A stretch of DNA of 64,000 nt from a virus, in the IMG/VR virus record IMGVR_UViG_3300028844_005393, positions 16,181 to 80,180 of that record. One strand, given 5' to 3'. A program made the translations under genes and the position numbers. Positions 1 through 64,000 of the stretch are shown piece by piece (positions within the stretch are counted from its first letter, which is position 1; each line of letters starts with the position of its first letter). Under the pieces are notes generated by a model that worked only from the letters and a program-made list of their open reading frames with translations, made no database searches and was not told where the DNA came from.

Positions 1-8
1 CAAGTGGA

Positions 9-755
9 ATGGTTCAGTTTGATCCACCCGAGTTTCAGTCTTCCGAAATTATTACTTTACCAAGTGGTGACACACAGGCCGTGAACAAAGATATCACATC
101 AGGATTATTCAAAACAGGATACACTTATTATGTTGAATCGTTTCCAATCAACAATGATCAACTGGCTGCAACAAATCAAACAACGGAACTTAGAAATTGT
201 ATATACGATTATGCTCCTGAAGAATTAAGTGAATTTTATAATCTCAAAGAAGACGAAAAGTTATCAGTTCTTGGTGAAAAACTTAAATCTGTGTGCGATG
301 GAACTTCTCCATTTAGAAATACAACAATAATTGATCCATTTGTGCGAGATCATACATCCGGTAAAGTATTATCATATTCAAAACCTGCATTTTATGCAGT
401 TTCTCCTAATAAAATTTTAATATTAAATCAACCACCGTATCCAAATCCAAAAGACAGGTGTAATGCAGTTGATCCCACGACATGGACTCCTTGTGCATAC
501 GAAAGTCGTGAAACTCAAAATTACACCATCAACAGGACACGTGAGTTCACAGGACAAACTGAACTTGAAAAGTTTTCAAGTGATTTTCTGAAAGTAGCAT
601 GGCCTGATGCAGGAACTAATGATAGAAGTGTAATTACATTTATTATAGAATACACACAGGATAACAAAGCAGTTACTAAATTTGAATCACACGAACTTGT
701 GCGACTTGATTCGGTTGATGGATCAAACTGGAACTATGTAAGGAAATTATCATAA
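9..755 (+). CDS. Hypothetical protein, probably 5'-truncated (C-terminal part of a virion protein)
   Basis: The frame is open to the window edge; stop overlaps the next start (TAATG). No motif recognised. Confidence 0.6.
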   Translation: MVQFDPPEFQSSEIITLPSGDTQAVNKDITSGLFKTGYTYYVESFPINNDQLAATNQTTELRNCIYDYAPEELSEFYNLKEDEKLSVLGEKLKSVCDGTSPFRNTTIIDPFVRDHTSGKVLSYSKPAFYAVSPNKILILNQPPYPNPKDRCNAVDPTTWTPCAYESRETQNYTINRTREFTGQTELEKFSSDFLKVAWPDAGTNDRSVITFIIEYTQDNKAVTKFESHELVRLDSVDGSNWNYVRKLS

Positions 756-1150
756 TGGGATCATTATACGATATCGGAAACTTTAGATATAAGCACTTTA
801 CATTCTTTTCATGTAAAACAAGTGAAGACGATAAAACGTGTGACGCCGCACCACCCAACTCAGTAGATAAAAACGGAGACACCATTGATGAGGTTATAGA
901 ATTTCTTGATCGTGTATGGCCACACAAAGGTATTTTTATTGGGGACAGCTCTGAAGGTGATTATAGTTTCGTAACATATGTGCATCAAAATACACAGAAA
1001 ATTGAAGTAAAACAAATTTATGTATACAAACGTGTTCGTGCAATAAATGTATCTGAAAGTACCGCATCAGCAACTAAGTATGTATTAGTATGGGAACGTG
1101 TAATGGACCCAGTTAAGTCACTTAAACCAGGAATTACACAGAATATTTAA
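755..1150 (+). CDS. Hypothetical protein
   Basis: 131-aa ORF coupled to the upstream gene by TAATG. Confidence 0.65.
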   Translation: MGSLYDIGNFRYKHFTFFSCKTSEDDKTCDAAPPNSVDKNGDTIDEVIEFLDRVWPHKGIFIGDSSEGDYSFVTYVHQNTQKIEVKQIYVYKRVRAINVSESTASATKYVLVWERVMDPVKSLKPGITQNI

Positions 1151-1164
1151 GGAAAGAAAAGGTT

Positions 1165-3399
1165 ATGTCAAACTCAGCATTCAATATGTCAAAGTGTGGT
1201 TCAAGTGGAGGACGAGGTGGTGCTTGTAATCCAAGTGGTTGGGCCAAAATACAAGACAAAGGTGGAAACGATTTAACAATCGTATCAGATGATAAATTAC
1301 GATCAGCACTTAGAGAAATCCACACCGAATATTATGGAGATAATAAAGAAGTAGGCGGTTTGAGTGCGGTTAAAGATCACGTTGACCTTGTGTACGATTG
1401 CCCCAAAGTAGGTGATGCGATCTTTTACAATCCTGATAAAAAGGGGTGGGACTTGGCATCGGCAGAACTAGATAACTCAAACTACTTTGACACAGAAAGA
1501 TTAATTGAATCACTTGCAGTTGTAGAGAAAGTGTTAGTTGAATGTAAGCAAGGGGACACAAGTTCCACAAACCAAAGACATCCAGCACGCGTTGTGTTTT
1601 TTGGAAAAATAACATTTTCAAGCGAAACCACCAAACTACAACCTGGGATCGTATATTACCTGGCAGATACAATTGCTTTATTAAACGAAGCACAAGAAAC
1701 AAGCAAACAATCCGCAACGGGTGGTTTAGTTGACACAGGAACCTGGAAACGAGTTGGGTCAAACGTAGTACATTCTAATTATGAACCAACTATAAGTAAA
1801 CCTGTTTTCGTTGCAACAGGTGAGCACACCGCAATTGTAACAAATTACAGACCCCTAACAGGATCACCAACGGGAGGTCGTGAACTTTCCGAAGAATATA
1901 AAATCAAAGTTGACCCACATCTATATACAGAATCGGGTACCGGTAAGATATTGTACACAGGATGGAAAATCAAGGTGGAAAACACAGGTACCGTTACAAG
2001 TAGAAATAATCTTGTTGTGGAAATTGCATACAATAAACTTGAAGGTACTCAAGAAAGAAGAGAGTATTCTGATAAAAATGTTCAACTTCCAACACTCATG
2101 GGTTCTGAAATTTATGTTTATCATGTGGATATTGGTGTATTGCACAATGAAGCAGAAGCAAATGTAAAAGATGATGATACAATTGTCTCTCACAAAACCG
2201 TTGATTTCATTCCAAATCAATTTCTCGAAAACACGGGTATCGGTGAAGTTACTGTAAAACTGAAAGTGATGACACAATCAACTGCAAATATTGACTTCAA
2301 CGATAGATACAATTCACCCGAAGTTCTGCTTGCTAATCAAGATGAAATGAAAAAGAGTAGAATTGTACCAACCCTTTCGTGGACAGGTAGTTGTGCTGAC
2401 AATCTTCAAAACGAAAACGACATATACGTAAAAGGAAGTACTGTCCTTCCTGCTAACAATGTTAAATACGAAGAAGGTTCTGTATTTGAAATTAAATTGG
2501 CAGACTCCCAAATACCGGGAGTTGGAACAGATAATGTATATAAATTTAAAGTACCAATGCCATATAACATTGGATTTAAAATTGACGCACTCGTTGAAAG
2601 TAATGATGGTCAATACACAAATGATAGTGAATGGTCACCTGTAACTGGAACATTTAAACTCTCACTTCCAAGCAAGGAAATGATAGAAATAATTCCAGTT
2701 ACATCGGGTGGACAAACCGTAGTGGAGAAAACACTAAGAATTTCAGCTGTAACCCTAGACGGAAAATCACTACCATCTACACACTGGGCAAATGAATACT
2801 CGGTTGAACTTTTAAAGAACAACAGAGTTGCTTGTCTGTCTAATTCATGTTGTATAGATGAATATGAACAATTTATACCAGAAAATTCTGCAAGTATATC
2901 AAAGAACATCACCCCAATTCTTACAAACGGTGACTCAGCACTTATTAACAATAAGAACGGAGCAAGATTTTATAGTAAATCGGTTAATGCTCAGTCATGG
3001 CAAGGTTCAAAATCAAGACTTGCTATATCGTGGAAGAACTTCAGAGAAAACACTGTATTCTGTTACCCACCAGTTGACACCGGAGATGAGGCTGCGTTTA
3101 TGACAATATATGCTGACGAGGCACGTGTAATTGAGTCTATTGAGAATCACGAGAAGACAGACAACGAGTCGGCATTCTACGACCCAAGATACACACTCAT
3201 GGAAATTGGTGCACAAAATACATTAAATGGACAACTTGTAAGAGTTACTGTAAATTCCGGATCGAAAGTAGCAAACGCACCTGAAACTTGTTATGTATTC
3301 AAGTTCAAAGGTAGTTTACTTGGTACACACTTTACAATCAAGGAACTTAAACACCTTGACACATCCTTTTCGGGACGAACAATAGTTAAAAAGTCGTAA
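1165..3399 (+). CDS. Putative virion decoration/fibre protein with C-terminal SWKNFRE repeat domain
   Basis: N-terminal pattern VGDAIFY..W.LASA..LAVV..G.I..LQPG.VYYL..SKPVFVA resembles head-decoration/fibre base domains. C-terminal ~130 aa is homologous to repeats in 17231..28588 and 31653..41096. Confidence 0.6.
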   Translation: MSNSAFNMSKCGSSGGRGGACNPSGWAKIQDKGGNDLTIVSDDKLRSALREIHTEYYGDNKEVGGLSAVKDHVDLVYDCPKVGDAIFYNPDKKGWDLASAELDNSNYFDTERLIESLAVVEKVLVECKQGDTSSTNQRHPARVVFFGKITFSSETTKLQPGIVYYLADTIALLNEAQETSKQSATGGLVDTGTWKRVGSNVVHSNYEPTISKPVFVATGEHTAIVTNYRPLTGSPTGGRELSEEYKIKVDPHLYTESGTGKILYTGWKIKVENTGTVTSRNNLVVEIAYNKLEGTQERREYSDKNVQLPTLMGSEIYVYHVDIGVLHNEAEANVKDDDTIVSHKTVDFIPNQFLENTGIGEVTVKLKVMTQSTANIDFNDRYNSPEVLLANQDEMKKSRIVPTLSWTGSCADNLQNENDIYVKGSTVLPANNVKYEEGSVFEIKLADSQIPGVGTDNVYKFKVPMPYNIGFKIDALVESNDGQYTNDSEWSPVTGTFKLSLPSKEMIEIIPVTSGGQTVVEKTLRISAVTLDGKSLPSTHWANEYSVELLKNNRVACLSNSCCIDEYEQFIPENSASISKNITPILTNGDSALINNKNGARFYSKSVNAQSWQGSKSRLAISWKNFRENTVFCYPPVDTGDEAAFMTIYADEARVIESIENHEKTDNESAFYDPRYTLMEIGAQNTLNGQLVRVTVNSGSKVANAPETCYVFKFKGSLLGTHFTIKELKHLDTSFSGRTIVKKS

Positions 3400-4125
3400 A
3401 TGGATATAGGGATTATAATTCCCATATATAACTTATGCGAATACAGACAACGAAGTCTCGCATTCAATTTACACCATTTGTCTAATTCTAAATTATACAG
3501 AAATGTAGTTATAGTTGAACAACACAGTCCATCAACCAATTCCTACGACATAATCCAAAGATTTCCAGGTATAGAACACAAGATTTTTCATATAGAATCT
3601 GATGTATTTAATAAGTCTGTATTATTAAATCGTTATATAAACGATTGTACCTTTTCATATATATGGATGTTAGATGTAGATGTTTATTTAGATGTAGATT
3701 ATGTAACATCTCAAGTACCAAGTAATTCACATTTGATTAGACCTTATGAATTTATTCAAAATTTAAATGAAAAAGAATCCGATCATTTGCTAAAAACAAC
3801 ATACATAAAATTTGATGAAGTCCGAAGGGAAGTAAACAATGCGTTTGGTAAATATAGTTTCATAATCAACACAGATTTAATTAAAAGTATAGGTGGGTAT
3901 GATGAAGCATACGAAGGGTGGGGATTTCAAGACCTAGACTTAATGAGCAGATTGCCCAAAGACATAGTGCACGGATACACTAAAAATATTGCATTTCATT
4001 TATACCACCCAACTGCTTCAAGAAAAAAATATAATAAAAACAAAGAATTATTTAACAAAAAAGGAAACTTTAAAAAACTTGTCCCTAGAAAAAAGAAAAT
4101 ACTTGATAAAAATAAAAATATATAA
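3400..4125 (+). CDS. GT-A fold glycosyltransferase (GT2/GT7-like)
   Basis: N-terminal IIIP strand, FNKS.LLN, DVD (DxD) motif, GGYDEAYEGWGFQDLD, HLYH. Confidence 0.85.
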   Translation: MDIGIIIPIYNLCEYRQRSLAFNLHHLSNSKLYRNVVIVEQHSPSTNSYDIIQRFPGIEHKIFHIESDVFNKSVLLNRYINDCTFSYIWMLDVDVYLDVDYVTSQVPSNSHLIRPYEFIQNLNEKESDHLLKTTYIKFDEVRREVNNAFGKYSFIINTDLIKSIGGYDEAYEGWGFQDLDLMSRLPKDIVHGYTKNIAFHLYHPTASRKKYNKNKELFNKKGNFKKLVPRKKKILDKNKNI

Positions 4126-4131
4126 TATAAT
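4103..4131 (+). promoter_or_regulatory. Sigma70-type promoter upstream of the HD hydrolase
   Basis: TTGATA-N17-TATAAT, ending 9 nt before the ATG at 4140. Confidence 0.5.
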
Positions 4132-4139
4132 TTTATATT

Positions 4140-4811
4140 ATGAAAAAATATACCGAATCACAACTAGAAGACAACTACAAGCAATACTTAAAATTTATAG
4201 ACGACACCTTTACTGGTGAACGTAAAGAAAAAATGCTCCATATGTTTGGAACAGATGACGGATGTTTGGGACTACGTGCTTTAATATCTCCTGCGAGTAG
4301 CATTGATCGTTTTCACAATGCTTATGACGGAGGATACATTGACCATGTACTCGGTGTATGTAAAACCGTTCGTGGAGTTAAGGTACTCTTACAAAGCATT
4401 GGGGCAAATGTTGATTTTACAGATGACGAAATGATGTTCTCTGCGTTTCACCACGATCTAGGAAAACTTGGTTCACTTGACGGAGAACAATATGTTCACA
4501 ACGAAAGTGAGTGGCATAGAAAAAATCAAGGAAAACTATACAATATAAACCCAGATATACATTGGATGTCTGTTACGGATAGAAGTGTTTGGTTGCTACA
4601 ACACTTTGATATTAAAATTACCGAGAAAGAATTTTTAGCAATTAAACTTTCAGACGGAATGTACGATGAAGCAAACCCACAATACCTTAAAGCATTTTCA
4701 AAGGAGGTTGGACTTAAAACAGAATTACCACGAGTGATTCATTGGGCTGACCACATGACCTGCCTTGCAGAAAAATCAAATATGGAAGACATAATGAAGT
4801 TTGATCCTTGA
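4140..4811 (+). CDS. HD-domain phosphohydrolase
   Basis: PAS...H.AY.GG..DH, HHDLGK and terminal HWAD: the H..HD..D signature. Confidence 0.85.
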   Translation: MKKYTESQLEDNYKQYLKFIDDTFTGERKEKMLHMFGTDDGCLGLRALISPASSIDRFHNAYDGGYIDHVLGVCKTVRGVKVLLQSIGANVDFTDDEMMFSAFHHDLGKLGSLDGEQYVHNESEWHRKNQGKLYNINPDIHWMSVTDRSVWLLQHFDIKITEKEFLAIKLSDGMYDEANPQYLKAFSKEVGLKTELPRVIHWADHMTCLAEKSNMEDIMKFDP

Positions 4812-4828
4812 AAAATGAAAATATAATA

Positions 4829-4891
4829 ATATTTATCATTAGAATAATGCTCATCTGAGGTTATTCAACAAATGCTCAAAACGAGATTTGT
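4829..4891 (+). promoter_or_regulatory. ATATTTAT motif followed by twin bulged-G hairpins in the hsp20 leader
   Basis: ATATTTAT at 4829-4836; GAATAAT-G-CTC-ATCT-GAG-GTTATTC (4842-4866) and ACAAAT-G-CTC-AAAAC-GAG-ATTTGT (4868-4891). Confidence 0.55.
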
Positions 4892-4912
4892 AACTCAAAA
4901 AAGAAAAGTAAA

Positions 4913-5407
4913 ATGAAAAAGTATCAATATAAGTCCAATGGAACAGGACTAAATAAACACGTTCCAAATATGCGAGACGAATTCTTAACTCCATTTGATT
5001 CTCTGTTTGACAAAATGGTAAATCAAGCATTTCCAAATTTTGGTCAAGAATTTGGAGTTAATTTTTTTGGGAATAGTTCTTACCCACGAGTAAATGTAGC
5101 AGACCTAAGAGACGAAGTCTTGATAGAAGCAGAAATCGCAGGTCTAGGAAAAGATGATGTGTCTGTTGAATACGAAGATGGAATGCTTACCATTTCTGGA
5201 GAAAAAAAACCAGAATTAGAAAATCCTGAAATTAGGTATGTATACAAGGAACTAAAACGTTCATCTTTCAAACGTTCATTTAAAGTAGACGAGTCTACAT
5301 TGAATGTAGAAAAAATATCTGCTAAGTTTGATAACGGTATACTAAATGTTAGAATTCCTAAGAAAGAGGTAGTTGAAACTAAAGCAAAAAAAGTAAAAAT
5401 TTTGTAA
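4913..5407 (+). CDS. hsp20: Small heat-shock protein, Hsp20/alpha-crystallin family
   Basis: YPRVNV..AEIAG..KDDVSV..LTISGE..SFKRSF..ISAKFDNGILNVRIPK. Confidence 0.93.
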   Translation: MKKYQYKSNGTGLNKHVPNMRDEFLTPFDSLFDKMVNQAFPNFGQEFGVNFFGNSSYPRVNVADLRDEVLIEAEIAGLGKDDVSVEYEDGMLTISGEKKPELENPEIRYVYKELKRSSFKRSFKVDESTLNVEKISAKFDNGILNVRIPKKEVVETKAKKVKIL

Positions 5408-5435
5408 AAAAACATTAAAAACCCATTATAATTTG

Positions 5436-5465
5436 AGGAGGTAAAGAAATTTACCTCCTTTTTTT
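5436..5465 (+). terminator. Rho-independent terminator after hsp20
   Basis: AGGAGGTAAA-GAAA-TTTACCTCCT stem-loop followed by a T run. Confidence 0.85.
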
Positions 5466-5531
5466 ATAATTATATTATATTTATATTTGCTAGGGTTTGG
5501 AGAATATTTTAAAGAAAGCATATATATTATT

Positions 5532-6626
5532 ATGAAGTTATTTACTGCTATAATCGGAGGACTTGCACTTGCAGTAGCAGGTACAGCTGCGTTCTTTTCC
5601 GTTAGAGGTATTGGGTTATTATTTGCAGGTGCAGCCATTGCAGCCATGGTTATGGCAGGAGTCCTTGAGGCAGGGAAACTTGCAATGACTTCTTTTTTGT
5701 ATCGTTATTGGGAAAGAATTCCAAGAATGTTAAAATGGTATTGCACACTTGCAGTTGTAGTTTTGATTGGAATTACCTCATTGGGTATTTATGGATTTTT
5801 AAGTGATGCATACGATGACACACGATCAAGAGTTGAAATGCACGAAAATAACATAGAAACACTTAATAAAGAAATAGTAGTTATTGAAACCGAAATTGAA
5901 ACACTTAAAAACACAGATGTAACGGTAGAAGATAAAAAGACTGAAACGATTGCAGGTTTTCAAAAAATTTATGATGATTTTGTAGCAGACGGAAGAAAAA
6001 GACAAGAAGCACTTGCCAATAGAAACAAAACCGACACAGAATCAAGGGTACTGCGTAGACAACAACTAATGAATCGCCTTGCAGTATTAGATAAATCAAA
6101 AAGTGAATTGGAATCTAAACCGGGTGGGTTGTTTAGTAACAACAAAAAGAAAATAGAAGAATTAAGGATAGCACAACAACCTGAAAGAGATTCTATTGCA
6201 AAATCACTATTAGCAATAACAGAAGAAGAAACTTCCGCAACAAAATCATATAACGATGCTCTTACAAAGATTGATGATCAAATTTCAAGTGAATACGATA
6301 AATTTGTGGAAAAAGTAAATGGTCTTCGTGATACAACAAACGATTTAGATAATGTAACTATCATAGAAGACAAGTATGATAAAATAAAAGAAAACCAAGC
6401 AGAGATATTAAAAGAAAAAGAAGGAATCCGTGCAACTGATATCGGTAGTTTTCGTTTTATTGCCGAATCATTTGGAATGCCAGTAGACCAAGTTGTAAAG
6501 TGGTTTATTATTGTAATTGTTTTGGTTTTTGATCCAGTTGCAGTTGCACTTGTACTTGCATATAATATCATGGTAGGTGGAAAACTGACTCGTAACGAAG
6601 AGTTACCGAAAAAAAAAATTGGGTAG
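5532..6626 (+). CDS. Multi-pass membrane protein with a large coiled-coil loop
   Basis: ATG at 5532 preferred over TTG at 5487. Three N-terminal hydrophobic helices, a long coiled coil and a C-terminal TM segment ([14 protein letters not shown]). Ends at an A10 run followed by TAG. Confidence 0.8.
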
Positions 6627-7357
6627 ATAACCTACCATTTGCCGAAAATTTCCAAGAAGACGGAGATTTTATAGAAGATACCCCAACCCCAACACCAACT
6701 CCAAGTCCAGTTGTTTTAGTACCAACTCCTACTCCAACACCAACTCCGACGCCGACTCCAACTCCGTATCCAACTCCTACTGAAACACCAAATCCGACTC
6801 CAACTCCGTCTCCAACTCCTACTGAAACACCCACCCAAACACCAACACCGTCTCCAACTCCTACTCCTACTGAAACACCAACTCCTACTCCAACACCGTC
6901 TCCAACTCCTACTCCTACTGAAACACCAACTCAAACACCAACTCCTACTCCAACGCCGTCTCCAACTCCTACTCCAACGCCGTCTCCAACTCCTACTCCA
7001 ACGCCGTCTCCCACTGAAACACCTGCCCCAACTCCATCCCCAAATAAACCTAAATTCGTAAGACCAACACCAGTACCAAATCGTCAAAATTTTAATGAAA
7101 ATGTAATATCAACTCCAATGTACAATACAGAAGAACCTGAATCAAAAGGACCTTACTATGTTCCTTGGAAAAAAACATCTATGGATTTTTACAATAAAAT
7201 AAAAGAATCAGACAACGATTCTCATTACGCAAACACACGATACAAGTCTTTAAACGGGTATATAACAGGAAGTACAATTGGAAATGTTCCTGTAAAAGAC
7301 ACGAAATCTGAGGAAAAGAAAGATGATAATAGTGCAAATACTGAAGATAATAAATAA
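6617..7357 (+). CDS. Pro/Thr-rich C-terminal extension of the membrane protein, in the -1 frame
   Basis: The frame is open from 6596 to 7357 with no ATG until 7118. It reads [12 protein letters not shown]..(TP)n.. directly after the A10 run at 6609-6618. Confidence 0.65.
6680..7042 (+). repeat. Low-complexity (Thr/Ser-Pro)n coding repeat
   Basis: About 120 codons of CCA/ACT/CCG/TCT units. Confidence 0.9.
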
Positions 7358-7398
7358 TTTAGTTGACAATTATACTATTAACTGAGATATTTAGTCGG

Positions 7399-7683
7399 AT
7401 GAATATTGTTCTAAGTCCTTTAATAGTAGCAACTATCGCACTGATTGGTTTTATAATTATACTATTGTATATAATATATAATTTATATAAAAAAAATACC
7501 ATATATGAGAACTGGACAGAGAATACGGTTGACAAGATAAATAATCTACAATCTGATATTAAAAACATAGACGACCGTGGCATTTTTGAAAAAGATGATG
7601 AAGTTGGGTCTATATTCGAAGAAATATCTAATTTGATAAAAGATTTTGATCATGATGTAAAATCAAATAACAAGGAACTATGA
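7399..7683 (+). CDS. Small membrane-anchored hypothetical protein
   Basis: N-terminal TM helix and an IDDRGIFEKDDEVG motif; ATG at 7399. Confidence 0.7.
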   Translation: MNIVLSPLIVATIALIGFIIILLYIIYNLYKKNTIYENWTENTVDKINNLQSDIKNIDDRGIFEKDDEVGSIFEEISNLIKDFDHDVKSNNKEL

Positions 7684-8400
7684 GTGGAAACTGGTAAACG
7701 TAAACGAAAAAAGAAATCCAAAATATATTTTGGAAAAGATGCTGAAAACGCAATTATTAAATATAATCAAACTGAATGTGAGGTTGAACGGAATAAAATT
7801 TACAACGAGGGTATCTCGTATCCATTCGATAAACTTGCAGAAAATATATTAAATACATTTAAATTTTCATATTTTCAATGCAGTCACATCGAAGTTCAAC
7901 AAGAGGTAGTCAGCAATCTTGTCAGTAATATCCACAAATATAAACCTGATAACGGAAAGGCCTTTTCATATTTTAGTATAATTGCTAAAAACTTTTTGAT
8001 TCTATATAACAACGGAAATTACAGAAAATTCAAAAAACACGTAAGTGTAGATGATGACGAAACAACAAATGTTGACTTGGAATTGAGTTCTGTACCAACA
8101 AACCCCACCAATAAAAAAGAAATAACAGAGTTTTTTGGTCTAATGATTGATTTTTGGGATAATCATATAGAAAAGATATTTAAGAAAAAGAACGAACTCC
8201 AAATTGCGTATGCAGTTCTTGAGATATTCAGAAACTCAGATAGAATTGAAAACTTTAATAAAAAAGCACTGTATCTTTACATAAGAGAAATGACTAATTG
8301 TAAAACTCAAAATATTACAAAGGTTGTAAATAAAATGAAAGATATGCAAAAAAAGATACAAGTTGAATATAAAGAAACTGGATATGTAAAAAACGATTAG
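7684..8400 (+). CDS. Phage late-transcription sigma factor (T4 gp55-like)
   Basis: Sigma region 2-like segment: KLAENI..F.Y..QQEVV....IHKYKPDNGKAFSYFSIIAKN. Confidence 0.7.
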   Translation: METGKRKRKKKSKIYFGKDAENAIIKYNQTECEVERNKIYNEGISYPFDKLAENILNTFKFSYFQCSHIEVQQEVVSNLVSNIHKYKPDNGKAFSYFSIIAKNFLILYNNGNYRKFKKHVSVDDDETTNVDLELSSVPTNPTNKKEITEFFGLMIDFWDNHIEKIFKKKNELQIAYAVLEIFRNSDRIENFNKKALYLYIREMTNCKTQNITKVVNKMKDMQKKIQVEYKETGYVKND

Positions 8401-8442
8401 TAGGAAATAATATAAAAAATATGTATATTCATATTTATATTT

Positions 8443-8850
8443 ATGGATACTGATAAAGAAATTTTTGACGGAAAAACATTTGCATCACTTGCAAAGGACA
8501 TTTATTTTAATTCAACTCGTAAATCCGCACAAATAGATCAGTTAATCAAGGATTTAAGAACCATGATTAAAGATGCAGGTAGTGCAACGGTAATTGCACC
8601 GATGATAAAAGACTATATTGATGTATCTGTAAAGAATGACGATCAACTTGTTAAGTTGTCCGCAGTTTTACAAAGATTTCTAGGTGGTTCTTCGTCATCT
8701 GAAGATGAAGGAGTTGGTTCGGGACTTACTGATAGTGAGAAAGAAGAACTTTTGAAAAGTGTAAAAAAAGAGGTGGGTGAGATAACTAAGATTGATACAT
8801 CCTTAGACACCGATATTACAAAAATCAAGAAAGAGTCCGATTCACTATAA
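8443..8850 (+). CDS. Hypothetical helical protein, first gene of the baseplate operon
   Basis: 135-aa ORF preceded by a double ATATTTAT (8431-8444); coupled to the next gene by TAATG. Confidence 0.7.
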   Translation: MDTDKEIFDGKTFASLAKDIYFNSTRKSAQIDQLIKDLRTMIKDAGSATVIAPMIKDYIDVSVKNDDQLVKLSAVLQRFLGGSSSSEDEGVGSGLTDSEKEELLKSVKKEVGEITKIDTSLDTDITKIKKESDSL

Positions 8851-9899
8851 TGGCACACACCCAAACAAAACTAAATTCAAAGATTCAGAATCTAGAGAAA
8901 AAACAAGTATCTACGGTTCGTGGAGCTGAGTTATCGGGATCAGATTCATCTTTTTTTTATGAACTGGAGGCCGCAATAGTAATTGATGTAATACGAGACG
9001 AAACACATCCAATATTTTCATCATTAAATCCAGAAGTACCTGTTGTTGAACGTTCAACTTGGCCGGATACATACAACGACCCCAAGATAAAAGATTATTC
9101 ATGGATAGGTCGTGTAAGAGTCAGACTTATTAATAGTCAACAAACCACACCTGTAAGCAAACTTGACTGGGTTACTCCACTTGAAAGTGGTGTTTATGAA
9201 TATCCCCTTGTAAACGAAATAGTAATTGTTTCAACATACATGGGCAGACAATATTACACACGACGATTGAACTCAAGAAATTTTATTAATAATTGTGCTG
9301 ATTTTGCACACGAACATAGATACGGTGGACCTGGTGGTATAAATGAAACAAAAAGTCCTGGATCATTAAAAGGTGCAAGAAATTTATCTGATTTATGGCC
9401 AGCAACAAATAGATATGCTGATCCTGTTGGTAAAACATATTTGGGAAAATACTTTAAAGCAAACAATAAAATAAGACCACTTCGTCACTTCGAGGGTGAT
9501 ACCATAATACAAAGTAGATTTGGAAGTAGTGTAAGATTTGGTGCTTATGAAAACAATCCATCTGTTGATGTGGGAACTGCAAATGGATACGGAGAATCAT
9601 ATGCAGATAATTTAGGCAACCCAATGATTCTAATAAGAAACCGACAAAAAGTCACAAAGAAAGACGAAAAGTGGTTTCAATATAATATTTTAGAAGATGT
9701 AAATGAAGACGGTAGTTCTATACAAATAACTTCAGGACGAACTGTTTCAAAGTTTGTTCCAACACTTACACACAAATATGACAATGTTCCATACAGAAGA
9801 CGTGGGTGTGTTCACAAAACATACAACGGTATGGACGGAATCGCAAATAGCAACATAGGAAAACGTAGAGATATAATAGATACACGTTTTAGAAACTAA
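8850..9899 (+). CDS. Baseplate central spike, N-terminal part (gp5/VgrG OB-fold-like)
   Basis: IGRVRVR..W..PL....YP.VNE.V and EGDTIIQSRFGSSVRFG; lies upstream of gp25 and gp6. Confidence 0.65.
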   Translation: MAHTQTKLNSKIQNLEKKQVSTVRGAELSGSDSSFFYELEAAIVIDVIRDETHPIFSSLNPEVPVVERSTWPDTYNDPKIKDYSWIGRVRVRLINSQQTTPVSKLDWVTPLESGVYEYPLVNEIVIVSTYMGRQYYTRRLNSRNFINNCADFAHEHRYGGPGGINETKSPGSLKGARNLSDLWPATNRYADPVGKTYLGKYFKANNKIRPLRHFEGDTIIQSRFGSSVRFGAYENNPSVDVGTANGYGESYADNLGNPMILIRNRQKVTKKDEKWFQYNILEDVNEDGSSIQITSGRTVSKFVPTLTHKYDNVPYRRRGCVHKTYNGMDGIANSNIGKRRDIIDTRFRN

Positions 9900-9900
9900 G

Positions 9901-12612
9901 ATGGCAAGTAAAGATTCAAATTGTAAGGCCTGTGAAAAGAACTCCGGGAGTTCATCGCAATCTCAAATTGCTGGATTTGCATCAAACAATAACATGACAG
10001 GTGCACTTACCGCATCATTCGGAATGGCAGTTGACGGTGGAACTGCGGGAAAACTTGGTTCTCACTTTGGAGGAAAGTCTTCGGGTGACTTAATGAAGTT
10101 CATAGAAACACCTGGGAGCAATAAACAAAAAAGAGGAATGTCATCTGGACAAAAAAGCAAACACCTCATAAACTCTGTGGGACTTGGTAACTTTGGATTA
10201 AACTCTACACTAGAAAAGGGTATAATCGGATCTGTGGGGTCTGCTCGTGGTAACTCTTCATCGTTTTTAAAAGGAGACGCAACGGGTGCCTCAATGATAG
10301 CTGCATCTGCATTGGGTGTGGATATACCAAACGCAGATATGTTAGGAATAGGACCAAACGACACCCCAATGTTTAAATTATTCAAACTTGCCGGTTTTGG
10401 ACTAAAGATGTTGTGTGGTCAATTAAAGGGAAAACAAAAAGGGGGTCCTGGGGGTTACACATCCGACACAGAATCCGCACTGGGTTTACTTCTATCCATT
10501 GGAATTAATTTAGATTTATTATTTAGACTAAAAGCAATCTTCGATAAATTGATGAACTTAAAACCAAACTTTGGAATGTTTGGAATTCAAGATTTAAACA
10601 TTGCAGATGGATTATTTAATTTATGTGATTGGGTTGAAAATATGGAATACGGTTCGGATACAGTTGATAGTTTCCGAAAAACTTTTTCTAATATGATGAC
10701 CAACAAGGGTTTGACTGAAGCAGTAGGAAAAAATCTAATTTCAAACGGAACATACGACACATACGCCGCAAATGATTTTGGGTTTGATCAACAATTCAAA
10801 TCAATTGCAGGTGATATTGATATGTTAAAATGCGATGCTTGTAACTTTGGTAAAACCGACATACAACTATCTCAAGGAAATGAAGCAATTGCTCAATTAG
10901 AATTTGATCCAAGAACAGGATTAAATAGAGACAAGGGATACAATATAACACCAACCGAGGAACTTGGAAAAACAATGAACACGGGTGGTGGTTCATCAAA
11001 TGATGTAACGGGTTCCATAAGTGCCTCCGCATCAGGGGGGGTTCAGTCATCAATTAGTAAAACAGGTATAACAGGACCAACTGGAAGTGCGGGTGTTTCT
11101 GGATCAACAGGATCGTCTATTAAAGGAAGAAGTACGACTAATATAACAGAAAAATCAGCAAGTCGTGGATACGATGGGTTTACGGGTTCTACTGAAAATC
11201 AATCTAACAACCAAGATGTATCAAATTTAAATAAATCATTGGGTGGTGGTAACACCGCATCTCAAACAAAATCTGGTATAAGTTATACATCAATTAATCC
11301 TTCAATTGAATTTGTTGATGATAAAAAAACGCAGAAAACTTTAAGTGATCAACAATCTCAACAAACTACGTCAACTGATAATATTAAAAAAGAAATTTCG
11401 GTTGAGGAAACTAAATACTCACAAAAATCAATTTCAACCCAGATTGGTGAATCTAATCAAAAAACAAAACCAACACAATCTTCGGAAAATAAAACGGATT
11501 CAAACAAACCAAAATCAATCAAAGAACAACTCGGTGAAGATTCTGATGAAGATGAAGAGGAAAGAATATCCACTTCAATAGATGAAACAAAAGTAAAATC
11601 AGACTCAAGTAAAATTGATAAAAGTTCAAATAAAACTTCATCGCAAAATGAAGACGAACTGGAGAGGGAAATTAAACAAGATAAAACAAGGTCACACCAA
11701 GTCAGAAAAGAAGAAAAAGAAACAGATGCAAGTGACGAAGATAAAAGTGATCCAAAAAACGCAAAGAAAAATGCCGGAGTAACTTATGAATCAGAAAACA
11801 AAAGTGTAGTATATGATACATACACAGATGATAGTGGTGACATCAAAGAAGATAAATATGAGAAAAAAGATGGAGATAAAAACTTTAAGAAAACTGAAAG
11901 CAAAACAATACAGAAAAAACCAGCAGGTGGTCCTCCTGCCGATGCAGATGCCGATGAAGTAACCTCGTTTCACACGGGAGAAACAATTAAACGAGAAGAA
12001 CTCAAAGGAACCGTTTTGGAAAATGCAGACATGAATGCGGTTGGTTTGATACACCCAAACGATTTAAAAAATCTAAAAGACACAGAGAAAGTGCAAAAAA
12101 CTCTAGCAGATGCGGAAAAGGTGTATGATAAAACATTTGCAACTGAAATTGAAAAAACAGAAAATCTGGTTTTATCGGAACAATCTGACGGAATTATATT
12201 CGGTGCTCAACTTCCAACACTAAACGGAAACCAAATAGTGATAAACTCAGAACGAGTTTTAATTTCCGCAAAAACACAAGAGTGTGGTATCTTTTCTAAA
12301 AGAAAGTTTTTTGTATCAACGGATGATGAAATTACAATGAATGCAAAGCAACGAATTGTTTTGAAAACTGATATGCACACATCAATAGAATCACCAACAA
12401 TTCACTTGGGTGTTTATACAACAAGAAACCACCCGTCACTTAAAGGTGATTGCACAGTTTGGTGGTTGCAAGATTTGTGCGATTGGTTAGCAGGTCATAC
12501 ACATAGTGACCCGTGGGTGACCACAGGAACACCAACTCAACAAGGTTCGCTGGCAGCTTTAAGAGCAAGAGCACCAACTTTATTGAGTGAACGAATATTT
12601 ATATCTGGATAG
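9901..12612 (+). CDS. Spike C-terminal beta-helix protein with a long low-complexity N-terminal region
   Basis: C-terminal GNQIVINSERVLISAK..SIESPTIHLG beta repeats and an HTH (HxH) apex motif; Gly/Ser-rich and charged disordered middle. Confidence 0.6.
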   Translation: MASKDSNCKACEKNSGSSSQSQIAGFASNNNMTGALTASFGMAVDGGTAGKLGSHFGGKSSGDLMKFIETPGSNKQKRGMSSGQKSKHLINSVGLGNFGLNSTLEKGIIGSVGSARGNSSSFLKGDATGASMIAASALGVDIPNADMLGIGPNDTPMFKLFKLAGFGLKMLCGQLKGKQKGGPGGYTSDTESALGLLLSIGINLDLLFRLKAIFDKLMNLKPNFGMFGIQDLNIADGLFNLCDWVENMEYGSDTVDSFRKTFSNMMTNKGLTEAVGKNLISNGTYDTYAANDFGFDQQFKSIAGDIDMLKCDACNFGKTDIQLSQGNEAIAQLEFDPRTGLNRDKGYNITPTEELGKTMNTGGGSSNDVTGSISASASGGVQSSISKTGITGPTGSAGVSGSTGSSIKGRSTTNITEKSASRGYDGFTGSTENQSNNQDVSNLNKSLGGGNTASQTKSGISYTSINPSIEFVDDKKTQKTLSDQQSQQTTSTDNIKKEISVEETKYSQKSISTQIGESNQKTKPTQSSENKTDSNKPKSIKEQLGEDSDEDEEERISTSIDETKVKSDSSKIDKSSNKTSSQNEDELEREIKQDKTRSHQVRKEEKETDASDEDKSDPKNAKKNAGVTYESENKSVVYDTYTDDSGDIKEDKYEKKDGDKNFKKTESKTIQKKPAGGPPADADADEVTSFHTGETIKREELKGTVLENADMNAVGLIHPNDLKNLKDTEKVQKTLADAEKVYDKTFATEIEKTENLVLSEQSDGIIFGAQLPTLNGNQIVINSERVLISAKTQECGIFSKRKFFVSTDDEITMNAKQRIVLKTDMHTSIESPTIHLGVYTTRNHPSLKGDCTVWWLQDLCDWLAGHTHSDPWVTTGTPTQQGSLAALRARAPTLLSERIFISG

Positions 12613-12625
12613 AAAGGTTACAAAA

Positions 12626-13039
12626 ATGAAAAAAAACGATCTAATAAAATTAATAAGAAGTGCAGTAAGAGCAGAACTCAACGAGTGCTTACCAAAAATG
12701 TTATCTGAAATAGTAGGCACACAAGCACCTGCCAAGAAAACTAAAGATGACCCACTTGAACTCACAAAAAGTGTTTTAAAGAATGTACAAACTGAAGAAG
12801 TTAAAGCAACTAAACCACAAAAAATCTTCAGTAAAAACGAAGCACTAAATCGTGTTTTAAATGAAACGGTGGGTGGGATACCAGCAGAGGGTTCTAAGGT
12901 TGGAAACGGAAATGGCATGACTGACCTGCAAGGAAACCAAGTAGATGTAAATGAACTACCTGATCATTTATCCAATGCATTAACTAGAAATTATAGTGAT
13001 GTATTAAAACTGGTTGATAAAAAACGAGGTAAAGTTTAA
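12626..13039 (+). CDS. Hypothetical protein
   Basis: ATG at 12626; begins with the MKKNDLIKLIRSAVRAEL helix shared with other late ORFs. Confidence 0.7.
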   Translation: MKKNDLIKLIRSAVRAELNECLPKMLSEIVGTQAPAKKTKDDPLELTKSVLKNVQTEEVKATKPQKIFSKNEALNRVLNETVGGIPAEGSKVGNGNGMTDLQGNQVDVNELPDHLSNALTRNYSDVLKLVDKKRGKV

Positions 13040-13425
13040 TGAATAGTGATGTTCCATTGGGTATTAAAATTCCTTATGCAAGAGGTCAACGGGGTTTCTT
13101 TGATCAAACTTATTCTGATATAGAAAGAGCACACACTAATTTAAAAATGTTGCTAATGACTGCAAAGGGAGAAAGACCAATGATGCCAACATACGGAAGT
13201 GATTTAAGAAGTTTGTTGTTTAATCCTGCGGAAACTGAATATGATGAACTTTTAAAAGAAGCAGTATATGATGCAACCGAAAAGTGGATGCCAGAGGTAG
13301 TTATAAGAGATGTAGATGTGGAACGGGACTTATCCAGTGCACCAAACACCGCAATTCTTAAAATTAAATTTTCAATAAACTCAATACCAGACTCATACGA
13401 AATAATGGAACTAGAGGTAGCATAA
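13039..13425 (+). CDS. Baseplate wedge subunit, gp25-like
   Basis: NLKMLLMTAKGERPMMPTYGSDLRSLLFNP..W.PEV is the GPW/gp25 signature. Confidence 0.92.
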   Translation: MNSDVPLGIKIPYARGQRGFFDQTYSDIERAHTNLKMLLMTAKGERPMMPTYGSDLRSLLFNPAETEYDELLKEAVYDATEKWMPEVVIRDVDVERDLSSAPNTAILKIKFSINSIPDSYEIMELEVA

Positions 13426-15395
13426 TGGCAAGTGAACTATACAAATCAGCATCGGCTGGAAAAAAAGATATTAAGTATACAGGAAAGGATTTTAATTCTT
13501 TTAGAAAAAACTTAGTTGAATATGCAAAATCATACTATTCTTCTAGTTATCGTGATTTTAGTGAAAATTCTACTGGTATGATGTTCATAGAACTTGCTAG
13601 TTATGTCGGTGATGTTTTATCTTATTATATTGACCATCAATTCAAGGAAGGTTTTTTACAATATGCGTCCGAGAGAAAAAACATTATAAGTTTAGCAAAT
13701 TATTTAGGATACAAAATAAGAACATCTGTATCAGCAACAACAGAATTAGAAGTGTTTCAACTCGTTCCTTCTAAAATAGGGTTTAGTGGAAAAATGGAAC
13801 CTGATTTTAGATATGCTCTAAATATTCAAGAGGGAATGGAAATTTCCTCAAGTGATGGAACTTCCCCATCATTTAGAACATTAAGTCAAATAAACTTTAA
13901 CGAAGATAAAAAAGACTCAATGCGTGAGGTAAGTGTATATGAACGAGATTCAATTGGCCAACCGACCTTTTATTTATTAAAGAAACGATGCTTGGCAAGT
14001 GCTGGAACTCTGATGACAAAAACAATAAGTGTAGGTGAACCAACTGAGTTTTTTGAAGTATTACTATCCGAAACAAATGTAATAGAAATTCTTTCAGTGG
14101 AAGATTCTACCGGAAACAAATATTATGAAGTTCCATATTTGGCACAAGATACAATTCCGATAGAAGAATCGAATGATTACAAAAATAACCCTTTGTATGC
14201 AAAATATTCCGACTCCATTCCTTATATCCTCAAATACATAAAAACTTCAAGAAGATTTACAACAATAGTAAATTCTGATAATACAACTACTTTAGAGTTT
14301 GGTGCTGGTAGTGATAAATTTGACGATGAAATTATAATTCCAAATTTAAATAATTTAGGTAAAACTGTGAATTCTGCAAAAAGTTTAGAACGTGGAATTG
14401 ATCCTAGTAATTTCCTTAAATCAAATAGTTATGGAACTGCACCTGCGAATACAAGATTGACTATTAAGTATTACATTGGTGGTGGGGTTTCCTCTAATGT
14501 AGGAGCAAATACTCTTAATACAATTCAAAGTATAAAGTTTCAAGAAACAACAGAATATTTAGATCTATCTGAACAAGCATCGGTTGACACAATTAAATCA
14601 AGTGTACAAGTAAACAACCCACTTCCTGCAACCGGAGGAAAGTCGGCCGAGACTGATGAAGAAATACGACAAAATGGTTTAGCATCATTTTCCTCACAGC
14701 ATCGTGCGGTTACACGAGATGATTATGTAATTCGTGCTATGTCCATGCCACCAAAGTTTGGAAGCATCGCAAAAGCATATGTTTCCAAAGACGGAATATT
14801 AGATACAAAGAGTCAAACAAACATATTCAAGGACGCATTTAATGACGAAGTAAAGGTATCACCCAATGGAATGAACATTGTTTATGGAGAATTAAACAAT
14901 CCACTTGCAATAAATCTTTATGTTTTGTCATATAATAAAAACAATCATCTAATAAGACCCAACGAACTAATTTTAAAAAATTTAAAAACTTATTTAGGTA
15001 AATATAGAATATTGACAGATGGAATTAATATAACAAATGCGTTTATAATAAATTTCGGAATAAACTTTGAAGTATCTGTTTTTGAGAATTTTAATAAAAA
15101 AGAAATTTTAATAAATTGTATTAACGAATTATCAGATATGTTTACAACTGACAAAGTTTCAATAATGCAACCAATAGAAATGGGTGAGATAGAACTAAAA
15201 CTATCTAAAGTGTCTGGAGTTAGATCGGTACTAGATGTACAAGTAAAAAACCTTACAACAGAAGATGGAGATTACTCCGAAAATGAATATGATATAGAAG
15301 CAGCCACCGTTGGTAAAACCATATATCCATCAATGGACCCTTCTATATTTGAATTAAAATTTCCAGAAAAGGATATAGTTGGAAGGATAATGTAA
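13425..15395 (+). CDS. Baseplate wedge subunit, gp6/baseplate J-like
   Basis: KDF...RKNL..Y..DF...S.G..FIELASYVGDVLSYY.D; GG...ET.EEIR; RAVTRDDY. Confidence 0.9.
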   Translation: MASELYKSASAGKKDIKYTGKDFNSFRKNLVEYAKSYYSSSYRDFSENSTGMMFIELASYVGDVLSYYIDHQFKEGFLQYASERKNIISLANYLGYKIRTSVSATTELEVFQLVPSKIGFSGKMEPDFRYALNIQEGMEISSSDGTSPSFRTLSQINFNEDKKDSMREVSVYERDSIGQPTFYLLKKRCLASAGTLMTKTISVGEPTEFFEVLLSETNVIEILSVEDSTGNKYYEVPYLAQDTIPIEESNDYKNNPLYAKYSDSIPYILKYIKTSRRFTTIVNSDNTTTLEFGAGSDKFDDEIIIPNLNNLGKTVNSAKSLERGIDPSNFLKSNSYGTAPANTRLTIKYYIGGGVSSNVGANTLNTIQSIKFQETTEYLDLSEQASVDTIKSSVQVNNPLPATGGKSAETDEEIRQNGLASFSSQHRAVTRDDYVIRAMSMPPKFGSIAKAYVSKDGILDTKSQTNIFKDAFNDEVKVSPNGMNIVYGELNNPLAINLYVLSYNKNNHLIRPNELILKNLKTYLGKYRILTDGINITNAFIINFGINFEVSVFENFNKKEILINCINELSDMFTTDKVSIMQPIEMGEIELKLSKVSGVRSVLDVQVKNLTTEDGDYSENEYDIEAATVGKTIYPSMDPSIFELKFPEKDIVGRIM

Positions 15396-16633
15396 TGATA
15401 AAATTTATTTACCCAGTCGCAAATTGCACAATGTATAGTAACTACGAAATATTAAATACAGGTGCAGACGAAATTATTGAAATTTCATCCGAGTTCACCC
15501 CGAGTTCAGGACCTATGGTAGCAAGAACTTTGATAAAATTTTCTGATGAAGATATTTTTACAAACTATAAAGAAACAAATTCATATATTCTTAATTTAAA
15601 GGTTGTAAAAAGTATAGAACTATCAGAAACATCAGAACTAGAAATATTTCCTGTAACACAAGAATGGGATGCCGGTGTTGGTAGATTTGCTGACAAGGAA
15701 ACAACTTATCCTGGTGCATCTTGGTTATACAGAAATGAAAAAAATGAACCTTGGGATGGTGGTCAAAATCAAGCCGAGTTTGATCAAGGTGGTGGTTCTT
15801 GGTTCTATAAATACTATGACACAGAACTTGAAATAGAGTCTGAATTAAACATGACATACTCTTTCAATAAAGTATCATCTGATGTAAAGGTTAATATCAC
15901 TAAACTTGTAGATTTTTGGAATGCAAATGCAATTGAAAATAATGGAATGTTATTAAAATTTAAAGATGACAAGAGTAAAAGAAACGGAAATGTTAAATTT
16001 TTCTCACAAAATACAAACACAATATATCGTCCTTACATAGAGATTGGAGTTGATGACTATAAGTTTAGTCCTTTTGTATATAAAACAAAAAATGTGTCGG
16101 GTTCTTCGAACACAGGATCACTAGAAACAGGATCACTAGAAACAGGATCACTAGAAACAGGATCACTAGAAACAGGATCACTAGAAACAGGATCACTAGA
16201 ATCTAGTTCATTGGACTCTGGTTCTGTAAAAATAAAATCACTACCAACTGATATAGAAGAAGTGGAAACCAATGACATAAATGTATTTGTAGAAAATGTA
16301 AATGAAACTTATTCTAAATCTGATATACATAAAATAGTGGTGGGTGTCCGTGAAAAGTATCCAAAGAAAAAATTTACAAACAGAATGAGGTACACAAGTA
16401 AAAATATAACTACAAAAAACATTTCTTTTTCAGTATTAGATGCTGAAACGCAAGAAGTAATTATAGATCACTCTGAATATACAAAAATTTCATGCGACAA
16501 AAACGGACATTATTTTAAATTTAATTTTGATTGCTTATCAAGAGGTCGTATGTATAAGTTTGTTTTACAACTAAATGATGAGGGATTTAGAGTAAAATAT
16601 GATGACACTAGAACATTTATGGTAATAAGTTAA
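15395..16633 (+). CDS. Virion structural protein (baseplate region) containing (TGSLE)6
   Basis: Operon context; NTGADEI, W..G.G, NNG.LLK, KFFS..T.TIY.P motifs. Confidence 0.65.
   Translation: MIKFIYPVANCTMYSNYEILNTGADEIIEISSEFTPSSGPMVARTLIKFSDEDIFTNYKETNSYILNLKVVKSIELSETSELEIFPVTQEWDAGVGRFADKETTYPGASWLYRNEKNEPWDGGQNQAEFDQGGGSWFYKYYDTELEIESELNMTYSFNKVSSDVKVNITKLVDFWNANAIENNGMLLKFKDDKSKRNGNVKFFSQNTNTIYRPYIEIGVDDYKFSPFVYKTKNVSGSSNTGSLETGSLETGSLETGSLETGSLETGSLESSSLDSGSVKIKSLPTDIEEVETNDINVFVENVNETYSKSDIHKIVVGVREKYPKKKFTNRMRYTSKNITTKNISFSVLDAETQEVIIDHSEYTKISCDKNGHYFKFNFDCLSRGRMYKFVLQLNDEGFRVKYDDTRTFMVIS
16112..16201 (+). repeat. Perfect 15-bp tandem repeat, 6 copies (ACAGGATCACTAGAA)
   Basis: Six nucleotide-identical in-frame units encoding TGSLE. 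Confidence 0.95.
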
Positions 16634-16634
16634 T

Positions 16635-17213
16635 ATGAGTGACGCAAGAAACATACCAGAGTATTTAAAAAACGAAGAATTTAATCAAGAAGAATTGATT
16701 AGAGTGTTTAAAGGTGACATCCAAATAAACGAAAATACAGATGACACCGGAAATCAAATTATTGACATGAACACAGATGACCTGGTTAATAATGTTTCAA
16801 TTATATCTCAAAGTAGAACCGAATACTCAAGTGATAAGATAGAACAATCATATGAAACAAATTTTAGTGAACTTTTAAACGAAAGTGAAATAAAAGAAAA
16901 TATTATGATTGAGGATGACATTAAGCAACTTAGTGAGGATCAACTAAAACGAGAAGCAGTTCTCGAAAATCAATTAGACGAACTTTCTAAGGTACTTGAA
17001 AGAGAGTCACAGAAAAACATAAAGATGCAGGAAGACGCAGAACAAAACTATAAATCAATGAAGTCTGTAATCGTAGAACAACGAATAAAAAACGGAGAAG
17101 GAAAGTCCGAGTCAGACTTTAAAGACTCATTTCCGTTTCTTCCCAAAAATTCATCCAACGCAAAAGACGATACTTCGTTCAATCCATCACCGTATGCAAT
17201 AGATACTACATAA
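16635..17213 (+). CDS. Hypothetical acidic coiled-coil protein
   Basis: 192-aa ORF within the baseplate operon. Confidence 0.7.
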   Translation: MSDARNIPEYLKNEEFNQEELIRVFKGDIQINENTDDTGNQIIDMNTDDLVNNVSIISQSRTEYSSDKIEQSYETNFSELLNESEIKENIMIEDDIKQLSEDQLKREAVLENQLDELSKVLERESQKNIKMQEDAEQNYKSMKSVIVEQRIKNGEGKSESDFKDSFPFLPKNSSNAKDDTSFNPSPYAIDTT

Positions 17214-17230
17214 TATAAAAACAAAGGGTT

Positions 17231-20200
17231 ATGACAAAGATTTTACAACATACATTTGCTTCATCGGCAGATAATGAAAATAATATACTAAGACATATTA
17301 GTTTAAGTTCGGATGACTTTAATAAAATTAAAGAATCCGAATCAAGTGGCGAGTTGTTTGGGGTAAACTCAAAAGATGTTATAGAGTTTTCTGCATTTAC
17401 CCAATCAAATGAACTTGTTGGTTGGAAAACCATTGAACAGGCACCGAGTTATTCAACCAAAAATATTACGCATCTAAATACATCAGGTGAACTAGAAAAT
17501 AAAACAATTTCTTACTTACAATCTTTGTATCCAAAAACAAAAAACGGAGAAGTAATAATTTCTCCTAAACACGAACTCGGTCTGCTTGGAATAGAACAGG
17601 GTGAGTATAAAATACGAATTTCGTACAAAAATGATATAGTTGGTTCGTTTGATAATCCATATAAATTTGAAATAAAAGAAATATCCAGTTCAAGAACAGA
17701 GATAAAAGCAGTAGCACAATCTTTTAAAAATTCAGTAAATCCGAACCAAGTTTCTTTGAATTTTGAATACTCAAACTTTATTAATAGACGAATTGTAGTA
17801 GCACATATACTTGAAAAAACTAAAGATTTACTTTTAACAAAATCATTCAAAGACGAACTTGAAACAAAAGAATTTTCAGCAAAAACATCTGACTATGAAT
17901 TGTATATTGAAAAAACCAAAAAAGCATTTTCTTTAAGTGAACTTGAGATTCTAACAGAGCTTGATTCAATTTATACAAATCTAAAAGATACATACACTAA
18001 TTTTTTATACGGAAGTTATAATGAGGTATTTACCGAAGGTAGATTTTATACCGAGTTCGTAAATTTAGTTGATTATACACTCAGCACCTTTTCTAGATTT
18101 GTACAAGAAGACAACAAAGATATTCGTCTTTTTTACAAGTTTATGTTGTTACAAATGTACGATGAAAGTGTAATAACTAATGTATACAAAAAAAGATTTG
18201 ATACATATCTCAACAATGGAATGAACTTTGGAAATGGTTTATATATTCCATTTTTAAGATATACGAGTTACACAGATGATTCTCTTGCGGAAAATTCAAA
18301 TGATGTATTACTAATAAAATTATTAACGCCCTTGGAGGACAATATAGAAGAGGGTGTAAACTTTTATATATCACAAACTCCGTATTCTGATGATATAATA
18401 AAAAGTTTGGTATTAAGAACAATAGCAGAAAAAAGTTCAAATACATTTAAACTAAGAGGACCGAATATATCCACAAAACTTACATCAAACTCAACAAAGA
18501 AATATTCACTCAGTGACGAAGAAAAAACCGAATCGTTAGGTAGAGATGAAACAAGTGCAGAAAACTTTTTTAAGACCACAAATACCGAAATAGAAAATCT
18601 TAATATTGATTATTCTGATTTTAAAAATTTTGTAAAATACTCATCTGCTCGTTCTAGGTTGGATAACTTTATATTAAAATTAACAAATATTTCTAAGTTA
18701 AAGTTTAAAATAAACGAAACAATTAGAAATATAAATAAATTAGACAGAGATGTTGCCGAGGGGTTGGTGGGTGCAAATGAAGCAGAGCGTTCCAAAGAAG
18801 TATTAAAAAACGAAGACATTAAAAAATATAATGAATCTATAATAGAAATATTTAAGTCATTTACTCCATACGATAAGTTTTTATACTTTGATGATAATGA
18901 AGCAGCCTGGCCACGAGAAACTTCATTTCAAATAAGTGGTTTTGTTGGTAAAAATAATTACTTAATTAAAAGTGCAAATGGTTTCTATAAACTTCATGCG
19001 TCAAGAAAATATGATATAGACAAAGTGTTTATAAACGAAGACAACCATTCGTGGCAAATACGATGGGACGCAATTGTATCCAAATGGAGATTATTCAACG
19101 AGGATTCGGATGACTACATTTACTCAAATAACTCAAACTTAAATTCAGGATTCACGGCATCAGAAACAAATCAAAGTGGATTTGATTCAGAATCTTCATT
19201 GTTTAAACTTGGAACACTTGAAGATGACTACACACAAGGAAAGGCGGTGTTTCCACCCGAATTAATACCGACTACGGTAATTGATTTTCAAAAAACAGAA
19301 GGATACAACTGGTATCAAATAAAAGCAAAAGAAGCAGATTTATACGATAGATATAACGATGATTCACTTAGAAATAGTATTCCTGAATTTTTGGTAAGAA
19401 CAAATGAAAATGATGAATTTACTTTGTTTTTAGATATGATAGGTGAGCAGTTTGATATATTGTCGGTGTATGCAGAAAATATGCGAGAAGTTTCATATGC
19501 AAGAAATTCATTAAACAAGGGAATTCCTAATCAGTTAGTATGGTTTGTTATGAACTCATTTGGAGTTCGTTTGTCGGGAAGAACCACCGACGACTCTACA
19601 ATAGGAAAGCAATTTGAAGAAAATCGTGATATAGTATGGAGACGTATATTAAACAACCTTCCTTATATATTAAAAACAACAGGTACAGAAAACTCAATAA
19701 GAGCATTATTTAGATGCTATGGTATACCCGATCACCTTTTCAAAATAAGAGAATATGGAGGAATAAACTATAATACAGACACAGAAGACTCAGATGCAAA
19801 TTTTAAAATAAGTACATTTGATTATTCACTCCAAGTTGACGAACCTGATCAGTATTTGCACATTCCAATTGACCTTGGTGAGACGAATACCAACTCGTGT
19901 GCATTTGAAATGAAACTAACAACACACGCAGAGTTTTTTGAACAAATTCAGGATACAGAAACATTTGACGAACTAAACTCAGGTACATTACCTGCAAATA
20001 CAGGAACATCAGTAAGTATTTCTAATTTAATAAACTCGGAAGATGATTACATAATAAACTCTACTTCACCTACATTTTATAGCAAACATAAAGATGAGGT
20101 TTCGTTTGTACCTGAAAAATGGAAACATACAAAAAGCACAATGGCAATTTCTTGGAAAAACTTCCGAGAAGGTGTTTCGTTTTCATACCCACAAGTAACC

Positions 20201-23200
20201 GCAGGTAAAGAAGCATCTTTCGTAACAATTTATTCTGATAGTGCAAAGAAAATAAGAAAAAACAAAGATGGTAAGGACGAATATTATTATGATCCATTAT
20301 ATACTCTTGCTGAAATTGGAGCACATGATACTCTCAACGGAGAAATTGTACGACTTTCGTTTGGATTATCTCATCAATCGGTTATTGATGATAGTCAATC
20401 TGATAAATTTAGAAATGATTTACATTCTGTTGATTTTAGATATGAAGGAAGTGTTGAAGGAGAACACTATACAATAAGTGAACTTAGAACAAGGCGATTT
20501 AGTAAAAACAATGGATTCTATCCAATTATACAATCAGACCGTTCGTGGGATTTTGGAATATATAAGAATGAAAATTTTCGTGATAACTATGGAAAGTTTT
20601 ATATAAATTTTTACAACACAGATGGTGTAATTTTATGTCCAGAGAAAAACTCAAATCCTATATACTTTGATAAAGATATTGAGTATGACATCTTGATTAA
20701 TTGTCGGACATCTAACATTGAAACGGACAGTAAAATATCAATTCATGTAAAAAGAGTATATGATTCTGAAGAAATATTTACAACAGAGATTGATATATTA
20801 GTATCAGAGTTTACTTCTTTACGTGTTTTTAAAACCAAAAACTTATATTTCGGAAACTATGAATCAGTTAATAAGTTCCGTGGAACACTTGACAAACTTA
20901 GAATATATTCGGATGAAGTTTCCGAAAGGCGATTTTTAAGTCACATAAATAACAACCAAGGATACGACTTGGATGATTATTTAAAACTAGAAAATTCATT
21001 ACACGTAAAGGTAAATTTTGATCACCCATATTCATTGGTAAATGATACAAAACATACTACTTTCAAATCTGCATTAATTGGTTCGGGTGTAGATAAAACT
21101 GGTAAAGGAGAATATTCAGGACAAATAGACTCCGAGGGTTTACGAGATTATACAGAAGGTTCTCGTGTAATAATAACATTTGAAAAAGACAATAAAGAAG
21201 AAGCAATAGAAACTGTAATAAACTCAAATACAGGAGTATTGCGTTTTAATTTACAAAAAGACTACAACATTGAGTTAATAAATAAACCAAGCATACGGTT
21301 ATCATCAACCACTAATTCAATAAAGAACTATGCACTTGCTGATAATGCCCAAGATATAACGGCATATAACTTTAACAAAACAGAGTATCCATATAACTTT
21401 GTTGGAAAAAATAGAACAGAAATAAGCAATTTACCCTCAATGGGGGCAAAGTCTTTTAACAACAATAAAATAAGAATTGAAACTCAAACAAAAGTGTCTC
21501 AATTAAGTCCTATTGCAAGGGCAACTAAAAAGTCTAAAGATAGGCATCCTGTTGATTCAAATAATTTAGGTGTGTACTTTAGTCCAACTGATATTGTAAA
21601 TCAAGAAATAATAAGATTTTTTGGACAAATAAATATGGGTGATTTTATCGGAGACCCACAAGAAACATACTCACATTATTACAAAAAGTTTGAAGGTTTG
21701 CGGCGTGTATTTTTTAAACACGGATTTGGAAAACTTGATATACAAAACTACTTTAATCTAATTAAGTCTTATATAGATCCTTCCTTGTTTGAAAACTTGG
21801 AAAAAATAGTTCCAGCAAGAGCAAATTTAATTTCTGGATTATTGGTAGAACCATCTTTACTTGAAAGAAACAAAATAATTCCACCACGGATACAGTCGGG
21901 AACATGGATTGATTTGGAAGAAAATGATGTTTCTGATAAAAAGAAAATACAAGAAATACTAAATATAGATTTTAAGATTGGCAACGGCCGAAACAACATA
22001 TCTACATTTGGAAACGAACGGTTGTATATCAAAAACAAAAATACAGATTACAAACTCACACATGAATCTAAAATAAAAGTATTTGATAATGAATCGGATT
22101 CTACATACAACTACAACTATAGTGGAAGTTTAATCGGAGAGGACATTAAAGATTATACTCGTGATTTATTTACAATAAATGGATTAACTGAGTATAAAGG
22201 AAAGTTGTGTCGTGTTGAAGAACTAAACGAAGAAAAAGAAATCGGAATTCAATACAGTGGCAAGTTAGTGAACTATGATATTTTCTTAAATGATGGAATT
22301 CAACTCATGGGACTCAAGTTTGGACTTGAATCAGCAAATGGGGTTTATGAATTTATATTTAAAGGAAACTCGGGTTTACCTGTATTTGCAAACCAAAACA
22401 GAAAGTGGTGGGTATTTTATTCATCACATAAAAATAGATGGATACTTGCATCAGACAATACGGTGGATGGAGGAAAGTATTTAGCACTGAATCGTAATAA
22501 AAAGTTTGAAAACTATACTTGGTTGGGTGGTAACAGAATAATAGACAGTAATACAAACTCACCCGAGTGGTTTAGCACCGGGTTCAATAATTCAATAGAG
22601 TCGGATAATTTACCAAATGAAAAAGCAGATTATTTTGGAAGAGTAAACTTTGTATCAAAGTATAATAGATTTATAGATTGCGATGCTTATTTACAAGGTT
22701 GGGTAAACGCGGAATTGTATGGAATATATGATGGAGAGTTAATAGAAAGAGTTTTTGTTGACTCCAATACATTTGAAAATATTAAGAAACCAAAACAAGA
22801 ATATATATTCTCGGGTGAAAAGAAGTATGTCTATTTCAACGGAAACTTCAGAGGAAAACTTCAAAACGGATGGGTGGGAAGTAAACAAATACAACAAGAA
22901 AATTCAAATAAGATAATAAGAATAATAGGATTTTTTGATGGAAAAAATCACGACTCATGTGAAAAACCATATTATACATCGGGTGAAATCAACTCACTTG
23001 TCAGTTTTGATAACCGTGACAAGTTGGTATTTGATTATAGAAATTTTGATAGCAATAATGTTAGGTATACTAAAAAGAATTTCAAGAACTTTAATTTAGT
23101 AAAAGTTCCCAATAAAATAAACTTTGATAACAAATTTGATTTCAAATTCGTATCTGATTTTAATATTAAGAACCAAGGAATTTCAGATTTAGTTGATCTA

Positions 23201-26200
23201 GCAAGTGGTGAGTTAAATAAAGATTACACAATAGAAACAACTGATATTTTTTATTCACCTTCATTATACAAGATTTCCACAAAATATAATTTAAATCTGA
23301 GAACAAATTCTATATTAGATGTAAAATTTATAGCAAAGAAAATAAGTTATAGAATCAAAAACTCTGATGTTATTTTAAAGTTAAAAAATTCTACCTTAAA
23401 ATTTAATTTTACAAATAATGAATTTAACGGAAATGAAATAATAAGTCGTGGAGAAGACTTTCAAGTAGGATCAATCTACAACCAAGCAGGAGAAAAACTT
23501 AGAGGAAATGCAAAAGAACTTATTGCAGATGTAAAGAAAAGCATCAATTACAAAGTGCACACAGAAACCGCAACTCAGGCAGATAAAGTAATTGAAAATG
23601 AAAACGATTTTTGCTTGGTAGTTGCAGGTGATTCTCTTGACAATTTTAATTTCATATTCATGGTTGTGCTTGGAAAGAAAGTAGAATTCCAAACAAGCAT
23701 GGATAATCAAAACTTTTTTAATAACACTTATATCAAAAAAGTTGAAAAGCAAACGTCACATGAACCAACTCCAATGCACATAAATAAAATACCGCAGTTC
23801 GTTAGAAAAATAGAATTCATAGAAAGTGGGTTGGGTTATATAGGTGATGAAATTGTAGAAGTATATGGTAAACGACCATTGAATTGGAAATCTTCATGGC
23901 CACAAAAGTTAAAAGCAGATAGTTTATTTAATATAGACAGAGATACGGGAGAAATTAAAGGAGTTAAATTTGATAACTTCTTAATATCTGGACTTAACTG
24001 GATTACAGATGAAACTATATCATATATTGATACACCTTTAATTAAAATAGAAAAACCAATTAAATCAGAACGTTTTACGAAAAGAGAACCTGCTGAACTT
24101 AGAATTGTGACAGGCGAACCAACACCACAAGTTTCTGCAAAAGTAACATTACAAAATTTTGTTAATTTAGAACTTGGTGATACAATAGGTAAGTCATTAA
24201 GATCAGCAAATATGTTCTTTGAAGGAAGTGAATTGATAAGATACGACACAGGACTAATTCATACTAAGAAAACAAACATCCAAACATCGGAGAAACGTTC
24301 TAGTAGAAGATTGAATTCCACAGAAGTTATTGTATTTTCAAACGAATCAATTTTGAATTTTGAAATGTATTTAGATAGCAAGATACGAGATATTATGCGG
24401 ATGGATATATGTGGAAATGAAACACCAATTACATCCGACACATATGATATTCAAATTAACAACTATATAAATGAAGATGATGACGAAGTAGATTATGATA
24501 TTTCATATGTAAAAAATCGTGAGGTAGTAAATAATTTCTTTGTTATATTAAATGAGCTGGAAGCAAAAGACCACGAGAAACAAATTGATGATGAACAATA
24601 TATCAACAAAATATCTAAAATAAATGAAAATAGATTTTCAAGTGGCTACATAAGAATAAATGGTTTTAATACAAACCAATCAACTGCAAACGGAATTTAT
24701 AGATTTAGAAATGATATATCGTATTGCGATAAGTTTGGTAGTAATAATGTACCAATTCCAACTTACACAAACGAAAATAAAGAGTGGATTATTACTTATG
24801 ATGAAGATATTAAAAAGTGGAAATTAAGAAACATAAAAACATTTGACTTTATTGTATCTAAAACAAAATTTATTGAAGACGGATTTCTTGCAAGTGAAAG
24901 TAACAACCAAGGTTTTTATACAGGTCGGGAAGTTATATTAAAACCAGAGTTTAAAGTTGATCGCAATGGAATAGTTTTTGATGAAGATGAAAATATCATT
25001 GGAAACACATTCCAAGAAGCAAATGTAAATGTAAGCAATAGGTTCAAGATAGTTCCAAACAAATTATTATTTAAACTCAATAAAGAAAACTTTAATAATT
25101 TTTTAATGTGGAAAGTTCAAATTACATCCAAGACAAATAAAAAATTTGTGTTTGAGATGCCAATTGTGTACATAAACTCAGATTCAAACGATGAGTTATT
25201 TTTAACAAAGTATAATAATTTAGAGGATAAATTAAAACAACTCAGTGTTACACAATTTCAAGAAACGAGTGAGTGTAGTTTAAATTTTCAAAATGCTATA
25301 TCATGGAAAATAAAGTTATATAATGAAAATAAAGGTGAGTTCTCTGCTACAAAGAAAATAAAAACACAAGGAGTCACTTATTTAAACTCAACTTGCTTTT
25401 CAAAGATAATAGATACTGATGCGGAAGGAAGGTATTCGTATGTTGCTGATAAAATTATTAATGACAAAAGTACATTACTGGAATATTCAGAGTATCACAA
25501 ACAATGGAAACTAAAAACCATAGACAGAAGTGTTACGTTGTCTATGAATAAAAAATACCCAAAATGTGGTGTTTACAAAACAACTACCAAAAACATATAC
25601 GGAATTTGTGAATACGAAAAAGCAGATGATTCAGGAAACCTAGCAATAAGATTTAGAAACTTTGATGAAGAATATGAAAACGCAAATGGTTTATATTTTT
25701 CATATGGTTATCTTGAGACTGGTGAACATTTATTTAGAAATGAAAACTCAAATTGGTTATTTTATACAACAGATGGTGGAAATACTTGGGATGTTAGGGA
25801 TGATAGAAACTATCCATCATTTAAGATTGAAATGTATAGTGAAATTGAACAAGTGGGTGTGTACACAGATAGTACAGAAAATATTAAAGTATTTCTTAAC
25901 TTTGAAGTTGATTTTGAGTTTGAAAATAAAAGAGATTTTCTAGATGTAGACAAAGATACATTGGCACTAAAAAGTAATTTAAATAAAATATTAGTGTACA
26001 ATAAAACAGGATATGAAAAAGATGTTTCTAATGACATGAACCTTGATGTAAGAATTGATATAGTTAATGCAAAAAAGAAATCAGAATATTGGTCATCAAT
26101 TCCGTGTAAAAATCAAAAAAACATAAATGATCTTTATATGCACAATAATCTGTTTCTAAAAACTACAAATGAAATTTTTGTTGATGAAGATGGAAACGAT

Positions 26201-28588
26201 AACTTCCAAATAGAATTAAATGTAAATAAGACCAAGAATGTGTTAGATGAATATAAACATTTTAAAACTAATTTATCAAACATAGAAGAAACAAAAACAA
26301 TAGATGTGGGTGAACTTTATTCAAATAAATTCAGTACATCCATAAAATACAAAGTTGGTGATATAGTATTTTTAAATGAAATGATGTGGGAATGTAAAAA
26401 AGATATTCCTGAAAACAGAAGTGTAATTCCTGGAATAGATTTTGATACGGGTAATCATTGGAAAATTATTAGTAAAAATTTCACAGAGTTACACATCACC
26501 ACTGAAATCCAAATAGAAAAGAAAAAGTATCGTGATATAACTAAAATTAACAACCATGATTTTCATTATACAAAAGAATTTGTTAAATTATTTAAATCAA
26601 AAAATCAGTTGGAAAGTGGTATAGATGAAGATTTTGAATCAAGTATATTTAAAAGATACAAAACTGATAAGAAGTATATGCCTTTTGATTTGGGCAATAT
26701 AGGAAAGCACAAAGATATAATACCTCATGGTAGGGTAAAAACACACACATACAATACCTATACAAGAAATATGGGTGTGTCTGATAACACAACCGATACA
26801 ACAATTGATAAAAGTGGATATTTGTGTGGAAAACCAACTATTGTAAGAACATACAAAAAGAACGAAGATAGGAAAGAGGAATATAGAAAAGATTCTTTTT
26901 GGTTTAACCAAGACAAAAAACACACACGAACAAGTGAACCTCAAAACTTGTACGAAAAACCAGAACAAGAACCAATTATTTCTTTTAGATTTGAGAAGTT
27001 TGATGTACTGAAAAATATATCACTTGTGGTAAGTGGGTTTACAACCGACCAAACCAAAGATTCAAATGGAAAATACGAGCAAATAAATAGTTCGTACAAT
27101 GATACAAATGTATATAAAAACGATAAAGGATACATCATATACAAAACAAATCAATGTTGGATTTTGATAAAATCAAATAAACCAATGGAACTTTCTGAAC
27201 TTATAGATTCAAATTCAGATTACACTACAAGTGAATCAAAGAAAATAGACGGTGAGTTGAATGGAAATTTTGGAAGTAGTGCAAATTTCACAAATCAGGT
27301 TGGGTTTGTAGAAATCTTAACGGATGAAATAATAGAAAAAACCCCAACTCCAACACCGGAAGTAACACCCACCCCAACTCAAACTCCGACTCCGAGTTTA
27401 TTGGATGATGAATCACCCGATGATCCAATTGCAAAGACAACACCTACACCCACACAAACAACCACACCTACACAAACTCCAAAAGAAAAAACACCGACAC
27501 CTGTGAGTAAAGAAGAAGAAAAATTATTTTTATATGAATTTAATGACCTTGCAATAACTTCAAAAAAATATGATTTATCCAAAAATCCAGAAGAAGTGGA
27601 AAAAGAAATAAAAGAAGATTTAGATAATAACAAAATAATTGTATCTGGTATAATGACAGTTGAAGAACTGTCGGAACGGGAAAGTGTTCTTACAAAAATA
27701 CCAACTTCAATAGAAAACTTTGGGGTAACGGTTGCGAGTTATTCAAAAATGATAGATAATGACTTAATAACAACAGATAATGTTACAAAGTATGGTTGGA
27801 CATCAACTGGTACGGTTTTAAAAGGAAAATTTAGATCATTTTATGTTTCAAGGAATAAAGCAGGAAGAACCCATAAATACGATAATCAAAATATATTTGC
27901 AGAATATGGTTATTATATAAAAAGTTGGTTTGGCCCACGCCCTGTTGTGGTAAAGTTGTTAAACCAAACAGCCGCAGTAACTGACCTAGAAGCAACAAGT
28001 GGGTTATCTGAAGGTGTTAAGCTAACATGGAAACCATCCTATAATGCCGTATACATTAGAATAGAATATAAAAATAAAAGTTCAAGTGAATGGAAAGTGT
28101 TAGAGGATAAAATTTCTCAAATCAGAGCAACGGGTGGATACGTTGACTCAGATATAAACTTAGATGAAGAACGAACATATCGTGTAATTTCCGTGGGGTT
28201 GTCCGGTAAAGAGACTATATCAGAAGAAGTTACTGGTTGGAAATTGGGAATACCAGCTTCTCCTGAATACGTAAATGCTTCTTATGATAAATTCGCAGAT
28301 AAAATTGAATTATCATGGGATGCGTCTGGATTAAACTCTCAGTTTAATAAGACAGATAATTATACAATTTTAAGATCAGAAACAAATGAATTTGAAGACT
28401 TCTCTACATATCAAGTTATAGCAACAGAGGTAACCAACTCAAATTATGTAGATGTTTTTAGTTTTACACCAAATAAAATCTTTTGGTATGTAGTTGTAGC
28501 AAACAACGAAAAAACAAAAATGATGACGTCAGAAGAATACAATAAAAAGAAGAACTGGTCAAAGTCAGCTGCCGGAAAAACAAAATAA
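17231..28588 (+). CDS. Giant multidomain baseplate/tail protein (3785 aa)
   Basis: gp7/P2-gpI-like segment (IPEFL..FLDMIGEQFD..WRRILNNLPYILKT.GT..SIRAL..YG), one SWKNFRE domain, LamG-like remnant, several G-x-NGxY modules, CBM5/12-like motif, PT linker, two C-terminal Fn3-like domains. Confidence 0.75.
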   Translation: MTKILQHTFASSADNENNILRHISLSSDDFNKIKESESSGELFGVNSKDVIEFSAFTQSNELVGWKTIEQAPSYSTKNITHLNTSGELENKTISYLQSLYPKTKNGEVIISPKHELGLLGIEQGEYKIRISYKNDIVGSFDNPYKFEIKEISSSRTEIKAVAQSFKNSVNPNQVSLNFEYSNFINRRIVVAHILEKTKDLLLTKSFKDELETKEFSAKTSDYELYIEKTKKAFSLSELEILTELDSIYTNLKDTYTNFLYGSYNEVFTEGRFYTEFVNLVDYTLSTFSRFVQEDNKDIRLFYKFMLLQMYDESVITNVYKKRFDTYLNNGMNFGNGLYIPFLRYTSYTDDSLAENSNDVLLIKLLTPLEDNIEEGVNFYISQTPYSDDIIKSLVLRTIAEKSSNTFKLRGPNISTKLTSNSTKKYSLSDEEKTESLGRDETSAENFFKTTNTEIENLNIDYSDFKNFVKYSSARSRLDNFILKLTNISKLKFKINETIRNINKLDRDVAEGLVGANEAERSKEVLKNEDIKKYNESIIEIFKSFTPYDKFLYFDDNEAAWPRETSFQISGFVGKNNYLIKSANGFYKLHASRKYDIDKVFINEDNHSWQIRWDAIVSKWRLFNEDSDDYIYSNNSNLNSGFTASETNQSGFDSESSLFKLGTLEDDYTQGKAVFPPELIPTTVIDFQKTEGYNWYQIKAKEADLYDRYNDDSLRNSIPEFLVRTNENDEFTLFLDMIGEQFDILSVYAENMREVSYARNSLNKGIPNQLVWFVMNSFGVRLSGRTTDDSTIGKQFEENRDIVWRRILNNLPYILKTTGTENSIRALFRCYGIPDHLFKIREYGGINYNTDTEDSDANFKISTFDYSLQVDEPDQYLHIPIDLGETNTNSCAFEMKLTTHAEFFEQIQDTETFDELNSGTLPANTGTSVSISNLINSEDDYIINSTSPTFYSKHKDEVSFVPEKWKHTKSTMAISWKNFREGVSFSYPQVTAGKEASFVTIYSDSAKKIRKNKDGKDEYYYDPLYTLAEIGAHDTLNGEIVRLSFGLSHQSVIDDSQSDKFRNDLHSVDFRYEGSVEGEHYTISELRTRRFSKNNGFYPIIQSDRSWDFGIYKNENFRDNYGKFYINFYNTDGVILCPEKNSNPIYFDKDIEYDILINCRTSNIETDSKISIHVKRVYDSEEIFTTEIDILVSEFTSLRVFKTKNLYFGNYESVNKFRGTLDKLRIYSDEVSERRFLSHINNNQGYDLDDYLKLENSLHVKVNFDHPYSLVNDTKHTTFKSALIGSGVDKTGKGEYSGQIDSEGLRDYTEGSRVIITFEKDNKEEAIETVINSNTGVLRFNLQKDYNIELINKPSIRLSSTTNSIKNYALADNAQDITAYNFNKTEYPYNFVGKNRTEISNLPSMGAKSFNNNKIRIETQTKVSQLSPIARATKKSKDRHPVDSNNLGVYFSPTDIVNQEIIRFFGQINMGDFIGDPQETYSHYYKKFEGLRRVFFKHGFGKLDIQNYFNLIKSYIDPSLFENLEKIVPARANLISGLLVEPSLLERNKIIPPRIQSGTWIDLEENDVSDKKKIQEILNIDFKIGNGRNNISTFGNERLYIKNKNTDYKLTHESKIKVFDNESDSTYNYNYSGSLIGEDIKDYTRDLFTINGLTEYKGKLCRVEELNEEKEIGIQYSGKLVNYDIFLNDGIQLMGLKFGLESANGVYEFIFKGNSGLPVFANQNRKWWVFYSSHKNRWILASDNTVDGGKYLALNRNKKFENYTWLGGNRIIDSNTNSPEWFSTGFNNSIESDNLPNEKADYFGRVNFVSKYNRFIDCDAYLQGWVNAELYGIYDGELIERVFVDSNTFENIKKPKQEYIFSGEKKYVYFNGNFRGKLQNGWVGSKQIQQENSNKIIRIIGFFDGKNHDSCEKPYYTSGEINSLVSFDNRDKLVFDYRNFDSNNVRYTKKNFKNFNLVKVPNKINFDNKFDFKFVSDFNIKNQGISDLVDLASGELNKDYTIETTDIFYSPSLYKISTKYNLNLRTNSILDVKFIAKKISYRIKNSDVILKLKNSTLKFNFTNNEFNGNEIISRGEDFQVGSIYNQAGEKLRGNAKELIADVKKSINYKVHTETATQADKVIENENDFCLVVAGDSLDNFNFIFMVVLGKKVEFQTSMDNQNFFNNTYIKKVEKQTSHEPTPMHINKIPQFVRKIEFIESGLGYIGDEIVEVYGKRPLNWKSSWPQKLKADSLFNIDRDTGEIKGVKFDNFLISGLNWITDETISYIDTPLIKIEKPIKSERFTKREPAELRIVTGEPTPQVSAKVTLQNFVNLELGDTIGKSLRSANMFFEGSELIRYDTGLIHTKKTNIQTSEKRSSRRLNSTEVIVFSNESILNFEMYLDSKIRDIMRMDICGNETPITSDTYDIQINNYINEDDDEVDYDISYVKNREVVNNFFVILNELEAKDHEKQIDDEQYINKISKINENRFSSGYIRINGFNTNQSTANGIYRFRNDISYCDKFGSNNVPIPTYTNENKEWIITYDEDIKKWKLRNIKTFDFIVSKTKFIEDGFLASESNNQGFYTGREVILKPEFKVDRNGIVFDEDENIIGNTFQEANVNVSNRFKIVPNKLLFKLNKENFNNFLMWKVQITSKTNKKFVFEMPIVYINSDSNDELFLTKYNNLEDKLKQLSVTQFQETSECSLNFQNAISWKIKLYNENKGEFSATKKIKTQGVTYLNSTCFSKIIDTDAEGRYSYVADKIINDKSTLLEYSEYHKQWKLKTIDRSVTLSMNKKYPKCGVYKTTTKNIYGICEYEKADDSGNLAIRFRNFDEEYENANGLYFSYGYLETGEHLFRNENSNWLFYTTDGGNTWDVRDDRNYPSFKIEMYSEIEQVGVYTDSTENIKVFLNFEVDFEFENKRDFLDVDKDTLALKSNLNKILVYNKTGYEKDVSNDMNLDVRIDIVNAKKKSEYWSSIPCKNQKNINDLYMHNNLFLKTTNEIFVDEDGNDNFQIELNVNKTKNVLDEYKHFKTNLSNIEETKTIDVGELYSNKFSTSIKYKVGDIVFLNEMMWECKKDIPENRSVIPGIDFDTGNHWKIISKNFTELHITTEIQIEKKKYRDITKINNHDFHYTKEFVKLFKSKNQLESGIDEDFESSIFKRYKTDKKYMPFDLGNIGKHKDIIPHGRVKTHTYNTYTRNMGVSDNTTDTTIDKSGYLCGKPTIVRTYKKNEDRKEEYRKDSFWFNQDKKHTRTSEPQNLYEKPEQEPIISFRFEKFDVLKNISLVVSGFTTDQTKDSNGKYEQINSSYNDTNVYKNDKGYIIYKTNQCWILIKSNKPMELSELIDSNSDYTTSESKKIDGELNGNFGSSANFTNQVGFVEILTDEIIEKTPTPTPEVTPTPTQTPTPSLLDDESPDDPIAKTTPTPTQTTTPTQTPKEKTPTPVSKEEEKLFLYEFNDLAITSKKYDLSKNPEEVEKEIKEDLDNNKIIVSGIMTVEELSERESVLTKIPTSIENFGVTVASYSKMIDNDLITTDNVTKYGWTSTGTVLKGKFRSFYVSRNKAGRTHKYDNQNIFAEYGYYIKSWFGPRPVVVKLLNQTAAVTDLEATSGLSEGVKLTWKPSYNAVYIRIEYKNKSSSEWKVLEDKISQIRATGGYVDSDINLDEERTYRVISVGLSGKETISEEVTGWKLGIPASPEYVNASYDKFADKIELSWDASGLNSQFNKTDNYTILRSETNEFEDFSTYQVIATEVTNSNYVDVFSFTPNKIFWYVVVANNEKTKMMTSEEYNKKKNWSKSAAGKTK

Positions 28589-29485
28589 ATGAATTCATTA
28601 CACAAATTATATTCAGAAGATACAACTAAAGTAAATGCAGTTTTGTATAATGGCAAGTTGATAAGTGCGGGTCCTGGTCGTGGATTCAAAACTGCAATTG
28701 AATTTAGTAACGATTCCTATTCATCTGATAGTTCAAAATCATTTGCTGATATTAATTGTGACTCATTCACAACAAACGAATTATCAATTGCATTTTGGAT
28801 ACACCCCAAAAATGAAAGTTATCGTGATGCACCCATTTTTATGAATGAGCATAACGATAAAACAACTGGAATATTTTACAATTGCGGATCAACCTCCGAA
28901 GGTCATCTTGGAATATGTTGGGATGACGATAAAAACACCACTCCACAGAAATTAGGAATAAATATAACCGATGTGGGGTGGGTTCATTTTGCTTTTATAT
29001 TTGAAAAAACTGGTATGGTAAAAGTATTCGGAAATGGTAAATATCTGCAAAAAGTTGATATGGGTCGTGGTTTTGAAAAAGTAAATTTTTCTAATATGAG
29101 AATTGGTGGATTTACGGGGTGGTTAGATGACTTTAAAGTATATCATTATCCACTAAAATACGGAAATGTTAATTTGAATGAAAATGCAACTCAAAACATT
29201 GCTTATATTTTTAATACAAGCAGAAAAACAGGAGAATTTTCTATTCCGGTTGACATTGATGCAAAAGAAAAAAATGAACCTTTTTATTATCTACAAGACG
29301 AAGAATATGTAAAATCACATCAAAGTTACAATCTAGAAACTCAAAATAATCAAGATTACTATAACGATGAATCACGGCATCCAATCATAGGTGGAGTAAA
29401 TGATGGTAAGTTACAACTTGCTGATGGTGATTTTAGAACTTTTTTGGGAAAGATTTATGCCGAACCACTTGAAGAAGATAAATAA
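28589..29485 (+). CDS. LamG/concanavalin A-like domain virion protein
   Basis: SIAFWIHP..WVHFAF..KVFGNG..IGGFTGWLDDFKVY. Confidence 0.8.
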   Translation: MNSLHKLYSEDTTKVNAVLYNGKLISAGPGRGFKTAIEFSNDSYSSDSSKSFADINCDSFTTNELSIAFWIHPKNESYRDAPIFMNEHNDKTTGIFYNCGSTSEGHLGICWDDDKNTTPQKLGINITDVGWVHFAFIFEKTGMVKVFGNGKYLQKVDMGRGFEKVNFSNMRIGGFTGWLDDFKVYHYPLKYGNVNLNENATQNIAYIFNTSRKTGEFSIPVDIDAKEKNEPFYYLQDEEYVKSHQSYNLETQNNQDYYNDESRHPIIGGVNDGKLQLADGDFRTFLGKIYAEPLEEDK

Positions 29486-29541
29486 AAAATCTTATATATA
29501 AATATTTATATGAAATAATTTTAAATTAAATATATATTAGT

Positions 29542-30213
29542 ATGGGTTATTTAAATAATGAGACTATTACCGTTCATGCGGTACTCACTCGCAAAGGAAG
29601 AGAACTTCTTGCGTCGGAGAATGGATTGAATATAACAAGTTTTGCACTGGCAGATGATGAAGTTGATTATACATTGTATGATCCAAACCATCCCGAGGGA
29701 TCACAATACTATGATTCTGCATTAAGAAACATACCAGTTTTTGAACCACTTACAGACGAAACCCAATGTTTGAAATATAAATTAGTAACACTTCCACCTG
29801 GAACCGAGTACATTCCAACTATAAAACTTGGTCAGCAAAATATAATTGTTGATAAAACATACAATGGTGTTATTAACATCACACCTACCACAGAACCTGT
29901 GTATAATACAACACTTGGTTATACCGCAGTGTTATCAAATAGAAATGTTGGAACATTGACCGGAACTGGATTAGATGTAGAGTCATCACAAACTGCTTCT
30001 ATATTTTTAGGTGACACTTCAAGTGAAATGGCAACTACTGAAGTTGGATTTTCATTTACATTTAAACCAAACAAAAGCATCACCGCAGATCAAAGAGCAA
30101 CACTTACAATCATTGGAAATGAAAGTGGTGGTTCTACATCAATACCTGTGGTAGTCACCGTGGTTTCGTCAACAGAAACTTCGGAACAGGGAACTATTAA
30201 TACTTTCTTATGA
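29542..30213 (+). CDS. Baseplate/tail-fibre-associated structural protein
   Basis: MGYLNN..VLTRKGRELLA..ITSFALADDEVDY, an N-terminus typical of fibre-attachment proteins. Confidence 0.65.
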   Translation: MGYLNNETITVHAVLTRKGRELLASENGLNITSFALADDEVDYTLYDPNHPEGSQYYDSALRNIPVFEPLTDETQCLKYKLVTLPPGTEYIPTIKLGQQNIIVDKTYNGVINITPTTEPVYNTTLGYTAVLSNRNVGTLTGTGLDVESSQTASIFLGDTSSEMATTEVGFSFTFKPNKSITADQRATLTIIGNESGGSTSIPVVVTVVSSTETSEQGTINTFL

Positions 30214-31610
30214 GCATATACAGAGAAATAGAACAAACTGATAAAGTGTTTGGTCGTGTAAGAAAAGTATCTTCTGGATTGTTTTCTTCCGGATTCGAGT
30301 GTACTGAATTTTTTATAGACCACTCTGAATTAAAAAGTAATATAAGTGGGTGGAAGCAACTAAACGCAGAAACTAAAAATTACGATTTAACAGAAACAAA
30401 TTTTGACGACTTTGGTAACTTAACAAATAAACCAATTGAAGAAGAATCGGGTGATGAATTTACTACAAACACTTTGAGTGAAAATAAAAAAAAATGGAAT
30501 GAAGTTGTTTTTGGTGACTACTATGTAAATATATATAATGAACCAACTTACATTGACGGAATTCCAAACGATAACTCAATTGCACAATTCTCAATTTCAT
30601 ACGGAAACAAACACGGATACGGATCACTAAATTCTGATTTGTCAACTTCTGTAACAAAAGCAGTATATAATCAATACAAAAATATTTTATTAGGACCCGG
30701 AGATTCTAGTTGGACATTTTCACTGGATTCAAATACAACTGCATTTAAAGATAGAGATTCTATTTATGTAATAAACTTTTCTTCATCTCAATTAAAAGAA
30801 AAATTTGATCCTGGTAATTTAGAATTTAGATTGACCGTTCAACACGAAGATATAACCGTGACCGAAACATTTCGTGATGATAGTCGTTTTGTTTCAAGTG
30901 CAAATAAAAACTCATCTACTGGTAAAGTATATCAAATTGTTACTGGTGCTATTGTTGATGAAATGACTGACGAAAAACGATATGCAAGTGGTTCAGGTGA
31001 GGGGTCTGGGGAAAGTTTTGGATTTGCTTATCCTGACTTGGGAATTCTTGTATTAAATCCGTATGCTTTATCTTGTCACTTTGGAAGTAAAATCGAAGAG
31101 GAATTGATAAGTCGTGGGGATTCCGAACAAGCATCGAGAAAAGACAATAAAGGAAGACAATTAAGTTGGTATGGATTTAGTGATCCAAATGAACTCAATG
31201 AATCAAACGATCAGTTATTTGGTACAGAAAGAAACCATCAAAACTTTATGAAAATATTCAACGCAATAAAGTTGGGTGGGTCTTTCAAAGCAAGAAGTAC
31301 CGAATTTGTTCCATCTAAACACTATTTTATACGAGTAAAAAATACCGACTTTAATTATAGTAACAACCCATCGTTTGTTTATTCCGGAAAAGAAGCAACC
31401 CAAATACATGAAGAAGGATCAGGACCAAACAGAGATTATTGGGTGGGTAGACTGCGACATGAAGATTTCATAGATGATCCAAAGTCTTATATAACAACTA
31501 TAGGTTTATATAATGAAAACAATGAATTGGTCGCAGTTGCAAAGTGTAGTGTACCTATACTAAAAAGTTTTGATACAGAGACATTGATAAAAGTAAAATT
31601 AGACTTCTAA
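30210..31610 (+). CDS. Virion structural protein
   Basis: C-terminal FNYSNNPSF..YITTIGLYNENNELVAVAK..KVKLDF, paralogous to the C-terminus of 31653..41096. Confidence 0.7.
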   Translation: MSIYREIEQTDKVFGRVRKVSSGLFSSGFECTEFFIDHSELKSNISGWKQLNAETKNYDLTETNFDDFGNLTNKPIEEESGDEFTTNTLSENKKKWNEVVFGDYYVNIYNEPTYIDGIPNDNSIAQFSISYGNKHGYGSLNSDLSTSVTKAVYNQYKNILLGPGDSSWTFSLDSNTTAFKDRDSIYVINFSSSQLKEKFDPGNLEFRLTVQHEDITVTETFRDDSRFVSSANKNSSTGKVYQIVTGAIVDEMTDEKRYASGSGEGSGESFGFAYPDLGILVLNPYALSCHFGSKIEEELISRGDSEQASRKDNKGRQLSWYGFSDPNELNESNDQLFGTERNHQNFMKIFNAIKLGGSFKARSTEFVPSKHYFIRVKNTDFNYSNNPSFVYSGKEATQIHEEGSGPNRDYWVGRLRHEDFIDDPKSYITTIGLYNENNELVAVAKCSVPILKSFDTETLIKVKLDF

Positions 31611-31652
31611 AGAATACGTATAAATATTTTAAAATAAATATATTTATATATT

Positions 31653-34600
31653 GTGATAAAAGTATTGAAATTATCAAATAAGTCGGTCACACGATTTAGC
31701 ACAAATAAAAAATGGAATTATAGTACACTTGATTCGGGAAGTAATATAATACTAGAACAGGGTGATAATGTTCCTTTATTCTCTTCGTCTGTAAATAAAT
31801 TATCAACCGAACAAAATTCTTCTGAATTTCAATTAAACATGAGATTTGGAAAAAAGATTTCTGGTACATTTTTTAGCAAAAATAGTAAACACTTTGATGA
31901 AACCAAAGAACCATTAAATTACGATGGCTCTTATCAAAGAGTTGTGTTTAATAGTATAAAGCATTTATTTTACAACGATTATGGTACCGTGGGTGGTAAT
32001 GATGAATTAAACAGTTTTTACAAAAACCCATTAAATTTATTTGGAAGTGAAACTGGAATTTACTCATCATCAAGTTTTAACTCCAAAACACTTGAAGAAG
32101 ACCCACGAAGTGAAAGAAGAGTTTTAAAAGACGAAGTAACTGTCCTTGAAGTACCGTCTAATGTATTTGGTGAAAAAATAAAACCAGGTACATTAAAAAT
32201 AACAGATAATAGTTCGGATTATGATTCTATTGAAATTGTTGACGATGGAAACACTAACTTAATAATAGGTAGTGGTAACTTTAATAATGTAAATGAAATG
32301 AACTTGAATAATAATTTATTTAGTTCAATTTCAGAAACATCATCTTCGGATAACAAGATAAATATAGATTATACAGATTTAAGTTATGGATATACAATAG
32401 ATACTCATGGAGATTTTTTATTATCAGGAGCACCTATTTTATCAGACTCGGTTTCTGAAAATCAATCTGGTCGTGCGTGTTTACACAAATATAATCCAAA
32501 AACTAAAAAGCACGAAATAATCAAAAACTTTTATTGTCCATTTACACAAAATGGAATTGCACACGAAAATAGAAATGATAATTGTGAATTCATCTTAACT
32601 GAACTCGGTGGTATTGTATCAAGTGAAGATTTTTTGGTAAATGACGACTTCGGAAAATCGGTTTCAATTAATGATACCATATGTGCGATTGGTTCTCCTG
32701 GTTCTCATATAAACGGAAGACATACTGAGCAAGCAACGGGTCATATTTTTGTTTATCACAAAGATAAGGGTGGTAAAGAAAATTGGGGAATTGTAAATGT
32801 ATTTGAGGGTACACCCAATTCTGAATTTGGTCATTCGGTATCAATAAACGAAGAGTTTATAGCAGTTGGTTCTCCAAACTTTGAAGATGGAATTGGTTGT
32901 GTTTACTTGTTCAAGAAAACAAAACGAACAAAAGAACATCCTTGGATAAAAACATCATCTGTATATGATTCGTATAAGTGGAACGATCTACTGGAAAAGT
33001 ATGAAGGAATTCCTAAACAGGATGATACAAAATACAAAGAGTATATTAAAATACGAGATAGTATTGTATCTCGCAGAATAGAAAAAATCAGAACAGAACT
33101 TAAAAAAATAAAAGAATCAGGGGTCATTTCCGAACTCGAATATTTAGATAGACTACCAACCAAGGATGATTTTAGTGAGATTTTTCCATTTGAGTATTTA
33201 TACACAACATCAAACGAATGTAATGATTCCGACACTCCTTGGTTTAAAGAAAAAATCTGGAATAAAAATACTCATCCTGCAACAAGATGTAATTCTAAAA
33301 ATTCTGACAAACATTTTAATAAATCAATGTGGCCTGGATACATGACCGATGAAAAAACTGATTTGTACATCCCCAACCCAGAACATGAACAAAACAAGGA
33401 TAACAAATGGGCATATAGATGGAAACTGCAAAATGTAGAGGGTGGTTCTGAGTCTATACATTTGTTCGGAGAGGATATAGAGTGTGAGTTAGATATATTT
33501 ACTACATTTGAAGACTCAACTCTGGGGTCGTTCGGAGACTCAAAACTACCATTAGTAGAATACTCAGAATCTCCAAAATATGCAATTGGTGATGTAACAT
33601 TTGATTTAGTTGGAGTAATAAAATCTCCTGATAAAGAAATCAGAAGATTTGGTGAAAAGGTAGTTTTAAATAAAAATAAATTATACATTTCATCTCATTC
33701 CACAACTAACCCAAAATGCTTTATGTTTCAAAAAACAACAAATGAGTTTGGTTGTGAAGTGTGGAACTTAAAAAATACAATTTCAGAAACTCAGTTATTG
33801 GGTCACGCTTCAAACTCTAAAATTGACGATTCATTGAATTATGCTCAAATCAATCATTATGATTCTTTTTTTGAAATTGAAATATGCCCAAAACACGACA
33901 ACTACGATAAGTGGATATATAGTTTTGATAAACCAATATTAAATTCAGAAAAGGTTGTAGTAAGTGGAACTCGGATTGATAAGTGTGATTCAAAATGCAT
34001 AGACACGGGATCATATAATTATTATTCAAGATTTAGGCATATAGGATTAAAAGAAGCAGGACACCTAAAACACAATTATGGAGAATCCACAGAAGTGATT
34101 TCAGGAGAAACTGGTAAGTTCTATAAACGTCCGAGTAATTATGATCCATATACACAACCATTGTTAATGTCCCAAAACGAAACAATGGAGTTATCCTGGA
34201 AACGTTTTCGTGAAAATGTTTCATTTGCTTATACAAATGTTCCACCTGGGAAGCATAAGTCAAAAATGACAATATACTCAAATAAAGCAAAATTAAAAGA
34301 TGGAACTTATGATGAAAAAGAAACACTTGCTGAAATTGAAGCAAATGAAACATTAAATAATAAAAAAGTTAGATTGATTTTAAATAGTGGGTTGGGAGAG
34401 TCTGAATACTTTTACGAGTTTTTATTTCGTGGATCGCTAGACGGAACACATTATACACTAAATGAACTTGTAGATAAAATTGATTATGCGTGTACACTAC
34501 CACCCAACATTGGTTCGTTTGTAGATATAAGTGACAAATTAGATGATACTTTACATAATCATGGAAATTGTAAATTTTTCTCAAAAGAAAAATCAGCAAG

Positions 34601-37600
34601 TTCGTATATTGAACCTTGGAGTGCAGACGATACAATTGCTATTTCATGGAAGAACTTTCGTGAGAATGTATCTTTTTCATATCCAGCAGTAAAAAGTGGA
34701 AGTCAACCATCGTTTATGACAATTTATGCAAACGAAGCAAAACTAAAAGATGGAACATATGATCCAATTCACACACTTGCTGAAATTGGAGCACACGAAA
34801 CATTAAATGGAGAAATTGTGCGTTTGACATTTAATAGTGGTTTTGTGAACGGAGATGAATATTATTATGAATTTCTATATTGTGGGTCAATAGAAGGAAC
34901 TCATTTTACATTAAACGAATTAAAACAATCATTAGATTACGAATGTACATTGCCACCAAATCAAGGTGAGTCTATATCAATCGCAGAAGAACACTTTGAC
35001 GATCCTTTAAAAAATAAGCAATATGCAAGATTCTTTTCTAAAGGATTGGATTCATTGTCATATGTAGAGCCGTGGAGTGCAGATGATACAATTGCATTGT
35101 CATGGAAAAATGTTCGTGAGAATGTATCTTTTTCATATCCAGCAGTTAAAAGTGGAAAGCAACCATCATTTATGACGATTTATGCTAACGAGGCAAAACA
35201 AGACGATGGAACATACAACCCACTTTATACAATTGCCGAGATAGGAGCACATGAAACTTTAAATGGTAAAAAAGTAAGACTCACATTTAATACCGGATTT
35301 GCGGGTGGAGACGAATACTATTACGAATTTATATATCGTGGGTCAATAGAAGGAACACATTTTACACTAAATGAACTTAGAACTAAATTAGATGACGGTT
35401 ATGCAGAAACGCAGATAAACTCGGGTGATATTCGTTATATCAAAAATTATGATAAGTTAAATATCCACAAACGTTGTAGGTTACCAAAGTTTTATACCAA
35501 GTTTGAAAGTCAATTATCATATGTTGAACCTTATTCAAGTGATGATCACATAGCAATATCTTGGAAAAACTTCCGTGAAAATATTTCATTTTCATATCCA
35601 AACATAAAGACCGGTTCTGAACCAAGTTTCATGACGATTTATTCTAACGAAGCAAAACAAGTTGACGGAACATACGATCCGATTTACACTCTTGCAGAGA
35701 TTGGTGCAGATAACGCATTGAATGGTCAAAACGTAAAATTATATATAAATGCCGATAATTGTGAACATGATAACACATATTATTATGAATTTATTTATAA
35801 TGGTTCGGTAAATGGAACTCACTATACACTAAACGAATTAAAACCAAAATTTGATTATGAGTGCAATTTTCCACCAAATTTAGGAAAGTCAGTTGAATTA
35901 AAAACACTGGATGGTAGATTTAAGGAAAACAACGGTGCTAGGTTTTTTAGTAAATCCGAAGATTCGTTGTCATTTCTAGGCACACACTCCACCGAAGATA
36001 CAATGGGTTTATCTTGGAAGAATTTCCGAGAGAATGTATCTTTTTCTTACCCAAGAGTAAAACAGGGAACTAAACCTTCGTTTATGGCAATTTATTCCAA
36101 CGATGCAAAGAGGTCAGACGGAACATACGACCCAATGTATATGTTAGCAGAAATTGGTGCACATGAAACCCTTAACAATAAAATGGTTAGATTAACACTA
36201 AATAGTGGGTTTGTAAATGGAGACGAGCACTACTATGAATTTCTATATCGTGGGTCAGTACAAGGAACTCACTTTACTTTAAATGAACTAAAAACATCAC
36301 ACGAATATGATTGTACACTTCCACCAAACCAAGGTGGGTATGTGTCAATCTCAGATAAAAACTTCAAAGACGCACTTAACAATAAATCTAGGGCAAAATT
36401 CTACTCAAAGAGTGAAGATGGATTATCATATGTTGAACCTTGGAGTGATGATAAAACAATTGCAATATCTTGGAAGAACTTTCGTGAGAATGTATCTTTT
36501 TCATATCCAGCAGTTAAAAGTGGAAGTCAACCATCGTTTATGACAATTTATTCAAACGAAGCAAAGAGTGTAGATGGAACATATGACCCAATCCATACAC
36601 TTGCTGAGATTGGAGCACATGATACTTTAAATGGCAAGAAAGTAAGACTCACATTCAACACAGGATTTGTTGGTGGGTCCGAGTATTATTATGAATTTAT
36701 ATATACAGGCAGTGTACACGGAACTCACTATACATTAAATGAACTAAAAGAATCTTTTGATTACGAATGCACACTACCACCTAATATGGGAAAGTATGTA
36801 TCTTTGTCAAAAATAGAATTTGATGATTATTTAGATAATAACGACAAAGCAAAGTTTTATACAAAGAGTGTTGAACAATCCGCATACATACAGAACCCAA
36901 CATCTAAAGATGAAATTGCTATTAGTTGGAAAAATTTCAGAGAAAATGTTTCTTTTTCATATCCTAACGTAAAATCTGGAAACGAACCAAGTTTTATGTC
37001 AATTTATTCAAATGACGCAAAGGATAAAAAGGGAAGATATGATCCCATCAAAGCACTTGCGGAGATAGGTGCAGATGTGGGTTTAAATGGCAAAATAGTT
37101 AGATTAACATTTAATACAGGTTCAACTAATGATGACGAGTTTTATTATGAATTTAAATATGACGGATCGTTGACTGGTAAAAATTATACATTAAATGAAT
37201 TAGCTGAAAACGATTTACTACATAAAGTTGAGTCTGGAAATCACATACAAAGAAAAAACAATTCTGTAATTGAATTTAAGGTGTCGGAAAAAATACATAG
37301 AATAAAAGTTGAGAAGGTACAAAAAGAAAAATCAAATAAAATAACTACAACAAAAAATAAAAAGTTAAATACAATTAAGTCGTTTGGTTTGTTAGAAAAA
37401 AACAAGGGAAAATTAGAAGTAATTGATATTAAATTACGAGATGATATATTACAGTCATCCGAATCATTAAACTTTTATAGTCGTGATGATGATGATGAAT
37501 TATATACAGAGAATACCAAATTAAAAAACGAAGTTCAAATTGATTGGAGGAATTTTAGAGACGGTGTTAGTTTTTATTATCCTATTGTTTTAAAAGAAGA

Positions 37601-40600
37601 TAACAATACACCTGTAAAAATGACAATTTATAGTGACCACGAGAATGTAGATGGGTATGATAAACATAGAAAACTTGCAGAGATTATTACAAATTCTGGA
37701 TTAAACGGTGAGGTTGTTCGTCTTAGTTTAGAACCAAAGGAGACGAATTCTATATTCTATGAGTTTATGTTCGATGGTCAACCCGAAGAAGGTTCGCATT
37801 ATACATTAGCAGAATTAAGTACAAAAATACCAAATAATCGTTTATTCAAAAGTAATGATACAACACCAACGACAGAGGGTGGGACTATAAAAAATCAAGC
37901 AAGAGAAAGCTTTATTCCACCGATTGTATACTCAAGTGACTTAGAAAGTTGTAAGGTAAAACTTGATAAAAGTAAAATTACAAGTGGACGACATAATTTA
38001 TATATTTTATTGGTTGATTCTAAATTAAAACCACTTGGAGAAGAAACGAAAATAGAAATGTACAACAATCCAAGTTTTTACAATTTAGAAGATAGAAGAA
38101 ATTTGGTAAAAAAATCATACGGTTACTCTGATAATATAAAATCTGAGTTTGGACGGGGTATTGATGCTTCCGACAAATATGTGGTAATAGGAAATCCTTC
38201 GGATAGAGTATATTACCTAAATTCAACAAAGTCATGTGTTGCTGGAAGTGCTTTTGTATATAGAGTAAATGATGATGATTTGAATTTCATTGAAAAGATA
38301 TATGGTGAAGATGACTACGAAAACAATTTTAGTTCTGGATTTGGAAATGATGTTTCTATTTTAGGAAGTAACTTTTTAGTGGGAAGTTATTCACATGAAA
38401 TATCAGATATGACTCTTACGGAAACTAATTCTGCAAAACGACTAGATATTGAAGACTTAGAGTTTGGTGTATCCAAGTTTACAGATGAAGTATATACTAC
38501 AACCGATGCACTTATTACCGACTATGAAGTGGATTTAAGCAGTGAGTTTGGTGACGCATTAATAAAAGTAAAACTGGATGGTTTAAATATAGACAAATCA
38601 TTAATTTCAGAGTCCACATTAAGAGCAAATTTTATAGATACAGGAAACGAGACGATTCGTATTACACAGGTAGAAGGAGAAAGTACAGAGTCAATAAACG
38701 GAACATATCGTTTAGTTAAATCTCCTATACAAATAAAATCTGGATGTGAAATTGATTTTAATGAAAATTATCGTGTTTACATTAACAAAAACAATTGGTC
38801 AATATTTTTTGACAAACTAAGAGGTGCGTGGATTCTCACCGATACTCCAAATGTCTCTGTTGAATATGAAATTCCAAGTGAATGGACCGATGTATTAAAA
38901 CACTTTGAAAGAATAAACTTACTAGATAAGTTTAATATATTGACAGAAGAAATGATAAATACTGCATTAAGTTTATATAATATAATAGATGAAGATATAA
39001 CAACAACTTGGAGATCACGAAAGCAAAAACAAATTCCAAAAAATAACATAAGATACGCAGATTTATTTAGAGAGTTGGAATCTGTAACTAAACTAAAATT
39101 AAATCCTACTATAATTGAAAGATTATTTTATTTGTATAGTTCTAATTCACGAAAAAAAATTGATATATCTATTTTAAACAGATGGAAAAACTCAAACCAA
39201 AATATAGGGGTTCTTCCTTTTATATATGAACTAGATTCTGTCAATCCTATATCTCTTAATTTTGATTTATTGATAAAGACACTTGAGGTATATAATTTAA
39301 AAGATTATGAAATCGCAAAAACATGGTCAGTTAAATTGGGATATGAATATTTGCTCGGTGACTTGATAGATGATATTCGTCCTAAATACCATGATAATTT
39401 ATCATTATACAACCTAAGACTTATTAGCAAAATTGCATTTGATTTTATTAATGACCGAAACTATTCTGATTCTGATATTAGTAAAAATTATTTTAGAAAT
39501 TTAGTAAAACAAGACATTGCAATATATCTTGATAAATGGAAATCCCAGGTGGAAAACGGATTTTTATTAAGTGATGCGTTTAAGGATATAAATGAAAATA
39601 TAAATATAAACTTTTCAATATCAGACGAAGCATCAGAAGATGACCTACCAACAAAATTTAGCTATGGGGTTGGTACATTAAGCAATATGGAAATAAAAGT
39701 ATTTTCAAATAACGACACATCTGGTAACAATTCATCACTTACATGGGGAGTTTATCGTGATGCCACAAAGATAGTTGGTAATCAAATATATTTTTATGTA
39801 AATTTACTACCAGATACACAGTTAGATGACACCGTTGTGTTCGTTTACAACTCTGTAAAATCAGCAATAAATGGATATACCTATTATTACTCAATTGAGA
39901 ATGAAACTGGTAAGTGTAAGCAAATGAAGAGAATGAAAACAAATAAAAAGAAATACTCTTGCAAAAAGCAATATGGATTTGCAGTAAGTTTGAGTAACAA
40001 TTTTATATGTGTGGGTTCTCCTGTTCTTGGTAATTTTAATATAGACGAACTAATTACATTCGGAGGAAGTTCGGTAGTATCATTCGGAACATCCGAGAAA
40101 ATGTACATTGAGTATAATGCAATACATCCCTCTTATATAAATGAACTTGGTAAAAATATTGTAGGAACAATTATAACATACGATCACTCTGCGATAAAAG
40201 ATAACAAAAAACATTATATAGGAAATGTATTTTACAAAAATGGTGTCATTACACTTACAGACAGAGCAGGATATTTTACAAATGTATTAAGCAACAGTGG
40301 AGTTTCTGGATTTGAATTAGAATTTAAATCAATGCACACTTTATATGAAAATGAAATTTTATGCAAAATTGAACCACATGAATTTAATTTTAGTACCAAC
40401 CCAACCGCAGTCGTAGCTGGTGGAATCAACTATGATATAAACAACGATGGAAGATTTGATATAATAGATGCTTCCTACATTTACAAATATATAATGGGAG
40501 AAATTGGTCCAATTGAAAAATCCGATGAAGAAATAATAGAAGAACACAACGCAATTAAATTAGGTTCTAATGATAATTGGCCAAAACAAGATTTATTAAT

Positions 40601-41096
40601 GACCGAGTCAGAAGATGCTTTATTAATGGATTTATTCGTAAACTCAGAAATACTAGAAAAACGACCTGATTATGAAAAGGTTCTTATTAATTTAAAAGAA
40701 AAGTACGATAATGGAGATTTTGACATAAACGGAGATGGTAAAACAGATGAAGTTGATGCGAATTTACTGCTAAGATACTTCTTGGGAAGACGGGGAAACT
40801 ATCTTACACGAAATTTAATAAGTAAATATGATGACTCAACAAGAAAAGATTCTAGTAGTATAATTAAATACCTAGACGAACAAACTGGAAAAAATCTAGG
40901 AAAAAAAATATTAAAAGATTTCCAAGATTTTTCTGAGAATGATAAAAAAGATTCGGTGGGAAGTTATTTAGCACCATATGCCACAACCATAGGTCTTTAT
41001 AGTGGTTTAGATTTAGTAATGGTTGCAAAATTAGGCAAACCCGTAAAGATATTACCCAACTACCCAATAAACTTTTTAATAAAATTTGATAATTAA
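31653..41096 (+). CDS. Giant virion adhesin-like protein (3147 aa): FG-GAP repeats, 8 SWKNFRE repeats, dockerin/EF-hand-like pair
   Basis: FG.SVSI..AVGSP..G.VY repeats; eight ~152-aa repeats; DINNDGRFDIID and DINGDGKTDEVD loops; C-terminal TTIGLY..MVAKLGKP. Confidence 0.8.
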   Translation: MIKVLKLSNKSVTRFSTNKKWNYSTLDSGSNIILEQGDNVPLFSSSVNKLSTEQNSSEFQLNMRFGKKISGTFFSKNSKHFDETKEPLNYDGSYQRVVFNSIKHLFYNDYGTVGGNDELNSFYKNPLNLFGSETGIYSSSSFNSKTLEEDPRSERRVLKDEVTVLEVPSNVFGEKIKPGTLKITDNSSDYDSIEIVDDGNTNLIIGSGNFNNVNEMNLNNNLFSSISETSSSDNKINIDYTDLSYGYTIDTHGDFLLSGAPILSDSVSENQSGRACLHKYNPKTKKHEIIKNFYCPFTQNGIAHENRNDNCEFILTELGGIVSSEDFLVNDDFGKSVSINDTICAIGSPGSHINGRHTEQATGHIFVYHKDKGGKENWGIVNVFEGTPNSEFGHSVSINEEFIAVGSPNFEDGIGCVYLFKKTKRTKEHPWIKTSSVYDSYKWNDLLEKYEGIPKQDDTKYKEYIKIRDSIVSRRIEKIRTELKKIKESGVISELEYLDRLPTKDDFSEIFPFEYLYTTSNECNDSDTPWFKEKIWNKNTHPATRCNSKNSDKHFNKSMWPGYMTDEKTDLYIPNPEHEQNKDNKWAYRWKLQNVEGGSESIHLFGEDIECELDIFTTFEDSTLGSFGDSKLPLVEYSESPKYAIGDVTFDLVGVIKSPDKEIRRFGEKVVLNKNKLYISSHSTTNPKCFMFQKTTNEFGCEVWNLKNTISETQLLGHASNSKIDDSLNYAQINHYDSFFEIEICPKHDNYDKWIYSFDKPILNSEKVVVSGTRIDKCDSKCIDTGSYNYYSRFRHIGLKEAGHLKHNYGESTEVISGETGKFYKRPSNYDPYTQPLLMSQNETMELSWKRFRENVSFAYTNVPPGKHKSKMTIYSNKAKLKDGTYDEKETLAEIEANETLNNKKVRLILNSGLGESEYFYEFLFRGSLDGTHYTLNELVDKIDYACTLPPNIGSFVDISDKLDDTLHNHGNCKFFSKEKSASSYIEPWSADDTIAISWKNFRENVSFSYPAVKSGSQPSFMTIYANEAKLKDGTYDPIHTLAEIGAHETLNGEIVRLTFNSGFVNGDEYYYEFLYCGSIEGTHFTLNELKQSLDYECTLPPNQGESISIAEEHFDDPLKNKQYARFFSKGLDSLSYVEPWSADDTIALSWKNVRENVSFSYPAVKSGKQPSFMTIYANEAKQDDGTYNPLYTIAEIGAHETLNGKKVRLTFNTGFAGGDEYYYEFIYRGSIEGTHFTLNELRTKLDDGYAETQINSGDIRYIKNYDKLNIHKRCRLPKFYTKFESQLSYVEPYSSDDHIAISWKNFRENISFSYPNIKTGSEPSFMTIYSNEAKQVDGTYDPIYTLAEIGADNALNGQNVKLYINADNCEHDNTYYYEFIYNGSVNGTHYTLNELKPKFDYECNFPPNLGKSVELKTLDGRFKENNGARFFSKSEDSLSFLGTHSTEDTMGLSWKNFRENVSFSYPRVKQGTKPSFMAIYSNDAKRSDGTYDPMYMLAEIGAHETLNNKMVRLTLNSGFVNGDEHYYEFLYRGSVQGTHFTLNELKTSHEYDCTLPPNQGGYVSISDKNFKDALNNKSRAKFYSKSEDGLSYVEPWSDDKTIAISWKNFRENVSFSYPAVKSGSQPSFMTIYSNEAKSVDGTYDPIHTLAEIGAHDTLNGKKVRLTFNTGFVGGSEYYYEFIYTGSVHGTHYTLNELKESFDYECTLPPNMGKYVSLSKIEFDDYLDNNDKAKFYTKSVEQSAYIQNPTSKDEIAISWKNFRENVSFSYPNVKSGNEPSFMSIYSNDAKDKKGRYDPIKALAEIGADVGLNGKIVRLTFNTGSTNDDEFYYEFKYDGSLTGKNYTLNELAENDLLHKVESGNHIQRKNNSVIEFKVSEKIHRIKVEKVQKEKSNKITTTKNKKLNTIKSFGLLEKNKGKLEVIDIKLRDDILQSSESLNFYSRDDDDELYTENTKLKNEVQIDWRNFRDGVSFYYPIVLKEDNNTPVKMTIYSDHENVDGYDKHRKLAEIITNSGLNGEVVRLSLEPKETNSIFYEFMFDGQPEEGSHYTLAELSTKIPNNRLFKSNDTTPTTEGGTIKNQARESFIPPIVYSSDLESCKVKLDKSKITSGRHNLYILLVDSKLKPLGEETKIEMYNNPSFYNLEDRRNLVKKSYGYSDNIKSEFGRGIDASDKYVVIGNPSDRVYYLNSTKSCVAGSAFVYRVNDDDLNFIEKIYGEDDYENNFSSGFGNDVSILGSNFLVGSYSHEISDMTLTETNSAKRLDIEDLEFGVSKFTDEVYTTTDALITDYEVDLSSEFGDALIKVKLDGLNIDKSLISESTLRANFIDTGNETIRITQVEGESTESINGTYRLVKSPIQIKSGCEIDFNENYRVYINKNNWSIFFDKLRGAWILTDTPNVSVEYEIPSEWTDVLKHFERINLLDKFNILTEEMINTALSLYNIIDEDITTTWRSRKQKQIPKNNIRYADLFRELESVTKLKLNPTIIERLFYLYSSNSRKKIDISILNRWKNSNQNIGVLPFIYELDSVNPISLNFDLLIKTLEVYNLKDYEIAKTWSVKLGYEYLLGDLIDDIRPKYHDNLSLYNLRLISKIAFDFINDRNYSDSDISKNYFRNLVKQDIAIYLDKWKSQVENGFLLSDAFKDINENININFSISDEASEDDLPTKFSYGVGTLSNMEIKVFSNNDTSGNNSSLTWGVYRDATKIVGNQIYFYVNLLPDTQLDDTVVFVYNSVKSAINGYTYYYSIENETGKCKQMKRMKTNKKKYSCKKQYGFAVSLSNNFICVGSPVLGNFNIDELITFGGSSVVSFGTSEKMYIEYNAIHPSYINELGKNIVGTIITYDHSAIKDNKKHYIGNVFYKNGVITLTDRAGYFTNVLSNSGVSGFELEFKSMHTLYENEILCKIEPHEFNFSTNPTAVVAGGINYDINNDGRFDIIDASYIYKYIMGEIGPIEKSDEEIIEEHNAIKLGSNDNWPKQDLLMTESEDALLMDLFVNSEILEKRPDYEKVLINLKEKYDNGDFDINGDGKTDEVDANLLLRYFLGRRGNYLTRNLISKYDDSTRKDSSSIIKYLDEQTGKNLGKKILKDFQDFSENDKKDSVGSYLAPYATTIGLYSGLDLVMVAKLGKPVKILPNYPINFLIKFDN
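34100..37830 (+). repeat. Array of eight ~152-aa (~456-nt) domains
   Basis: The W(K/R)x(F/V)R(E/D) core recurs near 34197, 34647, 35103, 35562, 36015, 36471, 36927 and 37545. Confidence 0.92.
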
Positions 41097-41149
41097 GGAA
41101 AACTACTTAATATTTATGAATAACAACCAAATAACTGGAGAAACTTAAA

Positions 41150-41695
41150 ATGGATATAGATCAAGCAAGAACAGCATCACAACAAACAGGAGCTCATAGA
41201 TGGACTCTCACGACAAATTTAAACAAATTGTATAAAAACGGCGAAGGAAGTGTTTATACAGGTAGAAAAGCTCCAAACGTTCCCACATCATCCAAAGCAC
41301 CACCTTTGAACAAGCAGATTTCTGAAGGTGTTAAGTTTTTTGGTTATGGTCGTGGTAATGTATCAAAGCGTCTTGGGGAAATGGGCAAAGATAAAGATTT
41401 AGGTACAATGGCCGTAGGAGGTGGAGCAGAAGGTGCATTCAGACAGGGTGATACATCATTCCTCGGTGGATTTAATACTTTCAGAGCACCACGTTCAGGT
41501 GAAAGTGATTTCGGTACAAACTTAATCACGTCTCGTGACGCAAGTTGGTACACCCAAGGTCTCACGGGTATCAAGAAGTACGGAAATGAGATTGCCGGAA
41601 TGGTAGGCAAGAACTTTGGAGCACGTGGTGGGGCATCTGAATCCCGTGGTGCTGATGGTTCTGGTGCAGGTGGTGTCGCTGGCAATCGCGCATAA
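41150..41695 (+). CDS. Gly-rich hypothetical protein
   Basis: GGAG RBS and an upstream ATATTTAT (41110-41117); visibly higher GC than its neighbours. Confidence 0.7.
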   Translation: MDIDQARTASQQTGAHRWTLTTNLNKLYKNGEGSVYTGRKAPNVPTSSKAPPLNKQISEGVKFFGYGRGNVSKRLGEMGKDKDLGTMAVGGGAEGAFRQGDTSFLGGFNTFRAPRSGESDFGTNLITSRDASWYTQGLTGIKKYGNEIAGMVGKNFGARGGASESRGADGSGAGGVAGNRA

Positions 41696-41745
41696 CTCCC
41701 ATTAAATACTTGCTTTTTTTCTTTAGAACGCATAACATATAGGTT

Positions 41746-42276
41746 ATGCAAAATAAATCCTATTGTTTGGGGTTGGATATTAGTTCTACGGTGGTTGGTT
41801 ATTGTGTATCTACTTCTAAAGAAAAAGTAACCAATGCCGGTTATATAGATGTTCGCAAAGAAACGAGCATCAAAGAAAAAGCACATAAAGTTGCGAACGA
41901 ACTTGATAAATTAAATCTAGAACCCTCTGAGATTATCGTAGAAGATACATTAAGTGGGTTCGGTGGTGGACGAACAAGTCAACAGACCATTGTAAAGCTA
42001 TCAAAGTGCAATGCGGTAATTAGTTATGTCATCGAAGCACTGTATGAACTAGACGTGGAACACGTTAATGTGTCGTCTCTGCGTAAAGTAGTATTCGGTA
42101 AAAGTCGTGAACAAGGAGTTGATAGTAAAACTTTTGTACGTGAACAACTTGAGAAAAAGATTGATTTAAATCAATTTATTGTCTATAATAGTAGAAAAAA
42201 TTATGATAAAAGGAACTATGATATGTTAGACGCAACCGTGGCATCCTTGTATCATTGGTATACTATTGACAATTAA
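41746..42276 (+). CDS. RuvC-like Holliday junction resolvase
   Basis: LGLDIS....GY, IIVED, D..DA: the RNase H-fold acidic tetrad. Confidence 0.85.
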   Translation: MQNKSYCLGLDISSTVVGYCVSTSKEKVTNAGYIDVRKETSIKEKAHKVANELDKLNLEPSEIIVEDTLSGFGGGRTSQQTIVKLSKCNAVISYVIEALYELDVEHVNVSSLRKVVFGKSREQGVDSKTFVREQLEKKIDLNQFIVYNSRKNYDKRNYDMLDATVASLYHWYTIDN

Positions 42277-43202
42277 TGGGGATTTCGGAGCAAAAACTAC
42301 TTGCCTTGTTGCAGAAGGTATTAGGTGAAGGTAAAATCGTCTCTAAAGACGAAGCTATGTTTGTGTGTCCGTTTTCTCATCACAGAAAACCAAAGTTAGC
42401 AGTAAATCTATCTACACAACGATGGCAAAGTTGGATTGACACAAATGCTAAAGGTCGTAGTATCTTTTCGTTATTCAAAAGATTACAAGTTCCAAGCAAC
42501 TATTTTGATGAATTATCTCGTATTGTAAAACTTCCCAAAAGTTCACAAACACAAGAAACAAAAGAAGAATATGTTTCATTGCCTTATGAGTATAAAAAAT
42601 TAACCGAAACGCATACGGATTTTTCATATTCAAAAGCAATGAAGTATTTAAAAAATCGTGGAATTGAATCTTATGATATAGAACGATACGATATTGGATA
42701 TTGTGACAAAGGAGATTATGTTGGAAGAATTATTGTTCCATCGTATGATGCAGATAATAAATTAAATTATTTTCTAGCAAGAGATTTTACAGGTAATGCT
42801 TATTTGAAATACAAAAATCCTCCTGTTAGTAAAGATGTGGTTGTATTTGAAAATCAAATTGATTTCTCTGAACCACTTATTTTATGTGAGGGTGTATTTG
42901 ATGCGATTGCAATTCGTAGAAATGCTATTGCTTTACTTGGAAAGAATATTCCAAACAAATTAAAAATGCGACTTGTTCAACATGGTGTAAAAGAAGTCAG
43001 TATTGTTTTGGATAATGATGCGTTTAAAAATGCGTTGTATTTATCAGAATCACTTATGAATGATAACATCAAAGTGAGATTAGTCAGAATGGGATCAGAA
43101 GATGCCGCTGACTTGGGTTTTAAAAAGGTTATAGAAAGAATCAACTCAACCGACATTTTAGATTTTGGTCAGTTGATGCAACAGAAGTTATGCTTGAATT
43201 AA
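42276..43202 (+). CDS. DNA primase (Toprim), degenerate Zn-binding domain
   Basis: YL..RGI, GRIIVP, KYKNP, LCEGVFDA, LDND, DAAD. Confidence 0.9.
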   Translation: MGISEQKLLALLQKVLGEGKIVSKDEAMFVCPFSHHRKPKLAVNLSTQRWQSWIDTNAKGRSIFSLFKRLQVPSNYFDELSRIVKLPKSSQTQETKEEYVSLPYEYKKLTETHTDFSYSKAMKYLKNRGIESYDIERYDIGYCDKGDYVGRIIVPSYDADNKLNYFLARDFTGNAYLKYKNPPVSKDVVVFENQIDFSEPLILCEGVFDAIAIRRNAIALLGKNIPNKLKMRLVQHGVKEVSIVLDNDAFKNALYLSESLMNDNIKVRLVRMGSEDAADLGFKKVIERINSTDILDFGQLMQQKLCLN

Positions 43203-43894
43203 AAAATAAGTTAAAGAATGTAGAAAAAATATATCATCTAGCAGACATTCATATTCGCAATGTAAAACGTCACACCGAATATACAACCGTGTTTGACAAT
43301 TTCTATGAACAAGTAAAATCTGACAACTACGAAAATGCTATTATTTTCATTGGTGGGGATATTGCTCATGCAAAAACAGAAATGTCTCCTGAACTTATTA
43401 AGCAAATATCAAACTTTCTACGAAAGTGTGCCACGTTACACCCTACGGTTGTAATTGCAGGTAATCACGATTGTAATTTAAATAACCCTGACCGACTTGA
43501 TGTATTATCTCCTATTATGGATATGATGGACGATGATAATTTATATTATTTAAAAGATACAGGTGTATATAAAATCGGTGATGTTGCAATAAGTGTATTT
43601 GGTATATTTGAAGAACCAACCGAATATATACATGGAAATAAAATTGATGATCCGTCAATTAACACAAAGATTGCAGTTTATCACGGAGCAATACGAAGAA
43701 GCACAACCGATATTGGGTATATTGTGGTTGGAGGTGATTTAACTCTTCCTCAGTTTGATGGATATGATATTGTTATGCTTGGTGATATTCACAAGTACCA
43801 AGTGTTACAAGAATATAAAACTGAACATAGATTTATACCGGAAAGTAAACTTGATAAGTATAAACTTGATGGGTGGGACATTTGCAATGACTAA
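43190..43894 (+). CDS. Mre11/SbcD (gp47-like) nuclease, N-terminal fragment
   Basis: ADIH, GGD, AGNHD, YHG and GDIH phosphoesterase motifs. Lacks the following YxGS strand and cap domain. Confidence 0.88.
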   Translation: MLELKNKLKNVEKIYHLADIHIRNVKRHTEYTTVFDNFYEQVKSDNYENAIIFIGGDIAHAKTEMSPELIKQISNFLRKCATLHPTVVIAGNHDCNLNNPDRLDVLSPIMDMMDDDNLYYLKDTGVYKIGDVAISVFGIFEEPTEYIHGNKIDDPSINTKIAVYHGAIRRSTTDIGYIVVGGDLTLPQFDGYDIVMLGDIHKYQVLQEYKTEHRFIPESKLDKYKLDGWDICND

Positions 43895-44786
43895 GTTTTT
43901 AATAAGATGTAGAGATATTGACATCGGAGATGTTTTGTTTGCAAGTAGTATTGCAAAAAAACTTAAAGATGAAACTCCGTGGGAAACACCATGTCATATT
44001 GATTTTGATTCTAATTATTTACAAACTCTTGAACTATTAGATAACAATCCTTACATTGACAATGTTTTCTACAAAGATAGTGATGATGATTATACCAAAA
44101 TTTTTGATATAAATAAAAGTAGTCATGTCTTGGATGTATCTACTTCTGTTGTATCACAATATCAACAAATGTGTGGAATAAAAAGTTTCGACGATACCTT
44201 TGAAGTTTTTACAAATTCAATAAGTGACTACTCAATTAAATCTAGTATGAAAGAATTAATTGAGATAGATTATTGGACTAATGATTTAATAAAAATTTGT
44301 TATGTAATGGATTGGGACAGAAAAGGTTATCTATTAGACGAGCACGATTCAATTGTTATTGGAAATGAAATAAACAAAAGAGATACGCATTCAATAGTTG
44401 ATCCACTAAAAGAAACTAATAATATAATGTTATTTGCCATTGGAATTGAATCCCGTGAATCAAAAAACTTTCCTAGTATAAACTCGGCAAGTAAATTTAG
44501 TTTTACTGCTAGTTTAATTAAAAACTCTGATTATGTAATAGGTCCCGAGGGGTGTCTTACTAATATATCATCTGCACTGGGAACTCCTACAATAATCACC
44601 ACTGATTATATTCACCACACTTATGGTCCAAACGGAGTTAGAACAGATAAATCTAAAAAATACACTCCTCCGTTTTTAGGTCCTTGTAAGTATTTTCCAA
44701 ATGGAAATCATACACATTTAGATCCATATCTTAGTGATCGTGAAGTTGGAAACGAAATTTTAAAAATTGTGACAAATGGAAGATAA
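43887..44786 (+). CDS. GT9-like (heptosyltransferase family, GT-B) glycosyltransferase
   Basis: ATG at 43887; IGDVLFAS..AKKLK, ELLDNNPYIDNV, SLIKNSDYVIGPEG..TNISSALGTPTI. Confidence 0.75.
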   Translation: MTKFLIRCRDIDIGDVLFASSIAKKLKDETPWETPCHIDFDSNYLQTLELLDNNPYIDNVFYKDSDDDYTKIFDINKSSHVLDVSTSVVSQYQQMCGIKSFDDTFEVFTNSISDYSIKSSMKELIEIDYWTNDLIKICYVMDWDRKGYLLDEHDSIVIGNEINKRDTHSIVDPLKETNNIMLFAIGIESRESKNFPSINSASKFSFTASLIKNSDYVIGPEGCLTNISSALGTPTIITTDYIHHTYGPNGVRTDKSKKYTPPFLGPCKYFPNGNHTHLDPYLSDREVGNEILKIVTNGR

Positions 44787-47376
44787 CGAAAAGTACATAA
44801 AAGTAAAAAGACACAATACCAATAAACCTGTCGTGGTTTATTCCGGTAGCATGATTCAACAAAACCACGGAGAAAAACCACATGGACATGGGTATGTATT
44901 ATGGGATGTGGCAAATCGTACACACGTGCACCACGAAGTTGTAAATGATTACGGATATTATACAATAGAAGTACGTGACGGAACGTGTGTTAGTGATTTA
45001 AGTAAACTTCCAAAAAAAGCAAGACTTCGTGTAAAGGTGTTTAACACAACTGCAACAGAAACAAAAGAAATTATTGCGGAAATCCGAAAACAAACAAGTA
45101 TAACAGATTTAAATGTAACACGATGTGATGCTATATCTGAAGCAAAAAAGTTTGATCGTGATAATAAATTTGATTTTGGTGATATATCTTCTATACAAAT
45201 ACAAAATGATTTAATAGAAGATTATCTTCGTAGGAATTTTGTTGTTGATGATGAACAAGTAAAAACTGCTCTTGATATTAACAAAGAAACAAACGACAAA
45301 CTTATTGTAAAAGAAGTTCTTCGTAATTGTATTTGGAAACCAAAGAAGTTTGAGTTTGGAAATATGTTCAGTTACGGAGATGGAAATGTAATAGACTTTT
45401 CAAATATGAAAAGTGTTATGGGATTATTTGCATCTAACGCAAGTGGTAAAAGCAGTGTTATGAGTGCATTAAGTTTTTGTTTGTTTGATAAATGTGATCG
45501 TGCGTTTAAGGCTGCTCATGTACTGAATACACAAACAGAATCTTTTTATTGTAAATTAAACTTTGAAATATCGGGAGTAAACTATTTCATAGACAGAACT
45601 GCAACTACCAAAAAGAATGGTGATGTAACTGTTGTAGTTGACTTTTGGAAGTTAGATGAAGATGGTCAACAACTATCATTAAACGGAGAACAACGAGCAG
45701 GAACTAATGCAATTATCCGTGACCATGTTGGTTCTTATGATGACTTTGTTTTAACAACATTAAGTTTACAAAACAACAATGCTATTTTTATTGATAAAAG
45801 TCAAAGTGAACGAAAAGACTTACTTGCTCAATTTATGGGCATTGATACATTTGATCAATTGCATACAACTGCATCTGAAGATGTTAAAGAAATTAATGCT
45901 TTATTAAAACGATTTAATCGTGAAGATTTTGATGAAACATTAGCAGATGTAAAAGAAAAACTTGAAAAAATAAATGAACAATATAATAAGCAAGATAGTA
46001 AAACAAATATAGCACTACTTGAGCAAAAAAGATTAAACAAAGAACTTGCTGATAAAAATTCTTTATTTAAAACTTGTTCATTTGATGAAACTGCGGTTGA
46101 TATAGATAAACTTGAATTTACAAAAAATAATTTAAAAGAACGACTGAATACCGCCGAGGAAAACAGAGAATCTGAATCTGAACGAAAAAAACAACTTGCA
46201 AACGAAAAGAAAATGTGTGTACGCAAAATGTCTGATCTTGAGGGGGTCAGTGATAGTTATGTTTATGTTTTAAAAGTTCGTGAAGAAATAACAAAAGTAG
46301 ATAAAGACCTTGCGGTTTTACGCACTTCTGTAAATGCAAAGTTAGATAAATTAAAGCAATATGATAGTCACGAATATGATCCAAAATGTAAGTTTTGCGT
46401 AAACAATTCAAAGAACTTAATTGAAAGTGCAGAGCAAACAAAAACTGAATTGGATAAAGACAAAGCAGCTGCAGATGATCTTGTTGATCAAAAAACTGAT
46501 TTAGCAAATATACTCGATGATAATAAAGATGTAGAAAAAAACTACGAATTATTAAATGAATTAAAAAACAAATCAAGTCAACTTGTATACGAAATAAACG
46601 AAGCAGATTCCAAAGTTTTGGCACTATCTAGCATGATTCAATCACTTGGAAAAGATATAGTAATAAATGATAAAAATATAAAAGAATTTTACGAGTGTAA
46701 AGATATAATTGAATACAATCAAAAACTTCAAATAGAAGTAGATGAATTACAAGCAAAATTATTAAAAGTAAACTCAATAGCAAATACAGAAAGTACTAAA
46801 TTACAAACTTTGTTTGGTGAAGTAAAAATTATAGAAAAAGAACACGAAGATGTTCTTGTGTCAATTGAAGAAGCAAAAAATTATGAAAGAAAGAAACGAG
46901 GATACGAATTATACCTTGATGCAGTAAAACGGGATGGTATTTCATATGAATTAATTTCCAAAACAATTCCGAGTATTGAAAGTGAAGTTAATAACATTCT
47001 TTCTCAAATTGTTGACTTTGGTATGAATCTTGAAATGGATGGAAAGCACATTTACTCAAAGATTACATACGAAGATCGTCATTGGCCACTTGAAATGTGT
47101 AGTGGTATGGAACGGTTCATAAGTAGTATTGCTATGCGTGTAGCACTTATCAATGTAAGCAGTCTTCCTCGTTCTAATTTCCTCGTTATTGACGAGGGTT
47201 GGGGTTCACTTGACGGTGATAATATCAGTAGTGTATTTAATCTCTTTACATACCTCAAAGGTCAGTTTGAGTTTATATTAGTTATCAGTCATTTGGATGT
47301 TATGCGTGATATGGTAGATGAAATTATAGAAATTCAAAAGGACGGATCATTTAGTAAGATAAAATACGGAGCATAA
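44776..47376 (+). CDS. Mre11 C-terminal fragment fused to a Rad50/SbcC (gp46-like) ATPase
   Basis: N-terminal VVYSGSMIQQNHGE..HG; Walker A NASGKSS; coiled coil with CKFC hook; CSGMERF signature; Walker B VIDEGWG; ISH. Confidence 0.9.
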   Translation: MEDNEKYIKVKRHNTNKPVVVYSGSMIQQNHGEKPHGHGYVLWDVANRTHVHHEVVNDYGYYTIEVRDGTCVSDLSKLPKKARLRVKVFNTTATETKEIIAEIRKQTSITDLNVTRCDAISEAKKFDRDNKFDFGDISSIQIQNDLIEDYLRRNFVVDDEQVKTALDINKETNDKLIVKEVLRNCIWKPKKFEFGNMFSYGDGNVIDFSNMKSVMGLFASNASGKSSVMSALSFCLFDKCDRAFKAAHVLNTQTESFYCKLNFEISGVNYFIDRTATTKKNGDVTVVVDFWKLDEDGQQLSLNGEQRAGTNAIIRDHVGSYDDFVLTTLSLQNNNAIFIDKSQSERKDLLAQFMGIDTFDQLHTTASEDVKEINALLKRFNREDFDETLADVKEKLEKINEQYNKQDSKTNIALLEQKRLNKELADKNSLFKTCSFDETAVDIDKLEFTKNNLKERLNTAEENRESESERKKQLANEKKMCVRKMSDLEGVSDSYVYVLKVREEITKVDKDLAVLRTSVNAKLDKLKQYDSHEYDPKCKFCVNNSKNLIESAEQTKTELDKDKAAADDLVDQKTDLANILDDNKDVEKNYELLNELKNKSSQLVYEINEADSKVLALSSMIQSLGKDIVINDKNIKEFYECKDIIEYNQKLQIEVDELQAKLLKVNSIANTESTKLQTLFGEVKIIEKEHEDVLVSIEEAKNYERKKRGYELYLDAVKRDGISYELISKTIPSIESEVNNILSQIVDFGMNLEMDGKHIYSKITYEDRHWPLEMCSGMERFISSIAMRVALINVSSLPRSNFLVIDEGWGSLDGDNISSVFNLFTYLKGQFEFILVISHLDVMRDMVDEIIEIQKDGSFSKIKYGA

Positions 47377-47419
47377 AACATATTTAGATATATATTTATT
47401 ATATACCTGAAATGTATTT

Positions 47420-48463
47420 ATGAAAAATTCCGAAGAAAGACAAACACAAGAAGAAACCCTTATTAAAGCAGGATTGCGTAAAGGGTATTTTACACTCGTA
47501 GAAGGAGTATACGATCCTGGTATTTTAAAAGCAGTATTTTTAGCAGGTGGTCCGGGTTCTGGTAAATCTGCTACGGTTGATACAATATTTGATTTTCCAC
47601 CCGAGACAACCAATTTGTCTCCAAGTGGATTAAAAATAGTTAATAGTGATCCTGCGTTTGAAATACTCCTAAAGAAAGCAGGACACGATTTAAATTTATC
47701 TAAAATGGATGATGAAACTTTTAGTAAAGTAACGAGTGATGATCCAAATAGTATTCGTTCTCGTGCAAAGAAAATTATGTTAAAGCAATTTGAGATGTTT
47801 AAATACAATCGTCTTGGTGTTATTGTTGATGGAACTGGTGATAACTATAACAAAATATCCAAACAAAAGAAAGAACTAGAAAAACTAGGATACGATTGTT
47901 ATATGGTGTTTGTTAATACAACACTTGATGTAGCACAACAGAGAAACGCAATGCGTAAAAGAAAACTTCCAAGAAAAATAGTAAAAGATATTTGGACAGA
48001 TGTACAAAAAAATATAGGTAAGTTGCAAGGTGCATTTGGATCAAATTTTACAATTGTAGATAACTCAGAAGATACTCGCAGTAAAAAGAAACCAGGAAGA
48101 CTAGATTTAGTTCCAGTTGTTTTAAAACAAACTGCAAGATTTATTTCAAAACCAGTCCGCAATCCAATTGGCAAGAATTGGATTAAAATGATGATGGCAC
48201 ATGATAAAATGAGTAAAAGTGGTGACAAAATAAATCGTATGAACGAAGAACTCGATATGGTTTCAATGGAAGATGTAGTTCTTCCTATGGATTTAGAAAG
48301 ACATTTAAGTAGATCAATATATGTTATCAAAAAGTTTAATTTAAATGAAAAAAAGAACTTAGCAGTATTATCAAGATTAGTTGAAAGTTTAGAATTAGAC
48401 AGAGGTCAAGTAAACAAATATTTTCACAAAATTAGAACACTAAAGTTTAAAGGAGAAAAATGA
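47420..48463 (+). CDS. P-loop kinase (Zeta-toxin/AAA_33/PNK-like)
   Basis: FLAGGPGSGKS, VNSD, IVDGT, A..RN..R.R lid. Confidence 0.85.
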   Translation: MKNSEERQTQEETLIKAGLRKGYFTLVEGVYDPGILKAVFLAGGPGSGKSATVDTIFDFPPETTNLSPSGLKIVNSDPAFEILLKKAGHDLNLSKMDDETFSKVTSDDPNSIRSRAKKIMLKQFEMFKYNRLGVIVDGTGDNYNKISKQKKELEKLGYDCYMVFVNTTLDVAQQRNAMRKRKLPRKIVKDIWTDVQKNIGKLQGAFGSNFTIVDNSEDTRSKKKPGRLDLVPVVLKQTARFISKPVRNPIGKNWIKMMMAHDKMSKSGDKINRMNEELDMVSMEDVVLPMDLERHLSRSIYVIKKFNLNEKKNLAVLSRLVESLELDRGQVNKYFHKIRTLKFKGEK

Positions 48464-48813
48464 TGTTTGACAAGATTTTTGACGAACTAATCAAAGAAGA
48501 TAAGTTGGGTGAAACTTGGAAACTTGAATTAGCACCCAATCATGCTAGATATAGTTTTTCGTCAAAAAAATCCGGAAATGAAAATTGGGCAAAATCACTT
48601 GCGAGTAAAATATCAAATAAAGAAAAAGAAGATTACAAATTTATTGGAATTTATAGTGAAGGAGAAACAACCGAGGGTCCTATCGTAGATGGATATATCT
48701 ATCATTGTACAGATGAGTACCTCAGTAAAGTTCCACATCTACATCGTGAAAAACGAAAAGCCTGCAAAGCACATATTAAAACAGGAAAAGTAATTGAATA
48801 CTTTGAAGATTGA
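48460..48813 (+). CDS. Hypothetical protein
   Basis: 117-aa ORF with GGAG RBS and ATGA overlap. Confidence 0.65.
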   Translation: MMFDKIFDELIKEDKLGETWKLELAPNHARYSFSSKKSGNENWAKSLASKISNKEKEDYKFIGIYSEGETTEGPIVDGYIYHCTDEYLSKVPHLHREKRKACKAHIKTGKVIEYFED

Positions 48814-48814
48814 C

Positions 48815-49345
48815 ATGAATAAAATTAAAGAATATAAAAAATACAAAGATGATCCGTTTTGGATGAAGTCAAAATATGATGGTGTTTCTGGTGAGCAAAG
48901 ATTACCCGTTCAAAGAAGACTCAGAAAAGGTGGAGTTAAATTTAAAAAAGGAGATGAAATACTTTACTTCCCAAGAGGAAAAGTAATTTTAGTAGGAAAG
49001 GAAGCAAATCAGGCGTACAGAGATTTTCAATCGGCAGCCGCAGATGAAGATTTTTATATGTCGCAATACGAAGAATCTAAGATGGAAAAAACAAACGAAA
49101 TCAAAATAACAAGTAAAGAGTACAGAAAGGCAGTAAATTTTATGTCAGGTTTACATTCAAGTATTCTAAAGGCAAAAGATAAGGTTATTTCATTTTTATC
49201 AAGAAAAGGATTTGATGAAATGGCAGATCATATATCTAACATGGATAAAAGACAATTTAATAAATTTATTCAAGGTAAGGTATTTGAAGAAAAATTAAGA
49301 ACGCAAATAAGAAGTATTCTTACTGAGTTATTAAAATCTAAATGA
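48815..49345 (+). CDS. Hypothetical protein
   Basis: ATG at 48815; carries the shared LRTQIRSILTE helix at its C-terminus. Confidence 0.65.
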   Translation: MNKIKEYKKYKDDPFWMKSKYDGVSGEQRLPVQRRLRKGGVKFKKGDEILYFPRGKVILVGKEANQAYRDFQSAAADEDFYMSQYEESKMEKTNEIKITSKEYRKAVNFMSGLHSSILKAKDKVISFLSRKGFDEMADHISNMDKRQFNKFIQGKVFEEKLRTQIRSILTELLKSK

Positions 49346-51852
49346 ATGATGAGTTCACAGATAAGTTATCTGAGTTTCTAGTAGACGATTTACTAAACGA
49401 AGATAATAACATAAGAAAGGTTATAGGAATTTATCCAGGTAGATTTCAACCTGCTGGTGTGCATCACTATAAAACATATAAATGGTTAGACGGTAAATTT
49501 GATAAAGCATATGTAGCAACTAGCAATAAAACCGATTCCTCTAAAAGTCCATTGAGTTTTAAAGAAAAGAAAATGATATGGACAAGGCACAAAGTCAAAA
49601 ATGTAGTTCAAGTTAAAAATCCATATGTTTGTGAAGAAATACTCAAAAAATATGATCCCAACACAACTGCGGTGATTTATATATTCGGAGAAAAAGATGC
49701 AGGTAGATTAAAAACAACAAAAGCAGATGGTTCTCCTGCTTATTATCAATCGTATGAAAAAAACAAAAACAATTTAAAACCATACGGAGAACATGGATAT
49801 TTTATTGTTGCTCCTCACGTAAGCATTAAAGTTCTGGGTAAAGAAGTAAGTGGAACACGAATTCGTGAATTACTTGGAAGTCCAAAATATTCCGATGAAC
49901 AAAGAAAAAAAGCATTTGAAGAATTGTTCGGTTGGTACGATGAAAAAATTTATGATTATTTAACAAAAAAGTTTGCAACCTTATTTGAAAACGAAGAAAT
50001 ATTTGAAAATTTCTTAACAGAGTATCCAAACTTTAAAAAGTTTGTAAACAATATACCGACACTATTAAGTGAAATAAGTTCAGTTGCAAGTCAAGGTCTT
50101 CCTTTTGTAGATGATGGACCCAGTATGTTTTATCCTGGTAAATCATACGAAGGGTACACCAATGAACGAGCACAACAATTGGGATATGATTTACTTGATT
50201 ATGTAGTAGGAAAGCATGGACTTGGTCGCAATGCTGACTATCGTGAATGGGGCAAGTATGCCGGTCCAGTTCCTGCCGTAAGTTTTTATCCTGCGGGTGA
50301 TATAGATGTAAAAACACCAATGAACCAAATTGATACAGATTCGTCCAAAACTGCACATGAACAATGGGTTGGGTTTATTAACGGAGTTGCAGAAACTGCT
50401 GGATACAAACTTGTTGATTTTCTTGGTTCTGATAAGTCAATTCGTAAGAAAGATGAACAAGGAAATGAAGATCTAAGATCAGGAACAAATACCATAGACA
50501 CCAATAAATCGGAAGATGGGGAAGAAGTGGATAAAGGTGTAGAAGGTCATGCTATCAAAGAAGTATTATTAACAGAAGGAGGTGCGGCTGGTCATATGAG
50601 TCATCCTTTTGATGATCGTGATTTAACATTTGGAGATTTAAAAGAAATGATTCGGAGGTCATTATCAGGTGAATTAAATGTCGAGAAAGAAGTTACTGAA
50701 AAACTTGATGGTCAAAATTTAATGTTTTCTTGGAAGAATGATCAATTAGTGGCTGCAAGAAATCAAGGCCATTTAAAAAACGCAGGTGCAGCTGCTCCTA
50801 ATGTAAAAGAATTTGAAAGTATATTTGCTGATCGTCCTGAAAATATTCGTGATGCATTTGTGGGGGCGGTTACGGATTTAGAATCTGCTATATCCAAGTT
50901 GAGTGAAAAACAACGAAGTAAGGTATTCAAAGAAGGTGAACGTTTTATGAATATAGAGGTAATGACACCTGCAACGCAAAATGTTATTCCTCAGAATGTA
51001 GATATGTTAGTATTTCACGGAACACAGGCATATGATTCCGCAGGAAAAGCAGTTAGTGAAGATTCCGATGGAAATGACATTACCTCAGAATTAAAAGACT
51101 CTGCTAGAATGCTTAAAGGTATGTTAAAGCAAGTAAATGCAGATGTTCAAAAAAGATATTCATTAAACGCACCAATTGTTGTGGAATTACCTAAAAGCAA
51201 AAGTTTTGGTGATTCGTTTGCGAAATATTCTGCAATGCTTGATAAATTAAAAAAGAAATTTAAATTAAAAGATAACGATAAAGTTATGAAATACCACGAT
51301 GCTTGGTGGAGAGATTTATTAAACAAACAACAAAATAAATCAAAAGAAATATTTCCACCAAAAGTGTTTGAAGCATTAATAGGTCGTTGGGCATACAACG
51401 ATAAATCAAATAAAATTACTACAATTCGTATGGATTTAGAAAAACAACCTAAATTAAAAGCATGGGTTAATAAATTTGACAAAGAAGATTTAGTAAAACA
51501 ATTTGAAGAAAATATGTGGCCATTTCAATTCATCTTTTTGAAATTAGGTGCGGAAGTTCTTCAAAATGTAAAAGGATTCGTTGCGGCCGGTGGAAGTGAT
51601 GATATAGCAAAAGCACTTGATGCTCATGTTAAAACACTTGAAGGTAAGAAACTAAGTTCGGTGGAATCTCCCGATAAGTTTAAAAAAGACATGGAGAAAC
51701 TAAATAAAAATCTTGCTCGTTTAAATGCTATTGGAGGAAGTAAGTCAATTGCACCAACAGAGGGTGTTGTATTTCAATACAAAGGTGGAACATATAAACT
51801 TACAGGTACATTTGCTCCTATAAATCAAATTATGGGAATAATGAGGTTTTAA
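49342..51852 (+). CDS. Fusion: HIGH-type cytidylyltransferase-like domain, linker domain, and ATP-dependent ligase-like nucleotidyltransferase
   Basis: YPGRFQP.G.HH, SPLSF.EK, SGT.IR; then TEKLDG (I), ARN, NIEV (III), VFH (IIIa), EGVVF (IV), YKLT (V). Confidence 0.8.
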   Translation: MNDEFTDKLSEFLVDDLLNEDNNIRKVIGIYPGRFQPAGVHHYKTYKWLDGKFDKAYVATSNKTDSSKSPLSFKEKKMIWTRHKVKNVVQVKNPYVCEEILKKYDPNTTAVIYIFGEKDAGRLKTTKADGSPAYYQSYEKNKNNLKPYGEHGYFIVAPHVSIKVLGKEVSGTRIRELLGSPKYSDEQRKKAFEELFGWYDEKIYDYLTKKFATLFENEEIFENFLTEYPNFKKFVNNIPTLLSEISSVASQGLPFVDDGPSMFYPGKSYEGYTNERAQQLGYDLLDYVVGKHGLGRNADYREWGKYAGPVPAVSFYPAGDIDVKTPMNQIDTDSSKTAHEQWVGFINGVAETAGYKLVDFLGSDKSIRKKDEQGNEDLRSGTNTIDTNKSEDGEEVDKGVEGHAIKEVLLTEGGAAGHMSHPFDDRDLTFGDLKEMIRRSLSGELNVEKEVTEKLDGQNLMFSWKNDQLVAARNQGHLKNAGAAAPNVKEFESIFADRPENIRDAFVGAVTDLESAISKLSEKQRSKVFKEGERFMNIEVMTPATQNVIPQNVDMLVFHGTQAYDSAGKAVSEDSDGNDITSELKDSARMLKGMLKQVNADVQKRYSLNAPIVVELPKSKSFGDSFAKYSAMLDKLKKKFKLKDNDKVMKYHDAWWRDLLNKQQNKSKEIFPPKVFEALIGRWAYNDKSNKITTIRMDLEKQPKLKAWVNKFDKEDLVKQFEENMWPFQFIFLKLGAEVLQNVKGFVAAGGSDDIAKALDAHVKTLEGKKLSSVESPDKFKKDMEKLNKNLARLNAIGGSKSIAPTEGVVFQYKGGTYKLTGTFAPINQIMGIMRF

Positions 51853-51854
51853 TC

Positions 51855-52694
51855 ATGGAAGAAAAAAAACTTTCCATCGCAACCAGAAGAAAGTTGGCAA
51901 GAGTCGCAAAAAGAACTGCGAAAAAACGACAACTTAAACGTAAGTTAATGGCAAAAAGACCAAAGACGGGTGAACGATTAAAAAAGGCCGCACAAAAAGC
52001 TGCCAAGAATGCGTTGGTAAAAAAGATGACAGGTGGTAAATCTTATTCCGATCTAAGCATGACCCAAAAACAAACACTTGATAATAAATTAAAACCTGCA
52101 ATTATTGCAAGAGTAGCAAAAAAAATGTTACCAAAAGTTCGTGCAAAAGAAAAAGAAAGATTAAAGAAAATGAGACAAAAAACAGATGAACAATTTGGTG
52201 TAAGTAAACATAAAGTAGGTGGTGGTGAAATGAATGTATCTGGTGTAAATAAAAATGGTAACATAGAACCATTAAAATTTGATAACAAAGAAAATGCAAA
52301 AAAACACTCAAAAGAAGTTGGTGGTAAAATAATCCAAGATAGTGATGGTACTTATTATGTAGAATTTACAAAAATAGATGGGCCTGTTAACAAAACTTTA
52401 AAAATGGAAGATAAAGAAAAAGAAGAAAATTTAAAAGATTTAAAAGCAATATTAGATGTTGCTAAAATGCTTAGTGATAAAAGTTCATATTTTAAAGGAC
52501 GTGGTAGCAAAAAAGAATATATTAAAATGCTTGTTCATAAAATTAGAAAGTTGTCCGAATCAAAGAAACAAAAATTAATGACAAGAATAGACGCATATAA
52601 TAAGGTTAGAAAAACTACATTACCTAAAAGTCGTCCAATGCAAAGTAAAAAGAAATATAATCGTGCTGACTTTAAAAAAGGTAAATATGATTAA
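51855..52694 (+). CDS. Highly basic hypothetical protein, possibly a DNA-binding internal head protein
   Basis: Lys/Arg/Ala-rich first 110 aa; modular segments separated by xxE junctions. Confidence 0.6.
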   Translation: MEEKKLSIATRRKLARVAKRTAKKRQLKRKLMAKRPKTGERLKKAAQKAAKNALVKKMTGGKSYSDLSMTQKQTLDNKLKPAIIARVAKKMLPKVRAKEKERLKKMRQKTDEQFGVSKHKVGGGEMNVSGVNKNGNIEPLKFDNKENAKKHSKEVGGKIIQDSDGTYYVEFTKIDGPVNKTLKMEDKEKEENLKDLKAILDVAKMLSDKSSYFKGRGSKKEYIKMLVHKIRKLSESKKQKLMTRIDAYNKVRKTTLPKSRPMQSKKKYNRADFKKGKYD

Positions 52695-53088
52695 ACTCAA
52701 TGGAAAGTTTTATTTAAAATATAACGAAGTTGAACAAGAAATATCTAATGTAGCAAGGAAATTTCGTACTTCACATCGTGCAGTTTTACCCCAACAAGTA
52801 ACTTATTTAGATAGAGAATTTGTACTTGCACTACAAGATGAAGCAAATAACCTTATATTATTTTGTAGTTATTTGTTTGGTAATGACGAAGAATATTGCT
52901 CGTCAACACAAGTTATACAGTGTGCACATGATAGATTGAGAAAAGAGGAACACTGCTCTTCACAATTAAGATTTATGCAATATGATTTAAGTGATAAGCA
53001 ACGAGAAAAATACAGAAATTTATATCTAAATTATCTGGTTAATGTTTTTTTAGATGAATGTATAAAAGATTTTGAAAAATTATCTTGA
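52687..53088 (+). CDS. Hypothetical protein
   Basis: ATG at 52687 overlapping the upstream stop. Confidence 0.6.
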   Translation: MIKLNGKFYLKYNEVEQEISNVARKFRTSHRAVLPQQVTYLDREFVLALQDEANNLILFCSYLFGNDEEYCSSTQVIQCAHDRLRKEEHCSSQLRFMQYDLSDKQREKYRNLYLNYLVNVFLDECIKDFEKLS

Positions 53089-53094
53089 TAATAA

Positions 53095-53122
53095 TTGACA
53101 AATAACGTTTTAAATGTATTAT
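53095..53122 (+). promoter_or_regulatory. Sigma70-type promoter
   Basis: TTGACA-N16-TATTAT, 7 nt before the ATG at 53130. Confidence 0.5.
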
Positions 53123-53129
53123 TGATAAT

Positions 53130-53756
53130 ATGGCTAAAATGGATAAAGATGATTTGAAGTACGTGATTAAACGTTCACGTAAAGTATTTCAAGGAGAAGA
53201 ACTTCCAAAAGTTCATGGTTACGAAGGGGAAGTCGAAGACTTAGTAATTCGTCAACCTGGAGAAGTTTGGACAGACAAAGATGGAAAAGAGTGGAAGCAA
53301 GTTGGTGCTACTTCAAAAGTAAGAACTGAAACCTTGATGGACAAAGTAAGAAAGAGTTTACGAGAAGCACCTAATTGCCCAAAGGAAATGTGCTCCGTTG
53401 ACCCATCTAAATATTTAGATAAAAGAATGCTTGCGAAACGTGGAATGTGCTTTGATTGTGTTCAAGAGTTTGAGCAAAAACTAAAAGACGAGGATAAGTA
53501 CGAAGCATATGAAAAAAAGACTATGCTTGAAAACGAACTTAGTTTTCTATTAGACACTAAAACAAAACTGGTGGAATCAAAAGAACATATTACAAACGAT
53601 CCTAAGTTCTTAAATGAAGATGGTTCACTTGAGCAGTGGAACATTCCAAACAAAGAGCAAGTAATGGACGATTTAGAAAAAGACTTAGAAGAACTTGAAA
53701 CTCGTTTAAAAGAAGTTGAAGATAATCTACAAGAATATGCTGACATGACTTTTTAA
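53130..53756 (+). CDS. Hypothetical Zn-binding/coiled-coil protein upstream of terL
   Basis: GEVW.D.DGKEW.Q, CP...C and CFDC motifs, C-terminal coiled coil. Confidence 0.7.
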   Translation: MAKMDKDDLKYVIKRSRKVFQGEELPKVHGYEGEVEDLVIRQPGEVWTDKDGKEWKQVGATSKVRTETLMDKVRKSLREAPNCPKEMCSVDPSKYLDKRMLAKRGMCFDCVQEFEQKLKDEDKYEAYEKKTMLENELSFLLDTKTKLVESKEHITNDPKFLNEDGSLEQWNIPNKEQVMDDLEKDLEELETRLKEVEDNLQEYADMTF

Positions 53757-53826
53757 AAAAGTTTCGACGATACCTTGAAACTTTTTATATTATAGAAAAT
53801 CTAAATAAATATATATTTATCCTTTA

Positions 53827-55428
53827 ATGGCAGGTAATGAAAAAATTCCATTAAGGGAAATAATAAAGCAAGAATATACTGAATGTTTGAAATCTCCTGC
53901 ATACTTTATGAAAAAGTATTGCAAGATTCAACACCCAACACTTGGAACAATTCCATTTGCTTTATACGAATTCCAAACCAAGACATTGGAAAGTTTTCGT
54001 GACGAACAATTTAATATCGTATTAAAAGCACGACAAATGGGAATATCCACTCTTGTATCAGGATACGCACTGTGGTTAATGACCTTTTTTACAGATAAAA
54101 GTATTCTTTGTATTGCCATCAACCAAGAAACTGCAAAGAATATCGTTACTAAAGTAACTCATATGGCAGATTTTCTACCTTCGTGGTTACGAAGTGAGTG
54201 TACCGAGAAGAATAAACTTAGTATGCGTTTCAAAAATGGAAGTAATATTCGTGCAGCCTCAAGTAGTGTAGATGCTTCTCGTTCGTCCTCTCTGAGTTTA
54301 CTTATCGTGGACGAGTGTGCGTTTATTACAAACATGGAAGATATATGGACTGCATCACAATCTACGATTACAACTGGTGGTCGTTCTATTCTATTATCAA
54401 CTCCAAATGGTATCGGTAACTTTTTCCACAAAACTTGGGTTGGTACTATGGATGGATCAAATGACTTTAATCCAATTAATTTGCATTGGTCATTGCACCC
54501 TGATCGTGATCGAAAGTGGAGAGATTTGCAAACAAAAGTTCTTGGAGAAAAAGACGCAGCCCAAGAATGTGATTGTGACTTTATTAGCAGTGGTCGTTCG
54601 GTAGTAGATGCAAGTTTAATTGAGTGGTATAAAAAAACTATGATGAAACCACCTGTTGAAAAACGAGGTGCAAATAAAGAATATTGGATATGGGAGTATC
54701 CAAATCATAACAAAGATTATGTAGTTGCGGCCGACGTTGCCCGAGGTGACGGACGAGACAAAAGTGCATTTCATGTATTTGATGTAGAAAATGTTAAACA
54801 AGTTGCCGAATTTAAAGGTGAAGTGGAAACAAAAGACTTTGGTAATTTATTAGTAGCAGTTGCAAGTGAGTTTAATGGTGCATTGTTGGTGGTGGAAAAT
54901 GCAAATATAGGTTGGGCAGTATTGCAACAAATTATAGACAAAGGATATAGCAATTTATATTACACACAAAGAGATTATCAGTACATAGATGAATTTTCAC
55001 AACATACCAATAAACTAAATCGTATGGAGAAAAAACAAGTTCCTGGATTCACAACATCTATAAAAACTCGTCCACTCATTATTAGTAAGATGGAAAGTTA
55101 TGTTCGTGAAAAGGAGGTTGAAATTCAATCCGAACGAACACTTGATGAATTATTTACATTTGTGTGGAATGGTCAAAAAGCAGAAGCAATGCAAGGATAT
55201 AACGATGACTTGGTTATGAGTTTATGTATTTCATTGTGGGTGCGTGATACTGCACTAAGATTTAGGTCAGAAAACGTTCAATCGCAGAAATCATTGTTTG
55301 ATTATATGGGAAGTACAACAAATTTAAGTGTTGGCAAAAACTTTGCAAAGTCTGGATTAAAAACAAATCCATACGAAATGAAAAACCCACACGGTGGAAC
55401 AGAAAATTTAGATTGGTTATTACAATAG
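53827..55428 (+). CDS. terL: Terminase large subunit
   Basis: KARQMGIST (Walker A), LLIVDE (Walker B), LSTPNG, ADVARGDG.D.S, NDDLVM. Confidence 0.96.
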   Translation: MAGNEKIPLREIIKQEYTECLKSPAYFMKKYCKIQHPTLGTIPFALYEFQTKTLESFRDEQFNIVLKARQMGISTLVSGYALWLMTFFTDKSILCIAINQETAKNIVTKVTHMADFLPSWLRSECTEKNKLSMRFKNGSNIRAASSSVDASRSSSLSLLIVDECAFITNMEDIWTASQSTITTGGRSILLSTPNGIGNFFHKTWVGTMDGSNDFNPINLHWSLHPDRDRKWRDLQTKVLGEKDAAQECDCDFISSGRSVVDASLIEWYKKTMMKPPVEKRGANKEYWIWEYPNHNKDYVVAADVARGDGRDKSAFHVFDVENVKQVAEFKGEVETKDFGNLLVAVASEFNGALLVVENANIGWAVLQQIIDKGYSNLYYTQRDYQYIDEFSQHTNKLNRMEKKQVPGFTTSIKTRPLIISKMESYVREKEVEIQSERTLDELFTFVWNGQKAEAMQGYNDDLVMSLCISLWVRDTALRFRSENVQSQKSLFDYMGSTTNLSVGKNFAKSGLKTNPYEMKNPHGGTENLDWLLQ

Positions 55429-55437
55429 GAGATTTAT

Positions 55438-56043
55438 ATGAAAACATCAGTAAATATATTATTATCAGCAATATTACTTTTTAGTGGTGGGTGTGCAACT
55501 CAATCACTTTTACCCACACAAGGAATTTATACTGAATCCACATTTGAAACATATAATCAAGTAGAAACTGTTGTAAATAAAATTAAAATCGGTAAAACAA
55601 AATATTCTGATTTAGTTAAAATGGGACTAGATTTAGAAAAAATACCAAACGTAAAAAAACTAACTTATTTAGATGTTATGACTAAATTTAAATTGGATAG
55701 TCCATCCAGATATACAATTTTCAATGATATAGAATTACCTGAAGGTGTATTAAAAACATTATCTGCACGTGAAAACGGATTAGCATATGAAATTAATTTA
55801 GAAAGAATTACAAATCAAAGAGAAGGAAGTTTGATTTTAGATATGCTAAATTTTAGAAAAAATGTTCATATAACTGGATGGAATATTAGTGTTTTAATAT
55901 TAATTGTAGATGACACTGTAGAATATGTTTTGTATTCTGGTGAAAAGAATATAAACAAACGTGAACTTGAAAAGAACCCACTTGGTCCATTTCAAGGTTT
56001 TGATGGTGGTGATATAGTTGGGGTTGCCAGTGACTTGAACTAA
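55438..56043 (+). CDS. Putative lipoprotein
   Basis: MKT + hydrophobic stretch + LFSGG|C lipobox-like site; AGGAG RBS. Confidence 0.7.
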   Translation: MKTSVNILLSAILLFSGGCATQSLLPTQGIYTESTFETYNQVETVVNKIKIGKTKYSDLVKMGLDLEKIPNVKKLTYLDVMTKFKLDSPSRYTIFNDIELPEGVLKTLSARENGLAYEINLERITNQREGSLILDMLNFRKNVHITGWNISVLILIVDDTVEYVLYSGEKNINKRELEKNPLGPFQGFDGGDIVGVASDLN

Positions 56044-56053
56044 TATATATTTG

Positions 56054-56082
56054 TTGACAATAAGTTGTATATATTTTACAAT
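56054..56082 (+). promoter_or_regulatory. Sigma70-type promoter upstream of portal
   Basis: TTGACA-N17-TACAAT. Confidence 0.6.
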
Positions 56083-56105
56083 CATTTAATTTATAAGGTT
56101 ATATC

Positions 56106-57906
56106 ATGGCAGACGAAACTAGAACAAAAAAACTATTACGTGGGTTGAAAAAATTATTTTCAACTGATGTAGTTGTTAGAAATGTAGGTGGAAAGAAGTT
56201 AAAAGTTGTAGATACTGATAACATCCAACACTCATCCAAGACCAAAGACAGATACGGTCGTATGCACACTTTGTATAGTGATTATGCGAGTAAATACAAT
56301 AACATAGGATTTGAAACTGCGAGACTTGAGTTGTTTTCGGACTACGATACAATGGAAAATGATCCTATTATTGCAAGTGCATTAGACATATACGCAGATG
56401 AATGTACAACCAGAAGTGAATTTGGTGATGTTTTGAGAATTTCAAGTCCGGATTCTAACATTAAAGGCATTCTTGAAAATTTATTTTATGAAATATTAAA
56501 TGTAGAGTTTAATTTATGGGGATGGACTCGTAATATGTGCAAATACGGTGATTTTTATTTAAATTTACAAATTGAACCAGAGTATGGTGTTTTAAATGTA
56601 AAACCTATATCTACCTATGAAATGACACGGATTGAAGATATGGATCCTGCAAATCCAAATTATGTTATTTTCAAACAAGAAGGTGAAGTCAAAGATCAAT
56701 ATGAAAATTATGAAATCGCACACTTTAGAATGCTAGGTGACAGTAACTTTTTACCCTATGGAAAAAGTGTAATTGAACCTGCTCGGAGAACATGGAAGCA
56801 ACTTCAACTTATGGAAGATGCTATGTTGATTCATCGTGTAATGAGAGCACCTGAGAAACGAATGTTTTATATAGATATCGGTAACATCCCACCGAACGAA
56901 GTTGATAACTTTATGCAGAAAGCAATCAACAAAATGAAAAAAGTTCCATTTGTTGATGAACAAACGGGAGATTATAACCTAAAATTCAATCTACAAAACA
57001 TGACTGAAGACTTTTTTATGCCAGTTCGTGGTGGTGATAGTGGTACACGGATTGAAAATTTAGGAGCAATGACATACGATGGAACAGAAGATATTGAGTA
57101 TTTAAAAAATAAAATGATGGCTGCATTAAAAGTACCAAAGGCATTTTTAGGTTATGATGAAAGTATAACTGGTAAAGCAACTTTGGCAGCAATTAACAAA
57201 AATTGCAGTAGTTCATCTGTATTCACAAGGTTACACAGATGCAAAACTTGTAGATTTTAGTCTTCAATTAACTAATCCATCTACTATTTTTGAAGAAGAA
57301 CGCATACGAATATTCGGTGAGAAGTTAAATACCGCACGTGATATGGTTGATGCAAAGTTCTTTTCTAAAGAATGGATTTATAATAATATTTTCAATATAT
57401 CCAACGATGAACAAGAAGAAATTAGAAACTCATTTGTAGATGATGCAAAAGAATTTTATAGACTAGAAGCAATTCAAAACGAAGGAACTGATCCTGCTGA
57501 TCCAAATGCGGTTACTGATTCTGAAGAAGGTGATGAGGAAACTTGGGGGTTTGGTAAGTTTGAAAACATGACAGATGAAGAAAAAGCAAGAGTAAAAGAA
57601 CGAGAAAAGGAAGAAAAGAAACGCAGAAATGCGGATAAAGAATATGATCATCCTGACGATAAACCTATGGGTCGTGATCCACTTGGTAGAGACGAAAGAA
57701 AAGTATCTGGTAGATCATGGTCAGAAAGTCCTCTAAAGTTAGAGTCCGATTTACAACGACTGGATAAATTTTTAAATAAGAATTCAAATAAATCTGTGCA
57801 ACAGAAAAAGCAGATTATCTCCGAGTCTAAAGAAAAACGAGATATTAAAAAAGAACTTAATGATATAATGAATGATGATAAATCTAAAATAGAAGAATCA
57901 AAATAA
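56106..57906 (+). CDS. Portal protein (T4 gp20-like), interrupted by a frameshift at about 57192
   Basis: ALDIYADE, MEDAMLIHRVMRAPEKRMFYIDIGN.P, EDFFMPVRGG, ALKVP. Portal-like sequence continues in the +1 frame from 57193 (LTKIAVVHLYSQG..) to 57906. Confidence 0.9.
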
Positions 57907-57989
57907 CAAATATTTTAAGAAAAAAATCAATAATTATATTTATATCCATATTTATGTTTGTATACATTTTATCTAGATAATAATTTCAC

Positions 57990-58856
57990 GTGAAAAAATT
58001 AAAGCATAGTAAGTTTAAAAACACAGGAATTCTGTTTGAGTTACTCATCAGACAGATAACTGCTGACATACTTGATAGTAGTGAATCTCCTGCTAATAAG
58101 TTGGTAAAAAAATACTTTGCTGAAGATACTGATTTAGGAAAAGAGCAACGTTTGTACCAAGTTTTACTTGAAGAAACATCTAAAACCGAAGGTTCTGCAT
58201 ATAAACTTGTGGATGCGGTTGTAACTGAGCATAAAAAACTTGATAGCAAAGTTTTATCTCGTCTTCGTTATGAATTAGTTAAAGAAATGAAAGATGTATA
58301 CCCAATCGATGACTTTTTTCGTTCTAAGATAAGAAACTACAAAACATACGCAAGTATCTACAAACTTTTTGAAGGAAGTAAAAATGATGTATTTTGTGAT
58401 CCACGTGAATTAGTTGAATCTAAAAATACTATCGTAGGTGGGTTATGTAGAAATAAAGTTGTCAATAACGAACTTGGTCAATTAGAAGATTATGTTCAAC
58501 ATAACGAAGATTTAAGACTTATTTCATATAAACTATTAGTAGATAGATTTAATGAAAAGTATAGTGAACTTAATGAAGATCAAAAATTATTACTCAAAAA
58601 CTATATTAATAATATTTCAAATACAAATAGTTTGAGAGAATACATCAACGAGCAACTTCCTGTAATTAAGACTAAAATTGATAAATTGAGTGCCAATATT
58701 GATGATGATGTAGTCAAAATCAAACTTAAAGAGGTAACTACACAACTCAATAAAGTCAGAGAAGGCCGTGTGGTGAAAGATTCACAAGTTTCTGCTGTAT
58801 TAATGTCGTATGAATTGATAAAGGAACTTGAAAAGAATGAGCAACCAACGAAATAA
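57990..58856 (+). CDS. Conserved-looking head-module protein
   Basis: GTG start, KHSKFKNTGILFELL; lies between portal and protease, after a double ATATTTAT. Confidence 0.7.
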   Translation: MKKLKHSKFKNTGILFELLIRQITADILDSSESPANKLVKKYFAEDTDLGKEQRLYQVLLEETSKTEGSAYKLVDAVVTEHKKLDSKVLSRLRYELVKEMKDVYPIDDFFRSKIRNYKTYASIYKLFEGSKNDVFCDPRELVESKNTIVGGLCRNKVVNNELGQLEDYVQHNEDLRLISYKLLVDRFNEKYSELNEDQKLLLKNYINNISNTNSLREYINEQLPVIKTKIDKLSANIDDDVVKIKLKEVTTQLNKVREGRVVKDSQVSAVLMSYELIKELEKNEQPTK

Positions 58857-59325
58857 ACTCAAGCAGTTAATTCGTTCAATTTTAGAAGAAATAATTTCGG
58901 AAGAAGATTCCGACATCATCGAAGTAAATACAACCGGTAACATTGAAGGTTACCAAACTCCCCGTGCGTTTGCAGGTACAGATGAAGATGAGCATAAAAA
59001 ACGCATAAAAGATAAAGCAGAGGTATTTGATTACAAATCTATTGAAAATGAAAAAACCAATACTGTAAAATTGAGTGAAGGTCGTAGTCTTTATCATATG
59101 TTTCGTGACCACCCGGATTTAACACCAAAACAAAAAATAGGTGTAACAATGCGACAAGTTAATAAAAGTTTGGCAGAGGTTGAGAAATTTTTAAATGTAG
59201 CATCAAAATTTAAAATGGAAAATGATGTATCCAGTAGTTCTTATTGGAAAACTACAAGTAAGTATCTTCTTAAATTAGACGAAAAGATACAAAGAATAAA
59301 TCAAAAACTAAAAGAATTAAAGTAA
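58837..59325 (+). CDS. Hypothetical head-module protein
   Basis: ATG at 58837; LKQLIRSILEE helix and GYQTPRAF motif. Confidence 0.7.
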   Translation: MSNQRNKLKQLIRSILEEIISEEDSDIIEVNTTGNIEGYQTPRAFAGTDEDEHKKRIKDKAEVFDYKSIENEKTNTVKLSEGRSLYHMFRDHPDLTPKQKIGVTMRQVNKSLAEVEKFLNVASKFKMENDVSSSSYWKTTSKYLLKLDEKIQRINQKLKELK

Positions 59326-60218
59326 TGAATATCAACTTTGATGATCTTGATGACACGGGTGAAACAAAAGACCCAACTTTAGATGAGTTCAAACTTGCAA
59401 TAAAAAAATTAGCAGTAGCAACAAAGAACCTATCCAAGTCATCCGAAGGTAAAAAACTTCCATCTGATTATTGGGTTAGTATAGTTGATCTTATTAAGAA
59501 GTCTAAGGTAGGTGTATCCATGATTGAGTTGGGGATTGATGATCTTGAAAGTTTCAAGAATACACAAGAACCTGATGATTTAGAATTAAAGAAAACAGGT
59601 CCTATTACAAAATCCGATGATGCAGAACCTACAACTTCTGATGATTCAACTACTGCACAGGATAGTAAACCACAGAAACCTGTATCAAAACCAGTACCAC
59701 AAGAAGAACCAGAATCCGATGACGAGGATGAAGAAGACGAAGAAGTAAATGAAGAAGCAAAATCTAAATCACAACAAAGATTATTTGGACTGGTACACGC
59801 ATATAATAAAGGTGAGTTAAATAAAAGTGATATTGATCCTGATTTATATAGTAAGGTTAAGAAAATAGCAGGTGGTATGACTGACAAAGATGCAAAGAAA
59901 ATTGCCAAAACAAATCATGATGACTTACCTGAAAAAGTACCAACTGATGAATACTATGATACCTTAAATCATTTAGGCATATTACTTTCCGGTGAAATGT
60001 TTGATAAAGTAGAAGGAACTGGTACGGGATTTATAGTAGAAAAGGATGAACGTAAATTTACAATTGAGTTTGATCAAAGCTTTTATATGAAGTCAGATAA
60101 CTATAATTTTGATTTAGGTGATGACTACGATTTGACAGAAGTCGTTGATACATTTAAACGTTTATCAAAACATTCTGATAGAATTTTAAAAAAAGAATAC
60201 GAAACTCTGATAAAATAA
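59325..60218 (+). CDS. Hypothetical modular head protein
   Basis: Acidic linker then E|AKSKSQQRLFGLVHA..A.T.HDDLPEKV module. Confidence 0.7.
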   Translation: MNINFDDLDDTGETKDPTLDEFKLAIKKLAVATKNLSKSSEGKKLPSDYWVSIVDLIKKSKVGVSMIELGIDDLESFKNTQEPDDLELKKTGPITKSDDAEPTTSDDSTTAQDSKPQKPVSKPVPQEEPESDDEDEEDEEVNEEAKSKSQQRLFGLVHAYNKGELNKSDIDPDLYSKVKKIAGGMTDKDAKKIAKTNHDDLPEKVPTDEYYDTLNHLGILLSGEMFDKVEGTGTGFIVEKDERKFTIEFDQSFYMKSDNYNFDLGDDYDLTEVVDTFKRLSKHSDRILKKEYETLIK

Positions 60219-60271
60219 TTCATTAGAAAAACTCTAATAAATAAAAAATATGTATATACTTATTTAATAAC

Positions 60272-60904
60272 ATGGGAAAGAATTTAATAGTATCCACACT
60301 GCCATTTGAGTTTACTCGTCAACAGATAAGTGAAAGTATTGAACAAAACTCTGGAAGATTAGTTGTAAAGGGCATTTTGCAAAAAGCATCTGAGCAAAAT
60401 CAAAATGGCAGAGTTTATTCTCGTAATTTATTAGAACGAGAAGCAACTAAATATAATGAACTTATAGACGATAGACGTGCACTCGGAGAACTTGATCATC
60501 CTGAAAGCAGTGTAGTCAATTTACAAAATGTAAGTCACAATGTTACTAAGATGTGGTGGGAAGATAATAATTTGGTGGGTGAAGTGGAAGTATTAAGTAC
60601 ACCATCCGGTAATATTTTAAAAGAACTTTTTAAAAGTGGAATCACACTTGGAATTAGTTCTCGTGGAATGGGAACAACACGTGAACATGAAGGAAAGACC
60701 CTAGTAAATGATGATTTTGAATTGGTTGCATTTGATTTTGTAAGCAATCCATCTACACGGGGTGCATTTCTCGAACCTGTGAATTTAAATGAATCAGTTT
60801 TATCTGACAAGAAAGTAATTACAAATGGTCGTGTATGCACAAAGTATTGCAAGGTTGAGGGAATTATTCACGAAATATTAGGAGAAATAGGAGACTCAAA
60901 ATGA
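60272..60904 (+). CDS. Prohead maturation protease (T4 gp21-like)
   Basis: N.NGRVY, ALGELDHP, VSH, GISSRGMG, DFVSNPS. Confidence 0.95.
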   Translation: MGKNLIVSTLPFEFTRQQISESIEQNSGRLVVKGILQKASEQNQNGRVYSRNLLEREATKYNELIDDRRALGELDHPESSVVNLQNVSHNVTKMWWEDNNLVGEVEVLSTPSGNILKELFKSGITLGISSRGMGTTREHEGKTLVNDDFELVAFDFVSNPSTRGAFLEPVNLNESVLSDKKVITNGRVCTKYCKVEGIIHEILGEIGDSK

Positions 60905-61365
60905 GCAAAAATTCTAGTATAAAAAGAGTTTTAAAAGAAGCAATCCTTGAAGTTCTTAACGAAGAAAAAGAATTGCTAAAAGAGTATGATCCACAAACTG
61001 ATAGATTTTCAGATGAGGGATTATCAACCGAGCAAAAAAAACTTGCTTCCGAAAAAATATCTAAATTTGGAAAGTATCAAAGATTTATTGCATTAGAAGC
61101 AAAAGACATGGATGTTGCTGAAGATATTTGTAATATCATTGAGAATGCTTCTCAGTGTATTTTAAATGAAACGGATGATTGGTTTGATGGAATTAGTGTT
61201 AAACGAAACTTAAAAGAAGTTAAAACACTTGCGAAAGATTTTTACAAAACTGCAAAAGAACGACAAGTTTATACACAACGAATGCAAAGTCTTTACGAAG
61301 ACATGGGTAACATTCTAAACAGATACTTTGAAATTTCAGGAGATACCGAACATGAACAAAAATGA
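60901..61365 (+). CDS. Hypothetical head-module protein
   Basis: GGAG RBS, ATGA overlap; LKEAILEVLNE N-terminus, YEDMG..LNRYFEI C-terminus. Confidence 0.7.
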   Translation: MSKNSSIKRVLKEAILEVLNEEKELLKEYDPQTDRFSDEGLSTEQKKLASEKISKFGKYQRFIALEAKDMDVAEDICNIIENASQCILNETDDWFDGISVKRNLKEVKTLAKDFYKTAKERQVYTQRMQSLYEDMGNILNRYFEISGDTEHEQK

Positions 61366-62083
61366 TTTAAAAACATTCGTTAGAAAAGTTTTGTTGGAAA
61401 AACTTAACCAACAACCAAGGGTACACGGAAAACTTTTAAAAAAGACTATTAGTTTTAGTGGAATTCAACGAGAGTGTGTATGTGAAGGAACAGTTGAAGA
61501 TGTTAATGAATTTGCTTCGTCTAATAATTTAAAGTTTACATTGTCTGAAGATTCTTACTTCGGTGGCCATTATTTAGACGAAATGACTTCGTATGAATTT
61601 CAACCAAATCCTGAATTTTATGGTGAACTAATGGAAACTTCTATGTCTGCACGTGAGCAGTTGTCAAGAATTTGCGGAACAAACGACCAAGTATTAACCG
61701 AAGTAGATGCCAACTCAGTTGAAACCTTAGTTGACTATATATGTGAAGATACTGATTTTACCGACAATTACACATTTGTTGTATTTGAGCATATACAAGA
61801 AATGGTATCTGAAAAATTATACGATAAAACTCAATTTAAAAAACTATTTGAGTATTTAATTAATCGCTCATGTGCAACATATACTGATGCTGAACTGAGT
61901 TTATCGGAATCAGAACTTGAATATGCTACACAATTAGTATCAAGTAAATTTTTCGCAAATAGATTGCACGACACACAACCAACACATGAAACAAAAACAC
62001 AATGTGGAAAGAAATCTTTTACAACAGGTACTGCATTTGAAAATATGCAAAGAATAGTATCTGGACATAATATGTTTTTATAA
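61352..62083 (+). CDS. Hypothetical protein
   Basis: AGGAG RBS, ATG at 61352; MNKNDLKTFVRKVLLE N-terminus. Confidence 0.7.
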   Translation: MNKNDLKTFVRKVLLEKLNQQPRVHGKLLKKTISFSGIQRECVCEGTVEDVNEFASSNNLKFTLSEDSYFGGHYLDEMTSYEFQPNPEFYGELMETSMSAREQLSRICGTNDQVLTEVDANSVETLVDYICEDTDFTDNYTFVVFEHIQEMVSEKLYDKTQFKKLFEYLINRSCATYTDAELSLSESELEYATQLVSSKFFANRLHDTQPTHETKTQCGKKSFTTGTAFENMQRIVSGHNMFL

Positions 62084-62092
62084 GGAACTAAC

Positions 62093-62869
62093 ATGAAAAT
62101 CACAAAACAAGAACTTAGAGATATTATCAAAGAAGTCGCAGATGAAATGGGACTTTTTGAAGGACTTACTAAAGCACAAGAAAAACTTCCTGAACCACTC
62201 AAGAAGGCAATTCTTAAAAAACAAGGAAATTCTGATGATTCCGATGAAACGGAAGATGTGGAAGAAGGTCTTACCAAAGCACAAGAAAAACTTCCTGAAC
62301 CATTAAAGAAAGCAATTTTAAAGAAGCAAGGAAATTCTGATGATTCGTCCGAAGACGAAAAGGAGGATGTAGAAGAGGGTCTTACTAAAGCACAAGAAAA
62401 ACTTCCAGAACCATTAAAGAAAGCAATTTTGAAGAAGCAAGGCAACTCTGATGATTCATCTGAAGATGAAGATGAAAAAGAAGAAATTGATGAAGGTAAT
62501 GCTTTTGGTGCGGCTGTAAAGGCTGCACGTGAAAATGGGGAATCCGAGTTTCAAGTTGGTGGAAAAACTTATCAATTGCGAGAAAAGGTAACTGAAGAAG
62601 TTGAAGACACAGAAGAATTTACCGGAGAAGTAGAAGAAGAATGTGAAGAGTGCAATCAAGAACTTGCCGAATCATCATGTACATCCGAAGATGATGAGGA
62701 TGATGTAGAAGAAGGTAATGCGTTTGGTGCAGCTGTTAAGAAAGCAAAAGAAGACGGAGAAATTGAATTTGAAGTAGGTGGTAAAACCTATAAAGTCAGT
62801 GAAAACTGGAAAAAAATTACTTTAGCAGAAAAATTAAACAGAATTTTAGGAAATCGTAAAGTTTTGTAA
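62093..62869 (+). CDS. Repeat-containing acidic protein, putative internal-peptide precursor
   Basis: MKITKQELRDIIKE; three GLTKAQEKLPEPLKKAILKKQG units and two GNAFGAAV..VGGKTY units, each preceded by xxE. Confidence 0.75.
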   Translation: MKITKQELRDIIKEVADEMGLFEGLTKAQEKLPEPLKKAILKKQGNSDDSDETEDVEEGLTKAQEKLPEPLKKAILKKQGNSDDSSEDEKEDVEEGLTKAQEKLPEPLKKAILKKQGNSDDSSEDEDEKEEIDEGNAFGAAVKAARENGESEFQVGGKTYQLREKVTEEVEDTEEFTGEVEEECEECNQELAESSCTSEDDEDDVEEGNAFGAAVKKAKEDGEIEFEVGGKTYKVSENWKKITLAEKLNRILGNRKVL

Positions 62870-62895
62870 AATTTAATAAAAGTTTCTTAAAAATG

Positions 62896-62925
62896 AAAAA
62901 AAGAGTGGTTTTCCACTCTTTTTTT
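62896..62925. terminator. Rho-independent (bidirectional-type) terminator
   Basis: AAAAAAAGAGTGG-TTTT-CCACTCTTTTTTT. Confidence 0.85.
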
Positions 62926-62968
62926 ATAATAATTTCTTTTTTTTTTTAATATTTTTGTATTTAAGTAT

Positions 62969-63049
62969 ATATTTATCTATCAAAATGCTTCCACAATTAT
63001 TGGAAACAACAAAGGTTTCAAGATTACATTAAAGTCCACAATGACTTTA
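62969..63049 (+). promoter_or_regulatory. ATATTTAT motif plus two CCACAAT-containing hairpins in the scaffold leader
   Basis: ATATTTAT at 62969-62976; TTCCA-CAATTAT-TGGAA (62989-63005); TAAAGTC-CACAAT-GACTTTA (63030-63049). Confidence 0.5.
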
Positions 63050-63070
63050 GAAAACAGGAAAACAAAACAC

Positions 63071-64000
63071 ATGAGTAAATTATTAAAAGAAGCTATTGCT
63101 GATGCGAAAGCAGTTCGTGAAACTGCACTTGCTAACGCACGTCTCGCTCTTGAAGAAGCATTTGCACCTAGACTGCAAAGTATGCTTACCAAGAAACTCC
63201 GTGAGGAAGAGGCAGAGTTAGATGGTGTAGAGGATGAAGAATCAATTGAAGACGAAGTCGAAATTGAAGAACCATCTGATGAAGTTGAGGAAGTATCATA
63301 CTCCGAAGACGATGAATCAGAAGACGAAGTTGCTGACGTAGATGCTGAAGAAGAAGCACCTGCTGAAGATTCAGTTGAAGACGAAGTTGAAGTTGACGAT
63401 GAAATTGAAGACGAAGAAGAAATTGAAGAAGATTCTTTTGACTTGGATTCTATCATTGCTGAACTTGAAAGTGAGTTGACAACTGAGGAAGAAGAAGGTG
63501 AGTCTGAAGAATCCGAAGAGGAAGAATCAGTTGAAGAACAATCTTGTTCATCAGAATTAGGTATTAAAGGTGAAGAACACGTAAACATTGCTGATAGTGA
63601 TGATGAGGAACTTCCAGATGATACTAAAGTTCAAAGTTCAGATGTTGGAAACGAAGATGACGAAATGCCAAAGGTTGCAGAAATTGACGAAGAAATTGAT
63701 ATTGAAATCGTTGACGAAGAAGCAAAGGCAGGAGAAGAGTCTGACGAACCAACTGCAACAGAGTCTGATGAAGAACTTGCTTTTCCAACAAACGAGTCCG
63801 AAGAAGCATCTGATAGTGAAGACGATTCATCTGAAGAAGATGAAGAAGTTAATCTTGAAGAAATTCTTAAAGAACTCGAAGATGAATCATCTTTGGAAGA
63901 CGAAGAAGCAGACTCGGAACTTGAGGAAATAAAGGCAACAAACAATAAGCTTCAAAAAGAAAACGAAGAATACCGCAAGGTCTACAAATATTTGCGTGGT
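63071..64000 (+). CDS. Prohead core/scaffold protein, 3'-truncated (absent from the ORF track)
   Basis: MSKLLKEAIADAKAVRETALANARLALEEAFAPRLQSML followed by a very acidic region; open to the window end; downstream of the protease. Confidence 0.8.
   Translation, partial: MSKLLKEAIADAKAVRETALANARLALEEAFAPRLQSMLTKKLREEEAELDGVEDEESIEDEVEIEEPSDEVEEVSYSEDDESEDEVADVDAEEEAPAEDSVEDEVEVDDEIEDEEEIEEDSFDLDSIIAELESELTTEEEEGESEESEEEESVEEQSCSSELGIKGEEHVNIADSDDEELPDDTKVQSSDVGNEDDEMPKVAEIDEEIDIEIVDEEAKAGEESDEPTATESDEELAFPTNESEEASDSEDDSSEEDEEVNLEEILKELEDESSLEDEEADSELEEIKATNNKLQKENEEYRKVYKYLRG

Follow-up and report, generated by a model that had tools for sequence, protein, structure and literature searches.

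In a marine phage we find the DNA-repair nuclease Mre11-Rad50, normally one chain, present as two proteins, with the gene of a candidate glycosyltransferase lying between their coding sequences. We propose, with a probability of about 80%, that a fused Mre11-Rad50 was split by a recurrent endonuclease cassette, that the two products reassemble non-covalently, and that the endonuclease gene was later replaced by a GT9-like gene, here referred to as the cargo. The locus lies in a 64,000-nucleotide stretch of viral DNA, which is called the window below. Its features are given in Table 1.

Table 1 Features of the split Mre11-Rad50 locus and its upstream context (window coordinates)
Feature	Position	Strand	Remarks
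RuvC-like resolvase	41746-42276	+	Upstream context, kept in split and unsplit relatives
DnaG-type primase	42276-43202	+	Upstream context, kept in split and unsplit relatives
Mre11/SbcD N piece, 234 aa	43190-43894	+	Motifs I-V: DIH, GDIAH, GNHD, YHG, GDIH
Tail peptide, about residues 210-234 of N piece	43817-43891	+	Missing in unsplit relatives (alignments)
8-nt overlap, ATGACTAA	43887-43894	+	N-piece stop within cargo-gene start
Cargo gene, 299 aa, GT9-like glycosyltransferase candidate	43887-44786	+	ATG at 43887; GT-B fold (model)
11-nt overlap, ATGGAAGATAA	44776-44786	+	C-piece start within cargo-gene end
C piece, 866 aa	44776-47376	+	N-terminus MEDNEKYIKVKRHNTNKPVVVYSGSMIQQNHGE; continues into Rad50/SbcC
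Head peptide, C-piece residues 1-18, MEDNEKYIKVKRHNTNKP	44776-44829	+	Missing in unsplit relatives
Remainder of Mre11: two core beta-strands (VVVYSGS, GYVLWDV), capping domain, helical linker	44830-45345	+	Alignment to unsplit Mre11-Rad50
Rad50/SbcC part	45346-47376	+	Walker A ASNASGKSS, coiled coil with CKFC zinc hook, signature CSGME, Walker B LVIDEG

The preliminary description of this DNA had read the locus as a two-gene split of Mre11 with the second half fused to Rad50, and the coordinates, the Pfam and PHROGs matches, the motifs and the alignment to unsplit homologues all agree with it. The N piece matches Pfam Metallophos (PF00149) at 35.2 bits (cutoff 21.5), its residues 13-203 covering the whole profile, as well as the SbcD-like family phrog_100 (E 1.7e-12). 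It contains the metal-binding motifs I-V in order, each invariant in the alignment, and ends in ...GDIHKYQVLQEY followed by KTEHRFIPESKLDKYKLDGWDICND. The C piece matches the SbcC-like family phrog_77 (E 2.1e-43), and its Rad50 motifs were read from the translation; in Pfam, both SMC_N (25.2 against a cutoff of 40) and SbcC_Walker_B (16.8 against 27) stayed below threshold. N piece, cargo and C piece are each in a different reading frame. Both overlaps of the cargo gene with its neighbours, also claimed earlier, were verified in the sequence: that with the N piece recurs in 18 of 18 loci of the clade, and that with the C piece measures 11-14 nt throughout it. A search for terminator-like sites from 43190 to 47376 returned none, and the cargo gene is probably co-transcribed with both neighbours.

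The extra peptides previously noticed at the two new termini are indeed absent from unsplit relatives in the alignment, and amount to about 22 residues at the end of the N piece (the tail) and about 15 at the start of the C piece (the head). In the family, a mean net charge of -7.5 makes the tails acidic, and the heads, at +4 to +7, are basic. The window tail is a weakly acidic version of the family motif E..E[IV]DE..L..YL..GWE, and its head a weakly basic version of M.KK.KIKR; with charges of only -2 and +2 (the LR756508 head has +1), far below the family norm, an electrostatic clasp may be weak in the window's clade. E, Y, G and W residues at the ends of the insert are invariant across N pieces that are 45-58% identical. 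Within the clade (pS of about 0.6), the cores have the lowest dN/dS (0.09 in the N piece, 0.04-0.06 in the C piece), followed by the tail at 0.10, the head at 0.19 and the cargo at 0.20. Judged by these ratios, tail and head are under purifying selection, and the cargo gene is maintained by selection as well.

That the arrangement could be a misassembly is answered by its occurrence, with the same gene order, in at least 18 independent IMG/VR viral contigs and by contigs from an independent marine metagenome study which bridge both junctions. Unsplit Mre11-Rad50 is the common state in the phage group. At about 110 distinct, more distant viral-contig loci the gap is 0-46 nt in one frame and nearly always free of stops, the exceptions being L062, with one stop, and L095, which appears frameshifted; Microcystis phage Mel-JY01 encodes the unsplit protein as one 1066-aa CDS and LR756501 as one 1202-aa ORF. 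The same breakpoint recurs in scattered lineages, where an acidic tail and a basic head, both conserved, always accompany it, and tails and heads of the same kind are found in LR756508, in 12 loci found by pattern and in many N pieces of 220-250 aa.

The comparison of homologous loci proposed earlier shows that the breakpoint is shared while the content of the gap differs. Nuclease genes or their remnants occupy it in L177, L178, L001 and L181, the gene being of the Vsr/DUF559-like endonuclease type in L177 and L178; such Vsr/DUF559-like genes in relatives match PHROG homing-endonuclease families (E 1e-9 to 4e-13). The cargo of LR756508 is a TnsA-like nuclease (Pfam 27.2 bits, cutoff 26.5), and the gaps of relatives also contain a TnsA-like remnant, an unknown phrog_12224 gene or, in one relative, a partial ORF ended by the contig edge, with a weak NUMOD3 match and a homing-endonuclease PHROG match. 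Three loci have no cargo, and cargo-free relatives retain the stop and restart. In L175 the two parts, apparently rejoined, stand in frame in a continuous 1078-aa ORF that keeps tail and head inside one protein; the tail-plus-head segment is also in frame in L185, and in L182, a close relative of L175, it is broken by stops. A true intein is present in L180 and L186, at another site of the same gene. The window cargo matches no PHROG or Pfam nuclease family and the window gap holds no endonuclease remnant, so that we infer the replacement of an endonuclease gene from these relatives.

On the trees, 12-13 changes of insert state are required. A topology uniting all insert-bearers in one clade fails the AU test (delta lnL 369, p 1.6e-36), and split N pieces nest within shallow clades of short-loop unsplit genes, as seen with P0062 and the unsplit L092 (85% identity over residues 1-195). 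The last two results speak against the one alternative that we regard as unlikely rather than negligible, namely that part of this protein family has long had the tail-plus-head segment as an in-frame loop or mini-domain, into which endonucleases and other genes were later inserted repeatedly and which was lost in the short-loop unsplit forms, so that the ends would not be cassette-borne. The in-frame segment of L175 and L185 is compatible with such a loop, as are the longer loops of some unsplit forms (LQEYNEDENKPVIVY), which resemble the tail start and head end. In addition, insert-bearing lineages branch deep in a tree of 39 full-length rows, where, under the better model, the strongly supported (starred) branches force only one change, making an early gain followed by many losses possible for those rows. 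However, because the segment of L182 is interrupted by stops, L175 could equally be a rejoined form.

The multimer modelling suggested in the preliminary description joined the N and C pieces with an ipSAE of 0.89, against 0.00 for the best control. The mark passed here is attained in 58 of 80 solved complexes and in 2 of 110 mismatched pairs, although, the pieces being halves of a fold with solved structures, this pass may reflect likeness to, or memory of, solved Mre11. The runs share at least 94% of contacts, with partner pLDDT of at least 83, and the best-defined predicted contacts pair N residues 12-16 with C residues 40-45, and N 194-197 with C 20-22. That a single nuclease domain is rebuilt from the two fragments is predicted with high confidence. 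The predicted interface includes tail residues 210-219, 221, 224 and 227-232 and head residues 5-14 and 16-19. In the single-chain fold of L175, the tail forms a strand and a helix and the head region is of low confidence (pLDDT <50). The earlier proposal of a strand-complementing clasp formed by the terminal peptides holds in part: the peptides are conserved, under purifying selection and in the predicted interface, but the strands that complete the fold in the model are mainly those of the C-piece core, VVVYSGS and GYVLWDV. We infer a role for tail and head in the split enzyme.

It is very unlikely that the split killed the nuclease, with the pieces decaying, or with the N piece now a separate phosphoesterase and only Rad50 in use. 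All metal-binding motifs are in the N piece, as a separate phosphoesterase would have it, but two core strands of the fold are placed in the C piece by the model, the N piece and the C piece, its Mre11 part not excepted, are under strong purifying selection (dN/dS 0.04-0.10), and the arrangement is stable in the 18 or more contigs mentioned above.

Repair at the RNA level, by a self-splicing intron covering the cargo region or by ribosomal bypass of it, would yield one continuous Mre11-Rad50 chain. Group I introns with endonuclease ORFs are frequent in phage DNA-metabolism genes, and RNA-library contigs are sparse, with neither junction displayed. Nevertheless, we hold this explanation to be extremely improbable. 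A group I or group II intron was rejected because a covariance-model search of 42000-48000 against Rfam gave 0 matches, whether intron or other, at E up to 1, and because the insert ends are conserved as protein (dN/dS 0.10 and 0.19), not as RNA. Moreover, the cargo ORF overlaps both neighbours, with three genes in three frames, cargo-free relatives keep the stop and restart, and the in-frame relative keeps tail and head within one protein. As for bypass, the gap is about 900 nt long, and to our knowledge all known ribosomal bypasses are far shorter.

Protein trans-splicing, with tail and head as split-intein halves that ligate the pieces, has next to no probability. Fractured phage genes in which split-intein halves flank a free-standing endonuclease are common in metagenomes (PMC2677866), and the gene does carry a true intein elsewhere in L180 and L186. 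However, a Hint fold needs more than the 37-40 aa or so that tail and head provide together, and neither a Hint nor another intein family was returned by a Pfam search. Cys and Ser are both absent from the first tail position, the head ends without His-Asn and is followed by Val or Ala, L175 holds the segment in its continuous ORF, and the comparable SbcD-like locus is described by Dassa et al. as having no split intein.

The AF2 model of the cargo has a pLDDT of 72, and Foldseek places it with 3tov (E 8.7e-8). Z-scores (VIA) are 16.8 to 3tov, 15.9 to 1psw and 15.0 to 6dfe, with other GT-B chains at 11 or less; the alignment to 3tov_B spans 246 residues at an rmsd of 3.8 A, for a model whose pLDDT is only 72. 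With the GT9 heptosyltransferases (WaaC, WaaF, TibC; 2h1h, 1psw, 4rb4, 3tov) the cargo shares the two-Rossmann GT-B fold (Z 14-17, some 235-245 residues aligned), other GT-B families scoring clearly lower, but identity is only 9-13% and the cargo is shorter. It has an invariant N-terminal GD and a C-terminal G.EGCLTN.SSALG motif. As it gave no match to Pfam Glyco_transf_9 at E up to 0.01, it is filed as GT9-like and not as a GT9 member; its sole Pfam match, DUF354, is at 17.9 bits (cutoff 22). Homologues elsewhere sit in glycan gene clusters, adjoining genes for a PfkB-type kinase, epimerases, GT2 and GT7. The GT9-like identity first given to the gap gene is thus borne out by the model, which makes its product a candidate glycosyltransferase of GT-B fold, nearest to GT9 heptosyltransferases.

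In mechanistic terms, Mre11 and Rad50 are normally a single polypeptide in this phage group, and a mobile cassette with a free-standing homing-endonuclease gene at its centre would have entered (or been lost) many times at a surface loop directly after phosphoesterase motif V. To the upstream part the cassette would add an acidic tail and a stop codon, and the downstream part would begin anew at a start codon followed by a basic head. The enzyme would then be made as two proteins that reassemble without a covalent link, the C piece giving two core beta-strands and the capping domain back to the N piece, with tail and head lying where the two meet. A single exchange of the endonuclease gene for the GT9-like GT-B gene would have taken place in the marine clade of the window, and the overlaps would couple the translation of this gene to both neighbours. 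The break had originally been seen as a safe cargo-insertion site; it appears instead to be a scar left by a homing-endonuclease cassette that recurs at this place, with the glycosyltransferase gene seemingly taking over from the endonuclease later on. A further, distinctly doubtful idea is that tail and head are halves of a small portable heterodimerising module which travels with the endonuclease cassette and spares enzyme function, and that the gap, once fixed, became a co-regulated expression slot in a DNA-metabolism operon for other genes, here a GT9-like transferase perhaps acting on the phage DNA-metabolism machinery or DNA and not on glycan.

Two elements of this picture are already known: the split with extra ends (Dassa, London, Stoddard, Schueler-Furman, Pietrokovski 2009, Nucleic Acids Res 37:2560; PMC2677866) and functional tails (Crona et al. 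2010, Nucleic Acids Res 39:1381; PMC3045599). Dassa et al. describe an intein-less fractured SbcD-like gene from the Lake Gatun GOS metagenome with 25 and 9 extra terminal residues, and, as a type, a free-standing Vsr-like homing endonuclease between the halves whose 3' end overlaps the downstream half by 6-69 bp; the relatives L177 and L178 have an endonuclease of this kind. As in our locus, two adjacent co-oriented ORFs encode the N and C halves of one nuclease domain, extra residues not in unsplit homologues stand at both termini, between consecutive conserved motifs, and the inserted ORF runs with its 3' end into the downstream gene. Our locus goes beyond theirs in that a full Rad50 follows in the same chain as the downstream half, a whole clade has the arrangement as a fixed state, and conservation and selection of the tail and head motifs are seen over many loci. 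What is new is the sugar-transferase-like gene in the gap, where relatives carry a selfish endonuclease and the 2009 type a Vsr-like one.

The Aeh1 precedent invoked in the preliminary description is real: Crona et al. report that NrdA of Aeromonas phage Aeh1 is split by mobE and that its tails are essential for activity. There too a DNA-metabolism enzyme is split, by a free-standing endonuclease (here only the presumed ancestor), oppositely charged C- and N-terminal tails arose with the insertion and are retained in the mature proteins, and the enzyme assembles without RNA or protein splicing (here this is proposed). The enzyme and tails differ, however, the Aeh1 polarity being reversed (upstream basic, downstream acidic), and the Aeh1 tails are described as unique, with no database matches, whereas ours form a conserved family. 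The Aeh1 tails were examined biochemically and serve dimerisation of heterodimers, not joining of the pieces; ours are known from sequence and model. Likewise, mobA interrupts T4 topoisomerase gp39/gp60 and a GIY-YIG endonuclease gene interrupts the gp43 DNA polymerase of Aeromonas phage 25 (both cited in PMC3045599 and PMC2677866). These too are phage replication or repair genes, each broken by a free-standing endonuclease cassette and yielding two chains that work together; targets and endonuclease families differ from ours, and these citing passages report no non-endonuclease cargo.

The 234-aa 'SbcD' and 866-aa 'SbcC' genes are best annotated as a single Mre11-Rad50 enzyme encoded in two parts, and the tail and head peptides may find use as split-protein assembly tags. 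Their motifs, conserved over many diverged loci, offer a natural, well-sampled test case for the idea of protein clasps brought along by mobile elements (Crona et al. 2010). More broadly, the locus illustrates how a gene fractured by a selfish endonuclease can fare: the break proves bearable and becomes permanent, and an ordinary auxiliary gene comes to occupy the gap.

In the window, the Mre11/SbcD nuclease is encoded in two pieces with another gene, the cargo, in the gap between them; the three genes overlap, have the same orientation and each lies in a different frame (see table). Piece 1 also matches a PHROG family of SbcD-like nucleases and contains motifs I-V, GDIH being motif V. The segment found after motif V in relatives lies near the start of piece 2, where it is followed by a capping-domain-sized region and then by a complete Rad50/SbcC (phrog_77, E 2.1e-43) with Walker A, a coiled coil with CKFC hook, signature motif and Walker B. 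The ATG of the cargo gene is located inside the final codons of piece 1 (ATGACTAA) and its stop inside the opening codons of piece 2 (ATGGAAGATAA). No terminator-like site was found within the three genes, and promoter-like sites occur no more often than in shuffled sequence. The coordinates, overlaps and terminal peptides reported in the preliminary description all proved correct when re-read in the window, and the split Mre11-Rad50 is confirmed.

Coordinates of the features discussed (window positions unless a related viral-contig locus, L, is named)
Feature	Coordinates	Strand	Length	Remarks
Glycine-rich ORF	41150-41695		181 aa	Directly upstream of RuvC-like gene; in GC island of 0.42-0.48 (background ~0.30)
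Piece 1	43190-43894		234 aa	Pfam calcineurin-like phosphoesterase, whole profile, 35.2 bits (cutoff 21.5)
Cargo gene	43887-44786		299 aa	Between piece 1 and piece 2
Piece 2	44776-47376		866 aa	First 18 residues its own, then VVVYSGSMIQQNHGE..GHGYVLWDV
Zeta-toxin/AAA_33-type P-loop kinase-like gene	47420-48463			Pfam Zeta_toxin E 1.1e-10; position after Rad50 kept throughout clade
Run X3 contigs	43507-44557; 44532-45076			Span both junctions
RNA-library contigs, within	43651-43879; 44446-44735			Inside tail-coding part and cargo gene
ORF with tail and head in frame	L175:2206-5442	-	1078 aa	Same form in L185
In-frame insertion in Mre11 N piece	L180:10787-13312	-	~310 aa	Directly after GNHD (motif III); also in L186
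L184 gap gene	L184:4552-4884	-	111 aa	PHROG 12224 (E 6e-42)
Phage glycan gene clusters with distant cargo homologues	L187:3471-8352; L193:3536-7852			PfkB-type kinase, two NAD-dependent epimerase/dehydratases, GT2, GT7, KAS III-like enzyme

A single, unbroken gene is found in relatives. In Microcystis phage Mel-JY01 a single CDS of 1066 aa aligns end to end with both window pieces, the huge-phage record LR756501 has one 1202-aa ORF, and in ~110 distinct viral-contig loci (~50% identity) motif V and the YxGS strand are separated by 0-46 nt in one frame, in nearly all cases without a stop codon. Thus, members of this group usually have a fused Mre11-Rad50. Neither natural fusions of the two proteins nor Mel-JY01 turned up in literature searches. 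Two otherwise unsplit loci look damaged, L062 by one stop codon and L095 by what looks like a frameshift within the N part, either of which could reflect sequencing errors or decay. The loop between motif V and the YxGS strand is ~8 to 18 residues long in unsplit forms, compared with which the window has ~22 extra residues ending piece 1 (the tail) and ~15 starting piece 2 (the head).

Misassembly had been raised in the preliminary description as a possible refutation of the split. It was rejected because 18 IMG/VR contigs, whose N pieces are 76-95% identical, share the three genes and their overlaps, and because each of the two junctions is spanned by contigs of an independent marine study (run X3). 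Another scan added further contigs with the arrangement beyond these 18. The parent viral record of the window is 80 kb in length and roughly 41% complete.

Within the window's clade, i.e. the marine loci with the same arrangement (pS ~0.6), dN/dS is 0.09 for the N core, 0.10 for the tail, 0.19 for the head, 0.04-0.06 for the rest of the Mre11 part and 0.20 for the cargo gene. Judged by these ratios, tail and head are probably functional protein. Family-wide, the tails have a strongly acidic mean net charge of -7.5 and the heads are basic, at +4 to +7; in the window's clade the charges are smaller, from -2 to -5 for tails and from +1 to +3 for heads. The tails of the split Aeh1 NrdA are oppositely charged too, but with a polarity that is the reverse of that of the Mre11 tail and head. 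An intron was rejected since Rfam finds none and the ends are selected as protein. RNA-library contigs from three metatranscriptome runs, in which only small parts of the locus are present, bridge neither junction, and the RNA joints listed have sides of 21-29 nt and look foreign. A split intein was rejected because the ends are too short and lack junction residues, and Pfam sees no Hint domain; translational bypass was discarded because the gap is far longer than known bypasses, and a pseudogene was likewise considered and rejected.

The preliminary description had suggested comparing homologous loci for the same breakpoint, and these were indeed found to hold different cargo or none. The huge-phage record LR756508 shares the breakpoint of the window and has a recognisably window-like tail (..EDELEKYLNSGWKLDEN..) and head (..DDKYRVKR..); its gap encodes a protein of 305 aa in which zinc ribbons accompany a TnsA-like PD-(D/E)xK domain (Pfam 27.2 bits, cutoff 26.5; phrog_1271). 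When 5.8 billion proteins were searched with the N piece as query and hits confined to similar lengths, the search returned many 220-250-aa proteins on long contigs with 45-58% identity, all of which end in E..E[IV]DE..L..YL..GWE with invariant E, Y, G and W. A degenerate DNA pattern combining GDIH with the tail motif yielded 12 further loci. L177 and L178 have Vsr/DUF559-like genes in the gap, which match homing-endonuclease families of PHROG at E 1e-9 to 4e-13, and L181 has a 70-aa TnsA-like remnant. The gap of L183 holds a partial ORF, truncated where the contig ends; it contains Cys-rich motifs, matches NUMOD3 weakly (under the cutoff) and hits the homing-endonuclease family phrog_3339. 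The gap gene of L184 is a second non-endonuclease cargo at this breakpoint. In L182 there is a short spacer of ~190 nt with stop codons and no convincing gene. The gap is empty in L176 and L179, where the halves overlap directly, and in L180 and L186, where one in-frame stop codon separates halves that share a frame. Finally, in L175 and L185 tail and head lie in frame within one ORF, the junction of which (..YLEDGWEIVEENKIRKAQ..) is broken by stops and spacer in the close relative L182; this form may be either a rejoined gene or the ancestral one. The in-frame insertion of L180 and L186 is probably an intein that includes a homing-endonuclease domain; it starts with CFTPNHEVL, has two blocks resembling LAGLIDADG and closes with ..ISGN, followed by CNLNN.

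No Pfam or PHROG family matches the cargo protein of the window above threshold (DUF354, 17.9 bits vs a cutoff of 22). Its model (pLDDT 72) has a GT-B fold nearest to GT9 enzymes, with a Foldseek E of 8.7e-8 for 3tov and VIA-align Z scores of 16.8 for 3tov, 15.9 for WaaF (1psw), 15.0 for WaaC (6dfe) and 14.3 for the protein heptosyltransferase TibC, against 11 or less for other GT-B families. The clade has many invariant residues, among them those of a GD motif near the N terminus and of G.EGCLTN.SSALG. Homologues with 29-39% identity occur on other viral contigs with neither Mre11 nor Rad50 within 5 kb, next to genes for PfkB-type kinases, NAD-dependent epimerases, GT2 and GT7; the 80-kb record holds no second copy. 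By these comparisons, the cargo belongs to an ordinary phage glycan-pathway gene family. Since the members of the window's clade form one monophyletic group (support 100) and all have the cargo gene, one capture event is the simplest reading. The captured gene probably replaced an endonuclease gene, of which no remnant is left in the window's gap.

Across the family, the insert state requires 13 changes on a FastTree phylogeny of 161 sequences (core columns only), with starred branches forcing 8, and 12 on an IQ-TREE phylogeny of 59 rows. An AU test rejects the grouping of all insert-bearers (delta lnL 369, p 1.6e-36; N-only rows, LG+G4). Split N pieces are nested within shallow clades of unsplit genes, and the split P0062 is 85% identical to the unsplit L092 over residues 1-195. 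With 39 full-length rows and a mixture model, well-supported branches force one change only and insert-bearers branch deep. We conclude from these phylogenies that the tail-cargo-head block has come or gone as a whole on many occasions, by gain, loss or both; this is what endonuclease homing and conversion by empty alleles would be expected to produce.

Prediction of a complex between the two fragments, as the preliminary description had proposed, was run with piece 1 and residues 1-125 of piece 2. The model reached an ipSAE of 0.89 (best of three controls, 0.00). Among solved complexes 58 of 80 attained this mark, and among mismatched pairs 2 of 110, both figures being rough as own alignments were used; contact agreement between runs was at least 94% and partner pLDDT at least 83. 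The model supports binding of the two pieces without showing it, and the passing score may reflect likeness to solved structures of the same fold, of which the pieces are halves. In the best-defined contacts, residues 12-16 of piece 1, its first strand, pair with GYVLWDV (residues 40-45 of piece 2), and the motif V strand (194-197) pairs with VVY (20-22); two strands from the core of the phosphoesterase sandwich would therefore come back with piece 2. By itself, piece 1 probably does not make a complete fold. The predicted interface also takes in residues 210-232 of the tail and 5-19 of the head. In a single-chain fold of L175 (alignment A8), the N domain is modelled well (pLDDT about 90) and the tail forms a strand and an amphipathic helix (pLDDT 57-83), while residues 219-292, including the head, are below 50. 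That the terminal peptides act as a clasp, as first proposed, is an inference. Overall, the split stands as observed and its interpretation is supported in part only.

Arrangements of this kind have precedents. Dassa et al. (2009; PMC2677866) described one Lake Gatun locus at which a Vsr-like endonuclease ORF lies between the N half and the C half of an SbcD-like nuclease and overlaps the downstream gene. The locus lacks a split intein, and its additional residues, 25 C-terminal and 9 N-terminal, fall between conserved motifs that follow one another directly. That locus is the arrangement of the window with what is probably its original cargo. Crona et al. (2010; PMC3045599) found the insertion-derived tails of the mobE-split Aeh1 NrdA to be essential for activity and suggested that tails of this kind could offer a general solution. 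What is new here is that the gap holds a predicted, GT9-like glycosyltransferase where the 2009 locus has an endonuclease, that the downstream half is shown to be an Mre11C-Rad50 fusion which goes back to a single-chain enzyme, and that the tail and head motifs prove widespread, conserved and under selection.
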